A stretch of DNA of 63,918 bases, counting the filler, from Atractiella rhizophila (Eukaryota): the NCBI GenBank assembly GCA_021432655.1. It is 8 parts of 7 records of this genome, joined end to end, with 100 filler letters (N's around TTAATTAATTAA, not from the genome) between each part and the next. Parts side by side here need not be neighbours in the genome. Positions count along the whole stretch, not along the records: positions 1 to 12,491 come from MU271500.1; 7 more parts are not named here. The stretch is one strand, 5' to 3'. Below, in pieces: positions 1-63,918 of this stretch. The position numbers were made by a program, and so were the translations under genes. Numbering within the stretch: position 1 is the stretch's first letter; every line of letters begins with the position of its first letter. The notes beneath the pieces are model-generated. The model saw only the letters and a program-made list of their open reading frames with translations, had not been told where the DNA came from and ran no database searches.

Positions 1-3000
1 CAGTTCGGGGCCAGGTTCAGCCGCTGGCGGATTTGCACCTGCATTCCCTTCTGCCGGTGCTGGTACGGGATTCGCAGGACGCGGAGCCCTGCGAGGACGG
101 TTCCTGGCAGCTGCTCGATCCGCATCTGCATTCGGAAAGATAATTTGACGGGCTTGGTAGAGAAAGTACAGAAAAGCCAAGCCGAGAATGACAAATCGTT
201 TCGTAGGTCTGAATGTCAAAGTGAGCGAGGTCGTTAACAAAGTGGAGGTATACTCACGAGACATGCCGACCAAACAGAAGGAACAAGACCCCTAGTTTGG
301 CACATAGAAGGAACAACCGGTAAAGGATCTGAACAACGACAGTGAGGTTGATGATGATGGCAACCCCTCGTCTTCCGCCCGCTCCGGCGCCTCCCAAACC
401 TCCTGCTCGAACGTCGACGGCAGGGCCACCAAGTCCGATTCCGAGCCCATCCAGGATGTCTTGATGTCGTCCTAACGGACGCTGAAGGAGTCGAGTATTT
501 GCAAGTTGCATGAGGCGTGCCCTTTGTTGTGTGGTTTCGACATTGTGACTGATGGATACGATGGCTGAAATGTTGGTGAGGACGTGATAGACGGCTTCGG
601 CGCGGAAGACGCTATCTGGCGTCCGTGGGATGAGGCGTGGATGTGCATACTCGTTCACGAGGAGGTAGGGTAGATTGCTACTCTCCACCTCAGCCAGTTT
701 TCATGTGGGAGAACAAAACATACTCAACATAAACGACCTTCCAGGTCACTCGCCCGTTGTTGCTCATCGTCAAGGATGTATATTCGGCTTGTTTCAATTT
801 CAATACTTGTTTCTCAATCCATTCCCATACGTCTATATCTCGTAGTAGCTGCTCAACCTGAGCTTTTACGTCCTTAGGGATATCAAACTTTGCTCTTTCC
901 CCTGTCCCTCATTATAAGTCGCAAAATTTGGGAAGAAACCATCCTCGTACCAAAAGCCGTCGCCGACTCTGCACTGAAGGGGAACGAAGTCACATTAGCG
1001 ACAGTATCCCATGACGATTCCCAGCCATCTCTCCGGTTCCCGCCCTTCTCATTCTTCAGCCAACTCTTATAAACGCCACTTGCACGATTTAATTGCTGAA
1101 GAAGGGTGTACCGTTGCGCGTTCGACAGCTTCCTCATGAACTGCAAAAACTTTGTATAGTCGGGCAGATCTGGTTTTGGGCGAGATGGCGGTTGCACTGC
1201 TGTCGCAGCTGCTGAGGATGCCGTTGCTGTTAGGACGGGGTCGGAGGACGTTCGGTTCATACGGCCCATTGGCGGAGCAAGTGGTGTGAAGCGGTTTGGA
1301 GGAGAGGTGCTAGGAGTAAACACAGCAGTGGAACGCGCCGTTTCTGGAGGTTGAGAAGCGGATCGAAACGAAGACGGAGACCTCGAAAGAGGGACTGGAC
1401 GACTCAAAGGGAGGCGAAGGCGTTGTCGCAGCGAAGACGGTTCTCGAGGATCACTCGGAATGGTGCTCGTAGAACCGTTAGCAGTAGTGCCATTTGCCTC
1501 TGGTTTGACGTTATTCCTAACATCGGGATCCGAAATCTCTCGCATTGAAGGCTTGTTCGGATCAAAGTCCATCCAAGAGGAAAAGACGGGTAGAGATCCG
1601 TTGGTCGAAGCAGCACTGGTGGTCCCGTTGCTACTCGCCCGCTCTATTTTGTTCTTCAAAATATCATCACCCCCCGATTGGGTCGTATTAGAAGGCGAAA
1701 AGGCAGTCTTTTCCTGAGGAGGAAGAGCAGACAACGCAGGCTTAGGGTTCGGGGGAGGAACAAAGGCTGGAGCTGTGCGAGTCGCAGTGACATCCAGCAG
1801 AAGAGCCAGTTTTGCAGGCTCGACGGACTTCCAGGTCACCTTCGAATTAGACGGGTGAATTAAAATCGGCACTGGTCGCGACTGGCAGTAAAGAATCAGT
1901 ATCCCAATTCAAACGAGAGATATAAGCATGATATCGAGAAAATAAGACCGACAACGCGTCCAAATAGCTTCGGTCAGGGTAAAAAGGATCAAGGATAACG
2001 TCCATGTTTTACTCTTCCGTCGATGTATGACATACATAGAGAAGGTAGACAACTTCATATCAAAACTAGCCAAGAAGGCAATGAAAACAATGGTGGATTT
2101 ACTATCCCTTTTCAAAACGCACCCAGAAGACTGTTAAGAACGACTGAATGCTCCTTCCCTCAATGTTTCTCTGCATTCTCGTCTCTCGTCTCATCACAAA
2201 TTTTGACGTAGAGAACAGAATGCCGGCCTGCAATCACGCAACTAGTTCACCTCCCGACACAAGGCTATTCCTTACTGAGAAATTGCCAAGATCCCCTCTG
2301 AACTCAATCATCATACCAAATGACGGTGCTGTTATATTGCTACTGCTCCCCTTCTATTCTAAATGGAACGGCAATTTTCGATGATGCTCGTTGACAACGG
2401 TGTTATACACCAGCGAGACAAAGAGGTGGAGAGCTCGAATTGAGCTGTTTCCGCTCTCCTTTAGATTGAAGCACTGAAAGGAGCTCCACATCTCCGGGAA
2501 AAACATTTGGTCACCCCTTTACAATTATTGTCCACTCATCATGCATGAATACATCAACTCGCAGACACGACTCTCGGCCCATCCATCATACTTAGAACAC
2601 GTAAAGAGGATAAGTAGCAAGGGGGTGAAACGGTGCTCCACATCTTCTATCCTACCTCAGTCACTGCTCTTCTCAACGTTAGAAGAGCAACATTCCCTCC
2701 ATTTACACAGCACTGACAGCGAAAATAAACAAAAAGACTGAGACTCACCTCGCTTCCAGCCATCAACAACCCCAACAATTCATCATCAACAGGGACTCTG
2801 CCAGCCATAACAAAGTACACCTCCTGCTCATTCTCCAACCCTCCCACTTCCTCTTTAACCCACCTCTTCAGCTCTCCGACACACGCATCCTTCTCCACCT
2901 CCACCATTCTCTCCTTCCCATCCAAACACAACTTCACCGTCACTTTATCCGGTATTGTAGTGTCCATTCTCCTCGTCGCAAGAAAAGCCTCCTCCATCCC

Positions 3001-3318
3001 TTCGCCCGGATACCACACCTCCACTTCCCACGCCCCATCCCTCTCCCTCTCTCCCTCTCCCTCTCCCCCAAAAGTATTCCAAAACGCGTCCCTCTCCGGC
3101 CACCCCAGCAGCTCCCAAACGTCTCTCCTCTCCTCTTCCTCAGTAACACACCTTCCCGCGCGCAATGCGAAGGAAGCCTCGGGGGGTAGAGGGATGGATG
3201 TGCGCAGGGAGGAGAGGGAGGTGGTAGGTGGTAGGCGTGTGGTCGTCTTGGGTGAAGGGGGAGAGGGAGGGGGTGGGAAGTGGGTCAGGTGGAGGGTGAT
3301 GGGGATGGGGATGGACAT
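1..3318 (-). CDS. Ubiquitin-like-domain membrane protein, Usa1/HERP-like (ERAD scaffold); multi-exon, 3' end runs off the window
   Basis: ATG at 3318. UBL-like segment VTVKLCLDG..VGELKRWV..FVMAGRVPVDDELL splices in phase 0 (GT 2748, AG 1882) to SRPVPILIHP. A Pro/Ser-rich middle follows, then KFDIPK...WKVVYV|NLPYLL and hydrophobic TM segments (LFLLCAKLGVLFLLFGRHVS, KRFVILGLAFLYFLYQ). One apparent +1 frameshift at the C4 run 899-902. Confidence 0.6.
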
Positions 3319-4593
3319 GGTTGCACTCGAAGGGAGCGCTGAGTGGATAACCGAGAGTCGTTGTTTTACGTGGCCCTTGCTGACTGTAGTGTCATTGTCC
3401 TTAAGATTACGGTCAACTAACTTACTACGCGTTGTGGAACTAAATGCCAAAGTAGATCTAGGGTATATACATGGAAGAGAGGCTACTAGAAGGGAAGAGA
3501 AAAGGAACATGAACTGATAGAGTAATTGGTTGCTTGGTCGTGATAAAGATAAAGATGGAACGGTACGCTTCCTCCATGATCTCGGCGTTGGTATCTAGTA
3601 CAACTGCTGGAGGTCTCTCTGATTGAATCCTTCCCTAAAATGTGTCTACAAACAGTATGTTTGAATCATAAGGTGCAGATAGACCTTAGTAAGTGTACTT
3701 CATCAAAAAAAGAAAAAGCAAAAAGAATGAAATCCCGCGTTATAGAAGCCCTATTTTCACACCTTCTTTCTGCTCTAGAATATGTATCGATTGAATCATC
3801 TAGTCGCAGTTTGAAACTGAAACAGCATGCTCCTTTTGCAAATCGCACTTTGTTTGGCTTGCCATCCCATCGTAGAGGTGTCGAAAATTGGTTGGTGTGT
3901 CAACCTTTTTATGGCAAAGCAATAACCCAGTAACTCTTAATCTGACAAGAGATCACACTCCAATATTTTATCTCAGTTTTCCTACCCTGGTTTCTACTTT
4001 CGTGCCTTCGAGTAGGATCGATGTCTGTGAATCTTTCAGATAATAGAGACATTAGCCAACACGAAAGGTTAACTGGAAAACAAAGTTAGCAGAGTCTATT
4101 CAATTTGAATGCGAAGTCGTGCCAAAACACGTTGCACTTTTGTCGACCTTCGCGCTTTTCACCATCTGGCAGCCAGTAAATCATTCGGAAGATGAAAGTT
4201 GTCTTGAGCTGACTTTGGGATGACAAGAAATCAAACCAAACAGGGCATGTGCGTCGACCTGTGTTCTGGAAGGAAAAGAAAATGCCTCCCAGAACTTTGT
4301 GGACGAACCCACAGCTTGCTCAAGAAACTGTCAAAATCAATTGTTATCAATTTAGATATCGGTTCGTACGTAGTGTACAACTGCTCCACTTCCTGTCAAG
4401 TTCTCAATATCGCGATCCCTTCGTCCGTAATTTCTGCGAATCCGCGTCCTATGCTGGAAAACGTCCAGATGGACGAAGTATCATTCTACTGATGTTATAA
4501 AGGCTGTAACGGTCGAACATCCATCTTCAATCAACACTACCCCATACGAGAGCAACACAGATTAAACAGGATTCGAACCTGCGGATAACTACG

Positions 4594-7500
4594 ATGCCGC
4601 TTTCTGATCTGGAAATATACCAGAAGACGATGTACGACTCTCGTCATCATTTCCCCCTCTTTAATCCAACGTATCCGTTGGATCCGTTTGGCTCAATAAG
4701 AAGGATACAACCTTACGGAGAATGTGAGATTGGTGATTTCGGATACTGCCGAGATGGCCAATTCTGGGTGTCACGAAATGTTCGCGAATTGTTGGGTCCT
4801 GGTGCCCCAGAGCTTGGTCTGGTCGTTCTGGACACTGCCTGCTGCTGTCCAGGCTCCCCCATATATAAGGGTACAAAGTCATCTACGAATTTTACAGCAA
4901 ATGTCACTGCCCCCATGTACGTCCTTCTGCTCGATCATGAAGCATTTCAGGCTCAGTAGTAGCGTAGTGTTCCCGCCCCAACTTTCGCGGCTCAAATTGC
5001 AAGTCATTCTGTACATTCGGCTTTCCTCGTCACGAAAACAAGATGCCCCTCGTTTCCAAGTTGCAAAGGTGCCTCTAGCAGTGGCCTACTTCAAGCGATA
5101 TTACGAGCAAGTCCTAAGAGAAGATTTGGATAACGACTTCCGCTGTGCCAACGACAGAGATATCTGTATGGTAATCGGAGTTGTGAAGGCATATGACTGG
5201 CTTCACGCAACTTTTGCCGAGAGCGGTCAATCTTTTCATCTCACATTTGGATTACAACCTGTAGGGTTCGACATAGGACGTGATTGTGGAAACATTTCTG
5301 GTGCTCGTCTGCATCGTGGGTCCACGTCTCCATGAGCCCGCGTAAGCTGCCCGCCGTCATTTATGCTTTGTCCCATTTTTAAGCACCATTTTCAGGAGAT
5401 GGCATTTTGTCCACAGCTGCATATCGGGTCGGTGATCAAACATTGTTTGTCAGTCGAATCAAGCTTAGGTGGCACAAAGTTCTGCCTTTAAAGACTGAAG
5501 CTCGAGGCTCCAGGCCACCATCCCCCTCCCAACGTGAAGATGAATCTGTTGAGCCAATCTTCTGTGAGCTTACTGGACAGTGAAAAGGTTGGTAACTTTC
5601 TAACATGGTTCAACAGTGGTTGTGATTGAATTGGTGTTGTTTGGCAGAGTCCTGATCCCTTGGATATTCTTCTCGAAGCCATGTTGATGGTGATATCATC
5701 TTACATTCTGACGGGAACTTTGTCGCTCACGCCTGTGACAGTTACGGCCAAGCAACAAAGTCTCTATTTCTTCTGACATTCATCTCGGTCTCTTGTGTAA
5801 AGCGGTAGGTATCCTTATTCCTTTATTCCATCGCTGTCAGTATATACCAAATTGCTGAGAATCCGCATAGTCAGAATGGACCTTTGATCCCGATGCATGG
5901 ACTGTTCAGAAAGCGACCGACCTATTGGAGGCTCGCCTAAACTGCATTAAGGAAGACGAAGATGGTAATTGTCTGCTATTCGGCTGCTCAGTCCTGACAT
6001 CTAGTGCGTAGTGGTGACGTTGGACTTCCCTGACGATTGGTACCATCCCTCGTTTGGTGCAGCGCTCGTGCACAAAAATGAGGATGACTTATCAGCAAGC
6101 ATTATCATGTCTAGCTTTGCAAGTCTTGATATCTCTCAGCTGAAAACAACAAAAGGAAAAGGAGACAAAAACTCATCTTTAGAGAGTGATGTGCGATATG
6201 CAGCATGGAACAATTTTCTGGAGGCGACGTTCTTCCATGCTCAGATGAGAGATCCACAAGGCAAAGTGCACTACACTCACAACACCGAAAAAATCAGGCA
6301 GATGGAGAAAGCGTTGGCATGTTTCAAGAAGGCAAAGAAACGATTTCTGCGGGAGGGCCGGAGAAACTCCATTCGCAGCATAAGGACGGTCCTCCAACTT
6401 CCCAGTCCGATGGAGGAAGTGTTGAACTATTTTGAAGAGGGGAAAAAGCTCTATCTTACGGTGGAAGATTGGCAGGGGCAAGCCAACTTCATCCACAGCA
6501 TAGGGATGGTCCACCTTTATTGCGGTCAGATGGAGGAAGCGTTGAAATGTTTTGAAGAGGCGAAGGTGCTTTTTCAGATGGCGGACGATTGGCAGGGGGG
6601 AACCAACTGCCTCTACAGCATAGGGACGGTCCACCGACTTCGCGGTCAGATGGAGGTAGCGATGAAATTTTTTTGAAGAGGCGAAGGCGCTCTATCAGAG
6701 GGCGGGCGATTGGCAGGGGCAAGGCAACTGCATCCACAGCATAGGGATGGCCCACCGACTTCGCGGTCCGATGGAGGAAGCGTTGGAATGTTTTGAAGAG
6801 GCGAAGGAGCTCTATCTGAGGGTGGAAGATCGGCAGGAGCAAGCCAACTGCATCCACAGCATAGGGATGGTCCACCTTTTTTGCGGTCAGATGGAGGAAG
6901 CGTTGAAATGTTTTGAAGAGGCGAAGGTGCTCTATCGGAGGGCGAAAGATAGGCAGGGGCAAGCCAACTGCATCCACAGCATAGGGACGTTCCACCGACT
7001 TCGCGGTCAGATGGAGGTAGCGATGAAATTTTTTGAAGAGGCGAAGGCGCTCTATCAGATGGCGGACGATTGGCAGGGGCGAGCCAACTGCATGCACAGC
7101 TTAGGGACGGTCCACCAACTTCGCGGTCAGATGGAGGAAGCGTTGAAATGTTTTGAAGAGGCGAAGGGGCTCTATCGGAGGGCGAACGACCGGCAGGGGG
7201 AAGCCAACTGCAACCACAGCATAGGGACGGTCCACCAACTTCGCGGTCAGATGGAGGAAGCGTTGAAATGTTTTGAAGAGGCGAAGGGGCTCTATCGGAG
7301 GGCGAACGACCGGCAGGGGGAAGCCAACTGCAACCACAGCATAGGGACGGTCCCACCAACTTCGCGGTCAGATGGAGGAAGCGTTGAAATGTTTTGAAGA
7401 GGTGAAGGGGCTCTATCAGAGGGAGGGCGATTGGCAGAGGCGAGCCAACTGCATCCACAGCATAGGGACGGTCCACCAACTTCGCGGTCAGATGGAGGAA

Positions 7501-8100
7501 GCGTTGAAATGTTTTGAAGAGGTGAAGGGGCTCTATCAGAGGGAGGGCGATTGGCAGAGGCGAGCCAACTGCATCCACAGCATAGGGACGGTCCACCAAC
7601 TTCGCGGTCAGATGGAGGAAGCGTTGAAATGTTTTGAAGAGGCGAAGGGGCTCTATCAGATGGCGGATGATTGGCAGGGGCGAGCCCACTGCATCCACAG
7701 CATAGGGACGGTCCACCAACTTCGCGGTCAGATGGAGGAAGCGTTGAAATGTTTTGAAGAGGCAAAGGAGCTCTATCTGGCGTTGGGAAACCTTGAACTT
7801 AAAGGTCAACTCAATTGCCTCGCTGGCATAAGCTCAATTTACTCTCAAGACCCCGAGACCATGTCCAAGGCGATCCAGGTTTGTGAGGAAGCGGTCAATT
7901 TGAGTAAAGGAGCTGGGGACTACGACGAAGGTCGCAGCAGAAAGAACCTGGCTCAACTCCTCTTCCAATCTTCACAGTTCGCCCTCGCAAGGGAGGAACT
8001 TACGCGCGCCCGTCAGCTTTACGAAAATAGTTCTGCCACCGCCGATGTCAAGGACTGTGATGATCTACTACACAAAATTTCGAAGGCGGAATGCGAGTGA
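4594..8100 (+). CDS. Putative gasdermin-like N-terminal domain fused to a C-terminal TPR array (multi-exon, several frame breaks)
   Basis: Exon motifs in order: FPLFNP..CEIGDFGYCRDGQF; SAFLVTK; DICMVIGVVKAYDWLHATF; DQTLFVSRIKLR; DPLDILLEAML; KVSISSD; then about 12 x 40-aa TPR units and a capping helix ending at TGA 8100. Plausible GT-AG introns at about 4917-4967, 5342-5395, 5588-5647, 5690-5741, 5804-5870 and 5965-6011. The TPR part is clear; the gasdermin assignment is motif-based inference. Confidence 0.65.
6409..7770 (+). repeat. Coding tandem array of 120-bp (40-aa) TPR repeats: 11 full units plus a 12th partial unit, with a degenerate 108-bp unit upstream from about 6301
   Basis: GATGGAGG(A/T)AG recurs at about 6409, 6529, 6649, 6770, 6890, 7010, 7130, 7250, 7371, 7491, 7611 and 7731. 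Consensus MEEALKCFEEAKxLYxxxxDxQGxANCIHSIGTVHxLRGQ. Confidence 0.97.
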
Positions 8101-8673
8101 TGAACGAAGTCGAAATGGTTTCAGCACATTTCTCTCTCTCACTTCTAAGCTGACCTCCTGTTGCAGGTGTGGCATTTTGCCTGAGCAATTCTTTCAATAT
8201 CTTAAAGTTATGAAAGGTTACAGCTAGAGATATTAGCACTATCCTCTTGAAATATACTGCGCCACCCCTGTCGATCCAATATTGACAATCTTCTTGGAAA
8301 CTCTTCCTCGTTTTCCACCGTACTTCTCTCACGACTGAAGACCCTCCGTCCCTTCGTCCTCTGTCAGTTTTCGACCTGAACCTGAGCTGTAACCCATGTC
8401 ATGTCTGTCTCCTAATTGTGCCAAGTCGGATTACTTGAACTTCCAGCGATTGCTTTATGCTTCCAAGCTTCCACCTCACTGGAGAGATGTTGGAGCGACT
8501 GTGAAACACATACGAAGTTAAAATGCATGTGACTTCCATTTACAATGAGCAATAAGTGGATATGAACAGGGTAGGGAAATCTAATGCCCTTGCAGATTGA
8601 AACCAGAAACCAGATCCTAATTGAGTCAATAAACCTATTGTCGCCGTCATCGTCTGGAAGAGCACCTAACCAA

Positions 8674-10111
8674 TCAAAAGTCTTCTACTGATATCTTTTC
8701 CTTCTCGGTATCATAACCCCATCCTTGGACGTCCCAATAACCCATAGAATTGACGAGCGAGATGAGAGGAAAGGCGAGCCAGAGGCTCCATTCCCTGTTC
8801 CCAGTATCAACAGTGTGTCGCAAAATAGCTTTTAGAATGAAACAGATAAAGGGGTTGGGAAAAAGAACGATAGATGAACGAACGACAGACCTGAACTTTC
8901 CAATCCACCATCCATCGTCTTTCCTCCCTCGTCCTTGACTCTCAGCATGCTTGATAAACCCATCTACTCGAGGAACGCGCCGAGCTACGTATTCACGTTC
9001 CCAGATTTTAGGGATGGAGGAGGGAGAGATGGGTTTATGGGAGGTGGTGATAGCGTGAAGGATGGAAGAGACGAGGGAAGCATCTTCCGCTCCCATGCCT
9101 ACGCCTTGAGCTGCGAACGGTGGGAGGGCGTGAGCAGCATCCTTCCTCCACGTCAGCAATGTTAGGACGAAAAGGAAGGGAAGATGAGACGTACGCCTAC
9201 TAGCACTATTCGTCCGTTAGGAGAGTACCACTGGCCTTTATGTTCCTTATCGGAGAGACGAAAGACAGGCCAGTAATAAATCTTCTCCGTTTTCCGTATC
9301 ACCTCCTCTATCGGCGCCGGGAAGTCCTTGTATGCCTCCAACAGTTCCTTCCTCACCTCTTCGCCGTCTGGTGCGGCTTCGTCAGGAGAAGGAGGTGTGG
9401 GTGGCGCGCGAGAGGAGAACCAGTGAACCTGAGAGTCGTCAGCACGCGAATAGGATACAGAGAAGAGTCCNNNNNNNNNNNNNNNNNNNNNNNNNNNNNN
9501 NNNNNNNNNNNNNNNNNNNNNNNNNNNNNNNNNNNNNNNNNNNNNNNNNNNNNNNNNNNNNNNNNNNNNNNNNNNNNNNNNNNNNNNNNNNNNNNNNNNN
9601 NNNNNNNNNNNNNNNNNNNNNNNNNNNNNNNNNNNNNNNNNNNNNNNNNNNNNNNNNNNNNNNNNNNNNNNNNNNNNNNNNNNNNNNNNNNNNNNNNNNN
9701 NNNNNNNNNNNNNNNNNNNNNNNNNNNNNNNNNNNNNNNNNNNNNNNNNNNNNNNNNNNNNNNNNNNNNNNNNNNNNNGTCCTCCATCAAATCTCTTCTC
9801 CCTACACGCATTCCGACGCAGCCGTCAGCTGGCCACGAGTAGAAAAATTCTCCCACCCTCTCTCCGCGTTCGTTTTGGAAGAGAACCATTGGAGTTTTCC
9901 CTCCATATCGTCTCGGGTCGCAACCGACATGAGAGAGCAGTCGAACAGCGTTAGGGGAGAGGTTCACGGCTCCTCCGATGGTGCGAAGGGACGCGTAGAC
10001 CTCGTAGATGGTGATGTGTATTTGTTCTGGAGAAGAAGAGAACTTGGAAAGGAGGAAGTGAGCGGTGAGTGGACCAATGATCCCGCAACCGAAGATGGCA
10101 ATTTCCGTCAT
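8674..10111 (-). CDS. FAD-dependent monooxygenase (salicylate hydroxylase/UbiH-like), interrupted by assembly gap 9471-9778
   Basis: N-terminal IAIFGCGIIG Rossmann motif, GGAVNLSPNA, and GRIVLVG|DAAHALPPFAAQGVGMGAEDA (GD motif). Confidence 0.9.
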
Positions 10112-10452
10112 AGTTACGCGTAACTGGAGCAAACGGACGCTGCTTAGGACCTGCAGGAGTCGGAAAGAAGGGATATAAGAGTTCGCAAACTGGAAGAGGA
10201 AGGGAGAAGGAGGCGGGTCGTTCCTTCGCTGGAATCTGACAGGAAGGTGATCTCGGACGGAGTGCAAGCCGTCTCTTCGATCGAGGCCCGTCTAGGCCCA
10301 TCAGTCCATGCTTCGATTGAGAAGAAAGAGGAGCAAGGGCCGATGCAACCGGCAAGATGGTGATTGCCTGTGGGGAGGAGACTCCCTTCTTCGGGGGCGG
10401 TTGGCCAGATTTGGACGTGCCGATCTGTCGATCGGTTTTGTTAATCATTCCG

Positions 10453-10477
10453 AAAGCTTATCTCAGAGATAAGCTTT
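10453..10477. promoter_or_regulatory. Perfect 12-bp inverted repeat containing two inverted GATAAG (GATA-factor) motifs
   Basis: AAAGCTTATCTC-A-GAGATAAGCTTT, about 340 bp upstream of the monooxygenase ATG. The palindrome is directly visible; the regulatory role is inferred. Confidence 0.4.
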
Positions 10478-11502
10478 GGGCTAAACCTACTTCTGTTCCA
10501 ATCGTTTGGTAGCCGCTTGACATTCATTATCATCTTTTGACAGGCACGCGTCTGCAGGGTTGGTGCAACTTGACACTCAACTTTTCCATCAGGCACACGC
10601 TTTGACGTGTTTGACGCTCTGAGAAAGTGACAACCTTTCCCAGTCTTCCCCTCGGAAAACCAAGGAGGCCGCGAATGTCAAGCGGGCAGCTCCATGAGGA
10701 TAGCAACCAATGCCCATGGCTTTTGTTCCGATGCATCAGATGTAGGAGTGAGATGGATGGATGCCGGAAGTTTGCGCTCCAAGGAAGCTTCGACGTTACA
10801 AATGAAACTATCTGTCATCCCGTTTGTCAGAGGTCTGGGACGTCTGTCTGGTGGAGCATCGATGAATGTATGTAGCTGCGGCAGCTTCTCAAACTTCCAT
10901 CGATGTTCCATCACCTCTCTTACAGCGCAGCAGAAGTGCAGAATTGGTGACCCGAGGGTCTTGGCGGGGAGGAATGAATCGAAGTACCCGTTCTGCCTCA
11001 TCGCTTGGAGTCCTGCTCTCGAAATTCGGGAACAAGACGGGGAGAAATTACGCGCACAATGGAAACAATGGAAAGCGGAAGGATGCAAATGAAATGGAGA
11101 GATTGCAATCAGCCGGAACTCAGTGGAGCGTCGCACCAGAGGCGCTGCTGTCAGGAAGGAATCGAAGGAGTGCTTTCCGCTTTCCGACGTTTTTGTTTCG
11201 CTTCCAGCCTTTCTCATGATTGCAAATAACGGAAGTTCGCTACGAGGGTGGGTTAGAATGGCACGGGAGTGGGCTGGCCAATCTTGGACGGCGAAAATGC
11301 AATATTTTGAGAAATTCCAAAGGAATCCATTGCAATGAGAGGCGACAACATCAGATGAGCAACACGAAAGGTACATTCCTCCAAACCTCGATGTAAGACC
11401 CAAAATTCACTCCTCAATAAGTCTAAGTACTCAAAAAGACGAGAATAATAAGACACTCAACACTGTTGAATTTTCAGACTCCCATGAGACCAGCATGAAC
11501 TT

Positions 11503-12491
11503 TCAGACACCCTTTGGGCGAATATGGAAATCGTAATCGTCTTTTGACGGGCTTATGATCTCCGGACTGTCCATTCCCATATCCATGCCTGCTTCCAATT
11601 CCCGCTGCGATCGTGGAGAGAGAGGTGACTGCCTAGGCGACATCATGTAGGTGGCAGAATTCGGGTACTGAGGAGTTTTAGGATCGATGTCCAAAGCAGT
11701 TTCGCGCTTCTCACCGCTCGAAGATTCGTTTTGTTGTTTCTCGTACAAAGTGAGAACGTGAGTGCTACTTAGAAAGCATCGTAAAGATCTGGCAGAAGGG
11801 AAGAGAAAAACAAAGACGAACTCCACTCGAACTCCCATCTCCAGCGCCGCTCCGCTTTGCATCTTATGCCGGATACTCTTGTTGGCTCCAGTCCCGCCAG
11901 GAGCTCCCCCTGATCTTCCTCTTCCGCTCTGAGACGCTCCGCCACCACTGGAATTTCCACCTGAGCGCGATCGAGAGCCGTTAGAAGGATCTCGGAGGGA
12001 AAGGACGACGTGTTGAGCCATTACTACATGCGAGCGCTTCAATATCACGTTGGAAAGAAGGAAGTGAGAAAGGCTGACTGCTATTCATAGCGACAGCAAT
12101 GGTCGCTCCGATGCTTTGAAGTCCCGAAGAGCTTGGAAGTGACCAAAAGACGCAGTTGACAACGTTGAAAGCGGTGACAACGAGCAGATAGATGAGACCC
12201 TCTTTCAAAAGGAAGGCGGAAAATGGTGGCCAGAAGCCAGAACCTGACATCTGCAAGTCATTCGCGTTGAGTAGGCAGTAGCGAACGGTGGGGAGCACTC
12301 ACATTTTTGAAAAGCTGCGCCGAAGTCAGGATCGTAAGCAGCAAGTCGAACGATAAATTTGCAGCGTAGAAGATGATGGCAATTCTGTGCGTCAATTCGC
12401 CCAGTTAGTGTTTTGGGTGGCTGCAGGATGCGAACGCTCACTTTGGATGAGGATTGCCTCCACTGCACGTGCCACTTTTTGTTGAGATTGT
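11503..12491 (-). CDS. 3' part of a multi-pass membrane protein (basidiomycete 7TM-like family), 5' truncated at contig end
   Basis: AFLLKEGLIYLLVVTAFNVVNCVFWSL..LQSIGATIAVAMN|VVMAQHVVLSLRD, followed by a Gly/Ser-rich tail. Confidence 0.55.
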
Positions 12492-12591
12492 NNNNNNNNN
12501 NNNNNNNNNNNNNNNNNNNNNNNNNNNNNNNNNNNTTAATTAATTAANNNNNNNNNNNNNNNNNNNNNNNNNNNNNNNNNNNNNNNNNNNN
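12492..12591. other. Artificial contig-joining linker
   Basis: 100 nt of N with a central TTAATTAATTAA (stop codons in all six frames). Confidence 0.97.
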
Positions 12592-14730
12592 AGCCCGGGA
12601 TCCGTAGCCCATCTAAATTCTGTTTAGGCTTCAACCACGATGCAAAGACAGTACGCACTGAAGCGTAGTCAGGGTGTGTCGCAATTCGGACAACTCTGCC
12701 ACCAGAAAGAGATGCGAATTCGTCATCTTGAAACTATAGTAACTTCTCAGCGAGTGAACGATGAAAATCTCCTGCGCACCTGCTGGGAAAGGGTCCATGG
12801 AATGAGATCTCCTCCAGGTTGCAATCCGCGAGAGAGTGACTTCCTAATTGCCTCACGTGAAATGCGACCCTCGAGAGCAACCTAAAGCACATCAGACCAC
12901 ACTTTAAACGGCAAGCGGTGTACCTGGAGGACAACTAATGGCTCCGGAAGACTGCCATCCTCTTTTATCGGAGGCAACAGGACGAAGAGGTTGTGTGCCG
13001 GCGCATCAGACATGAGCTGCAAGTCGTTGGGAGAATTTTTGTAGTGGCTAGAAACATACAGGCCCATCATCCGCTGGAGAAATGCTTCACTGGCAGGATG
13101 GAAAGAGAAAAGGGTGTCCCGTTCTACGTAATAAAGTTCACAAGTCGAGGGATGTGGGCAGCCTTGCGGGTTCTTGCTGGTGAGAGACGAGCCTATTTTC
13201 GTATCCAGGCACAACAGCTGATTGAGCCAAGCCTCCACAGGGTCGTCTCGCCCATAACGTATCGGTTCCTCCAAATTGGTTTCTCGAAATACCTTCACAT
13301 CTTTTCGTACAGGATCCTTTCCTCCTTGGACAGAAGAAGGTTCTGTAGCTGCCTTCCGTAGTTGCTGTAGCAGTTTCAGGGAAAGAGAACGACCGGTCCC
13401 TTCATATCCACTAACGGTCGACGACATGAAAACAAGATATGGTCCGAGCAGAGCGCGGACGAGTGGAAGGGGGATGGCGGCTGCTTCGTCAATCACGAGA
13501 AGCTCAGCTTGACCTAGGACTTGCGAATCTTCTGGTCGAATGTACTGCACACGATGTCATGCTTAGATTTACTGTGATACTTTAGACAACTTACTTGAAT
13601 TGTCTGACGATGATTTCTAAAAAGGTTGACTCGAACGACTGCACCTTTCCAAGCTGTGGACGTCGATTGAACGACATCGTAATGGAGATGTTCTTTGTAT
13701 CCAAGCTGATCCAACCCCTTGAAGAGGAACTCGAAGAGCGTTCCTAAATTCTCTGGAGAAGGCGATGTCACGTATATATTGGCATACGAATTTGCAATCG
13801 CCAGAGCAAGTGCCAACCCGAGCGCCGCTGACTTTCCACGACCTCGACCAGCTGTCAACGCCACCATGGAAGACGCTCGCCGATCTGTTATTGCTTCCGA
13901 GAACAGTAAGAGCGCCTTCGCCTGATCCACCGTTTTCGCTTCGTTGACTACTGGCCCAGTGGGGACAACGTCTTTTAAGCTTTCTTTGACCTTTGCAAGA
14001 TCCTCTGATTGGCGATTCGGCTTTGATTCTGGTTTCACTCGGTCGGTCTGAGAAATAGGTAGAATATTAAGTTCGTCATCTACTACTAAGCAGCCCAGGT
14101 TATTACCGAGAGAAAGGATGAATCGTTCGTTGAAACGAGGGACGGGATCTTCTGAAGACTCTGTACGATAGCGATCATGGACGTCCATCGACATACTGTA
14201 GAGTTGCCTTAAGTTCCGCATTCCCTGCAGGATGAGGACAACAAGGCCGCCGCCTTTCACAGTTTCAATGGTTCTCGCGAGAATGTTGGGGGTGATTGCT
14301 TCGAAATCTTGCAGTACGAGCATTCCGAAGGTCTGACCAAGTATTTTGTGGGTGTCCTTGTAATATGTGTATCGAATATCTGTCACTGAAACGAAAAGCT
14401 CGAAGGGGTCCATATCATTTTGATCTCGGATTCCGCGCTTGACATCCCGCTTGATCTTCTCTTGTCGAACTTTGCGATTGGTTGTGAAACCAAGCTCCTT
14501 TTTGTAGCAAAACAGGACATTCGGCCGGGTGGTCTGCTTCTGCGCCAGCAAAAAATGCAAGTTGACAATTTGATTGTGGGCCTTTGCGCGGTCTCCCACG
14601 AGCACTATGAAAGACCGGTGGTTGTTTTCGATGCCTCGCGAAATGAGGTCAAGTATTCGGTCGTCTCTTCAAGCACGTCAGAATGGCTCCATGAGCAGCA
14701 GCTAATGGTTTACAGAGGTTTACGAGGCAT
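12592..14730 (-). CDS. KRE33: RNA cytidine acetyltransferase Kre33/NAT10, 3' truncated at contig edge
   Basis: MPRKPL|DDRI..NNHRSFIVLVGD, ILGQTFGMLVLQDFEAITPNILARTIETV, ALTAGRGRGKSAALG, LLVIDEAAAIPLP, SHYKNSPNDLQLMSDAPAH. Confidence 0.97.
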
Positions 14731-15392
14731 CCTGAGCAAGTTGGAAGCTCCAATGTAAGCTCTACAGCAAGAAGACAACAATCTGTCAGCTTTGCTCCAA
14801 AGTGTACGCCATAAGTGCGTCGCAGCAAGTTCAACGCATGACGGCAGAGTTTACAACAGCACCCATATCACATATTTGCAGAACCGTACCTTTATTCAAG
14901 CTCCAAGCAAGTAACCAATGTGGTGTGTTTACCACTCCAGCACCAAATCCCTAAGATGCTAAACTTAACAACAACGCCTTTCCCCGCGTGTACTGTATTC
15001 CTAGAATATGCAGTTGCAGATGCCTACTCGCCACGAACCTCTGGTGTTGGTTTTGTTGCGAAAATTTTTGTGAGGAGCAACGATCCAAGATAAAGTTCAC
15101 GAATGCGGCACTCACCCCTGCCAGCTCTTCGTGCATTGATCACTGATATCGGGACGAGATCTTAAGTCAGCCCTTCAGTAGATAAGGCCATGCATATGAC
15201 GGATGTAAAGGGACCGTGTCATTCTTTATGTGGACGATATCCTTCAGATAAGTAGAAACAGGCCACCCATACAACAACAGTTTCTCAGCCAGGTCGACAA
15301 GACAATTCAAACAATCTTTCAAATCCTCCAGAGCCATAATTACCCCAACACCCACTTTTGATAGAAATCATAGCTCACGTGCACTAGATCAA

Positions 15393-15866
15393 TTACTTAA
15401 TGGCTAAGAGCTCAACTTCGAACGTAAGGGTCGCGTTTGGGGGGATGATCGGGGGATATCCTAATTGAAAGATCAGCTTAAGGAGAGAAAGAAAGTTGCA
15501 CATACCCTTGGCTCCGTAAGCGTAATCGGCAGAGCAGATAAGGCGCGCTTTCTCTGTTCGCAACTCGCATCAAATTAATTGATATAGTTTGAGACGTCAT
15601 ACCTCCAACAGATAGTTGTACGACGCCTATCGCTCCGTGAGTACGAGTCGCAAGATCAAAATTAATACGACAGAATTACCTTCATCCCATCCACGGACAA
15701 CGCGGCCAACTCCAATGGGAGTCTCGAAGGGGCTTCCTCTATCGCGACTGGAGTCGAATTTCGAGCCATCGGTGAGTGTTCCGACGTAGTGAATGACAAC
15801 GGTCTGTCCCTTTTTGGGGTACGTCTTTCCGTCACCGGGACTGATTCTCTCGATTTCAACTCCCAT
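15393..15866 (-). CDS. FPR1: FKBP12 peptidyl-prolyl isomerase
   Basis: [52 protein letters not shown]; last exons [29 protein letters not shown]. Confidence 0.96.
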
Positions 15867-16264
15867 TTTTATATCTGCCCTGGCGATCAGATATCTGTGC
15901 TCAACAGGACTCGGGACGAGTACCAGTAAGATGTTTTATCTGATCCGCCTGATTAGCATCCGAGAAATAGATCTTTTGAGCACGCTTACAAGTAATCCTT
16001 GCGGAATAAAATCTTTGTGACTCTCAGATTTGAGGCGACAGCGATGGTAGATCCAGGGAAAGTTGATTGAAGATCGTCTTTTTCCGACCACCCGAACTTG
16101 AGCCTTCCTCGCCAAACTTCTGCGGATCCTGCTCACTATTCACGACCTCGCTACACAGTTTGGAAACAGCTCCAATCAACGCGGTTTCCAACAGCCCTTG
16201 CCCTCTTAACCCCCCCTGACACCCTCCAAACCTCCACGTGCGGTTGTGGTGAATCGACTTCAAA

Positions 16265-18030
16265 ATGGCTCGAGGACTTTTCGCGCAGTCCTTCAGAGGC
16301 CTGGATGCCTTTGGCAAGGTATGCGTTCTGTTGGAATGACGGGAATGGGTGTAACGTACATTGTAGACCATGGAGGATGTAAAGGTCAAGACTGGCTTTG
16401 GCGGAATGCGTTAGTGCCCTTTCTGCCTACGTGGAACTTGGCGCAGTAACAACATTTCTGGTTGGATTGGGTGCTGTTGCTATTTCCTTACAGTCACACT
16501 CTTCTCTTTCTGCCTAATCCTCGCCCTTACTCTCATTGAACTTCTCGACTACCGACGGATAACGCTGAGACCGTCAATCGTAGTCGACAAGAGCCGGGGA
16601 GAGAAACTGAGTGTGTCAATGAATATCACTTTTCCAAGAGTGCCATGCTATTGTGAGTTATACTGACACCATTACTTGTGGAATATGTTGACTTCTTCCG
16701 CAGTGCTTAGCATTGACATTATGGACATTAGCGGGGAGCACCAAAATGGTAATTACTTAAACTGCATTTTCACCATATTTGCTGACGCTTCAAACAGATG
16801 TGAACCACGACATCACCAAAACACGATTAGATCAACAAGGAAACCCGGTCGAGGCTGTGGGCATTAAGGGTACACTTTCCATGCATTGTGGACAACGTTG
16901 TTGACATTTACTTTTCAGGTTTGAAGGGAGAGTTTGAGCGTGTCGCTGCATCCAACGACCCGAATTGTTTGTCTTTTCACTTGTTGCAACCACACAGAAA
17001 GAGTACTCAAGCCCAGGCTAGACTGCGGCTCATGCTACGGCGGTGCACCTCCAGCTAGCGGTTGTTGTAATACCTGCGAAGAAGTACGGGAAGCTTATGT
17101 TCGAAGAGGATGGAGCTTTGTGAACCCAGATTCAGTTGATCAAGTAGGCTGTTTCTTTTCATACATAAGCGTATACCCACACATTCTATCTCTAGTGTGT
17201 AAAGGAAGGTTGGACGGACAAGATAGCGAAGCAGAACACTGAAGGGTGCAATGTCGCTGGTTTGGTTCGCGTCAACAAAGTTATCGGGAATTTTCACCTC
17301 TCTCCGGGAAGGTCGTTCCAAAGTAACGCGATGCATGTTCACGATTTGGTGCCCTACCTTCAAGGAGGCAAACAACACGATTTCGGGCATATTATCCACC
17401 GATTTAGTTTCGGGACAGGACAAGAAGGAGGGTATGAGGACGACTCGTCATATTCGAAGCAAAAGAAGTATAGGGAGCAACTGGGCATTGTCAACCCTCT
17501 CGATGGTCTACGGGCACACACGGAGGAAAGTAACTAGTGCGTTTGTTTTCCTCCATTTGTCGATTCTTCGTTAACACGCTGCATGAAGCATGTTTCAATA
17601 TTTCCTCAAGGTGGTCGGCACCAAGTTCAAGTTTTTGAATGGCGAAGAAGTAGGAACGCATCAATACAGCGTGACCCAATACGAACGGGATTTAAGTAGC
17701 GACAGTGGACCAATGGACGCAGTGCACCACACGAGTCACGGCTACGCAGGAGTCCCAGGGTTAGTTCCTCTGCTGTCCCTCTCTCCATTATGTTTACAAA
17801 GCGGCAACAGGGTCTTCTTCTCGTACGAGATCTCACCCATGCTTGTAACACACGCGGAGACACGGGAGTCGCTCGCGCACTTCCTTTCTTCGACATGTGC
17901 AATCGTCGGAGGAGTGCTGACGGTCGCAGGAATGATCGATAAACTGGTTTACAGTGGACGACAGAGATTGAAGCTGAGTGGGAAGTCTGAAGGTATGGGA
18001 TTCGCGTCTGCGAGTGGGAAGTTTCTGTGA
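16265..18030 (+). CDS. ERV46: ER-Golgi vesicle protein Erv46/ERGIC3
   Basis: MARGLFAQSFRGLDAFGK, CGSCYGG..CCNTCEEVREAY, VNKVIGNFHLSPGRSFQ, MFQYFLKVVGT, VFFSYEISPM, CAIVGGVLTVAGMID; many short introns. Confidence 0.95.
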
Positions 18031-18177
18031 TATAGATGCAACTAGTATTCGTTCCCAATTGTTCCGTGTCACCGCCATGAAGGCCACACCAAGTTGAGCA
18101 TAAAGTGTGCCCGTATTTGTCCCGTTGTATGAAACACTCCACACAACTTAGCTGGACCATCCAAGCAGAACCTCGCC

Positions 18178-18671
18178 ATGCCTTTCTCCCACGTAGCCTT
18201 CGTTGGCCTCATCGTGCTCCTCGCCGGAGTTGCATCCTGGTACCTAACCCCTGCGAAAGCCTTTCGGTTCAACCCGGACAATGTTCTGTGCGTCTTCTCC
18301 TTTCGCTCTGGTTCCTGCTTTAAAGGGTGGCCTGACGCGCTATTACTTGTTGTCTATGCACGTCGGACGCTAACTGTTCCTGTTTGGGTGGGAATAGTGT
18401 CATACGCACTTCCATTCTCCTAACCCTCGTCAGCTGTTATCTTATGTGCGCCGTCCCTCCTCTGCTCTCCCTTCTTCTCATGTTATTGTGATGGCTCGAT
18501 AGGTGGGCTATCGTCTACCTCGCACAAATGAATCCGCTTGTTGGTGCGCTCCTCCTTACCAGTGGGAAAGCTATGTGTTGACTTATTTTCCATGTAGCGC
18601 CAATACGTTCCAATCTGAGGGTTGCCGAAGAGCCTGAAGGAGCGAGAAAGATCTCTATGTGGCAGCTATGA
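18178..18671 (+). CDS. VMA9: V-ATPase subunit e
   Basis: Small multi-exon hydrophobic protein: IVLLAGVASWYLTP, IRTSILLTLVSCYLM|WAIVYLAQMNPLV|APIR. Confidence 0.88.
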
Positions 18672-18936
18672 TGTCTCCCGCATACAACAGCTTTTGGTGG
18701 GCCGTTTTCTTCCTGTTACAATGGGAAGCTGTGTTGAAGCTTGTGGTAGAGGTCAGGATCCTTACGGGGAACTTTCAAGGCAGTCAAGGATTCAGAGTTC
18801 AGACGTCCAAGGTCGGAGCTGGCGCAGTGTAGTAATATCAGGCATTAATATTCATTCAATCTGCATATCATTCGAGATCCCCTATACAACATGGATACAA
18901 AGCAAAAGAATTAAAAACCCCCAAACAGATAATGAT

Positions 18937-19724
18937 TCAAACCACCGCAGGTTCCTCAGACGATGACTTCTCCTCCTTCTGTTTCTCTTCGCCAGAGCTA
19001 GACAATGAGGACGCCGCAGAAGGAGCTTTGACAGGCTTCTCCTTTTCCTTTTTGTCTTCAGGATTCAGTTTCTTCTTCTTCAGTGCTATTGAATGGACGT
19101 CAGTGTCTCTCCTTGCAACAAAAACAAACAGAACAGCATACCAGCACCAAGGGCATTCCTCACTTTGTCACCCCGCTTCCTTCCTTCCTCGACCTCGCTC
19201 GCGTCCAACTTCCTCTTCTTAGTCATACTCCCCTCCACCTTTCCGTCCACCTTCTCCTCCAGCCTCCTGACCTCCTCTTTCAAGTCTTCTAATCTCTTCC
19301 TCTCCTCCTCCGCCCTCTTCCTCTCCCTCTCTGGCAACGAGTTCAGATACTCCTCCAGCTTCTTAGCCTCCTTCACCGTGCCCAACCGTCTGCCCTCGAG
19401 GTCTCGGCACGAGTTGTAGTCCTCCTCTCCCTTCCTCTTCCGCGAACTCATCCGTCCTCCAGCGGCGCGGAGCTGGGAGCCGAAACCGCCTTTGCCACCG
19501 CGCATGAGCGGTACCACTCGGATGGTCTGGCCATGAGGGAGCTGGGAGAGCGTTCCGTCGGATGGGAGTGCGCGACCTGAGAGCAAGGAGAGGGAGGAGG
19601 AGTGGGCAGGGACGAGGGGTGAGAGAAGGTGAGGGAGACAGGCGAGGGGAAGCGCGGAAGGGAGGGTGAGTGTGATGGTGGGGAAGGGGTGGATAGACTG
19701 GATGAACACTTGTTGGATGTCCAT
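18937..19724 (-). CDS. SDE2: Sde2 (ubiquitin-fold-activated splicing factor)
   Basis: Ubiquitin-fold N-terminus ending MRGGKGGFGSQLRAAGGRMSS (the GG|KGG cleavage signature), then SCRDLEGRRL. Confidence 0.92.
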
Positions 19725-19955
19725 TCTCCTGGATAAACTGTTGTCAATAAGGACAGCTAAGGAATTCGTCGAGTTGGTCGTTGCGTTTCCTGCCATGAGT
19801 AAATGTTGAAGGAAGTTAATGACACTTGATGCATTTCCGCATTCCGCAACAACGAGACCATTGCGTGACCAGATTCAAAGTGAATACTTCAAAGATAACA
19901 TATATAAAGATAAGTCGGGTTGGAACAGTCAGGAGATATCAGCGAAGCAAGGGTC

Positions 19956-21278
19956 ATGACACAAGCGTCGACTTCAAAGCGTCGAATATCATTCTGTCCA
20001 GCCGTCGAGCCAACCCTGCCCACCTCCATCGAAGAGGACGATGAGCTCTTCCAAGCGCTGCTCGACGATGAGAATAGGTAAGTGTCTTTCCATCTGCAAG
20101 TCGGGAAGTGAATCTTGAGCTGGCACAGCCTGGTGGAAGAGCTGCATGCAAAGCTGGAGAAGCTGAGAGCCGATCGCATCGCTCTCGAAGCGACCGTCGA
20201 ACAGGAATCTTCCGAGCTCGTCTCCAGGCTACAAGCACAACTCCGCGCCTTGCTATCCTCCACCCCTCAGCCCTACTCCTTGTCTCCCCCCGATCCGGCC
20301 ACCCCGCAGACCCCATTCTTTGAGCCCGGCTCCCCCAATTCCCTCGAACCGCATTCACATGCACATTCGCATTCTGCCCAGCGCAGTGAGCAACAGACAC
20401 AGCTGTCGATGCGCCGTGGGAGCGTCGAGAGTCTGCAAAGCGAGAATAGGGAGCTGCGGAACAGGCTGGAGGAATACGAGGCGCTCGCGAGGGATGGAGA
20501 GCGGTGGAGGAGGGAGCTGATTGAGTTGCGTGAGAGGTGCGGTATTGGGACGGACGACTTGCATCATCGATTGGGCGATCCGACCCCTGGTTTGGCGCTG
20601 CGCTATCCGGCCACCCATCGCCCGCCAAACACACAGTCCACAGTGCTATACTCATCCTCTGGACCTCGCTCTCGCCAATCCTTTTCCGGCACAAACGGAC
20701 GCTCACGCTCCGCCTCCAAAGCCGCAAACGGGAGTACCTCTCCCTCTCCTCGTCTCCCATCCTTCACGTCCTTGTCCACCTCCCCACTCTCCCCCATATC
20801 TCCCGCCGAAGTAGACTCGACCTCTTCCCTCCCCTCTGCCGCACGCACCACCCTAACAACACCTTCTACATCCTATGTACCCACCCTCGTCCCCCCGTCC
20901 TCTCCACAGCAGCGCTCTCCATCGAGCTCGATCGTCACACTCCTACCTCTGACCTCTGCCTTAGGAGGGAACACTCGAGTTGCGTCTGCAGTTGGGTTCA
21001 GCCGACACCCGCGCCGTCCGAGCGCAAGCACCTTTCTCCCGCCTCACACCAGGGCGAGGGCTCCTTCCACCTCGAGGGTGAACGCGAATGGCACCGTGGG
21101 CGGCGTCGGCGTGGGAATGTCGAGGTCGAGAGGAAGCAGCCAGAGCCGTGTAGGCGTGGGTGCCGTCGCGACCAATATGCCGTTGTTTTTGAGCGATGAG
21201 GACTTGAGCGATGGGTTTGGAGAGATCATGAGAGGGCGTGGAGACGCCAATCAGGGGTGGATCGCACGGCGTTGGTGA
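19956..21278 (+). CDS. Coiled-coil protein, CCDC6/DUF2046-like, with Ser/Pro-rich tail
   Basis: Short exon 1 with GTAAGT donor at about 20078, then LVEELHAKLEKLRADRIALEATVEQESSELVSRLQ in a long open frame. Confidence 0.55.
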
Positions 21279-22086
21279 GGGGAGTGGAGAATTGAGTAGG
21301 AAGAGTAGTGGAAAGAGTAGTTGGGGTCACGGTCGAGGACGAGGAGGTGATTGTTGACTGATCACTGGAGCACGAACAATAGAAGANNNNNNNNNNNNNN
21401 NNNNNNNNNNNGATTGTTGACTGATCACTGCAGCACGAACAATAGAAAGAGACCCAACCATCTCAGATGAAAGTGCTATAGCGGAATAATACAGTGATGG
21501 GTTCGATGCAGCTCGTTCGTTTTTTTTTTGAGATATAAGTAATTTGATTGTTTCGTTCGTCGATTCCTTCATTCGAGAGTCTTTTCCTTAGCTTAGTCTA
21601 ATAGGTACACACTCAGAATTCGTATTTGCATTGTAACTGCTGTATCATACTATCGTTACCCATGCAGTTCCAAGTAATGCATCGTTTCCCAACTCGGAGA
21701 CTAGCGGGCCTGCAATCCGTTCAAGCAGCGTCAAGGGAGAAACTGTATCACGTGCCCTACTCAGACCAGACTCGAGACCAGACTCGAGACTAGGGGGGGT
21801 TGGACGTGCTAGCTGTGGACGGGGATGAGGATAGGTTTAGACTACGGTAGTTGCACGTTCGATGTAGCGGACGACGATAGGGCTGTACATACAAGCAACC
21901 AGATAAGATGAAGTACTCCTCTGAGGAGAACGATAGAATTTTATACATGAGTGAAAAGGCAAGTAGCAGCATATCCGTAAAAGTAAGACGAGCGAACCGA
22001 GACCCAAGGCATAGTAATACAAGATCCGAAAGTAAACAAGAAGACAAACAGAGAGAAACTATGGGAGAGGAGGGCAGGGCAGTAAA

Positions 22087-22193
22087 AAAGTGCTGTTAGC
22101 TTCAACGACGACGTTGGTGGTTGCGAGCAGCTAACATACCTAACAGGAAAAGTGCTGTTCGACTTCAACGACGACGTTGGTGGTTGCGAGCAG
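22087..22193. repeat. Imperfect direct repeat of about 47 bp, period about 61 bp
   Basis: AAAAGTGCTGTT(AG/CGA)CTTCAACGACGACGTTGGTGGTTGCGAGCAGCT occurs twice. Confidence 0.85.
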
Positions 22194-22822
22194 CTGGACG
22201 GAAGGAGGGATCCGATCGTGACCTCCTTTTGTAGCTGCGCAAGGGCCCCACGTCTTGTTAACAGTGCACCCAGCACTTTCAACAAAAACGACTTACGCAA
22301 AAGGAAACGCGGTTTGTCAGAATGCTCGCCGTCGAGCTCCTGATCGAAACTGCATTTCCTAAGCTGACCGTCAGCTATGACCAGGTCGACCTGGGGACTC
22401 TGCTTACCTAGCCCGGTAGGTAGCGTAGAGGGAGACGACTCCATGGACGCGAAGCGCCAGCAGTGGTGTTGTGAGCGAACGTCCCGCACGCAGCACGTAC
22501 AACTGGTGTAATCCTTGCATTAAACTCGATTAAGAATGGATTGGCAGGAGATGAGTACGACTACGACTACAAGTTATCTGTGTAAGAAATCAAACCAAAC
22601 AAGAAGTGTCTGATTGGCTAGGCCCGAACTCGAACTCGAGTCTTGGGATGGAGCCGCACCACGCCGAGCAGCGGCGTTTATCGGTGATTTACTCATCTGG
22701 CTGCGGAATTGGCGCATTATTTTTCGCCAAAAACGACCAAATTCCAGAGATCATTTCGTGGAGGTAAGGTGAGTAAGCCGTACCTTATAAAAGCGGTGCG
22801 GTTCACTGATTGCACTTCTTCG

Positions 22823-22922
22823 NNNNNNNNNNNNNNNNNNNNNNNNNNNNNNNNNNNNNNNNNNNNTTAATTAATTAANNNNNNNNNNNNNNNNNNNNNN
22901 NNNNNNNNNNNNNNNNNNNNNN
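22823..22922. other. Artificial contig-joining linker
   Basis: N-TTAATTAATTAA-N, 100 nt. Confidence 0.97.
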
Positions 22923-23679
22923 AGATGCGTTGATCGCCAGCAACACTGCAGTTTTGAGACAGCGTCGGCATTACCATCTCCGTCCCAACCATCGCTTTCG
23001 GTGGATCCATACGTGAACGTGCCCATCCCTATCGTCGCATCCACCAGCCATGCTTTTGCAAATCCAACCTTGGAAACAAAATCGAAAAGAAGGACAGCTT
23101 GTGGTCAGTCTTTCACGCTCCTATCTTTTTATGGACTAACTTTATAGCATTTACCGGTCAACAGATCTCTGCCACAACAAGAAACGCAAATGCCATCTGC
23201 CTCCGGGAGTGCAACCAAACACGGGCATTGCATGCGTCACCTGTGCGGCGTCCAAGAAGAAGCACAAGTGTAGCTTTGAACCCGAAGTCACTGTATCCAT
23301 GCATTCTGTTCAACAGAATCAGAGTGCTATCTCAGACCTTGTGCCGTTAGCAACTGCCACAAAAAAAACCAGCTCAGGGTCAAGTTCAAAAGTGATATTT
23401 GACGACGCAACATTGGATCTAATTTTTGGATCTATACCACCTGTGAACACCACGACTGCGACAGCTAGCGACAGCATTACGATGCTCGATACAAACAACT
23501 TCAGTCCATCGAAAGCTCCGGATCTGGACGTCTCATATCTGGATACAGTAGAAAGTTCGCCATGGCCCGAAACTTCTCGCGCATCTGCAGCCTCCTCAAC
23601 CCAAACGGTTGGTAATGAAACTTGGGAGGAGCTGTTGGAGAACTTTCCTGTCACCCAACAGGAAGAGGATGGAAAGTGA
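22923..23679 (+). CDS. Zn(II)2Cys6 transcription factor, 5' truncated
   Basis: Splicing about 23104-23164 gives KRRTACDLCHNKKRKCHLPPGVQPNTGIACVTCAASKKKHKCSF, a six-Cys binuclear cluster. Confidence 0.8.
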
Positions 23680-24314
23680 GGATACGCCTCTGGGTATCAA
23701 TTACCGTGGCGCTCTGCTGTCGCGTAGAGACGTGCGGGCCCATTCTACTTACACCGGTCTTTGTTATATCTCTGTAGCAAGGCCACAAACATAGAGTTGG
23801 AGGATAGGCTGATTCATATTGCAAGTATAGTTCATAGTATGTGAGGTAAACACTGGACAAACCAGAGTGCTCCGCAACTCTGTCCCTGCAAATAGAAAAG
23901 TTAGCTTCAATTGATCACATCTCCAGGATAAACGAATGGAAAGATCAGATAAATAACGCAGGATAAATTTAACATCTCTGCTCGCGGTCGAGCTCTGAAA
24001 TCTCAAGTAGAAAGAAGCTTTTTCATCACACCTTCCGCTCTAATAACTGGAATAAAACAAATGCTTACCAGATTATCCTATCATTCACTTCCAGCACCTG
24101 CCTGCGTATTCTCCTTGCTTCGACGTTGTGACAGAGTTTTCGATTGATGCACATTGATGAACATGGCGCAATCTGGTCACGTGAACAAGAAGAGCTCTTA
24201 GGACGTTTTGATAAATTGGTCAAATGTACTACAGACAGATGAATGTAAACAAGCTCAAAAGACAAAGGTGTCAACTTATACAGAGAGATAAGTGGAATAT
24301 TTGACAGCGGCCCA

Positions 24315-27300
24315 TCACTTTCTTCTCCACGGCAACCATCCTCTTCTTGGCTGTGAGGTTAGTGTAGGGAGGGACGATGGCGCAGTTCCTGCCTCATCAC
24401 TTTCCACAATTTTTTGTGGCTCTTGAAGTGTTGGATCTACAATGGCTTCCTTAAGTTCCTTGACTGACGTCGGATTGTAGTGGAGCAAGTGAACATCAGG
24501 TTCCCCCTTCGTTGGATCCTCGGAGACCATTTTCTTGTCTGTAGAGACAAAGGTATTGAGAGGGGATGTGCTTCGACGACCGACAGATGACTGCGTTTGG
24601 GTGGTCCCTAAATCGTTCAGGTCCCTGGAATCTTGGTGGAAGTTATCCGCGTCGCCTGCTGATGGCGATAGCGAGGGTTGCGTCAAAACTGGGGATTCGC
24701 CAGTCAGATTTGAGGATGGCAGATGAATGTCGGTATTGAGAGCGGAACCATCCACCTGGTCTGTGATAGAGACGTAGACGTCTTTGTCTTCCGTTGGTGA
24801 TGGCATCGCAACTTCAGCTTCTTCCCACATGATAGGCCCAAGGTTGGCTGAGTGCGCCTTCTCGAGATCGGCGGGAGCGACTGAGACGTCGTTCTCAAAC
24901 GGAGTCCCATCAATCGTCTCAGGCGGAGGCAACACCTGCAAGCGCGGTAAGCACGATGAGGCTGACGCTGGAGGAAGCATCAAACCTCAATCTTTCCTTC
25001 CCTCCATATGTCCATTCCCACAATTTTCTTCAGAACTGCGAGTACTTCATCTTCCACCCAGCTCTCCAGCCAGTCCTCTTCCCCACCAAGCCCAACAGCG
25101 TTCCCCTCCTCCGTCTCATTCGCCGGCCCAAGCTCCTTTACATGAAATCCCTGTACTAGTTCATCAACATTCACAAGGGAACATCGAGGAACTAAGAATA
25201 AGTAAGGAGGACGATCAGGGTTAATTCTTGAGGGAATCGCGATTTTGACGTAGAAGCAGTGGGATCTGGTAATTCGCATGTTTGGTTCGTACCGAATGAT
25301 AACTTGCTCGGAACTCGGCGGCTGGACAACTGCTTGTTTGATATGCTCATCCTCCTGATTCTGACGTGATGCTCCATCTTCGCCGAGTAAACCGTTAGAA
25401 GTGGCCTGGCGACTCAGCACTGGAGCTTCCGAAGGAATGTGCACGACTTCAATCAGTGGAGTAGTTACTGGTGCTGCAGGGGCAGAAGCGCCGTGGTGAT
25501 GCAAGCGAGGTCGTATGAAGCTGGAGACCGATTTGACGAGTGTAGGAAAGCTAGGCCTTTCTGGGAATGGACGCGCCAACTCGCTTGCTAGAGCCTCTCC
25601 ATCGGTAGTGTTCTCTTTAGACAGCAATTTAGCCGCAGTGGAAGTGTTTCCCCGCTTGAACTTTGGCCGTTTGCGTGGTCGGGTATCTTCATCATTGACT
25701 GAATCCGAATCTTCTTCTGCTTGGGTCGGTTTCCACGTATCATCTCCCTTCGCTTTTCGTCGCCTTTTCCCCCTAGCATTGACTATTTTATCCTCCACAG
25801 GTAGCTCGTCTACTTTTTTGAGTTTTTTCGTTTTGGCTGCTCGTGCCTCCTCTGCTTCATCCGTCGAGCTCTCCTCTCCAGCTTCAGGTCGATATGTCAG
25901 ATCCTGCCTTTTAGGTCGACCTTTGCGTTTGACCTGCGGTCCCTTATTTGAACCTGGGGATGATGCTTCTATAGCCGATTCTTCCTGATCACCTTGCCGA
26001 GGTTGGGATACGCTAGAGTTAGAGGAGGAAGCTTTCGACGGTGGAACGTCAGCGCGGCTAGCAGAAGGTGCTGGTGAAGGTACGTTATTTGATTGGTCCT
26101 CCTCGGTCTTCGCTTTCACGGATTTTCTTCCATGATGAGGAACAGCTCTGCTCTTTCGACCTCTCGAAGCTCGTGCTAAACATCAATCAGAACTATCTTC
26201 GTCAGCACGAGCAAACACATACACGTGCTAGCCGTTTTTCTCTTTAACGATATCTGAGCCTCGCCCGTTTCATCGTCGACCAAGTCAGCAATCTGTCCTT
26301 TCTTGCCTCGACTTGGTATTTTCGTCACCGCCGCGGCAACTGTGGAGGTGGAGGATGTGGATGGAGAGCCAGGGGCAACATCTACAAGCAAAGACGGCTG
26401 TGGCGTGGAAGGATTGCTCGCGTCTTTTTTTGCCTGAGACCTCGTCATACGACCAGGACTGACCGGAAGGAGTTCGTTATGCGTGTCATGAAAAACACTT
26501 TTTCGAGAGCGTCTGGAGGTCTTCGCTGTAGGACTTAGTGCATTCGTAGTAACTGAGGTGATGGATTCCAGTGATCTTTCCACAATGACAGATGTGTTTG
26601 TTGAACCAGGTAAAGGTTGGACTGAAGACAAATCCTCCTTCGGAACTCCCTCCACGGCTTCAGGAGTCGAAGGAGCTTCAACGACCAACTGAACCTCCGG
26701 CAGCTCAACACATGAAGGAGTAGGATCCTTAATGACGCTCGATCGTGGGGATTTGGTAGCCAGCAGATTTGATGGGGCGAGTGCAGGTTCAGCGCCTGCA
26801 GCAACAACTACCACAGGATGCGGTAGATCACCCGTGATTGCTGGTAAAGTACCCTCGAAATCGACATCCATCGCTAAACCAGAACCCGTACTAGTTGAGA
26901 TTTCAACGACTGGTAAGGGCAACTCATCGGTCGTGTGTCGAGAGGAGTTCTCCGCCGCCTCTGCTTCTGCAGCAATCGGGAGACCAGATGAAGCTGGGAC
27001 TTCGACAATGGGTCGAGGTACATCCTCAGTGGTCAAAAGAGGTGTCCGCAGTCCCTGGTCAGCATCCAACCCAGATGGAAGGGCAACCTCAACAAAAGGT
27101 TGAGCTGGATCATGAGTCGTGAGTTTCGAAGATAGTTCTTCCTCTCCAGCGCCAGGCAGTCCCGTTCTAACTGCTCTCGCCGCAGGTACCTCTCCTGCCT
27201 CTACTTCGCCATTGGCCCCTTCTTCATACTCTACTACAGCTGATTGTGAACTGATAAGCTCGACAACAGGTTGAGGAACTTCCTCCGTAATGACAGATAC

Positions 27301-30300
27301 GATGGTTTCATCGGGCTGTGTTGTCGAATCAGCGGTAGAGGGCGTAGTCAAAGGTTCATGCAACCCGCTTTCAACATCTTGTCGAATGGATTGTTCGATG
27401 GCAGGCGTAGGTTGTTTCAGATTACCGTTCGCGCCGGCGATTCCTTCTTCGCTGGCTGAATACTGGTTCGGCGCTTGGTCTTCCTTCCCTTCCTGGACCA
27501 AAGGAACATCTTGGGATCTCTCCGTTGCCTCAGGGACCGACAGAGTTGGAGTACGCAACTGTTCAGGTAGCAAATCTGGCGTGAGGTCGACATTTGAACC
27601 GTCAGCAATAGTCGAGGCACGCTCTTTATCCCCTCCCTCCGCTTCATCTCCAACCTCTTCCACCACGTCTTGAACAATAACGGTTTCATCCTGTTCCTCT
27701 TGAACAGGAGGACGGTCTTCGAAAGAAGGCGAGAGTGAGATACGTCGTAGATCGGTACTGCGTTTGACAGGAGAAGGGGTGGTCGGTTCATCCACCTCCA
27801 GCTCCAAGTGTGAGTGTGAGACTTTGACTGGGGTGGTCGGTTCCTCCTCAGGTGCAAGGTGAGACGGCGTGACGAATGCTTCCTCTTCCAATAGCTGCAA
27901 AGGACCGGAGATTCGTTCTTCCACTTTCCCCATCTCCACATCTCCCTCTTCCCCTCCCGACTCTACATTCGGCCTGAACCCTTCTCTAGCATCCGTATCT
28001 GCGCCGATGCCAGCTGAAGCATCAATGTCCGCGAACTGGCCGTAGGTCATCCCTCCCGACGTGTGCACCAAAGAGAAGTCCTCAACCTCCACTGAAAATT
28101 CAGCCATTCCAGCTGTATCGAGGGAATTTATGTAATCCTCCACCTCTTGATTAAACCGGCTAGTATCCATCACATCATACCTTGCTGTTGCAGTGACAGT
28201 GTCGTCGGTAGGTCGAACTTCGGAGGAGGCTTGGTTTCCCAGGCTGTCAATAATCTTCTGGATATCGGCAGGGCTCATGCCCGTTGCCGGATCGTCAAAC
28301 GAGGAGGGAAGCGAATCAATGAACTCGTCCAAATTCGGTACATGGAGCATGTCCAGATCCTGGAGATTCGTCTCCATCCCCTCGTTACCCTCCTGTTATA
28401 TGTAATTAGCCTCTTTTTCTTCAAATAAAATCAATTGATGCATGTGGAAAGACGAACCTGCGCGGCTTGAAGAAGCAACTGCATCCCGTCCACTTCTTCT
28501 CCAGCCTCTATTCGCGTCTCCTCAACCTCCATCTCTCCCTCTCGCCTACACTCCTCGTCGTCCCTCCTATTCTTCTCTCTCTCTAACTCCTCCAACTCCC
28601 TCTCCAACTGCTCCATCCCCTCCTCCAAACTCAACTCCTCCTCACTAGTGCTCCTCCACCTAATCCCATTGATCTTCACTCTCGATCCATCCTCTCCCTC
28701 GTCCCAATCCTCCAATTCGTCCTCCTCCCCACTCTCACCGGCATCTTCTCCTCCTTCAACAGCAGCTCTCGCCCTTCTCTCAAATTCCTCTAAAATCAAA
28801 CGTTGCCGATCCATATCCTCCATATCCTCCATCGTGAACTGACTACTTTGTCCATGCGTAGAATACCTCACTAGGCGAGTGAGATCGATCGTCTCCTCCT
28901 CATCCTCATCATCGTCTTCTTCCTCCTCGTCAGCATCCGCCACACTGTCCATCACCAGGACAGCTTCCTCCTCCTCCTCTTCCACATCTTCTTCCTCCAC
29001 TTCCTCTTCTCTAGGTTTAGAAGCTCGCGGAGATTTGGAAGTCAATTGAGATCGCGACGGCGACTGTCGTGGGCTGACCTGTGCCCGTGACGGTGACAAC
29101 TGGGAGGCAGGAGGAGCGACCCATTTCTCCTTGACAGAATAAGGAATCTTGCTCCCTCTCCAAATCTCCAAACTGGCCTCCGTACCCTCACCCTCCGTGC
29201 CCTCTCCCCCTTCTTCCTCCTCCTCCACCTCCGATCCAGACACGACATAATCCTCCTCCTGCGATTCTTCATACCTTTCCAATCTCTTTCGTTTCTGATA
29301 ACTCGAAGCGGAATAATGTTTCTCGACCCTAGCATCCATCTCCAACCTCCTCCCTACTCCCTCACCAATCCTTCCTTCAAATTCATCTCCAATCTCCTCC
29401 ATCTCATCCGCTGTCGTCGCGTCCTCCAAAAACTCTACCTCCGCTCCTCCCACCCGCTTCATGACCACCTTCTCTCTCTTCCTCCTCTTCCTTTCAGAGC
29501 GAGGTGGTCGAATTGGTTGAGATTGATCGGAAGAGGGAGATGAACCGTCGATGGAAAGTATCTCGTCATCATCATTTCCTGCATCAGCCACCTCAGCTGT
29601 AGAGTCTTCTTCGGTGCGAAGACGGAGTGGAGGAGGCGACAGAGTCTCTGTCGGTATTTTTCGAGGCGATACCTTATGTGGGCTCTCGATCTCAACTGGT
29701 GGAAGGACGTCTTCATCGATTGGAGTTGTAGGTTGCTCCGCACTATGCCATTGATTGTCAACGACACACTCTCTATAATGAAATGACACGCACTTATTTT
29801 CTTCTCCTGTCATGACAGGAGTCTGGATGAGGTCTAACTCGTCCTCTTCTTCTCCTGAGCCATCCTGCATACTTAGTTCTTCTTTTAGAAGCGCTGACAC
29901 TGGGGCCTTGACGCCAGTTCCATTGATTTGATGATCTTCTTCCACTTGGACCCTACGATGCACGATTTAACCTAACCGACTTCTACACAAGAAACGAGAA
30001 CAAGCGTACCTCTCATCTTCTCGTTCAACATGTACCAGTCCACCGTGATCATTCAACAAACGAGCCTTCTTCCTCTCATACACCTCAACCGATATTTCGT
30101 GCTCCTCTTGCTCCTCCCCTAGTCGTCTCTTCTTCCTCCCTTCGACCATTCCACCACTCGGCGACTCGACCTGGATCGCAGGTGTGATGGGAGAAGCTTC
30201 AACAGAGGACGAGAGTGACTTCCTCCCTCCCAAGCTGAATCGAAAGAACGGAGACTGCGCCACAACACCTCCACTCTTCCTAACGGAGGACAAAGTCGCC

Positions 30301-30752
30301 GAAGTAGACGCATCCCCATTAGCCGCAGTCGTAACAAAGGAGACCCTCCCCTTCCTCCCCGACCCTCTCAAAGCCTCCAACGCGCGCTCTTTCACGTCGT
30401 CAAGCGCATCCAACACCTCCTCGCTCTGATGATCATACCTCTCTTTCTCCCTAGATAGTCGTCGAAGCTCCTTGTCCACACTTAGACTCTCTTTGCCTCC
30501 TACGACATTTGCAGTTCCATCGACGCGCCAGGAGTTCGACAACGAGCTCCTCCCGTTCCTTCCCAGAGCATTAACACCATTAACGCCGATCGAAGCACTG
30601 AGAGACTGGGAGAGCGTATGAGGCGCAGGTGTGGTGGTAGTCTTCGAGAGTGGATAGGGAGAGAAGCGCTTGTACGCTGTTTGGTGGGTGATTCGGGTGG
30701 ACGAAGAAGGCGAAGGAAGCGGAAACGGCGTCGACGGGTCGAATTGGGCCAT
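24315..30752 (-). CDS. Very large acidic, low-complexity multi-exon protein (about 2000 aa) of unknown function
   Basis: Five long consecutive minus-strand ORFs (29967-30752, 28431-29963, 26176-28377, 24980-26119, 24315-24983) separated by short intron-like gaps. Basic NLS-like clusters; one globular-looking segment ITRSHCFYVKIAIP..FLVPRCSL. Confidence 0.7.
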
Positions 30753-32015
30753 CGTTCACACAAGTCAACTCGTCCTTTTTGTCCAGCTGAGAGCTGGTAG
30801 CAGGTAACAATGATTTTATCACTGTCCTTGGACGTTGACGTGAGGTGTTCTATAGGGTTAGGGCTTGCACTCCAATGGTTCCAAAGCAAGGCAGGAAAGA
30901 CTAACATATAACTACTTCAGCTACATTTGGCTTCGCATGATGAGAGGGACGTGTTTTGGGCTGGTAGTTAGGTGTAATAAGCCTGCGAAACGTGTAGGGT
31001 TGCGCTGGATGAGCGCCGGAAGAGAAGGAAGGTGAGCTTCGTTCCGTCCTTCCTTCAGTCTTCGAGTTCAGCTCTGAATGTGTGCTGCCCACTGTTCAAA
31101 AGTGTCATTTCTATTCCTTAAATTATGGAAAAATGACATGTTGCGCTTTGAACTGAGGTTAAAATACTGGACGCTCTCGCCGCATGATTCCTGAAGCAGC
31201 TGTCCTCATCTCTTCATCCGTATTTCTCGTCTTGGCGAGAATGTTTACCTCGATGCTCGCGACTAACAATGTCTTTAAATGTCCGGAGAGATATAACACG
31301 TTTTTATTCGGTTATATTGCAATTTTGCTAAATGAATGGGAGGAATAGGAATGCCGAGTTGTTCCTTCCTTCTCTCCTGCATGGCTTCCTTTCTGCATGC
31401 TTATTCAAGAAAAGACATGCCAGTTTGGCGGTTGATTTTTGATCACCTATATGTAGCTACTCCATCCAAACACTTTGTTACGACAGAAGTATTGAAGGGT
31501 ATTCTATTTTACAGCGAAGGAAGATACGACCAGAGCGTGTGTTGTTCTCATGTAGAACAACACGGCATGCCCCCTCCATTGGTTGAAATCGAGGTTGACT
31601 GGTAGAATTTCAACCCAGAAATGAAAACATGACCCTTTTCATGTTTATTTTCGTCTTCAAAATAACCGATGAGCTCACGTAGGAAGCCACAGGATCTTCC
31701 GTTCGCCAGTAGCAGATATCGAGATACCCACCGTCAGTACCTCTCCAACGTATCGTTCTCACTTCTCACAATCGAATAGGGAATTAATCTATACTCTTTC
31801 ATCTTCCATCGCTCCCCACCTCCGCCATCTCCGTCACATCCATGGTTCATCTCTTCCTCTCCTACTGCAACAACGTTCACGCGAACGGATTGTATGGAAC
31901 GCACGGACGGTCTGGCGAGCGTCATGCGACGGCAGTGGGATGTGAGACGGGGAGAGGTGGTTGGCGTTTTCTCGACTAATGAGGTCAGTCTCTTATATCT
32001 CTCCGTATCACCTCT

Positions 32016-32115
32016 NNNNNNNNNNNNNNNNNNNNNNNNNNNNNNNNNNNNNNNNNNNNTTAATTAATTAANNNNNNNNNNNNNNNNNNNNNNNNNNNNN
32101 NNNNNNNNNNNNNNN
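32016..32115. other. Artificial contig-joining linker
   Basis: N-TTAATTAATTAA-N, 100 nt. Confidence 0.97.
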
Positions 32116-34264
32116 ATCGAGGAAGTGAGAGAGAACACGGACATCTTCTAAGCCGCAGTTCATACCCTGCCCGTAGAAAGGGACCATGCAATGGGCTGCG
32201 TCTCCTAACAGAAGAAGCTTGTCGGAATGATGCATAGGAGAGCACTGTAGAGTGAAACAGATCAGACAGCAGTGCCAGTAAACTGAAAGAAACCTACCTC
32301 AATACTCAATAGACCTCCTTTGTACCCATTGCGCCAACGGTCAAGGATATGAGACTCTCCGATGAGGGACACGGCATCTGGGAAAGTAGACTTCCAAAAA
32401 TTCAAGATGGCTTCGTCTGATTGATAGGTCTTGAACATATCAGGTGATCCCATGAATGTACTCGTAAATGATCCGTCCTACAGAATAAGTGAGATAGGGA
32501 GTGGCATAATAGTGGCTAAACCCACGGCATTCGGGAGGGCAATAAGCATGAAATCATGCCGCGGCCAGATGTGCAGGTGATTCATGGATAGAGCAGGGGG
32601 ATCTGACGACGGGATGTTGAATTCGAGGTAAATTTGAGAAGCGTAAGTCTGGGCAGTATTGAGTCTACATTTGCGTTCAGAATGGTCAAGGATCAAACAT
32701 TGCAAGCTCACATACCTTTCAGATCTCCCTAGTGCATCTCTGATGCGACTCCAAGCACCATCACATCCTATGATCCAATCTCCTTCCCAGTCTCCCAACT
32801 TCACAGCAGTGTCTAACACTTTCACTTGAGCGATTTTTTGACCCCACCGTACGGCGACGCCTTCGTCCTCAAGAGCTTTCACAAGAATGCTCGAAATCTC
32901 AGCTCGCGAAATTGAGTTGATACACAACCCTTGAGACGAGTAAGCCTGGGGTTCAGCAGCGGACGAGACTGGATGTATCATCCGTCCCGACATCGGAACC
33001 ATCATCTGCTCGATTCGGTTCAAAGTTGAAGCTGAGAAGAACGATCGCAGAGAGGCAAGACCGCGTGCTGAAAGGGCGAGATTGACGGAACGGCCAAGCT
33101 GTGGAGCTGGAGCTGCGATACGATAGGTCAGAAAGTCCAGAGTTCTGGGTCAATGGAAATCGGTAAGCAATAAGGTAAGCGGTCGCCAGCCGAGAGAAGA
33201 AACGCGATGTGCATATCAGGAGCACGTTCTCAGTAAATCTGAATTGATGATAGGAGAAAACAAGTTGCAGCATCAAGCTGTAGGCACAGGCACATACCGC
33301 AGCAGGGGCAGATGAGAGTGAGACGCGAGGCGTCGAAACCTTCATCGAGAACAGATTGGCCAAGTGGCCAAGTGCAGCGCCGGGTAATTGAGATAATAAA
33401 TGCATGTTGTAATATAGCACTCCCATTTGATGGCGATGTAGCGAAGAGAAATCGCGACATGCACTTGGAAGGGCTCGGAATTGAAATGCAAGGAACAATC
33501 TACAATATCGAGACGGGATAAGATGTATAACACCCGAAATTGTGCAAAATTACGCCTGTTTATTAACCGCTCAGTTACACCTGGAATTCTTGACTAAAAA
33601 GGGCATGCACCACACAACCGCTCCCTATCTACTCCTGTGAATTCTCAACTGTAACCCACATCGCTTGAATGATGATAACTTCATTTCAAGAGTGACAAGA
33701 CTCGTATAGGAAAGGAACATGCCATTTATACCTTGCCTGTTAGAAGGTAGTGCAATAAATCGTCTATATGCTGATTGTGAAGCCTCTACGAACCTGTCGG
33801 AAATTATTTTTCTCCTTCCATCAATACAATACTTCAAGCAACATAAAACATTCGTGATGCCCACCTCTGCAAGCCCTGCACAAGCATGCAAGGCCGGAAT
33901 GAGCACGAGGAAATGAACATTAATACGATATATCTCGAAAGCTCTTTCCTTCCTTTCCACACCCGTTGTAACGAAAGGGACCAATCTCTCCTGAGGAAAT
34001 TACAATCCGCTGCAGGTATAAATGTCAAACGTGCAGGTGCTCACAAGCGTGGGCATTGCCCACATGTTCCAGCATCCTTCAAAGCAAAAACGACTACAAA
34101 GCACACAAAACCATTGCTTCTTGAACAGGTGACTTACAATCCCTGGCTTCAAACACTGTTACCTCCCATCCTCTTGCATGTAACATTTGTGCCGTCGTGC
34201 ATCCCACAGGCCCTGCACCGACAACGGCCACTCTTCGCTTTCTCTCTGAGGAAGCTTCTGCCAT
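32116..34264 (-). CDS. BNA4: Kynurenine 3-monooxygenase, 3' truncated
   Basis: [10 protein letters not shown], spliced (34137 to 33113) to [72 protein letters not shown]. Confidence 0.93.
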
Positions 34265-34840
34265 GTTCTTAAAGGGTTCAGTAGCTAAGCCCTTCAACAC
34301 CAGAGAGAAGAGTTGAGCTTGCTAAGGTCTGTAGTTCCCGATTACTCAAGTGAATGCGAGCATATTCAACACCAGCAATGTCTGCTCTTCATCCTTAGGT
34401 GTACACTTTTCTTGGACTTGGAAGATTTGTGTCTACACAGCGATAACACAATGCAACATCATAGCTGACCATTTTGGTGTTATTTTCTCCCATGGAAGTT
34501 TAATAATCATTGCGCCTTCGTTTTATCCGTTATATCTTACCATTCCCTCAACAGTGTCACGGGCTGCTCATACTTATATTGTTACGTTAGGGTCTACAAG
34601 GAATCATTTTTATACTTCTTCTATTCCTACAGCTTTGTAATTTTATTTAGATCATCTTCTGACGATGGAAGGTAGTAACCATTCAGCTAGAGCTAGCTCA
34701 CAACTTTTTTATTTTTTTACTTCCCATATTGAAGAAGACGCCTGGCTCGAGGCAGGGGTTGGGAATAATGACTGTGGCGTGAAAACGTATGTATGACTGA
34801 TGATTGCAAATTTATAGACGTCGTTCCATGACAACGAACA

Positions 34841-36054
34841 TCAAGAAGTGATGGCAAGCTTGAAAGCTTCGATCCATTCCATGATTGCTTTCTTGCCAAC
34901 ATCCAACTGTGCAGCAATAGTAGGGAAGATGTGCACCGTTCCCTTCCATACCTTCAGATCGAGTGGTACTCCGGCTTCGAGGAGGAGGAATCCGTATTCC
35001 ATCTGTCCTTTTGACAGAGAATCGAATTCAGCTACGCTTATATCTAGAAAAGGATTAAACATTAGTCTTTCTTCATTTTGTGGGATTGCGATAGAGGACG
35101 TATGAGGAGACGCACAATGTGGGGGCAAAGAAGAGGCCGCTATCTTCGAGATGGTGTTGAGCGGTGTCAAAGCCTTTCTGGTGGCTGTAGATGAGTCGAG
35201 GTGGACACTAAGGTCTGCATCATTTTGGGTGGTCCAAACCTGCAGGCACAACACATTGAGTTCCGTCAGGCGTTTTATTAATCTGAGAGGGAACGAACCG
35301 AGTAATACTTTTTCAGTTCCCCATGTTCCGCCGCGAACGGGACAGTTGGGTCGCTGAGCAGGGGTCTACATACTTCATAAGTAGCTTGCACCTAAGGCTT
35401 GCTGCATTAAACTTACGAGTCCAATATGACGAGTTTGGGTTTTATTGCCGATTTGTCCTGCGCAAGTTTGTGTACCAATCCCACTGCGAGGAAACCGCCA
35501 AAGGAAGAACCGAGTACCCCCAACTTTTTCGTGTCGATTCCTAACCTCTCCGCGCCGTCGGGTGATGTTATATATTTCCAAGCTGCTTCTGCATCTTTGG
35601 GAGAAGCGGGAAGTCTGTGTTCTGGAGCTAGTCGATAATCCACGCTGACAATCGCTACGCCCTGTTGAGCAAAGACAGAGTAAACCCCAAAATTAAATCT
35701 AGCCATTGGTACTGATTAGAGTCCTGCTCTGCTCTGGGACAGATGGGAAACATACTCAGGAGCGAAAGCCACTCCACCCCCGCTATGCAAACTCATTACG
35801 GCAGGAACCTTCTCCAGTCCCGCATTCACTGGTCTGACAACCACCAATCTTAAGGGCTGCCCATCCCCTCCAGGAATCTCTACGTTCTCTGTCTTCGCGA
35901 TGGAAGATGGGATTGGATCGGAAGGCACTGGGATGAGCCTCAGATGTTGGGACGGGTGCGAACTGATCGGCGCAGGGTAGCCAGCCGCAAAGACAGTAGC
36001 GTATAGCTGGCGGAGTTCGGGATGGAGGCGTGGAAAGTCATCGGCTGACGACAT
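34841..36054 (-). CDS. Hormone-sensitive-lipase-family alpha/beta hydrolase (Abhydrolase_3)
   Basis: LHSGGG oxyanion motif, VSVDYRLAPEH, GSSFGG nucleophile elbow, AEFDSL and KGTVHIF. Confidence 0.85.
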
Positions 36055-37052
36055 TTCGGTTGGTGCAACTGATTCTGATCCTCTGACTGAGAGCTTGACT
36101 GATCGTTATAACAGAAAGAGGGACAGATCCTTTTATGCCGCTACGCTGCCTAAACGCTGTGCCTTCAATTATCCCCACGCTGGTCACCCCTCCCGATATT
36201 CAAGTAAGCTATTACTGCATACTTTCAGCTGCCTGTCGTCGTCTATGTTGATGCACACCTTGCGAGGAAGTGGTCTCCCCGCGAGACGCGGGCAGGAATA
36301 TCTCTCGCTCCCTGTTCAGTCCCGGAATGCATTTTCCTGTCGCCCGTACGCTATTTCTTCCCACACATCTCAATCACTCGCGCTTTTTGGTGTTCAATAG
36401 TCAATGGCATCCTGTTCTTGGCTCCGTGTTTCCCAATTGCAAACCGCGGGAGCACTCGACCTACTATCACAGGAGCGGTCAAACTACGGACGTTCTTCCT
36501 CAAACTGAACTCTGTCGACATCTGTCCCATATGTCGTTACTTCCGTGCGGACAGCACGACCAAGGAGGACACCAAGTGGGAGCATACCCGCGGGCTCGAT
36601 ATCCTGAACTCACTAGGGGAGTCACTGGGAGAAAGAGAGAGGGAAACTTGGAGTAAGCAAGCACCAATCGAAGCTTTGGCTGAGTCGACTTTGATATCCG
36701 TTGATGAATCTGCGACATGGAACTTGAGTGCACTGAGCACTGTGGCTCTGGTATATACTTTCAGGATTTCATTCTGGACACTGAAGCATAAAGAAAGTGA
36801 AATACAGTCAATCAAATCAAATCAAATCAATCCATGAGATGAGGCAGCATCACAGACACAATCACAACATCTACGTTTAAATCATAACTCTCAAACTCCC
36901 TTCAACCCAGCGCAAGCTTCAAGTACGTTCGAAAATTAAATCAATCCATGATAAACGAACGAACGGTCTCCTCAATCAGTCCTTTAGACAAAAAGGCTGT
37001 CCATCAAACGTTGCACTTTCGAACCACGTCGCTGACGCTGCCTTATCCACAT

Positions 37053-39913
<2,861 letters not shown>

Positions 39914-41705
39914 CCTTGAACAGTCCTCTCACCGATCAATAACAACCTTACACCTAGGAAAAGTCTCTGTCTTTGGACCCAAACGACAGCACGTCAATGC
40001 TGCTAAAAGTCGAACTCGAACGTCACAGCCATTCTTGGCATGCGCCATCAACATGACAAAAATGCGAAGCAAGCTTTGAAGTTTCTCTCCCTCCTGCTAA
40101 GCTGCGAGCAACACAGACATCATCTCTGCCGAACGATCGGCTGCCACGAACTCCTCCCAACCGAAGAAAGCACTGATAAACGAGACACAACATTGCATCC
40201 AAACCTGTTAGACGTCTCCCTTCCAACAGGCATTTCCTGCATAAACAGGACAAGCAGGACATTTGAAATCGTCAGTAGAATGCGGTCTAGTCCAAACATG
40301 AAAACTACGGCGAGATCGAAGTAGGGTCGCGATGCCCTTTGAGCTGTCATGGTCACGCAAAGTGGAGGTGGAGTGTGCACTGCAGTAACGAGCGGAGGAC
40401 CTCATGCTTTGAGATTCTGACGATCGTCATTGGCAATGTCACCTCCACATATATGCACCCGTATTCCTCTCCCTGTCTGCTTTACGTCTTTGCCTTTGGG
40501 AATGCAAAGTATAAACTATCAGATCAGATCAAGAAAATGGAGGTGCAGAGAGATGATGGAGAATCGGTAAGAGCCAAGAGGAAACATGATTAGGAAGGCT
40601 TGTACTACACCATCATACCCAAATCATCATTGATCCCGACATGAACGATGAGGACAGCTTTACAACGATCCACATCTCCTTGGCATGATGAGAATGGCAA
40701 CAGATGCATCACACGTTCTCCATCGCGTGAAGCAATGGAGAATTGAATATCCCTTCTGACGTATCCACGGTGAGATGTGGATAGGAGTTGGGACATCGAC
40801 ATCGATGAAGACCTCTCCCATCTTACTTCTCCATACCGACATACGACATACGACATATCGGATGTCAACAGCACCTCTTTCACGCCATAAAACAACCCCG
40901 AACTGAAAGTGAACCGGACTCACCTCTTTTTCAACTTGGTCGCGCCTTCTTCTCCTCCCATCGCCATTCCCACGGGCGGGGGAGGTCTCGGGGGTTTCCA
41001 GCTACCTGCAGAGTTGGTCGATCCCTGGGACATGCTCCTCTCGACGGGGGGAGCGCCACCCAGGGCGGATGCGGCTGCAGGGGGCGTCTGGGAGGGCAGC
41101 GCGGACCGACGCTTGGACCCTGAGGAGGTGATGGGCGTCGCGCCGGCGCCGGAGAAGCCGAGCGGGGGCGAGATGAGCGGTCTGTCGCTGGGTGCCATCG
41201 CTCTGTGCGATTTCGTCGATGGGCCTCGTTGGCTGGTGAGTGGAAGATAGAACGTGAGACGTGTCGGAACCTTGACTTTTCGGAACCGCCCCAACAATGC
41301 CATTTAGGAGTTTGACTAGAGGTGCTTTCTGGATGAAATTTTGAATGAGAATGAGGATGCACATTCTGATGAACAACCGACAAGCTTCACAAAATAGTTT
41401 GCTTATGGAACGCTTTGTGTCTTCGGTCGATGATCATACTGAATATTATGGAGGGAGCATATTCCTTTGGAAAAGGTTACTCAGACGGCAAAAGGTGAGA
41501 AAACAAATAATGCGATGCGTAACGACCGTGCGAGTTGCAGTTTCATTGTCCATGTAAAATACTATTTTGACCGTAAGCGTAACTCCCATCCTCTCTCTCC
41601 GTCACTGGACGGCGTTGGGAATACCTCCATCTATCCAACAGTCTTTCCAACTGCATGCTGCACTCCACCTTCGACTTCGTCTTCCTCTCCATCTCAATCT
41701 CAATC

Positions 41706-43414
41706 TCATGAAGTGAAAACGTAGAACGCGGCATAGTCGACATCCAACTCCTCGCCTTCAGTATCGCACTGTCATCATCATGCAAGAACGCAAGCATGAG
41801 CAACCTTCAGCTTATCAAGAAAGTCAGACAGACGTACAGAAGCAGGCGGCACCCCTCCAGCGGTCACGATCCTATAAACGCCCGTCGCAAGCTGTCCATC
41901 AATAGCCGAGAGCTGCAACCAATTGATGTTCGCCTTCGAATCCACCGGGTCCGGATAGCTCGCCGTGAGGTTTCCAATGACATAATCCTGTGCCGAGACC
42001 GTTCCATCCTCTTGGGGGAATATGAACTCAGGCGAGGCCTTGGTCGCGCCTTCCGGGAAGAAGGTGAAGGAGTGCAGGCCGAGGTAGTACTGCATCCAGT
42101 TGTCGCTGTTCAGCAGCACCTGGAGCGCCGTCACCGCGTCTGGGGAGTAGGCGGATAGCGTCTGGTTCACCTCCGAGGTCAGGTTCAGGTTGCCGTCTGA
42201 GTCGTACGCTTGGCCGAGGATGAGGGCGACTGCGGGAAGGTCGAGGAAGTAGGAGGCGTCGACGAGACAGGAGACGTCTACGAGGCCGGCGACGGCGCCG
42301 ATCGAGGTGTACTTGCCCGATGTGCAGGTGTAGTTCTAGATATCGCAGTGTGACATTAGCACTCTGAATACCGAAAAGGTGGAGAGCGAAAGAGACACAC
42401 CTGCGTTCCGCCTCCCAAAGCCACATAATCCACCACCGCTCCCTCGGGAATGGTCAGGTTCGATCCTTCAGGGAACGTCAGACCGATATCTGTCAAGTTG
42501 CACTTGGATCCGAATCCGTAAACCGTCGTTACGTTTCCACTACCAGTGGAAGTCCCATTCCAGCCTCCGGAGTCAGAAGTCGAGCTTGTAGGAGCAGGGT
42601 AAGCCGAATCCGTGATCGACGGCTGGCTAAACGTAGCATTCGTGGGTGGAATCGAGCTATTGGTTCCACTGCCATTCGCACTTCCGCTCGCGCTCCCAAG
42701 AGCGAGAGCGTTAGCGAGGAACGACTCATAGGTGTTCCCCTCCGTCGGAGGGTTGATGGCACCCACCATCCCAGCCTCGCAGTGGTTCACGGGGAGGGTT
42801 TGAGCGCAGTAGAACCAGATGGGCTGGTCGTCGGTCACTTCGAGCACGAAGCCTGGACCGGACGTGGATGTGGACGAGTTTCCGCCGAGGGTCGAGAAGA
42901 GGAATCCGGAGGAGAAGCCGGCGTCGAGGGGTGTGCAGGGCGAGTCGAATGTGGATTGGGTCACGGTGTGGTTTTTGGATTGGAATTCGAAGAATACTTT
43001 CGAACCGACGGAGGCCGTAATTATCGATGGTCTGTTCCAGAGGAACCCATCAGGATAAGGATAACATTCGAGCGCCTCTGGATGGAGAAGTGAGGTTGAA
43101 GAGTACGCGGTGACTCACGAATACACCAGTCCAGCCTCTCCTCCAACGACGACGACCTGCACATCTCCTGGTGCATACACGCTCGCATTGTTCGTCGTCC
43201 CACTCGGTCCATTAGCAGCGTTCTTGGAGGAAGCTCCCTCTGCCAGCGCGCTGGTGGACCCCGTGGAAGAGGAGGAGGGAGCACCATCACCCCAACCGCC
43301 TAAGAAGGAACCGAAGCGCCATTCACCGCTGCCTGGTGCTGCTGAAGTGGGGGGGATGGCCGAAGAAAGGAGGGAGATGGTGGGAAGGAGCAGGGGAAGG
43401 TAGGAACGGGTCAT
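41706..43414 (-). CDS. Secreted protein: cupredoxin-like domain, Ser/Thr linker, DUF3455-like domain
   Basis: Signal-like MTRSYLPLLLPTISLLSSA; VVVGGEAGLVY..NHTVTQSTFDSPC..PIWFYCAQ..HCEAGMVGAINP; then ALGGGTQ|NYTC..LVDVSC..LGLHSF..INWLQL..VYRIVTAGGVPP..VDYAAFYVF*. Confidence 0.8.
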
Positions 43415-44899
43415 CTTCTTCTCGTCAAAAAAAGTAGGGTGGTAGGATTGGATGCGTTATGAATAGGTTGAGGTTGGTGGGAAGGGTGAAAGGGGACTTG
43501 GAGGGATATTCGCCCTTTTATAGACTAATGTGTGCTTCGGAAAGGCGTCGACTGTTGATTTGCTTGGTCGTCTCAAAGTATAAACGGAGGCACTGCAACC
43601 CGCGGTATTGCGGTCAGCTTGTCTCTTCCTGTTCTCCCGAGAAAGCGAAGTGGCACATCTCATACCTTTCTTTGCTGTTCTACTTAGTCCTTTGGAACAC
43701 TCTCGGAGGCGGATAGTTGTCTGTGTGATGAGGGAAGGTGGTTGTGGACTTGAACCTGTTGCAGAAACTTGAATTCGAATGAAGGACTATGAATTTACGT
43801 ACCCAAACATACACACGGCGCGACTCGGACGCACTTCACTTCTATCCTTTGTTCTCAAGATATTCGGGAAAGAGGAAGGAAGTTATTATCACCTTACGTT
43901 ATGAAGGGATTAAGCGTGTACCAGGAATGAAAGCGTTGACCTTACTGTGTGTGTGCGTAGATACCGTCCCAGGAGGGAGGCTGAGGGTGTTGATGTTCTC
44001 GTTGAATTCAGGTGTAGCATCAGCCTCAGAATTAACTTCTCGTTTATCAAGACTATTCCGTTGTTTTACTGGAACCAAATACGTATTTAGGCAGCAGAAG
44101 GGGATCCCTTATGTTAAAGATATTTCCGTTCACGTCATGCTCTGGCGCCTTGAACAAATTCAAGGTCACCAAAAATTCTTAAACTCGAAGGAAGCACTAT
44201 TAGGGCCCCTCCTTTGCTTTCAGGGTAGTCATATTGCGCATGATGCCATATCCAGTATGCCAAACTGCAGCCTGGTTTCCGCCACTTTCTTACACAATCT
44301 CTGTCTCCTGTAAGTCTCCATGGTGGATCGGAGGCTTCAATGGAATAACTACAGCGTCTCAGTATTCCTGTGCAGCTTCGGAAAACAGCGTTTTCTTTGC
44401 TACCTCTCATTGCTCTCTCGTTCATCTTACCCAGAGAATCCCAACATCAACGAGGACCTGAAGCCATTTTTGCTCAATGAAGCTATATTATTCGGTCATT
44501 GGACTTACATCTGGTCAGCGAAGAATAACAAATCAAACTCCCGAATTGCCATCTGTAAGGTGCTTCCAACCCTTGTGGTAGACAGCAGGTCCGTTTATGT
44601 TCAAGTGCACGAGCTCACGCCACGGTGTTCCAACTCAACATCACGGCCACACAGCTCAAGTGGGCTCGCGCAACGTCAGGAGCTCTTCTCTTCACTCCCT
44701 CTTGGCTTATTCCCTCCACGGACTCTTCGTTAGAAAGTATCTTAGGTTAGATTAGATTTACTTACTAGCCTCTGCGTTGGAGTGTTCCCCGACGCTGGTG
44801 GTGATAATGGCGTCCGTGACAAGTTAGGGATCTCCAATCCCAAATTCGAGAAAATACCTCTCGGCTCGAGTTGAATGACAAGGAATAATCTCAAACGCA

Positions 44900-45991
44900 A
44901 CTTAGGAGAAAGTGACGCGGACCCAAATTTAACAAAGCTTGACTGTTCTACTGCAGTAGACAGAAAAGCGAAGGAAGCAGTCAGAGGGTGGTGCGGATTC
45001 ACTGTGCATGGGCGACTCAGCACTGCACAGGTTGACCAAGTCACAAAATGTGACCCCACAAGAAGGAGGGTGAAAATTCGTAAGGACGTTTTAGTTGAGA
45101 ACCGATGAGGAAGTTCCAGAGATCAAGAGTAATAAGTGATTTGTACTTGCTGAGTTCGGGAGCGACTTGGTTAAGTGAATGTCGAGTTAAACAACCCGTG
45201 CGAATGGCGTTTGGCGTTTATGGTGAAGCAGGAGGCAAGGAAGGTTGGGAAAGACTGGAAGCACAGTGTGCAAGGGTTAGGACAGGGAAACTCGACTAGT
45301 TCACAGAAAGGGTGTCAGATGGTACTGAGGTCTCAACGTTGAGAAGAAGCTGTAGATTGAGCGACAGGATGCGTCAACTTGTTCAGAGACTCAGAAGGTC
45401 GAACGTCCCATTCATCGATAGTTCGCAGCCACTGCATACTTTTAGGACAATGGTGCGACTCAATGGTGAGGGACCTCAGCGCAGGAGCTTTGTAAAGGCC
45501 AATTATAAGGTATAGTGTGGTCTGACAGCATCCGTGAGCTCCAAGATCTCGGGCTTGGGGAATCCGACTGAGAGGTTGTTGTAGTCACCAAGGACATTCA
45601 GCTCTCGCAGATTAGGTAAAGCAGGTAAGTTGGTGGCAGCGTTTTGATTGTTGTGGAGACGCAACTGTGTGCCTACTTCTTTCGTAAGATCATAGAGAGA
45701 AAGAAGCTCAAATCTTCGCCTGTTGAGGTCTCTGCAGGAGGCGATATGACACCTCTCGGCAGGGGGATGGATTGCCAGACGTCTCAATGCCATAGCAGCT
45801 TCTTTTCATGGAGGAAATAAATGCTGCTGTATCACCAGCGTGAAAGGCGACGTCGGTGTAGAGGACTGATAGTACGAGAAAATAGAACTCCTTGCTGAGA
45901 GTCAACGCACATGTTGGAGAAAGCTTGACTCGTCACATCGGAATCGTTGTTGAGATTCTGTAGAAGGAGAGAGAAGTGCGGCTCCCGTCAT
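44900..45991 (-). pseudogene. Possible decayed F-box/LRR-like gene
   Basis: Fragments TLSKEFYFLVLSVLYTDV, LPALPNLRELNV and LRSLTIESH in shifting frames with stops; boundaries uncertain. Confidence 0.3.
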
Positions 45992-46381
45992 TTTGTAATC
46001 CCCAAAAGATGCTTTGTCGATGTTTTTCAGAATTTCAAGTCAGAACAAGTTTCCTCCTAGTAATTTAGACGTCGGATAAATAACGATCTGTTGTTCACAT
46101 TTCGGACTTCCTCGGCTCCAAGAGTTCTGCCAAGTGCTTCAAACCATTGGAGCTTCTTCTGTTTCTTGGTTAGCGCACGTCAGCTCGTATCTTCTGGTAT
46201 ATTCGTTCTCTTTGTTCTTGTCAGTCGACACGGTTCTAACGTCTTGGTCGCACAGCCTCCAGCTGTTGTCCTTCCCGGGTCACTTGACAGACCGCGACCA
46301 GCTCCTCCTTATCTTCAGTTTCAGCTTCATCTTTGGACTTTGGGATTTATCTTCACTTGTTGCGCGACATAAGCTTAAACG

Positions 46382-47004
46382 ATGTGCGACGACGACTTTG
46401 GGTTCTGTATCTGCATCTCTCTTGTTCGTTCCTTCCCTTTTACAACCTGCCCTCGTAATCATTCATCCTCGCTTCGTTCTAGGGATGTAGCGACCAGTAT
46501 GTTGTTCTCTTTCCCAGATGCTACAGGATGGTAGAGCTAAATGTTTGCGGGTAGGATATCGCAAGAAGGGGATCAGACTCCACGGTGGTGTCCTCGCTGC
46601 AGGAACGCATCAGTAACAGGAGCGAAGAAGAGCAAGAAACTAGAGATGTGCGTACCCTTTCCAACTTCATCAATCCTTCCTCCAGGACGAAGTAATGGCT
46701 GACTCTGGACGATCCGACCTACAGATGCTGTGTCCCTCTCTGTCCTATTTCATCTTCCTACATCTGGTACTGTCCCATCTGTAATTGGGAAGCCGACCAG
46801 TCTGGTCCTGCGCCGCCTGTAGCACAAGGAGGGCCGCCGATGATGGGTTCGTGCTTTCCCCTTTCTCCATGTGTCGACTGTAGAGGCGCTGACGATGTTT
46901 GTTGCCATAGGAGGATACGCCCCTCAACAGCCGATGGGTTGGGGAGGTCCGCCACCGCCGGCAGGCTACAATCCTCAAATGCAGGGAGGATACGGAGGGC
47001 CGCC
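46382..47004 (+). CDS. Small zinc-ribbon protein (YBL029C-A/UPF0768-like), 3' truncated
   Basis: Spliced MCDDDFGFCICISL|GCSDQ|ISQEGDQTPRWCPRCRNASV...CCVPLCP..WYCPICNW, followed by a G/P/Q-rich tail. Confidence 0.75.
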
Positions 47005-47104
47005 NNNNNNNNNNNNNNNNNNNNNNNNNNNNNNNNNNNNNNNNNNNNTTAATTAATTAANNNNNNNNNNNNNNNNNNNNNNNNNNNNNNNNNNNNNNNN
47101 NNNN
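47005..47104. other. Artificial contig-joining linker
   Basis: N-TTAATTAATTAA-N, 100 nt. Confidence 0.97.
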
Positions 47105-48767
47105 TCCGATCGAACGATTGATTGGATGTCCATCCCTTCCTGCATCTTTTCGACACTCAAGAACGTTCAAGTTTCACCCTCCTCGCCAAATCTCTTATTG
47201 CCTCCCTCTGTCCCCTCCCATCCTCCTCCTTCGATTCCGCCAACTTCAAAAATCCAATCTCGTCCCCCAACAGCTGACGGATGTTCCACCTCTGCTCCCT
47301 TTCCGACATCGTGTGGCGAAGAAAGCGGAGGAGCAAAGGGGGAAGTTTGTCAGGGATGGAAAGCGGTGGTGGTCCATGCCTACGTCGCATCATTTAGGCG
47401 GTGATTCAAGTTAAGGAAGGGAAGGGGTTGGATGGAGGATGGAGGATGGACACACCTCGCCAGAACATGGAGAACCTTGGCCGGCTCCCACTCTCTCCAA
47501 ATGCACGGTCCGTACGTGCACTCGAACGCAATCATACCCACACCATACACCTCCCCAAACCTGTCGTACGGCTCTCCCCTGGAGCATTCGGGGGGAAGGG
47601 CATGCGGTGCGCCAGAGATGCGGGAGCGCCACGAGGTGTCCTGAGGAAGGAAGGTGGGCGGTAAGACGCTGTTCCCAAAGTCGCACAGCTGGATCCGACC
47701 GTCGTACGTTATGAGCACTTCTTCGGATTTGAGGGAGCGATGGAGGATTTGATGGACGGTGTGTAGGTGGGAGAGTCCAAGGAGAAGACATCGCATGATA
47801 TATGCAATCTGAGGGAGTCTCAGATCAACTTGCTGTATTTCGGGATCCCTGTTACCCCACTTGTATATCTTCCTTTTGAGTGAGAGAGAGGCATAAAAGC
47901 ATACTGTTGAAGGATGTGGAATAGATTGCCCAGGTCGGCCATTACGCAAACTATCCATGCCTCTCCACCGTGCACGAAAGCGTCAACGAATCGGGGAACA
48001 AAAGACTCATGCCGTGGCATATCTGCGCTAAGCATTCGTAGGCAAGTGATTTCGGAGACGAGAGATATTAGGCGGGATTTAAGACGCGGGCCGGGTACGC
48101 AGATGGAAAGGCGCTTGATTGCCACCACCTCGTTGGTTCCACGTTGATAGGCAGTTTGGACGACGGATGTGTTGCTGCACGATCCAACGCAGCCCCGTTG
48201 AGTTGTTAGTTGAGAGAAAGGGAAGGAGCAAAGACGAACCCATTCTCAAAGTCTCCAATCTGTGCATACCCCTTCCGCTTATCCCCCTTCTCTTCCTCTT
48301 CATCTTCATGTCTCACCACCCCCATCAACGCCCTCCATAGCACCTCACATCCCTCAACCTCCATAACGTGAGGTGGGATCGAACCGTCCCAGCCCTGCCC
48401 ACCAGCGATCTGAAGCTGGGTCCAGTTCGGTTGCCGTTCGTAGCTGGTTTTTGGAGTCGAGGTCGAAGAGCGGGGAGAAGTGGGGGAGGTTGGGGACGTG
48501 GGAGAGGTTATCTGAGGGGCGAGAGAAATGGACAATTGTCTTCCTCGTGTTTTCCGTTGCGGAGAGGGTATCTCAATCTTCAGTCCGCCTCTTTGGACAT
48601 GAAGCACGGTATCGTTCTGGTCTGACGATGAAAGCGCCCGAGCCCATTCGTGGGGTAGTCCCTGTCACAAGAACACTTTGAGGATCAGACATGAAAACAA
48701 GGGAGAGGACAAACAGTGATCTCCCCGGTGTCGGGATTCTCAGCCCCATGAATGAGAAGCGTCGCAT
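47105..48767 (-). CDS. STE20-like kinase-fold protein with degenerate catalytic motifs (probable pseudokinase), 3' end near contig edge
   Basis: VAIKRL, EITCLR, FVDAFVHGGEAWIV, QIAYIMRCLLLGLSHLH, HRSLKSEE, LCDFG, GAPHALPPE, EVYGVG. Confidence 0.75.
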
Positions 48768-50066
48768 CAGTTGGCCCAGAAATTGTCATTTTCTTTTTCC
48801 CTGACCAGTCGAACCACCAAATCCATTAGGAGTTCCGCACACGCATCACAAGGGAGGAAGAGGGTGCCACGCACCAAAAAAGGGCAATCGCTTCGTGAGC
48901 GTATTCTTCCGCTCCATCCTCACTTCCCTCCACTCGGATCGTAACCACAAAACAACCAGAAAGACAAGGGGTATATATACGATGTGACCAGGGGATTCGG
49001 AACCCCGTACAAGAGGCAAGGTTGGACAAGTGAGACGATTTGAGAACAAAGGGAAAGGGAACTTGACCGCGCCCGACGATCCGGGTCATTTACAAGGAGA
49101 CGAGATGCGAGCGGACGGCGGCTGCGTCCATTGTTGTGGCCGACTGCATATCGTTGTGGAAAGTGGCGCGATGAAATCTGGGTAAGAAAAATAGTCGTTT
49201 GGGATTAGGTGGCAGTGCATTATGTGTTCAAGAGCTTCAATGTTTGAGTCTGGGCTTAACATTGAGTTCTGCAATTAGCGCACGCTAGCGTCCTTTGGTC
49301 AATACAACAATTCTGAAGGACTCCTATGACGCCCTGCTATCAACATGCAATCATTGAGCATTTTGAGGAGCCCGTAAAGAAAGTCACGTACAAAGTGTGA
49401 CTTGCAGAGTTATTTCAAGAGATAAATTTGAATACGTAACCTTTGACGGAGGCTTCGTTGACCTCATCTTTGAAAACGATGCCAGCCTCTTCTCTGGTCC
49501 ATTGATCTTTATGAATCTACGCTACCGTTAGCCATGTTTCTGCTTGATAATTCACTTACCAATGGTTTGATGCAGAAACAGAAACCATTAGCATTGTGAT
49601 GGCATGTCGTACGTACACTTTGTCTTCGTTCGCCAACTGAAGAACCAGATTGACCGGAGGGCAATGATGGAGGACATGCACGGAAGCTTGACGTTGTAAA
49701 AGTGATATAAAGGTTCACGCTTTAAGAATGTGCTAGTATGAGTTCAATGCATTGTCAACGAAACGCAATCCTCTCATTGAGAGGCTCGAGAGGGCAGGGC
49801 TAAGCCTGACTTTTCACGACATAAATTTATATTTGCCGTGTAGGCAAGAAGGTATGAGATTGGGAAAGTCGATGTACTTGGTACATTTGGATCGCGGGTA
49901 TGGTTGCGTAATGTGAATGTCAGTCATTTGCAGGATAATGACGGTGCTTTCGTTATGTGTCAGCTACACCGACTACTGTGGGGATAAATATGAGTTTGTT
50001 TCTGGCCCAGAACCAACTTAGCCTCTCCAAGCAGTATTAAGCGCGACAAGGAAGTACTCACAACAT

Positions 50067-51170
50067 TCACTTTACGAATTCAAACAACCACTCCATGTTT
50101 TCTTTCATCACGCTCTCCCAATACTTTTCAAAACCATCCCCTCTATCAAATCCATGGCCGCTGCCCTCGCCTTGAATTCTGACAAACTTGATCTTCTCTT
50201 CCGGAACCCCGACCTGTTTCAACTTCTCTGCAAAACGCTCGGATTCAGATATTTGGATTGCCGCATCTTGTTCCCCATGAAAGATGAGGGTCGGAGGAAA
50301 GGAACTGGGGATCTGGAGAAGTGGGAAAAAGCAATGAAGCTCTGAGGGGATCGTTGCCGCTTGGGTTTCCAGAGAATCGTCTTTCTACTCTGCAAGCGCG
50401 CGGGACAGGCTGTCCGAAGATGTGAACGCGTCTGCTAAAATACCTGCCGCGAAAAGCTTTGACGTCCTATTTCTCCCTATCAGATACTAAACGAAGCATA
50501 GGATGAGAGGAGGCACAAAGTGGTTTGTTCTGCCTCCTCTCTCTCGACCGCATTGGAACACTCTTCAACCGGAGTGTAGAACCACTTCACATCTGTCCCC
50601 GTCACCGGAGCTCGGTTGTTATCCCAAAGGTAGCGATACTCCTCTGGGAGGCAGAAAGGAAGGTGGTTGTGCTGCCGCGCACCTATGTCGAGCTCGCCGT
50701 ACAGATTGAGGAACCCCAGAGGAGGTGGGTGTTTGGAAGCCGAGGAAAGAAGATGGAGAGTCAACTGGAGAGCGCAGTAGACACCTCCATGACATTGTTC
50801 AGAGTTCAATCGACCGAGTGGAAGGGGCACAGCTCACCTGCACTTCCTCCCGTTCTTGAGCAGTAGAAAACTTAGGGCTGTCCGACTGCGAGGGAAGGAA
50901 ACTCACACGAGGAGCTTGTTCTTATCCACCCTCCCCAATCCTCTCTTCTCCAATTCCCTCTGCAACCCATCCTCGCTTCTGACAAACTCATAAACATCCT
51001 TCACGTCCTCAATGATGTCCGCGACCGTGCAGCTAGGTATGAGTCTGTAGTCGGCACTGACGACATGTACGCCTCTTTGGTTGGCGAAATCTGCCAACCA
51101 CTGTGGGAAGAAGCCATCTCTCCTTCCTCCCGTCTGTCGTTTCGGCATCAAGGCTTGTTATTCGACGCAA
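50067..51170 (-). CDS. Alpha/beta hydrolase, 5' truncated
   Basis: VVSADYRLIP..DIIEDVKDVY, DKNKLLV then G.SAG, C-terminal GHGFD. Confidence 0.75.
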
Positions 51171-51270
51171 NNNNNNNNNNNNNNNNNNNNNNNNNNNNNN
51201 NNNNNNNNNNNNNNTTAATTAATTAANNNNNNNNNNNNNNNNNNNNNNNNNNNNNNNNNNNNNNNNNNNN
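51171..51270. other. Artificial contig-joining linker
   Basis: N-TTAATTAATTAA-N, 100 nt. Confidence 0.97.
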
Positions 51271-52787
51271 TACCGCTCAGTTATCTGAAGACCTTCCATC
51301 TGGAGGAGAAACACGGATTCAACAAGTCGACGAGGAAGCTGTGGATCGTGGATGAGATAAAGAGCTTTGGGCTCACACTTGCGTTTGGCGCGCCGCTGGT
51401 CATTGCGGGTGTCAGGGTCATGAGGTGGGCCTGGGGAGAAGGAGGGAGGGAGGCGTGGTGGGTTGGCGGAACGGAGGGAGGGATGTATGTCCTTTCTTTT
51501 TTGTTCCGTTTCGTGGTCTATCTGAGGTGCGCTCTGTCGAGCATTTTGGTTGAGACGAGTGATGCCGTTGAGCTTTCATTCTAGTCGTTCTAGTTTGAGC
51601 ATGGAAAGAAAGCCTCTCCTTCTGTCCTTCTGTCAGGCTTTTTGAAGTCCTATCAAAATCTTACTAGGTGTCATCCATCGACGCGCTCTACGAGCACAAT
51701 GACACGTCTTACGAGTACACGGACACGTATAACGAGCGTATTGCAGAGGAGCTTGCCCGTGGTGCTGGTGGAAGGCGTTTGACTCACGAAGCATGCTGAC
51801 CATCTCGCAATTAGAATCGCCATCCAACTTCTCTTCCTCATCTTGTACCCAGTCATCAGTGAGTCTCTCTCACACCGATGTACCGGGAAGATGATGCTAA
51901 TGGACCGACTGAACAAGTCGCGCCGATGTTCAACAAGTTCACTCCACTTCCCGCTGACTCGCCATTGACGACTCAGCTGAGCGCTTTGGCGAAGAGAGTC
52001 GATTTCCCGCTCGGAAAGATCTGGGTCTGCGATTCGAGCAAGCGCAGTTCTCACTCGTACGCTTCTCTCTTTAGACAACATACGTTGGCTGAGTAGTGGT
52101 GCAGGAACGCTTTCTTTTACGGCGTCCCTTTCCTTACTAAACACATCGTCCTCTTCGATACGCTGATTGAGAAGAACTCGACGGAAGAAGTGCTCGCGGT
52201 TCTTGGTGCGTGCTTTACATAACAAAACATGAACACGCAGGAACCTATTGGATGTGATGCATAGGACACGAACTAGGCCACTTCAAGAAAGGACACAACA
52301 TCTCCCTCCTCCTCTCTACCGACACATACGTGCTCTTCCTCCTCGTCCTCTTCACCACCTCCGTCCAATCCCCCGCCATCTTCTCCTCCTTCGGCTTCCC
52401 CTCTCCATCAGCCACTTCGCCGTATCCAATCCTCTTGGGCTTCATCCTCGCACAAGACGTCTTCGGTCCACTCGATTGCCTCGCACAGTTCGTTATGCAT
52501 TCTCTGAGCCGACGATTCGAGTATCAGGCTGACGAGTTCGCAAAGAACCTTGGGTACGTCCTTCTTCGTTGACTGCTTCCATGAACGGGGATGAGATTAA
52601 GGTGTTGACGGTGTTGGTGTGTCATAGGTATGCGGAACAGTTGAAGAGAGGTCTCGTTCGCATTGGAGCTGACAATATGGGTGTGACGGACTGTCATAAG
52701 CTCTGGAGCGCATATCATCACTCGCACCCCACCTTGGGAGAGAGGATCGAAAGATTAGATGATTCGGATGATAAAAAGAAGGAGTAA
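51271..52787 (+). CDS. STE24: CAAX prenyl protease 1 (M48 zinc metalloprotease), 5' truncated
   Basis: FHLEEKHGFNK, PMFNKFTPLP, DSSKRSSHS|NAFFYG, KHIVLFDTL, HELGH, SRRFEYQAD, HSHPTLGERI. Confidence 0.95.
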
Positions 52788-54104
52788 CTCTTTAGAGGGC
52801 AAGTCTCGATGCAATGTTGAGAAAGATTAAGGGTCATCATCGTCCAATGGGGTACGAGTTCCAACGAGCTCCGCGACGACTTTCTAACCCGCCTGCCCTG
52901 TGAGGACATGCGTGAACCAAAAGGAAGGTAACATCGGTGTCATTAGCATGATACTGTATATATCTCTTCAGGACTGTCCGAGCTATACTATTTGAGAAAA
53001 TGACAACACTCTCCTATTTTCCCACTCCATCTCAGTCTTCTCAGGTCGGTTCAGTGTCAATGACCTGTTATGAGGATTGCTGTCCGATCGTTCAAGCGGG
53101 CGATTTCGGAATAGCAGAATCATAATCAGTTTCACCTATCTCTTTCTCAGACTCAGTGGTTTTCACGCTCTGTATCCATCTCCTTTTCACGGCTCAAACA
53201 AATTGGCAAGTACACCCCGAAATGATCCGGTTAACGCCAGTGGTATGAAGTTGGTTATGAAACAGGTGAAATACTACCTGCCACGAATGTGTTAGGACGC
53301 TCCTTAGACAAGACACATCGGTCTGTCCTCGCCTGTTTCACGCAAAATTTGCAAAGCAGACCTAAACGCCATTTCATACGGTTAGCGAATATAGATAATG
53401 CTGCTAAATTGTTCGACTTTCTCAAACCACACCTCTTCCATGAAACTTTGGGATCATGATGTAAGCAATTTCTCTAGAGCTGAAAGTTGAAACCTTTGAT
53501 CCGAGCATAAGGTGCCCGAGGCACCAAGCTCACCAATCAATTCGAGCGTGTTCGCGTCAAATCGCTTCTCCCTGACTTCTCTGCTCGGAGGGTAAGGCGT
53601 GCCCCTGTTCCCCGGACAGTCGCGTCATACGGTGGACAATGAACTTCAAGATCTGGAAACTGCTTTAATGCAAGAATTAATGATTGTGTGGGTAGAAGTG
53701 CTCCCTGCCGGAAGTTTCAGTAATGGAGTTCGTGAGGGGATTCTGAGCAATATGCGTCGTCCATTATGGGACCAAAACTGCAGAGGAGATATAGTGACTT
53801 AACTTGCCCTAACATCTGCCTTGCTCCTCCTTTATTGCTTTTGGCTCAACAAAAATAATGCGGATCTCAGGCTAACAAACAAATCTAAGTTCCTTTGTCT
53901 GCTTGACATCGAATCTTGTAACCACGAGACGATAACCTAATCTGTTCATTCACGTTCATATGGCACTTTTTCAGTTTCATCTCTATGAAATCCGCATAAA
54001 AGGGAGTAGGGGCACGTCCAGCGTCCCCTGCAACCTCCACTCGCTTGCTTATTCCCTTGATTTCACTCTCTTCCTCTGCTTAGCTTCTGGACGAAGAGCA
54101 CCTC

Positions 54105-55445
54105 ATGAAGAACCCACGCGCACTCATTCTCAACCTCCAAAAGTCTAACAAAACCGATCCCCCTCTTCCATCACGCTTCTCAGACGACGACCCCTTCTCT
54201 CCCTTCTCTCCTGCGCATCGAGAAGAGCTTGAACGCGGCGTGGAAAACCGGGAATACGCTGGAAGGTTATACAGCGATCCGTTCTCGTTAGAAGGCCTCG
54301 ACGACCATGATGAGGAGGTAGTGGACGTCAGCCTGAAGACAGGATTTGGGAGGCGGATGAGCAGCATTTGGAACATCGTTATGCGATCTCCAGTCGTGCC
54401 TTACAACCGCGAAAGTCGAAGCAGGAAGAGCTCAGTCGGTCCTACGGAGTCGCTTACCAGCAGCACGAAGAGCACTAAGTCGACGTTCCAGTTCCCTCGG
54501 CCGCCAACCAACACATCAACGCCTTCTTCAACGATCAACACAACAACAGCCACAAAGAAGGTCTTCTTTCCATCCCTCTTCTCTCCCACAGCCAAAGTCC
54601 CTCCAGCCGCTGAGCCTTCGATCCCTCCACCTGTGCCGCCAAAGGAAGACTTGTACTGCTACGACTTCACCCCTCCATCCGTTGTTCAGCCGGCCACGCT
54701 TTCTTCTCCTCAGGGCCTCCCACCGCTCACAACGAAAGAACGCACCCAACTGGAGAACTTTTCTTTCCCTCCGAAACCCATTTCTGTCCCGATGCAGAAA
54801 CGACCTTCGACCCTTCCTCCTCCTGGCGCGCCGCCGAAATGTCCTCTTCCTCCTATACCGTCCCGTCAGCCGACGAAAGAGGATAAAAGATCTCTCGATG
54901 ATCAGATTGGTAGAGGCATGCACGGCGAGGACAGAATGGAAAAGCAACTACCACCTCTATTAGATGAAAAACCTGCTCTCGTTCCTCAACTAATTGTGGA
55001 AGATGGTAACCCCTCTATCATTCCGCAACTGTCAGACCAATCGAAGTCGGATGAAGAACCTTGGTTCCCTCCAAGGATGAAGGGGAACATACATCGCTCT
55101 CCTCGTACAACTTTTCCATCCTATTCCTCGGAAGGTTGGAGTGACGGCATCATCAGCTCCATGTCGTCTTCTTTAGAAGGGGAGGAAGAGTGGAGAGGGG
55201 AGGAAATGGCTAGAGCTGACGGGAGCTGGGATCGCCAGGCTGCTCATGTAGGCGGCTTGACGGAGTCGGAGAGGAAGCAGATGGGAAGGTTCAAATTCCC
55301 GTGCGTCGTTCTTCCCTGCGGACTTCCATCTGGTACTGATAGTGCAACTCAAACAGCTGAATGCGGCATGTTCCACCAGTCCTCCCTTCCATCTTCGAGC
55401 GTCTTTCTTCAAAGGCACAATATATCCAACAATTGTAGTATCTGA
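54105..55445 (+). CDS. Pro/Ser-rich protein of unknown function
   Basis: 446-aa open frame with PPVPPK and PPKCPLPPIP motifs; no recognisable domain. Confidence 0.55.
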   Translation: MKNPRALILNLQKSNKTDPPLPSRFSDDDPFSPFSPAHREELERGVENREYAGRLYSDPFSLEGLDDHDEEVVDVSLKTGFGRRMSSIWNIVMRSPVVPYNRESRSRKSSVGPTESLTSSTKSTKSTFQFPRPPTNTSTPSSTINTTTATKKVFFPSLFSPTAKVPPAAEPSIPPPVPPKEDLYCYDFTPPSVVQPATLSSPQGLPPLTTKERTQLENFSFPPKPISVPMQKRPSTLPPPGAPPKCPLPPIPSRQPTKEDKRSLDDQIGRGMHGEDRMEKQLPPLLDEKPALVPQLIVEDGNPSIIPQLSDQSKSDEEPWFPPRMKGNIHRSPRTTFPSYSSEGWSDGIISSMSSSLEGEEEWRGEEMARADGSWDRQAAHVGGLTESERKQMGRFKFPCVVLPCGLPSGTDSATQTAECGMFHQSSLPSSSVFLQRHNISNNCSI

Positions 55446-56125
55446 TCGTTGGTTCCCCTACCGATTGAATCAAACGGCACGCATCTCATCGACTACCACC
55501 ATTCCAACACCCAATCCCCTTATGTGTTTATATCAGTGCTGTTGTTGTGGACAACCTACACCTGCTCTCCACCATCCGTATCCTCCGTATACGATACTCA
55601 AACTAACAGTCCCCAATCTAGCTTCGTTCTTCATCTGTCCATACTACACAGAGTTTTTAATCCGTCTCGATTCCCTTTCCCATCTTCTCACATTAGTTAT
55701 CGGTCTCCATTGCTTCACTTATGACTTAACTTGTGCCAAATTGCCTCGTCTTATACCCCTTTCCTGCCTCATCTAAAAGCATTGATATTATCTGTCTCAA
55801 TTGCTAGCATACGTATTATTCCCAACTTCTTGACTTTGACACTGTCGATATCCCACAACCATATCGTCTCAAGGAGCCATGTGAAAAAGAGTATAGAGCC
55901 TTCAAATAGTATGCATGTGTTTATCCAGCCGAACCCAGCTTGGGCTGCAAGCTTCTTCACTGTTAATCGAACTGAAACAATGCATCACTAGTCCTCTTAC
56001 TAGTAGCATATTTGACAGAGGGCTTGCGGGTACTTGGGAAGAGACTCAGATCGATTGCTGTCAAAGAAAATTGGCTTTTACGCCCAACTGCACTACAACA
56101 ACGAAGTAACTAAGACCCTTTCAGC

Positions 56126-56853
56126 CTACTCTTGAGGCACCAACTTGAGCGAACTAATTTCAGCGCATCCAGGGCAATCATCGGGGATGCTGTTCGGAAA
56201 CCACACAGCGATGTGACCATCAATCGGGTGAACTCCAAACTTGATATTGTCGGTGCTTTTAAGCCAGCTGCCGTCGTCAGCTATGGTCCAATTTCCTCCA
56301 TCGTGTCCTGCTTCGCTGTAGAGCGAGTCGTAATCTCCACCGACATAGAAGCCTTGTCCGCGGGAAGGGGTAGAAGCGACGAGAAGCGAGAACCTGTTAG
56401 GTTGTTCAGCTTTCAACGACACGCGACGGAAGGGAAGCTGCAATAAAGCATACGAGTTGCCTCCTAAGCTGGTCGCTTCAATCTGAAGGTAATAGTCGGT
56501 CTTGTCTCCAGCTGAGCCGAGCAGAACAGGGGAGCCTTCACGAACTATTCAACTGATTTCAGCGTGCGAAATGTTAGACGGAATAAATGTGTGTCACTTG
56601 ATCCTTCTTTAAGCCAGCTTGAAGTGCCATCTTTCAGGTAAATTAATCAGTTTGAACGCGGTCAGCGAGGAAACATACCAGCGAGCTCGACTTCAACACA
56701 GCTGATGGACCCATCAGTGATTACGCCTACCTGCGCTCAGCGCTAGCTCTCCTGACGTCAAAGAGAATACGTACCACGCTTCTGATGTCTGAGGGGTCCA
56801 TTGGCGGAGACAAACGCTCCAAGGAAAAGAGTGGCAGCGACAACAGGCTTCAT
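56126..56853 (-). CDS. Small secreted protein with several micro-exons
   Basis: MKPVVAATLFLGAFVSANGPLRHQKR followed by a GTACGT donor; last exon ..YYLQIEATSLGG..CPGCAEISSLKLVPQE*. Confidence 0.65.
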
Positions 56854-56930
56854 GAATAGGTAAAGAATGATAACGTTTAATACTCTGGACTGTTTTGGTG
56901 ATGCTGAAGGAAACTAGGACAGAGCTCCTT

Positions 56931-56939
56931 CTTTTATAG
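56931..56939 (-). promoter_or_regulatory. TATA box of the small secreted protein gene
   Basis: CTATAAAAG on the minus strand about 80 bp upstream of the ATG at 56853. Confidence 0.5.
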
Positions 56940-59900
56940 TTCGCCTGCTCTCCCCTCTCCACCAGGAAAGCAGGAAACAAAATATAACTGCGGTCGAGCG
57001 CATGCCTGTGCGTGAAGCATTGTGAACTCCGACCTGCCGAAACAATGTGGACTGCATGTGCATGTGAGGGTGTGGATGGATGACATTGGTGTGTCTCGTT
57101 GTGCAGATCTTGAAGAACAAGAGAACGCTCTCTGGCATTCAGGATTTTAGAGGCTACTAGTACGGATATTGTGGAGGCTATGGAGAGGATTTTAAAGCCT
57201 ATGGAGAGCTTGTTGGAAAGTAAAATGTTGTGCCGATCGAAAACTGGAGGGAAACATGACTAGTATGTATGGTGTGCGAGTACGAGTTAGTCGCATCATT
57301 TGTGAATTTTTGAATGAAATGCGGGAGAGCGTGCAAAGGACAAGAACTAATAAAACATACTAGATGATGCATTGATGTACGACCGTGACTACTACTAGTA
57401 GTACTGACTTCAGGGAAAGCTACCCAACATATGCATCCTCGAATTCGAATTCATACCTGCTCCTGCGAGTTTCCAGAATCTTCCATCAGTCCTTATTTCT
57501 CTTCGTGCAACAAGAAATCATTGTTGGGCACAACGGGGCGGGCGGTTTATGTGTTCAAATGTCCGGCAGGCATGGCTTAATCGCACAGAAAAAAAGCCCA
57601 CGGAGAAGCCGTAAAGAGAGTATTTTAACCAATATCGACATGAGTGGATGGCTGTCATTTATCTGCGTTAGCTGTGTTCTTGACACTCTGAGTCCTCCAC
57701 CTCCAACTCGCCGCACCATCGATGGATTGTAACAACCGCTAGTTCTTTCCAGAGGACGTGCCATCTCAAATATCCAGACAAATACCTATAACTTCGGATC
57801 CAGTGCCATATTTTCACGACCATGCCCATGTTGGTTCGATGTCCAAACAGGTCCACTGTACTGCTCGCACAGCGCGTCAATCGTAATCATCACATTGACC
57901 ATGCCTGCCGCCAATGCGGCCATCCTTCTACCTCCTAGGCATAGTCCAGTTCTCGCTCAGAGTCGCGCCACGTAGAACGATTCACGTCGCCTTGCTCAAT
58001 CACTCCTTCCGCCTTTCGGAGATCAGAATCATAATCTCGTAGCCTTCTATGAGGGTCACGGATATCCAAATGACTCGTATAAGGACAGGTTGCGCTTCAT
58101 CCATGCTGCTTTCTTAGATGCGTCTGCGTACGAGTTTCTTTCTCTGCAACGAAGTTTGATTCGATCCATGTCGGCGTCGACAGGTGTCCCTCGCAATCTA
58201 TATTTTGCAATCGGGGGTTAGTGGTAACAGAGAAAGGGTTTGCGATCCTGCCTCACTTAATTGTGGCGGGAATCATATTTATGTGCCGCTGCACCTGGGG
58301 AAATTATCCTGCTCGTTAGCATTCCAACATTGAGTATTATCCGTCAAAGCAGCGAGGGAGGAGACGTCTATGACGTATAGCAGCTATTTCAGCCAACCGA
58401 GCAGCTTCTTCAACAAGTGAGCAAGATGAAAGAATGGACAACAAGGTGAAAGCCCTTGTCGTGAGTAACATTCTCTTTTCAGTGGTCTGCCCGATGGGTT
58501 ACTGATTTTTCTTCCGAGAGGCAGTCTCCTAAATAGAAATCACATCGTATGTCCAGGCTCATTGTCGTTGTGCATATGGCGGTTCCATGTAACAGTCTGC
58601 TGATCCTCTTCATCTTCGTACTCGTTGCAAAAAGGGCACGAAGTGGAGCAGGCACTACACAAGAGGGATGTTTAGTTGTGGTGAACCCTTTTTCGGGTCG
58701 TCCCATGAGCGGTTGTCGTGGCGGTCCTCAAGTGCCTGTTGTGGCCAGGCTGCGAAGGATGCCATGGTGTTAATGTCCAATATTCAATCGTGCACATATT
58801 GAAAAATTGCATCGTGACGGGCAAACTTCCTGCCAAGATGTAATAGCATGCTTGTAAATTGTGCATGTGCATCCACGCGGTAGGCATCCTGTTGATCGTG
58901 AGGAGATCCTGGAAGCATCTATTCAGGGCTGTTAGGAAATAACTTTGCGGACATCCCGTTCCAGGACTGTTTGCTCCACCCTACTAGTAGCATAATTGTT
59001 GATGTGAGAAGTCTACAACCCGCCTACACTTCCCTTCTCCTGACCCTCAGACGAGCCGTACAATCACACAACGCTAAATGACTTATTGATTTGACTGTTT
59101 CATAGGATGAAAGAGAAAGACGACCGTCTAGCATAGACCAGACCAGAGCTCGCAGCGATATGAGAACGCCTTCACGAGGATTCACTTTGTTGTGATAAAT
59201 CAAGGGCATGTGATGAAATTGGGGAGGAGGCGAAAAGTTATTAATTGCCTGCTTGACTGCGATACAACAACCCTTTAGATGAAAATTATAATACGTGGAC
59301 AGGACCTCAACTCTAATCCCTTTCTCCCTTCTTAAACCGTACCCACATCCCCCCGCGAAAGGCAATTGTCAGAGTGAGGAACTCCTTTATCTGACCATCA
59401 GGAAGTACGCTGTCTGAGGGCTGTTTGTCCCATGCGAAGTCGACGCTCTCAAATGTCTGAAGCATACGCGCTACAGCATACGAAATTTCGTTAAGCGCTA
59501 CAATAACCGATCAGCGTTGGATGAGGGGAGAGGTCTAGCGGGAAAACGTGCCAAATTTCTGGCCGAGACAGATTCTAGGACCAGCGCTGTTTTACGCCGA
59601 GTTCATGAGTGTCGTAGGATGGTAGAAGGAGGAATACGTACGAGAAAGCTTGAAAGATGAATGGTTTGGCTGTCATGCGCGAAACCCTCTCATCTATCCA
59701 TCGCTCCGGATCCCAAACGCAAGCGTCAGGTCCTAAGCATGGACATCAGCAATATTTACACGACGGAGTGAGCACAAACCCCAATAGTCTTCATTTCGCT
59801 GCAAACAACCAATAGGATACCGAATGGTGGAGCTATATCATTGATGTGAATATTAATTTCGCCAGTGCGAGGATGAGAGTTGAGAACGCACCCTCCTTTA

Positions 59901-59959
59901 ACATAATATCTCTGACCGTCGATCACCCACACATCATCTCCAAAGGCGTACCTACTATT

Positions 59960-60059
59960 NNNNNNNNNNNNNNNNNNNNNNNNNNNNNNNNNNNNNNNNN
60001 NNNTTAATTAATTAANNNNNNNNNNNNNNNNNNNNNNNNNNNNNNNNNNNNNNNNNNNN
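59960..60059. other. Artificial contig-joining linker
   Basis: N-TTAATTAATTAA-N, 100 nt. Confidence 0.97.
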
Positions 60060-60556
60060 GTAAGAAGGGACACTGTCGTCATCCCCGGAGGGTAAGCCTA
60101 TCATGCTTTTTTGTTCCGGACCTTTCTGAGGAAGATTCCAGAGGGCATGCCGTTCTGAGATTTGCGAATGACAACCCTGGAGTTTGGGTGGTGAGTAATC
60201 TCTCTTATTAGGGTTTCTAGTTCCAGATTGACTTATTTTCCGTCTCATAGGTGCATTGTCACATTGCGTGCGTGAACTCACATCACAAGGTTTACCCGGC
60301 TGACATCTTTGAGTCAGTTGGCATCTCGCTTCTGGATTCCTGGCGTAGGCATCTCCTTTTCTTCCAGTCCGTCAACGCTGACAGGTTTGGTGACCACAGT
60401 GCTATCATCACCCGACCAAATGACATTGCTGCAATGACCATTCCATCGGGCAACAAAGCTTTATGTTCCAGAGTCCCTGCCTCCGATCTCTATCTTACTG
60501 AGCCTGGGAAGAAGAGGTCGCTCGGACTCATCTCACGGAGGAAAATTATCCGATGA
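60060..60556 (+). CDS. Multicopper oxidase/laccase C-terminal exons, 5' truncated
   Basis: RRDTVVIPG, DNPGVW, HCHIA|WHLASGF copper-binding signature across short introns. Confidence 0.9.
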
Positions 60557-62391
60557 GGGAAAATTTGAGAAGAGGACAAAGAAGAGGATGAGCGGGATGG
60601 ATCTGGGAATGGGCATGATGGACATTAGGCCGCTTGGGAAGTAATCCTTTCGTTGCAATCGTTTTGTTGCAATGAATGTTGGAGAGACAGCTCCTTCGTT
60701 TGTTTTATTTCACAAAAGTACAAGAGAGATAGTTACTTTCGAATCATATTCATGGTTTGATCTCCAAGGAAGGGCATGCGACACTTGTCATCATCGACAG
60801 CAATAGAATTTTGCTTATTCAAACTTTTGCTATTGCTCCAGTTACTTGATAATTAGAGCCGTGGTATGCGGTGGATTTTCCAAGGAAGGATTTCTGACCT
60901 GGATTGTGTTGTCGCATTGATATTAACCTCTCGCGGCAGAGTAAAATGAAGAGCAAGTCCACGACAGACAAAACTACTAGCATATCCAGCACCAATGGAA
61001 GAATGTGCTAGTTGGTAGAACTAAGGTTGATCAATGCTCAAATCTTAGATCCCCGACCTGAACGAAGTTTAGGAGGGTCTCTGTTTGTCGAGCTCAAACA
61101 CGATCATCCGGTGACATTCCTGCTGCACGCAGCACTGCTAGCGATCGCAGTAAAAAGATTGTGCAATGGTTGTGTTTCGGCTTGCGTCGCTAAACCTTGA
61201 CCGTGACCCTGACCACCTGGCCTTTGAAATGAGAGGAAGTGAGGATCCCCGTTGACTTCGAAAGGAGAGAAATGTGCGACCGCCAGCTCTCGAAAATCAC
61301 ATGTTTGCCTGGCCCTGCCTCCCTTTCACGATACCTTCAATTGTCTTCGACTGGAATACTGTATTTCCTTTTGGAGTTTTCTTTTTTGAAACCTGGGAAC
61401 AGGAGAAGTGCAAATGTTGATGGCCGTCGCCAGGCTCAAACCTCCACCCACGCTGGTGGACGCTTCAGCTTCGACTGCAGAGAAAGACGTTGGAAATGTC
61501 AACGGAGAGGAGGAGGAGTAACTGCTGAACCCGTTGGGGTGACCGAATGAAAGGGAGCTGCAGATTGATGACAGCACTGATTTCCTATCCTCTCTTGCCC
61601 TCAATCCTTTAGTACACGAAAGAATAGGCGAAACCATTTGTGCAGTATTATGCAAGAGCATCTTTCTATCCAGCCTATCAGTTTCTGGGATTGAGGATTC
61701 TCAAGGGGATCCTCGCGATCCGCTTCGCTCGCAGTAACATTTGTTTCTGGTCTCCTTCATTCTAATTGGAAAACGACATCTGGTTTTCCGGGATCAAGAC
61801 TCGGCGCTTAGTCAACTGTCCAAAGGGGCCTCCTCCCGCCAGTTACTTCTGAAACCAACGCACTGACACGAAGCGGCTTGAGAAGGTGGCATGTCCAGAA
61901 TGGAAATTACTAAGTATCCTTTAATCTGAGCGCAAGAAGGCAGTGGAGGATGGAAACTTGAAAGGAGGAATGAGGAGGAGGGATGATGAAGGAAGTCGGG
62001 ACTGGAAGGGAAGAGGAAGTGACGTCCACTTCTCTTGGAGCCTCCTGCGACTTCTACGTAGTCCCTTGAGATATGGAGAAGGATGATGTGCGATGATATG
62101 TCCCAAGAGTATGATATCCAATGTTGTACATCCTGTATAAGGAATAAAAAGTACATAATTTCCATGCCAAAGAACGACAGTTTATGGTAACCATCCGTGA
62201 AAGTCCACCTGCAGCCATAAATTTCGGATGAAAATAAGAACAGCAGGGTAATTTCACAATCTCGTAAGGTGAATGTTGGATTTGGTAGATGACAATCCCT
62301 CAGACAAATAGTTGTTATATTGAGCCAACAGCGTCTGATCCCACTCCAACGGCATGCGTACCCCAGCGAACTGGGCCTCATGAGCCTCTCT

Positions 62392-62491
62392 NNNNNNNNN
62401 NNNNNNNNNNNNNNNNNNNNNNNNNNNNNNNNNNNTTAATTAATTAANNNNNNNNNNNNNNNNNNNNNNNNNNNNNNNNNNNNNNNNNNNN
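62392..62491. other. Artificial contig-joining linker
   Basis: N-TTAATTAATTAA-N, 100 nt. Confidence 0.97.
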
Positions 62492-63918
62492 TCTTCCTGG
62501 CGGTTTGAGCGGGTTCGAACTGGAGCTAGAAAACCCCGGATTTGTTCTGAAGGTTAGGACCTCTTTTTCATTCTTTCTCGATCGTCTTCCCCTCCGTCCT
62601 CCATTAGCAAAGAGCATTGACCTTTTGTCCCTCGCGCCGACTGTTTGAACGGTTGATCGGGGCTCCTTGAATATCTGAATGTGGGAATTTCAACCAACTT
62701 CTTCTCAAATCTCTCATCCACTCGAGACTTTCAACCAGAAGAAGTTGGGCAAAGAAATGTCGACTGCAAAATTAGATTGTTATTGCACTGAGGCGCCACA
62801 CACGTCACGCAGGGCACAAGTAACGATGTTGGCTGACCTGCAGCAGAAGAACATCAGCGTTGAAAATTTTGTTGAGGGGACGGACGTTCTCAATCCGTTG
62901 ATTTGGGTCTATCTCACTTCGCCCGAATCCCTAACTCGGTGCTAAACCTTAAGTTCTTTCAAGATGGAGTCGAGTGGAGCGAGCTAGCGAGCTGACTGCA
63001 GCGAAGTAGGGGGAACTACGAGTTAGAAGCGAACACGGCGAGTGAACAGGCATTCGCTCAACGTTGTGGTATATCGGGAGACCTGAAGGGTAGTGACGGA
63101 GCCTGGAAGCGGGAGTTGGTAAAGACGTTGATTCAAGTTATTCCTGTCAAAGTGCAGAGGTGTAAAGGTATCTCAAATCTGGATGTGTTGGCTGAATTTT
63201 GGCGCGGATAGTAGCCGGCGGACCTGAATTGCTTTCGTGAAAGGCGCTCGGATAGCCAGAGATCTTTCTGAAATCATGAAACATGAAACAAAATGGGGCT
63301 GAAGCTTGAAAGATGCCGATTATTTCTCCCCGTTCGTTATCATCCTGTTACTTCGTTATTGCAGTTGCACACCTGAAAGAAGTGTTCCCGTGCCATGGCC
63401 TCGTCTCCTGTTGGCTACAGTTCTCTTGATCGTTTAGCGACGCTCACGTTCTCGTTCGTCGCACCATGGTACCAGCCAAGGTCATCACGCAAGGCGGACT
63501 TCTCAGTCCTTCCTGCCACAATCGTCTTAAACTCTTTGCGAAAGCAGTGCACAAAATTGGTGAAGTTGTTGTTACGCCGGTTGTCAAAACGCTGCTGTTT
63601 CCATTACTTGGTTGCTTCATGTGTACACTACGCTAGTAAACCACAATTGGCAAGCTCACAATTTCTCTGTGGTGGCGAAAACTCCTTCGGGAAGCTGTGT
63701 CTGGCGACGGGAGAGGTCAGCTGGTTCAATACACGCAGGAAAGCCAGCGGGTCACGGACTTAGAACCAATCAAAGGAAAATCCACCAGAATATCAGAAGA
63801 GCTATCCCGTACCTTCTCCGTTCGTTTTGCAAGTCACCAGACTACCACAGTAGTTGCATTCTATAGCTGCTTTTCTAGGGCACTCGCATTCACTTCCTCT
63901 CGCTTTTTCCTTTATCCC

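Follow-up and report, generated by a model that had tools for sequence, protein, structure and literature searches.

Positions 4594–8100 of the window, the whole 63,918-nucleotide stretch of Atractiella rhizophila DNA (filler included) that was analysed, hold a single transcribed gene of seven exons on the plus strand, and this gene encodes one protein chain. With six frame breaks corrected, the protein runs to ~1,056 aa and consists, in order, of a ~260-aa N-terminal domain (N-domain), a Ser/Pro-rich linker, a ~75-aa helical module, a spacer, 12 near-identical 40-aa tetratricopeptide repeats (TPRs) and a cap; no signal peptide was evident by eye. We tentatively read it, at a little under an even chance, as an intact single-chain sensor-executioner, in which a TPR sensor is joined to a divergent gasdermin-type pore-forming N-domain that the helical module restrains. 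The host belongs to the subphylum Pucciniomycotina.

The gene model (Table 1) was built from GT..AG sites, collinearity with A. rhizophila paralogues and RNA contigs. Exon 1 was supported by its ORF, by alignment to paralogues P0004–P0006 and P0009, and by a contig of run X3 that links 4916 to 4968, thereby skipping the intron at 4917–4967 (51 nt, GT..AG). The intron at 5965–6011 (47 nt, GT..AG) was likewise skipped in an X3 contig, which joins exon 6 to the TPR-bearing exon, and an RNA contig of run X4 supported the intron at 5588–5647 (60 nt). The type of run X3 is not recorded; its contigs carry splice joints. Every exon piece aligned in order to paralogues P0005, P0006, P0008 and P0009. 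An earlier sequence-only reading had proposed that ORFs reported separately form one spliced protein; the X3 and X4 splice joints, the paralogue collinearity and the frame that opens after six corrections bear this out, and the motifs it quoted were all present where it had placed them. The spliced, frame-corrected ORF was confirmed by RNA in part: three of the six introns were seen in contigs with splice joints, whereas the remaining three, including 5690–5741 and 5805–5870, were placed by splice signals and homology only, and the frame needed all six corrections.

Table 1. Exons and protein regions of the A. rhizophila gene, in window coordinates.
Feature	Position	Strand	Content
Exon 1	4594–4916	+	Start codon; beginning of N-domain, with IYQKTMYD helix motif and GDFGY hairpin
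Exon 2	4968–5341	+	N-domain core with CMVIGVVKAYDW strand motif; paralogue-collinear
Exon 3	5396–5587	+	VGDQTLFVSRI, the last conserved N-domain strand, then Ser/Pro-rich linker (SRPPSPS); paralogue alignment
Exon 4	5648–5689	+	Part of helical module
Exon 5	5742–5804	+	Part of helical module
Exon 6	5871–5964	+	Part of helical module
Exon 7	6012–8100	+	End of helical module, spacer, TPRs, stop codon
Helical module	5648–6040	+	Exons 4–6 and start of exon 7; DPLDILLEAML, VSISSD, WTVQKA, VTLDFP
Spacer, ~110 aa	6041–6375	+	No P-loop; grades into degenerate TPR-like helices; 6005–6676 matched by TPR families only
Twelve TPR units, 120 nt (40 aa) each	6376–7817	+	
C-terminal degenerate TPR cap and stop codon	7818–8100	+	ORF 7345–8100

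The copy deposited in the window is broken six times, by frame-breaking single-base insertions at 5035, 5318, 5337–5339, 5574–5578, 6664–6670 and 7351–7353. Removal of these six bases yields a 3,171-nt, 1,056-aa open frame from 4594 to 8097 with zero internal stops. Four of the six insertions, the breaks in exons 2 and 3, did not appear in the contigs (DNA or RNA) from other isolates. Among the three extra bases of exon 2, base 5035 was omitted in X1, X2 and X3 contigs, while base 5318 and one C of 5337–5339 were omitted in all X1/X2 contigs covering them. At the extra base of exon 3 (5574–5578), each of two X1/X2 alleles lacked one base, either 5574 or 5578, and each also lacked one base at 5337/5339. 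The two breaks within the TPR array were judged by unit comparison: two units measure 121 nt, one having an extra T in the T7 run at 6664–6670 and the other an extra C in the CCC at 7351–7353, and their difference from the 120-nt sister units is one homopolymer base. Homopolymer runs hold five of the six breaks, and in each of the 12 indels listed (of 13 in total) a base is omitted relative to the window. Since the 1,056-aa frame is open once the six bases are dropped, the breaks are probably single-base insertion errors of the assembly, and the gene is therefore probably intact in the organism.

Two other readings of the locus bear on this conclusion. The window copy might be a decaying pseudogene allele, its six insertions being real in this haplotype and the working gene existing only in another haplotype or isolate. 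The breaks do stand in the deposited sequence, with the public model P0013 built on them, and the contigs are 90–99% alike to the window and have many substitutions in common against it, so that they would come from another haplotype or isolate. However, the single direction of the listed indels, the homopolymer setting of most breaks, the lack of a base in both X1/X2 alleles at two different places, which resembles a merged-haplotype consensus, and the absence over 3.2 kb of stop codons and other signs of decay once the frame breaks are set aside make a pseudogene improbable. P0013, a 284-aa frame-hopping truncation of the gene that ends at a frameshift-made stop at 5581, could also suggest two genes, one for a short N-domain protein and one for a TPR protein in its own right. 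This reading is very hard to sustain, given the X3 contig that links exon 6 to the TPR exon (about 5963 to 6011), the paralogues, in which the same helical module leads on to the C-terminal domain, and the corrected frame that stays open from end to end.

The C-terminal half of the protein is a TPR array. A tandem repeat was detected at 6365–7777 (period 120 nt, 11.8 copies, 89% matches), and Pfam TPR_12 matched with E 3e-56 (187.8, 146.3 and 38.2 bits; cut-off 30.1), as did TPR_10 with 87.5 bits (cut-off 27.5). The count of about 12 repeats given in the sequence-only reading thus proved accurate, the array comprising twelve 40-aa units and a degenerate cap; Pfam TPR_14, TPR_9 and ANAPC3 stretches lie at residues ~197–231 of the ORF at 7345–8100. 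Comparison of units 2–11 (45 pairs) within one gene and one allele gave Nd 540 versus Sd 49 (pN/pS 2.67), and variation was focused at columns 7, 24, 27–30, 32, 34, 35 and 39, about 10 of 40. The array thereby has the trait of fungal NLR repeats, namely high internal conservation with variation at few positions, a pattern also described for such repeats in the accessible text of Dyrka et al. 2014 (PMC4986451).

Neither a nucleotide-binding oligomerisation domain (NOD) nor a protease was found between the N-domain and the repeats, in agreement with the sequence-only reading. No NOD or protease Pfam match lay inside the gene, Pfam found no NACHT or NB-ARC domain and matched 6005–8097 by TPR families only, and the Walker A pattern G....GK[ST] occurred nowhere in the 1,056-aa corrected protein. 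The further claim that no protease flanks the gene also stood up: no peptidase (including S8, CHAT and C14) was detected at E<=1e-4 in 107 ORFs of at least 110 aa across the window, nor at E<=0.01 in 48 ORFs within 1–12.9 kb, of which 33 were of 70–109 aa and 15 were rescanned from the larger set.

As judged by sequence similarity, the N-domain belongs to a lineage-restricted family. Relatives were found only in A. rhizophila, both in an exhaustive HMMER search with exon 1 and in two word-index searches. A further word-index search with exon 1, at the 'longer' setting, returned 67 candidates and no significant match. Exon 1 gave no usable match in the ESM Atlas, and a metagenome scan with the family alignment returned 377 pattern matches and no relatives. 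Three HMMER matches to exon 1 were discarded as repeat or low-complexity proteins, P0002 because the family HMM gives no match to it, P0003 and P0007 by eye; the 19 matches of the family HMM at E<=1 in 401 Bacteroidota genomes (best 0.042) were all noise. The sequence-only reading had spoken of a widespread basidiomycete family. This did not hold for sequence relatives; only language-model look-alikes, unnamed Atlas clusters of Basidiomycota at 0.96–0.97 (3 of 30 listed), point in that direction. Within A. rhizophila, the C-termini of the paralogues vary among TPR, an RNase III-like domain that scores under the Pfam cut-off, an unknown beta-rich domain and another, and the helical module is kept in all paralogues regardless of the C-terminus. 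A constant N-domain and helical module with swapped C-terminal heads fit a family of single-chain sensor-executioners. The enzyme-like C-termini (RNase III-like, below the Pfam cut-off) also fit the reverse logic, in which variable effectors are attached to an N-module that stays constant.

The gasdermin identity of the N-domain, proposed in the sequence-only reading, is suggestive only. In its favour are the Atlas clusters and one profile alignment; the Pfam, PADLOC and PDB searches, which found no gasdermin, are against it or silent. The closest named ESM-Atlas clusters, which are language-model look-alikes, were two gasdermin families of different kingdoms, PF26164 Bact_GSDM (0.85) and PF04598 Gasdermin (0.81); these values lie below 0.9, with 140 and 121 of 256 features shared, in a range classed as chance or distant. 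When the family was aligned by hhalign to five bacterial gasdermins (bGSDM), one collinear strand block of 21 columns was obtained, pairing EKNLCMITGVIKSQDWLHAVF with NSELFVINSVVKSSDISITIS; P was 0.068, 0.079 and 0.035 in three runs, with a probability <2% and both profiles shallow (Neff about 2). Its score was 21.2; column shuffles gave 13.5 +/- 2.7, and 2 of 150 reached the score. The same region was the top hmmsearch match in four of five family members, at scores of about 0 bits, P0008 giving no match, and the global mode of hhalign aligned 4 columns and was uninformative. Two seeds of the bacterial set were retrieved with PADLOC PDLC02986 (bGSDM), and three loci were added by a metagenome scan; the bacterial gasdermins obtained include L213:1393-2184(-) and L214:1498-2196(+). 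Viral scans, plasmid tblastn searches and 45 more genomes supplied no further bGSDM for the profile. Searches by way of CHAT and Peptidase_C14 neighbours had led to the PADLOC 'caspase' model PDLC02987, and the adjoining accession is PDLC02986.

Direct searches for gasdermins were negative. The N-domain had no Pfam match, PF04598 at E<=1 matched none of nine window pieces or eight paralogues, and PADLOC models at E<=10 gave no match at all, hence none to bGSDM, on four paralogues. PDB sequence searches found no gasdermin; the rows for PsaQ (E 0.095) and crotoxin chain A (E 3.5) both fell within the linker and were irrelevant. In 401 genomes, PF04598 matched at E<=0.5 in 42 genomes, none above the cut-off, and among recurrent matches of ~400 aa the ORFs at two of four look like aminotransferases by eye. 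No gasdermin was found among the neighbours of CHAT and Peptidase_C14. AlphaFold2 models reached a mean pLDDT of 40.6 (P0006, 15-row alignment) and 36.9 (P0008 core, 12-row alignment), too poor for fold comparison, and a complex prediction of the P0008 core with its own helical module scored 0.01, a result that counts neither for nor against the interaction.

In mammalian gasdermins, an N-terminal pore domain is followed by a linker and a helical repressor domain. The order proposed here, a beta-rich N-domain, a flexible linker and a helical module, would resemble that arrangement; unlike it, the protein continues beyond the helical module with a long sensor array, and no caspase-type partner is known here. 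Bacterial gasdermins measure 230–300 aa and have a short inhibitory tail and an adjoining protease. The N-domain is like them in size and in a collinear strand motif, L-x-h-I-T/N-G/S-V-h-K-S, the best profile match, whereas overall similarity was not significant (probability <2%). Fungal gasdermins are known from two-gene clusters with a protease, HET-Q1/HET-Q2 in Podospora and RCD-1 in Neurospora, and according to the accessible text of Clave et al. 2022 (PMC8851545) a protease adjoins about 80% of those known. There, the repeats form part of an S8 or CHAT protease encoded next door, and this protease cuts a separate gasdermin of ~280 aa. The A. rhizophila protein likewise couples a putative domain of pore-forming size (~260 aa) to TPR-type repeats, as on HET-Q2-like proteases, and a cell-death role in non-self recognition would be plausible; it differs in that a single chain carries both the domain and the repeats, and that a search of the gene and its surroundings found no protease, its gasdermin membership being putative. 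Fungal NLRs with conserved TPR, ANK or WD repeats, as portrayed in the accessible text of PMC4986451, share the layout of an N-terminal putative effector and C-terminal near-identical repeats with few variable positions, but the A. rhizophila protein is without NACHT, NB-ARC or Walker A, and its repeat unit is 40 aa. The survey detected none of these receptors in Pucciniomycotina. The literature searched described no direct fusion of a gasdermin with TPR, ANK or WD repeats; the supplementary architecture tables of PMC8851545 might hold such cases.

In the sensor-executioner reading, the TPR array, whose units are almost identical apart from non-synonymous changes at a few positions, would be a ligand-binding sensor, and the N-domain would act as executioner, most likely as a strongly diverged pore-forming domain of the gasdermin type that the helical module after the linker keeps inactive. 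A ligand on the repeats, or an unlinked protease cutting the Ser/Pro linker, would free the N-domain, which would then oligomerise in the membrane and kill the cell. A narrower form of this proposal is unlikely: a protease-independent, NOD-less single-chain immune receptor, its divergent gasdermin pore domain shut by the helical module and released when the hypervariable TPRs bind a non-self ligand, within a small A. rhizophila family with exchangeable sensor heads (TPR; RNase III-like, which might bind double-stranded RNA).

It is also quite possible that the fused gene is real and that its N-domain is a lineage-specific, non-gasdermin module that forms no pores. The N-domain and helical module would then serve in targeting, regulation or oligomerisation and the variable C-terminal domains would be the working or adaptor parts, so that the TPR version would act as a scaffold or adaptor instead of a death switch. 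This fits the confinement of the family to A. rhizophila by sequence and the enzyme-like domains among its C-termini, and two observations that count against a gasdermin switch speak for it as well: no gasdermin model or solved structure gave a significant sequence or profile match, and no partner protease gene appeared in the ORFs scanned across the window. Yet the two named Atlas clusters closest to the N-domain both represent gasdermin families, each from a different kingdom, the top profile match to bacterial gasdermins is a collinear mid-domain strand that beat 148 of 150 shuffles, and the conservation and non-synonymous bias of the TPRs are typical of immune sensors.

To our knowledge, each fungal, bacterial and animal gasdermin pathway known so far depends on two or more proteins, a pore-former and either a sensor or a protease. 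If the sensor-executioner reading is true, one chain that combines an executioner-sized domain with NLR-style hypervariable TPRs, and that lacks both a NOD and a protease, would be more compact than any of these pathways, and it would allow a direct test of whether repeat-ligand binding alone releases a death domain. A true single-chain receptor would provide innate immunity in Pucciniomycotina, a lineage with no NLRs found. The gene lay hidden in public data as a 284-aa frame-hopping fragment, and similar fusions may therefore be missed wherever an assembly contains erroneous insertions. Should the N-domain turn out not to be a gasdermin, the family is still an uncharacterised module whose C-terminal heads are exchangeable, from a lineage of plant-root endophytes in which NLRs are reported to be absent.

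The motifs that the sequence-only reading had quoted from this candidate gene were all present in plus-strand open frames of 4594-8100, and alignment of window pieces with paralogues, together with public contigs aligned to the window, gave seven exons (see table). Two GT..AG introns, 4917-4967 (51 nt) and 5965-6011 (47 nt), the latter connecting the N-terminal exons with the TPR exon, were skipped exactly in contigs of X3, a public run of unrecorded type whose contigs show splice joints. In X4, an RNA run (root metatranscriptome), the reported joint links 5577 and 5646 with seven letters inserted; we read it as the canonical intron 5588-5647 (GT..AG, CTAAC branch site) because the X4 strain has a one-base deletion. 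Introns 5342-5395, 5690-5741 and 5805-5870 are predicted from splice signals and homology. Inside exon 3, one X4 contig skipped 65 nt (5448-5514, GT..AG), which would delete the conserved GDQTLF strand and disrupt the frame, and a second X4 contig read uninterrupted through 5453-5543; the skip may represent a minor isoform, a splicing aberration or a contig of another organism.

Exons (window positions) and protein parts (residues of the frame-corrected 1,056-aa protein) of the candidate gene
Feature	Position	Strand	Landmarks
exon 1	4594-4916	+	
exon 2	4968-5341	+	
exon 3	5396-5587	+	
exon 4	5648-5689	+	
exon 5	5742-5804	+	
exon 6	5871-5964	+	
exon 7	6012-8100	+	
N-domain	~1-262		GDFGY at 47, CMVIGVVKAYDW at 174, GDQTLFV at 244
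Ser/Pro linker	after ~262		SRPPSPS at 270
helical module	~296-370		DPLDILLEAML at 298, VTLDFP at 363
spacer	~370-483		no landmark
TPR units	484-963		twelve, 40 aa each
cap	to 1056		degenerate TPRs

As deposited in the window, the gene needed six single-base removals for a continuous frame, and dropping these bases left 3,171 nt, 1,056 codons and zero internal stops. Read contigs cover the N-terminal breaks, with 13 indels in 1,961 aligned bases, and all 12 of those listed were deletions relative to the window. Base 5035 was absent from X1, X2 and X3, base 5318 from all X1/X2 contigs, and at 5337/5339 and 5574/5578 one base was missing in each of the two alleles that runs X1 and X2 carry. The two TPR breaks rest on unit comparison: two of the twelve units measured 121 nt, with one extra T in a T-run and one extra C in a C-run against their 120-nt sisters. 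After the removals, the reading equalled the paralogues in length, residue for residue (e.g., K-Q-D-A-P-R-F against K-S-N-P-L-R-F, and HEPR-D-G against HEPR-E-G of P0005). Assembly error, possibly through merged haplotypes, is indicated by the uniform indel direction, the predominantly homopolymer context and the pattern in the two alleles. The window allele may nonetheless be truly broken, since the compared contigs derive from a haplotype or isolate 90-99% alike to the window.

Two NCBI proteins of A. rhizophila represent this gene, P0001 (99% identical) and its 284-aa cluster mate P0013. The latter maps letter for letter on the window at 4594-4917, 4952-5314 (different frame) and 5419-5580, is read out of frame over some 30 residues (4952-5041) and terminates at a stop made by the extra base near 5578. 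The window thus comes from the public assembly of this species, and the public model is a frame-hopping fragment ending at a frameshift-created stop. P0001, an allelic model of 121 aa, reads into intron 1. The proposed fusion was upheld as one chain by the X3 joint into the TPR exon, paralogue collinearity and the open corrected frame; the architecture is real, concealed probably by assembly errors.

The highly conserved array of about 12 TPRs was likewise recovered as a repeat at 6365-7777 (period 120 nt, 11.8 copies, 89% matches) that matched Pfam TPR_12 with E values of 3e-56 and 3e-43. Units 2-11 differed by 540 non-synonymous against 49 synonymous changes summed over 45 pairs (pN/pS 2.67), with variation focused on about 10 of the 40 columns and 15 columns invariant. 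Dyrka et al. 2014 (PMC4986451) describe the same internal conservation and focused variation for the TPR, ANK and WD repeats that fungal NLRs carry, and found no NLRs in Pucciniomycotina.

Pfam placed none of five N-terminal pieces in a family, and a sixth gave only a sub-threshold chance match. The observations that no P-loop or protease motif lies between the parts and that no protease was recognised in the flanking genes agreed with our scans: the corrected 1,056-aa protein lacked a Walker A motif, and Pfam found neither a NOD nor a peptidase family in the gene, nor any peptidase family among 107 ORFs scanned over the whole window and 48 ORFs (33 further short ORFs and 15 rescans) taken from 1-12.9 kb. 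The window is intron-rich fungal DNA, and the Pfam scan of its ORFs identified the neighbours as housekeeping genes (NAT10/TmcA, an ER-vesicle transporter, SDE2 and a PAK-type kinase). A FAD-monooxygenase-like gene downstream is interrupted by a 308-base N run (9471-9778). The other N runs lie at 12492-12591, 21387-21411 (25 bases), 22823-22922, 32016-32115, 47005-47104, 51171-51270, 59960-60059 and 62392-62491, seven of these sites being paired 44-base runs 12 bases apart. All these N runs represent either gaps or withheld sequence. Elsewhere, 26179-29966 (minus strand) holds two open frames, one of 739 aa and one of 511 aa, that match no Pfam family, the 511-aa frame reading as a low-complexity acidic protein rich in Glu, Asp and Ser, and 28-30 kb shows a strong GC skew (-0.305).

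As described in PMC8851545 and PMC12881547, the known fungal gasdermin is a separate protein of ~280 aa, and TPR, ANK or WD repeats lie on an adjoining S8 or CHAT protease, sometimes with a NOD; among 1,884 fungal gasdermins, an S8 protease gene adjoins 63% and a CHAT gene 19%. In the candidate gene, by contrast, the TPRs lie on the N-domain's own chain and no protease was found in or near the gene. No gasdermin fused directly to repeats was described in the portions of the literature searched.

The gasdermin-like identity suggested for the N-domain is a plausible lead: Atlas and hhalign results were suggestive, whereas Pfam, PADLOC and PDB sequence searches returned no gasdermin. PF04598 had no match in window pieces or paralogues, PADLOC models had none in the paralogues searched, and PDB searches with the family returned no gasdermin; two AlphaFold2 models (pLDDT 40.6 and 36.9) were too low for fold comparison. 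An ESM-Atlas feature search with residues 25-330 of the paralogue P0008 gave 30 unnamed clusters, the best three scoring 0.96-0.97 (276-348 aa, mostly Basidiomycota); the nearest named clusters, PF26164 Bact_GSDM at 0.85 (140/256 features) and PF04598 Gasdermin at 0.81 (121/256), were rated as leads only.

The PADLOC model for bacterial gasdermins (bGSDM), PDLC02986, matched in 3 of 401 Bacteroidota genomes, and a metagenome scan gave three more loci; five sequences formed alignment A6, with locus L215 omitted (internal stops). Aligning the family with A6 by hhalign yielded a single block, family EKNLCMITGVIKSQDWLHAVF against bGSDM NSELFVINSVVKSSDISITIS, mid-domain on both sides (P 0.068, 0.079, and 0.035 with a trimmed alignment; probability <2%), whose score of 21.2, against 13.5 +/- 2.7 for column-shuffled templates, was reached by 2 of 150 shuffles. 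The bGSDM HMM matched best to the same region in four of five family members at ~0 bits, scores reached by 0, 1, 5 and 24 of 100 shuffles across the four, and did not match P0008. Greedy extension was collinear and, without statistical support, paired family GDFGY..P..PL with the bGSDM N-terminal GY..P..PL, and GDQTLFISRI with the last bGSDM core strand. The two matched strands are presumably the two regions conserved between fungal and mammalian gasdermins. We consider a gasdermin fold for the N-domain to have roughly even odds, and the gasdermin label to be a plausible hypothesis. The bacterial gasdermin of L213 (Bacteroidota), one of those compared, sits immediately downstream of a gene for 485 aa (L213:2205-3662, minus strand) with a C-terminus that on visual inspection resembles caspase or CHAT proteases, which would be the usual pairing of gasdermin and protease genes.

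Searched exhaustively with HMMER against 1.84 billion representatives, exon 1 retrieved seven proteins at E<=1e-3, namely P0001, three true relatives (P0004-P0006) and three repeat or low-complexity artefacts, P0002 rejected by a family-HMM check and P0003 and P0007 by eye. In word-index searches P0005 retrieved three proteins and P0006 five, all named Atractiella rhizophila, a species placed in Pucciniomycotina. Every paralogue carries the N-domain, the linker plus helical module, or both, and they diverge thereafter: the C-terminus is an RNase III-like region in P0009 and P0011 (PF14622; 21.6 and 27.1 bits, under the cut-off of 35), a common region in P0005 and P0010 and a different one in P0012, the last two without a Pfam match. 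Unlike these, the window gene ends in TPRs. The acidic residues of the RNase III signature look partly replaced in P0009 and P0011, and this domain may bind RNA without cutting. In the C-terminal half of P0012, where Pfam had no match, a His...Cys motif pair may resemble that of PPPDE-type cysteine peptidases. The longest contig has the same listed length for P0006 and P0011 (145,873 bp), and the two may sit on one contig, perhaps as pieces of a single gene or as a tandem pair.

The main rival to a gasdermin-like executioner is that the N-module forms no pore and that activity resides in the variable C-termini. The candidate gene encodes one chain with sensor-like repeats, no NOD and no protease, and belongs to a modular family. 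If the N-domain is the executioner, the TPRs would bind a ligand and the invariant helical module, beyond the flexible Ser/Pro linker, would hold the N-domain inactive until a ligand-driven rearrangement, or cleavage by an unlinked protease, freed it.
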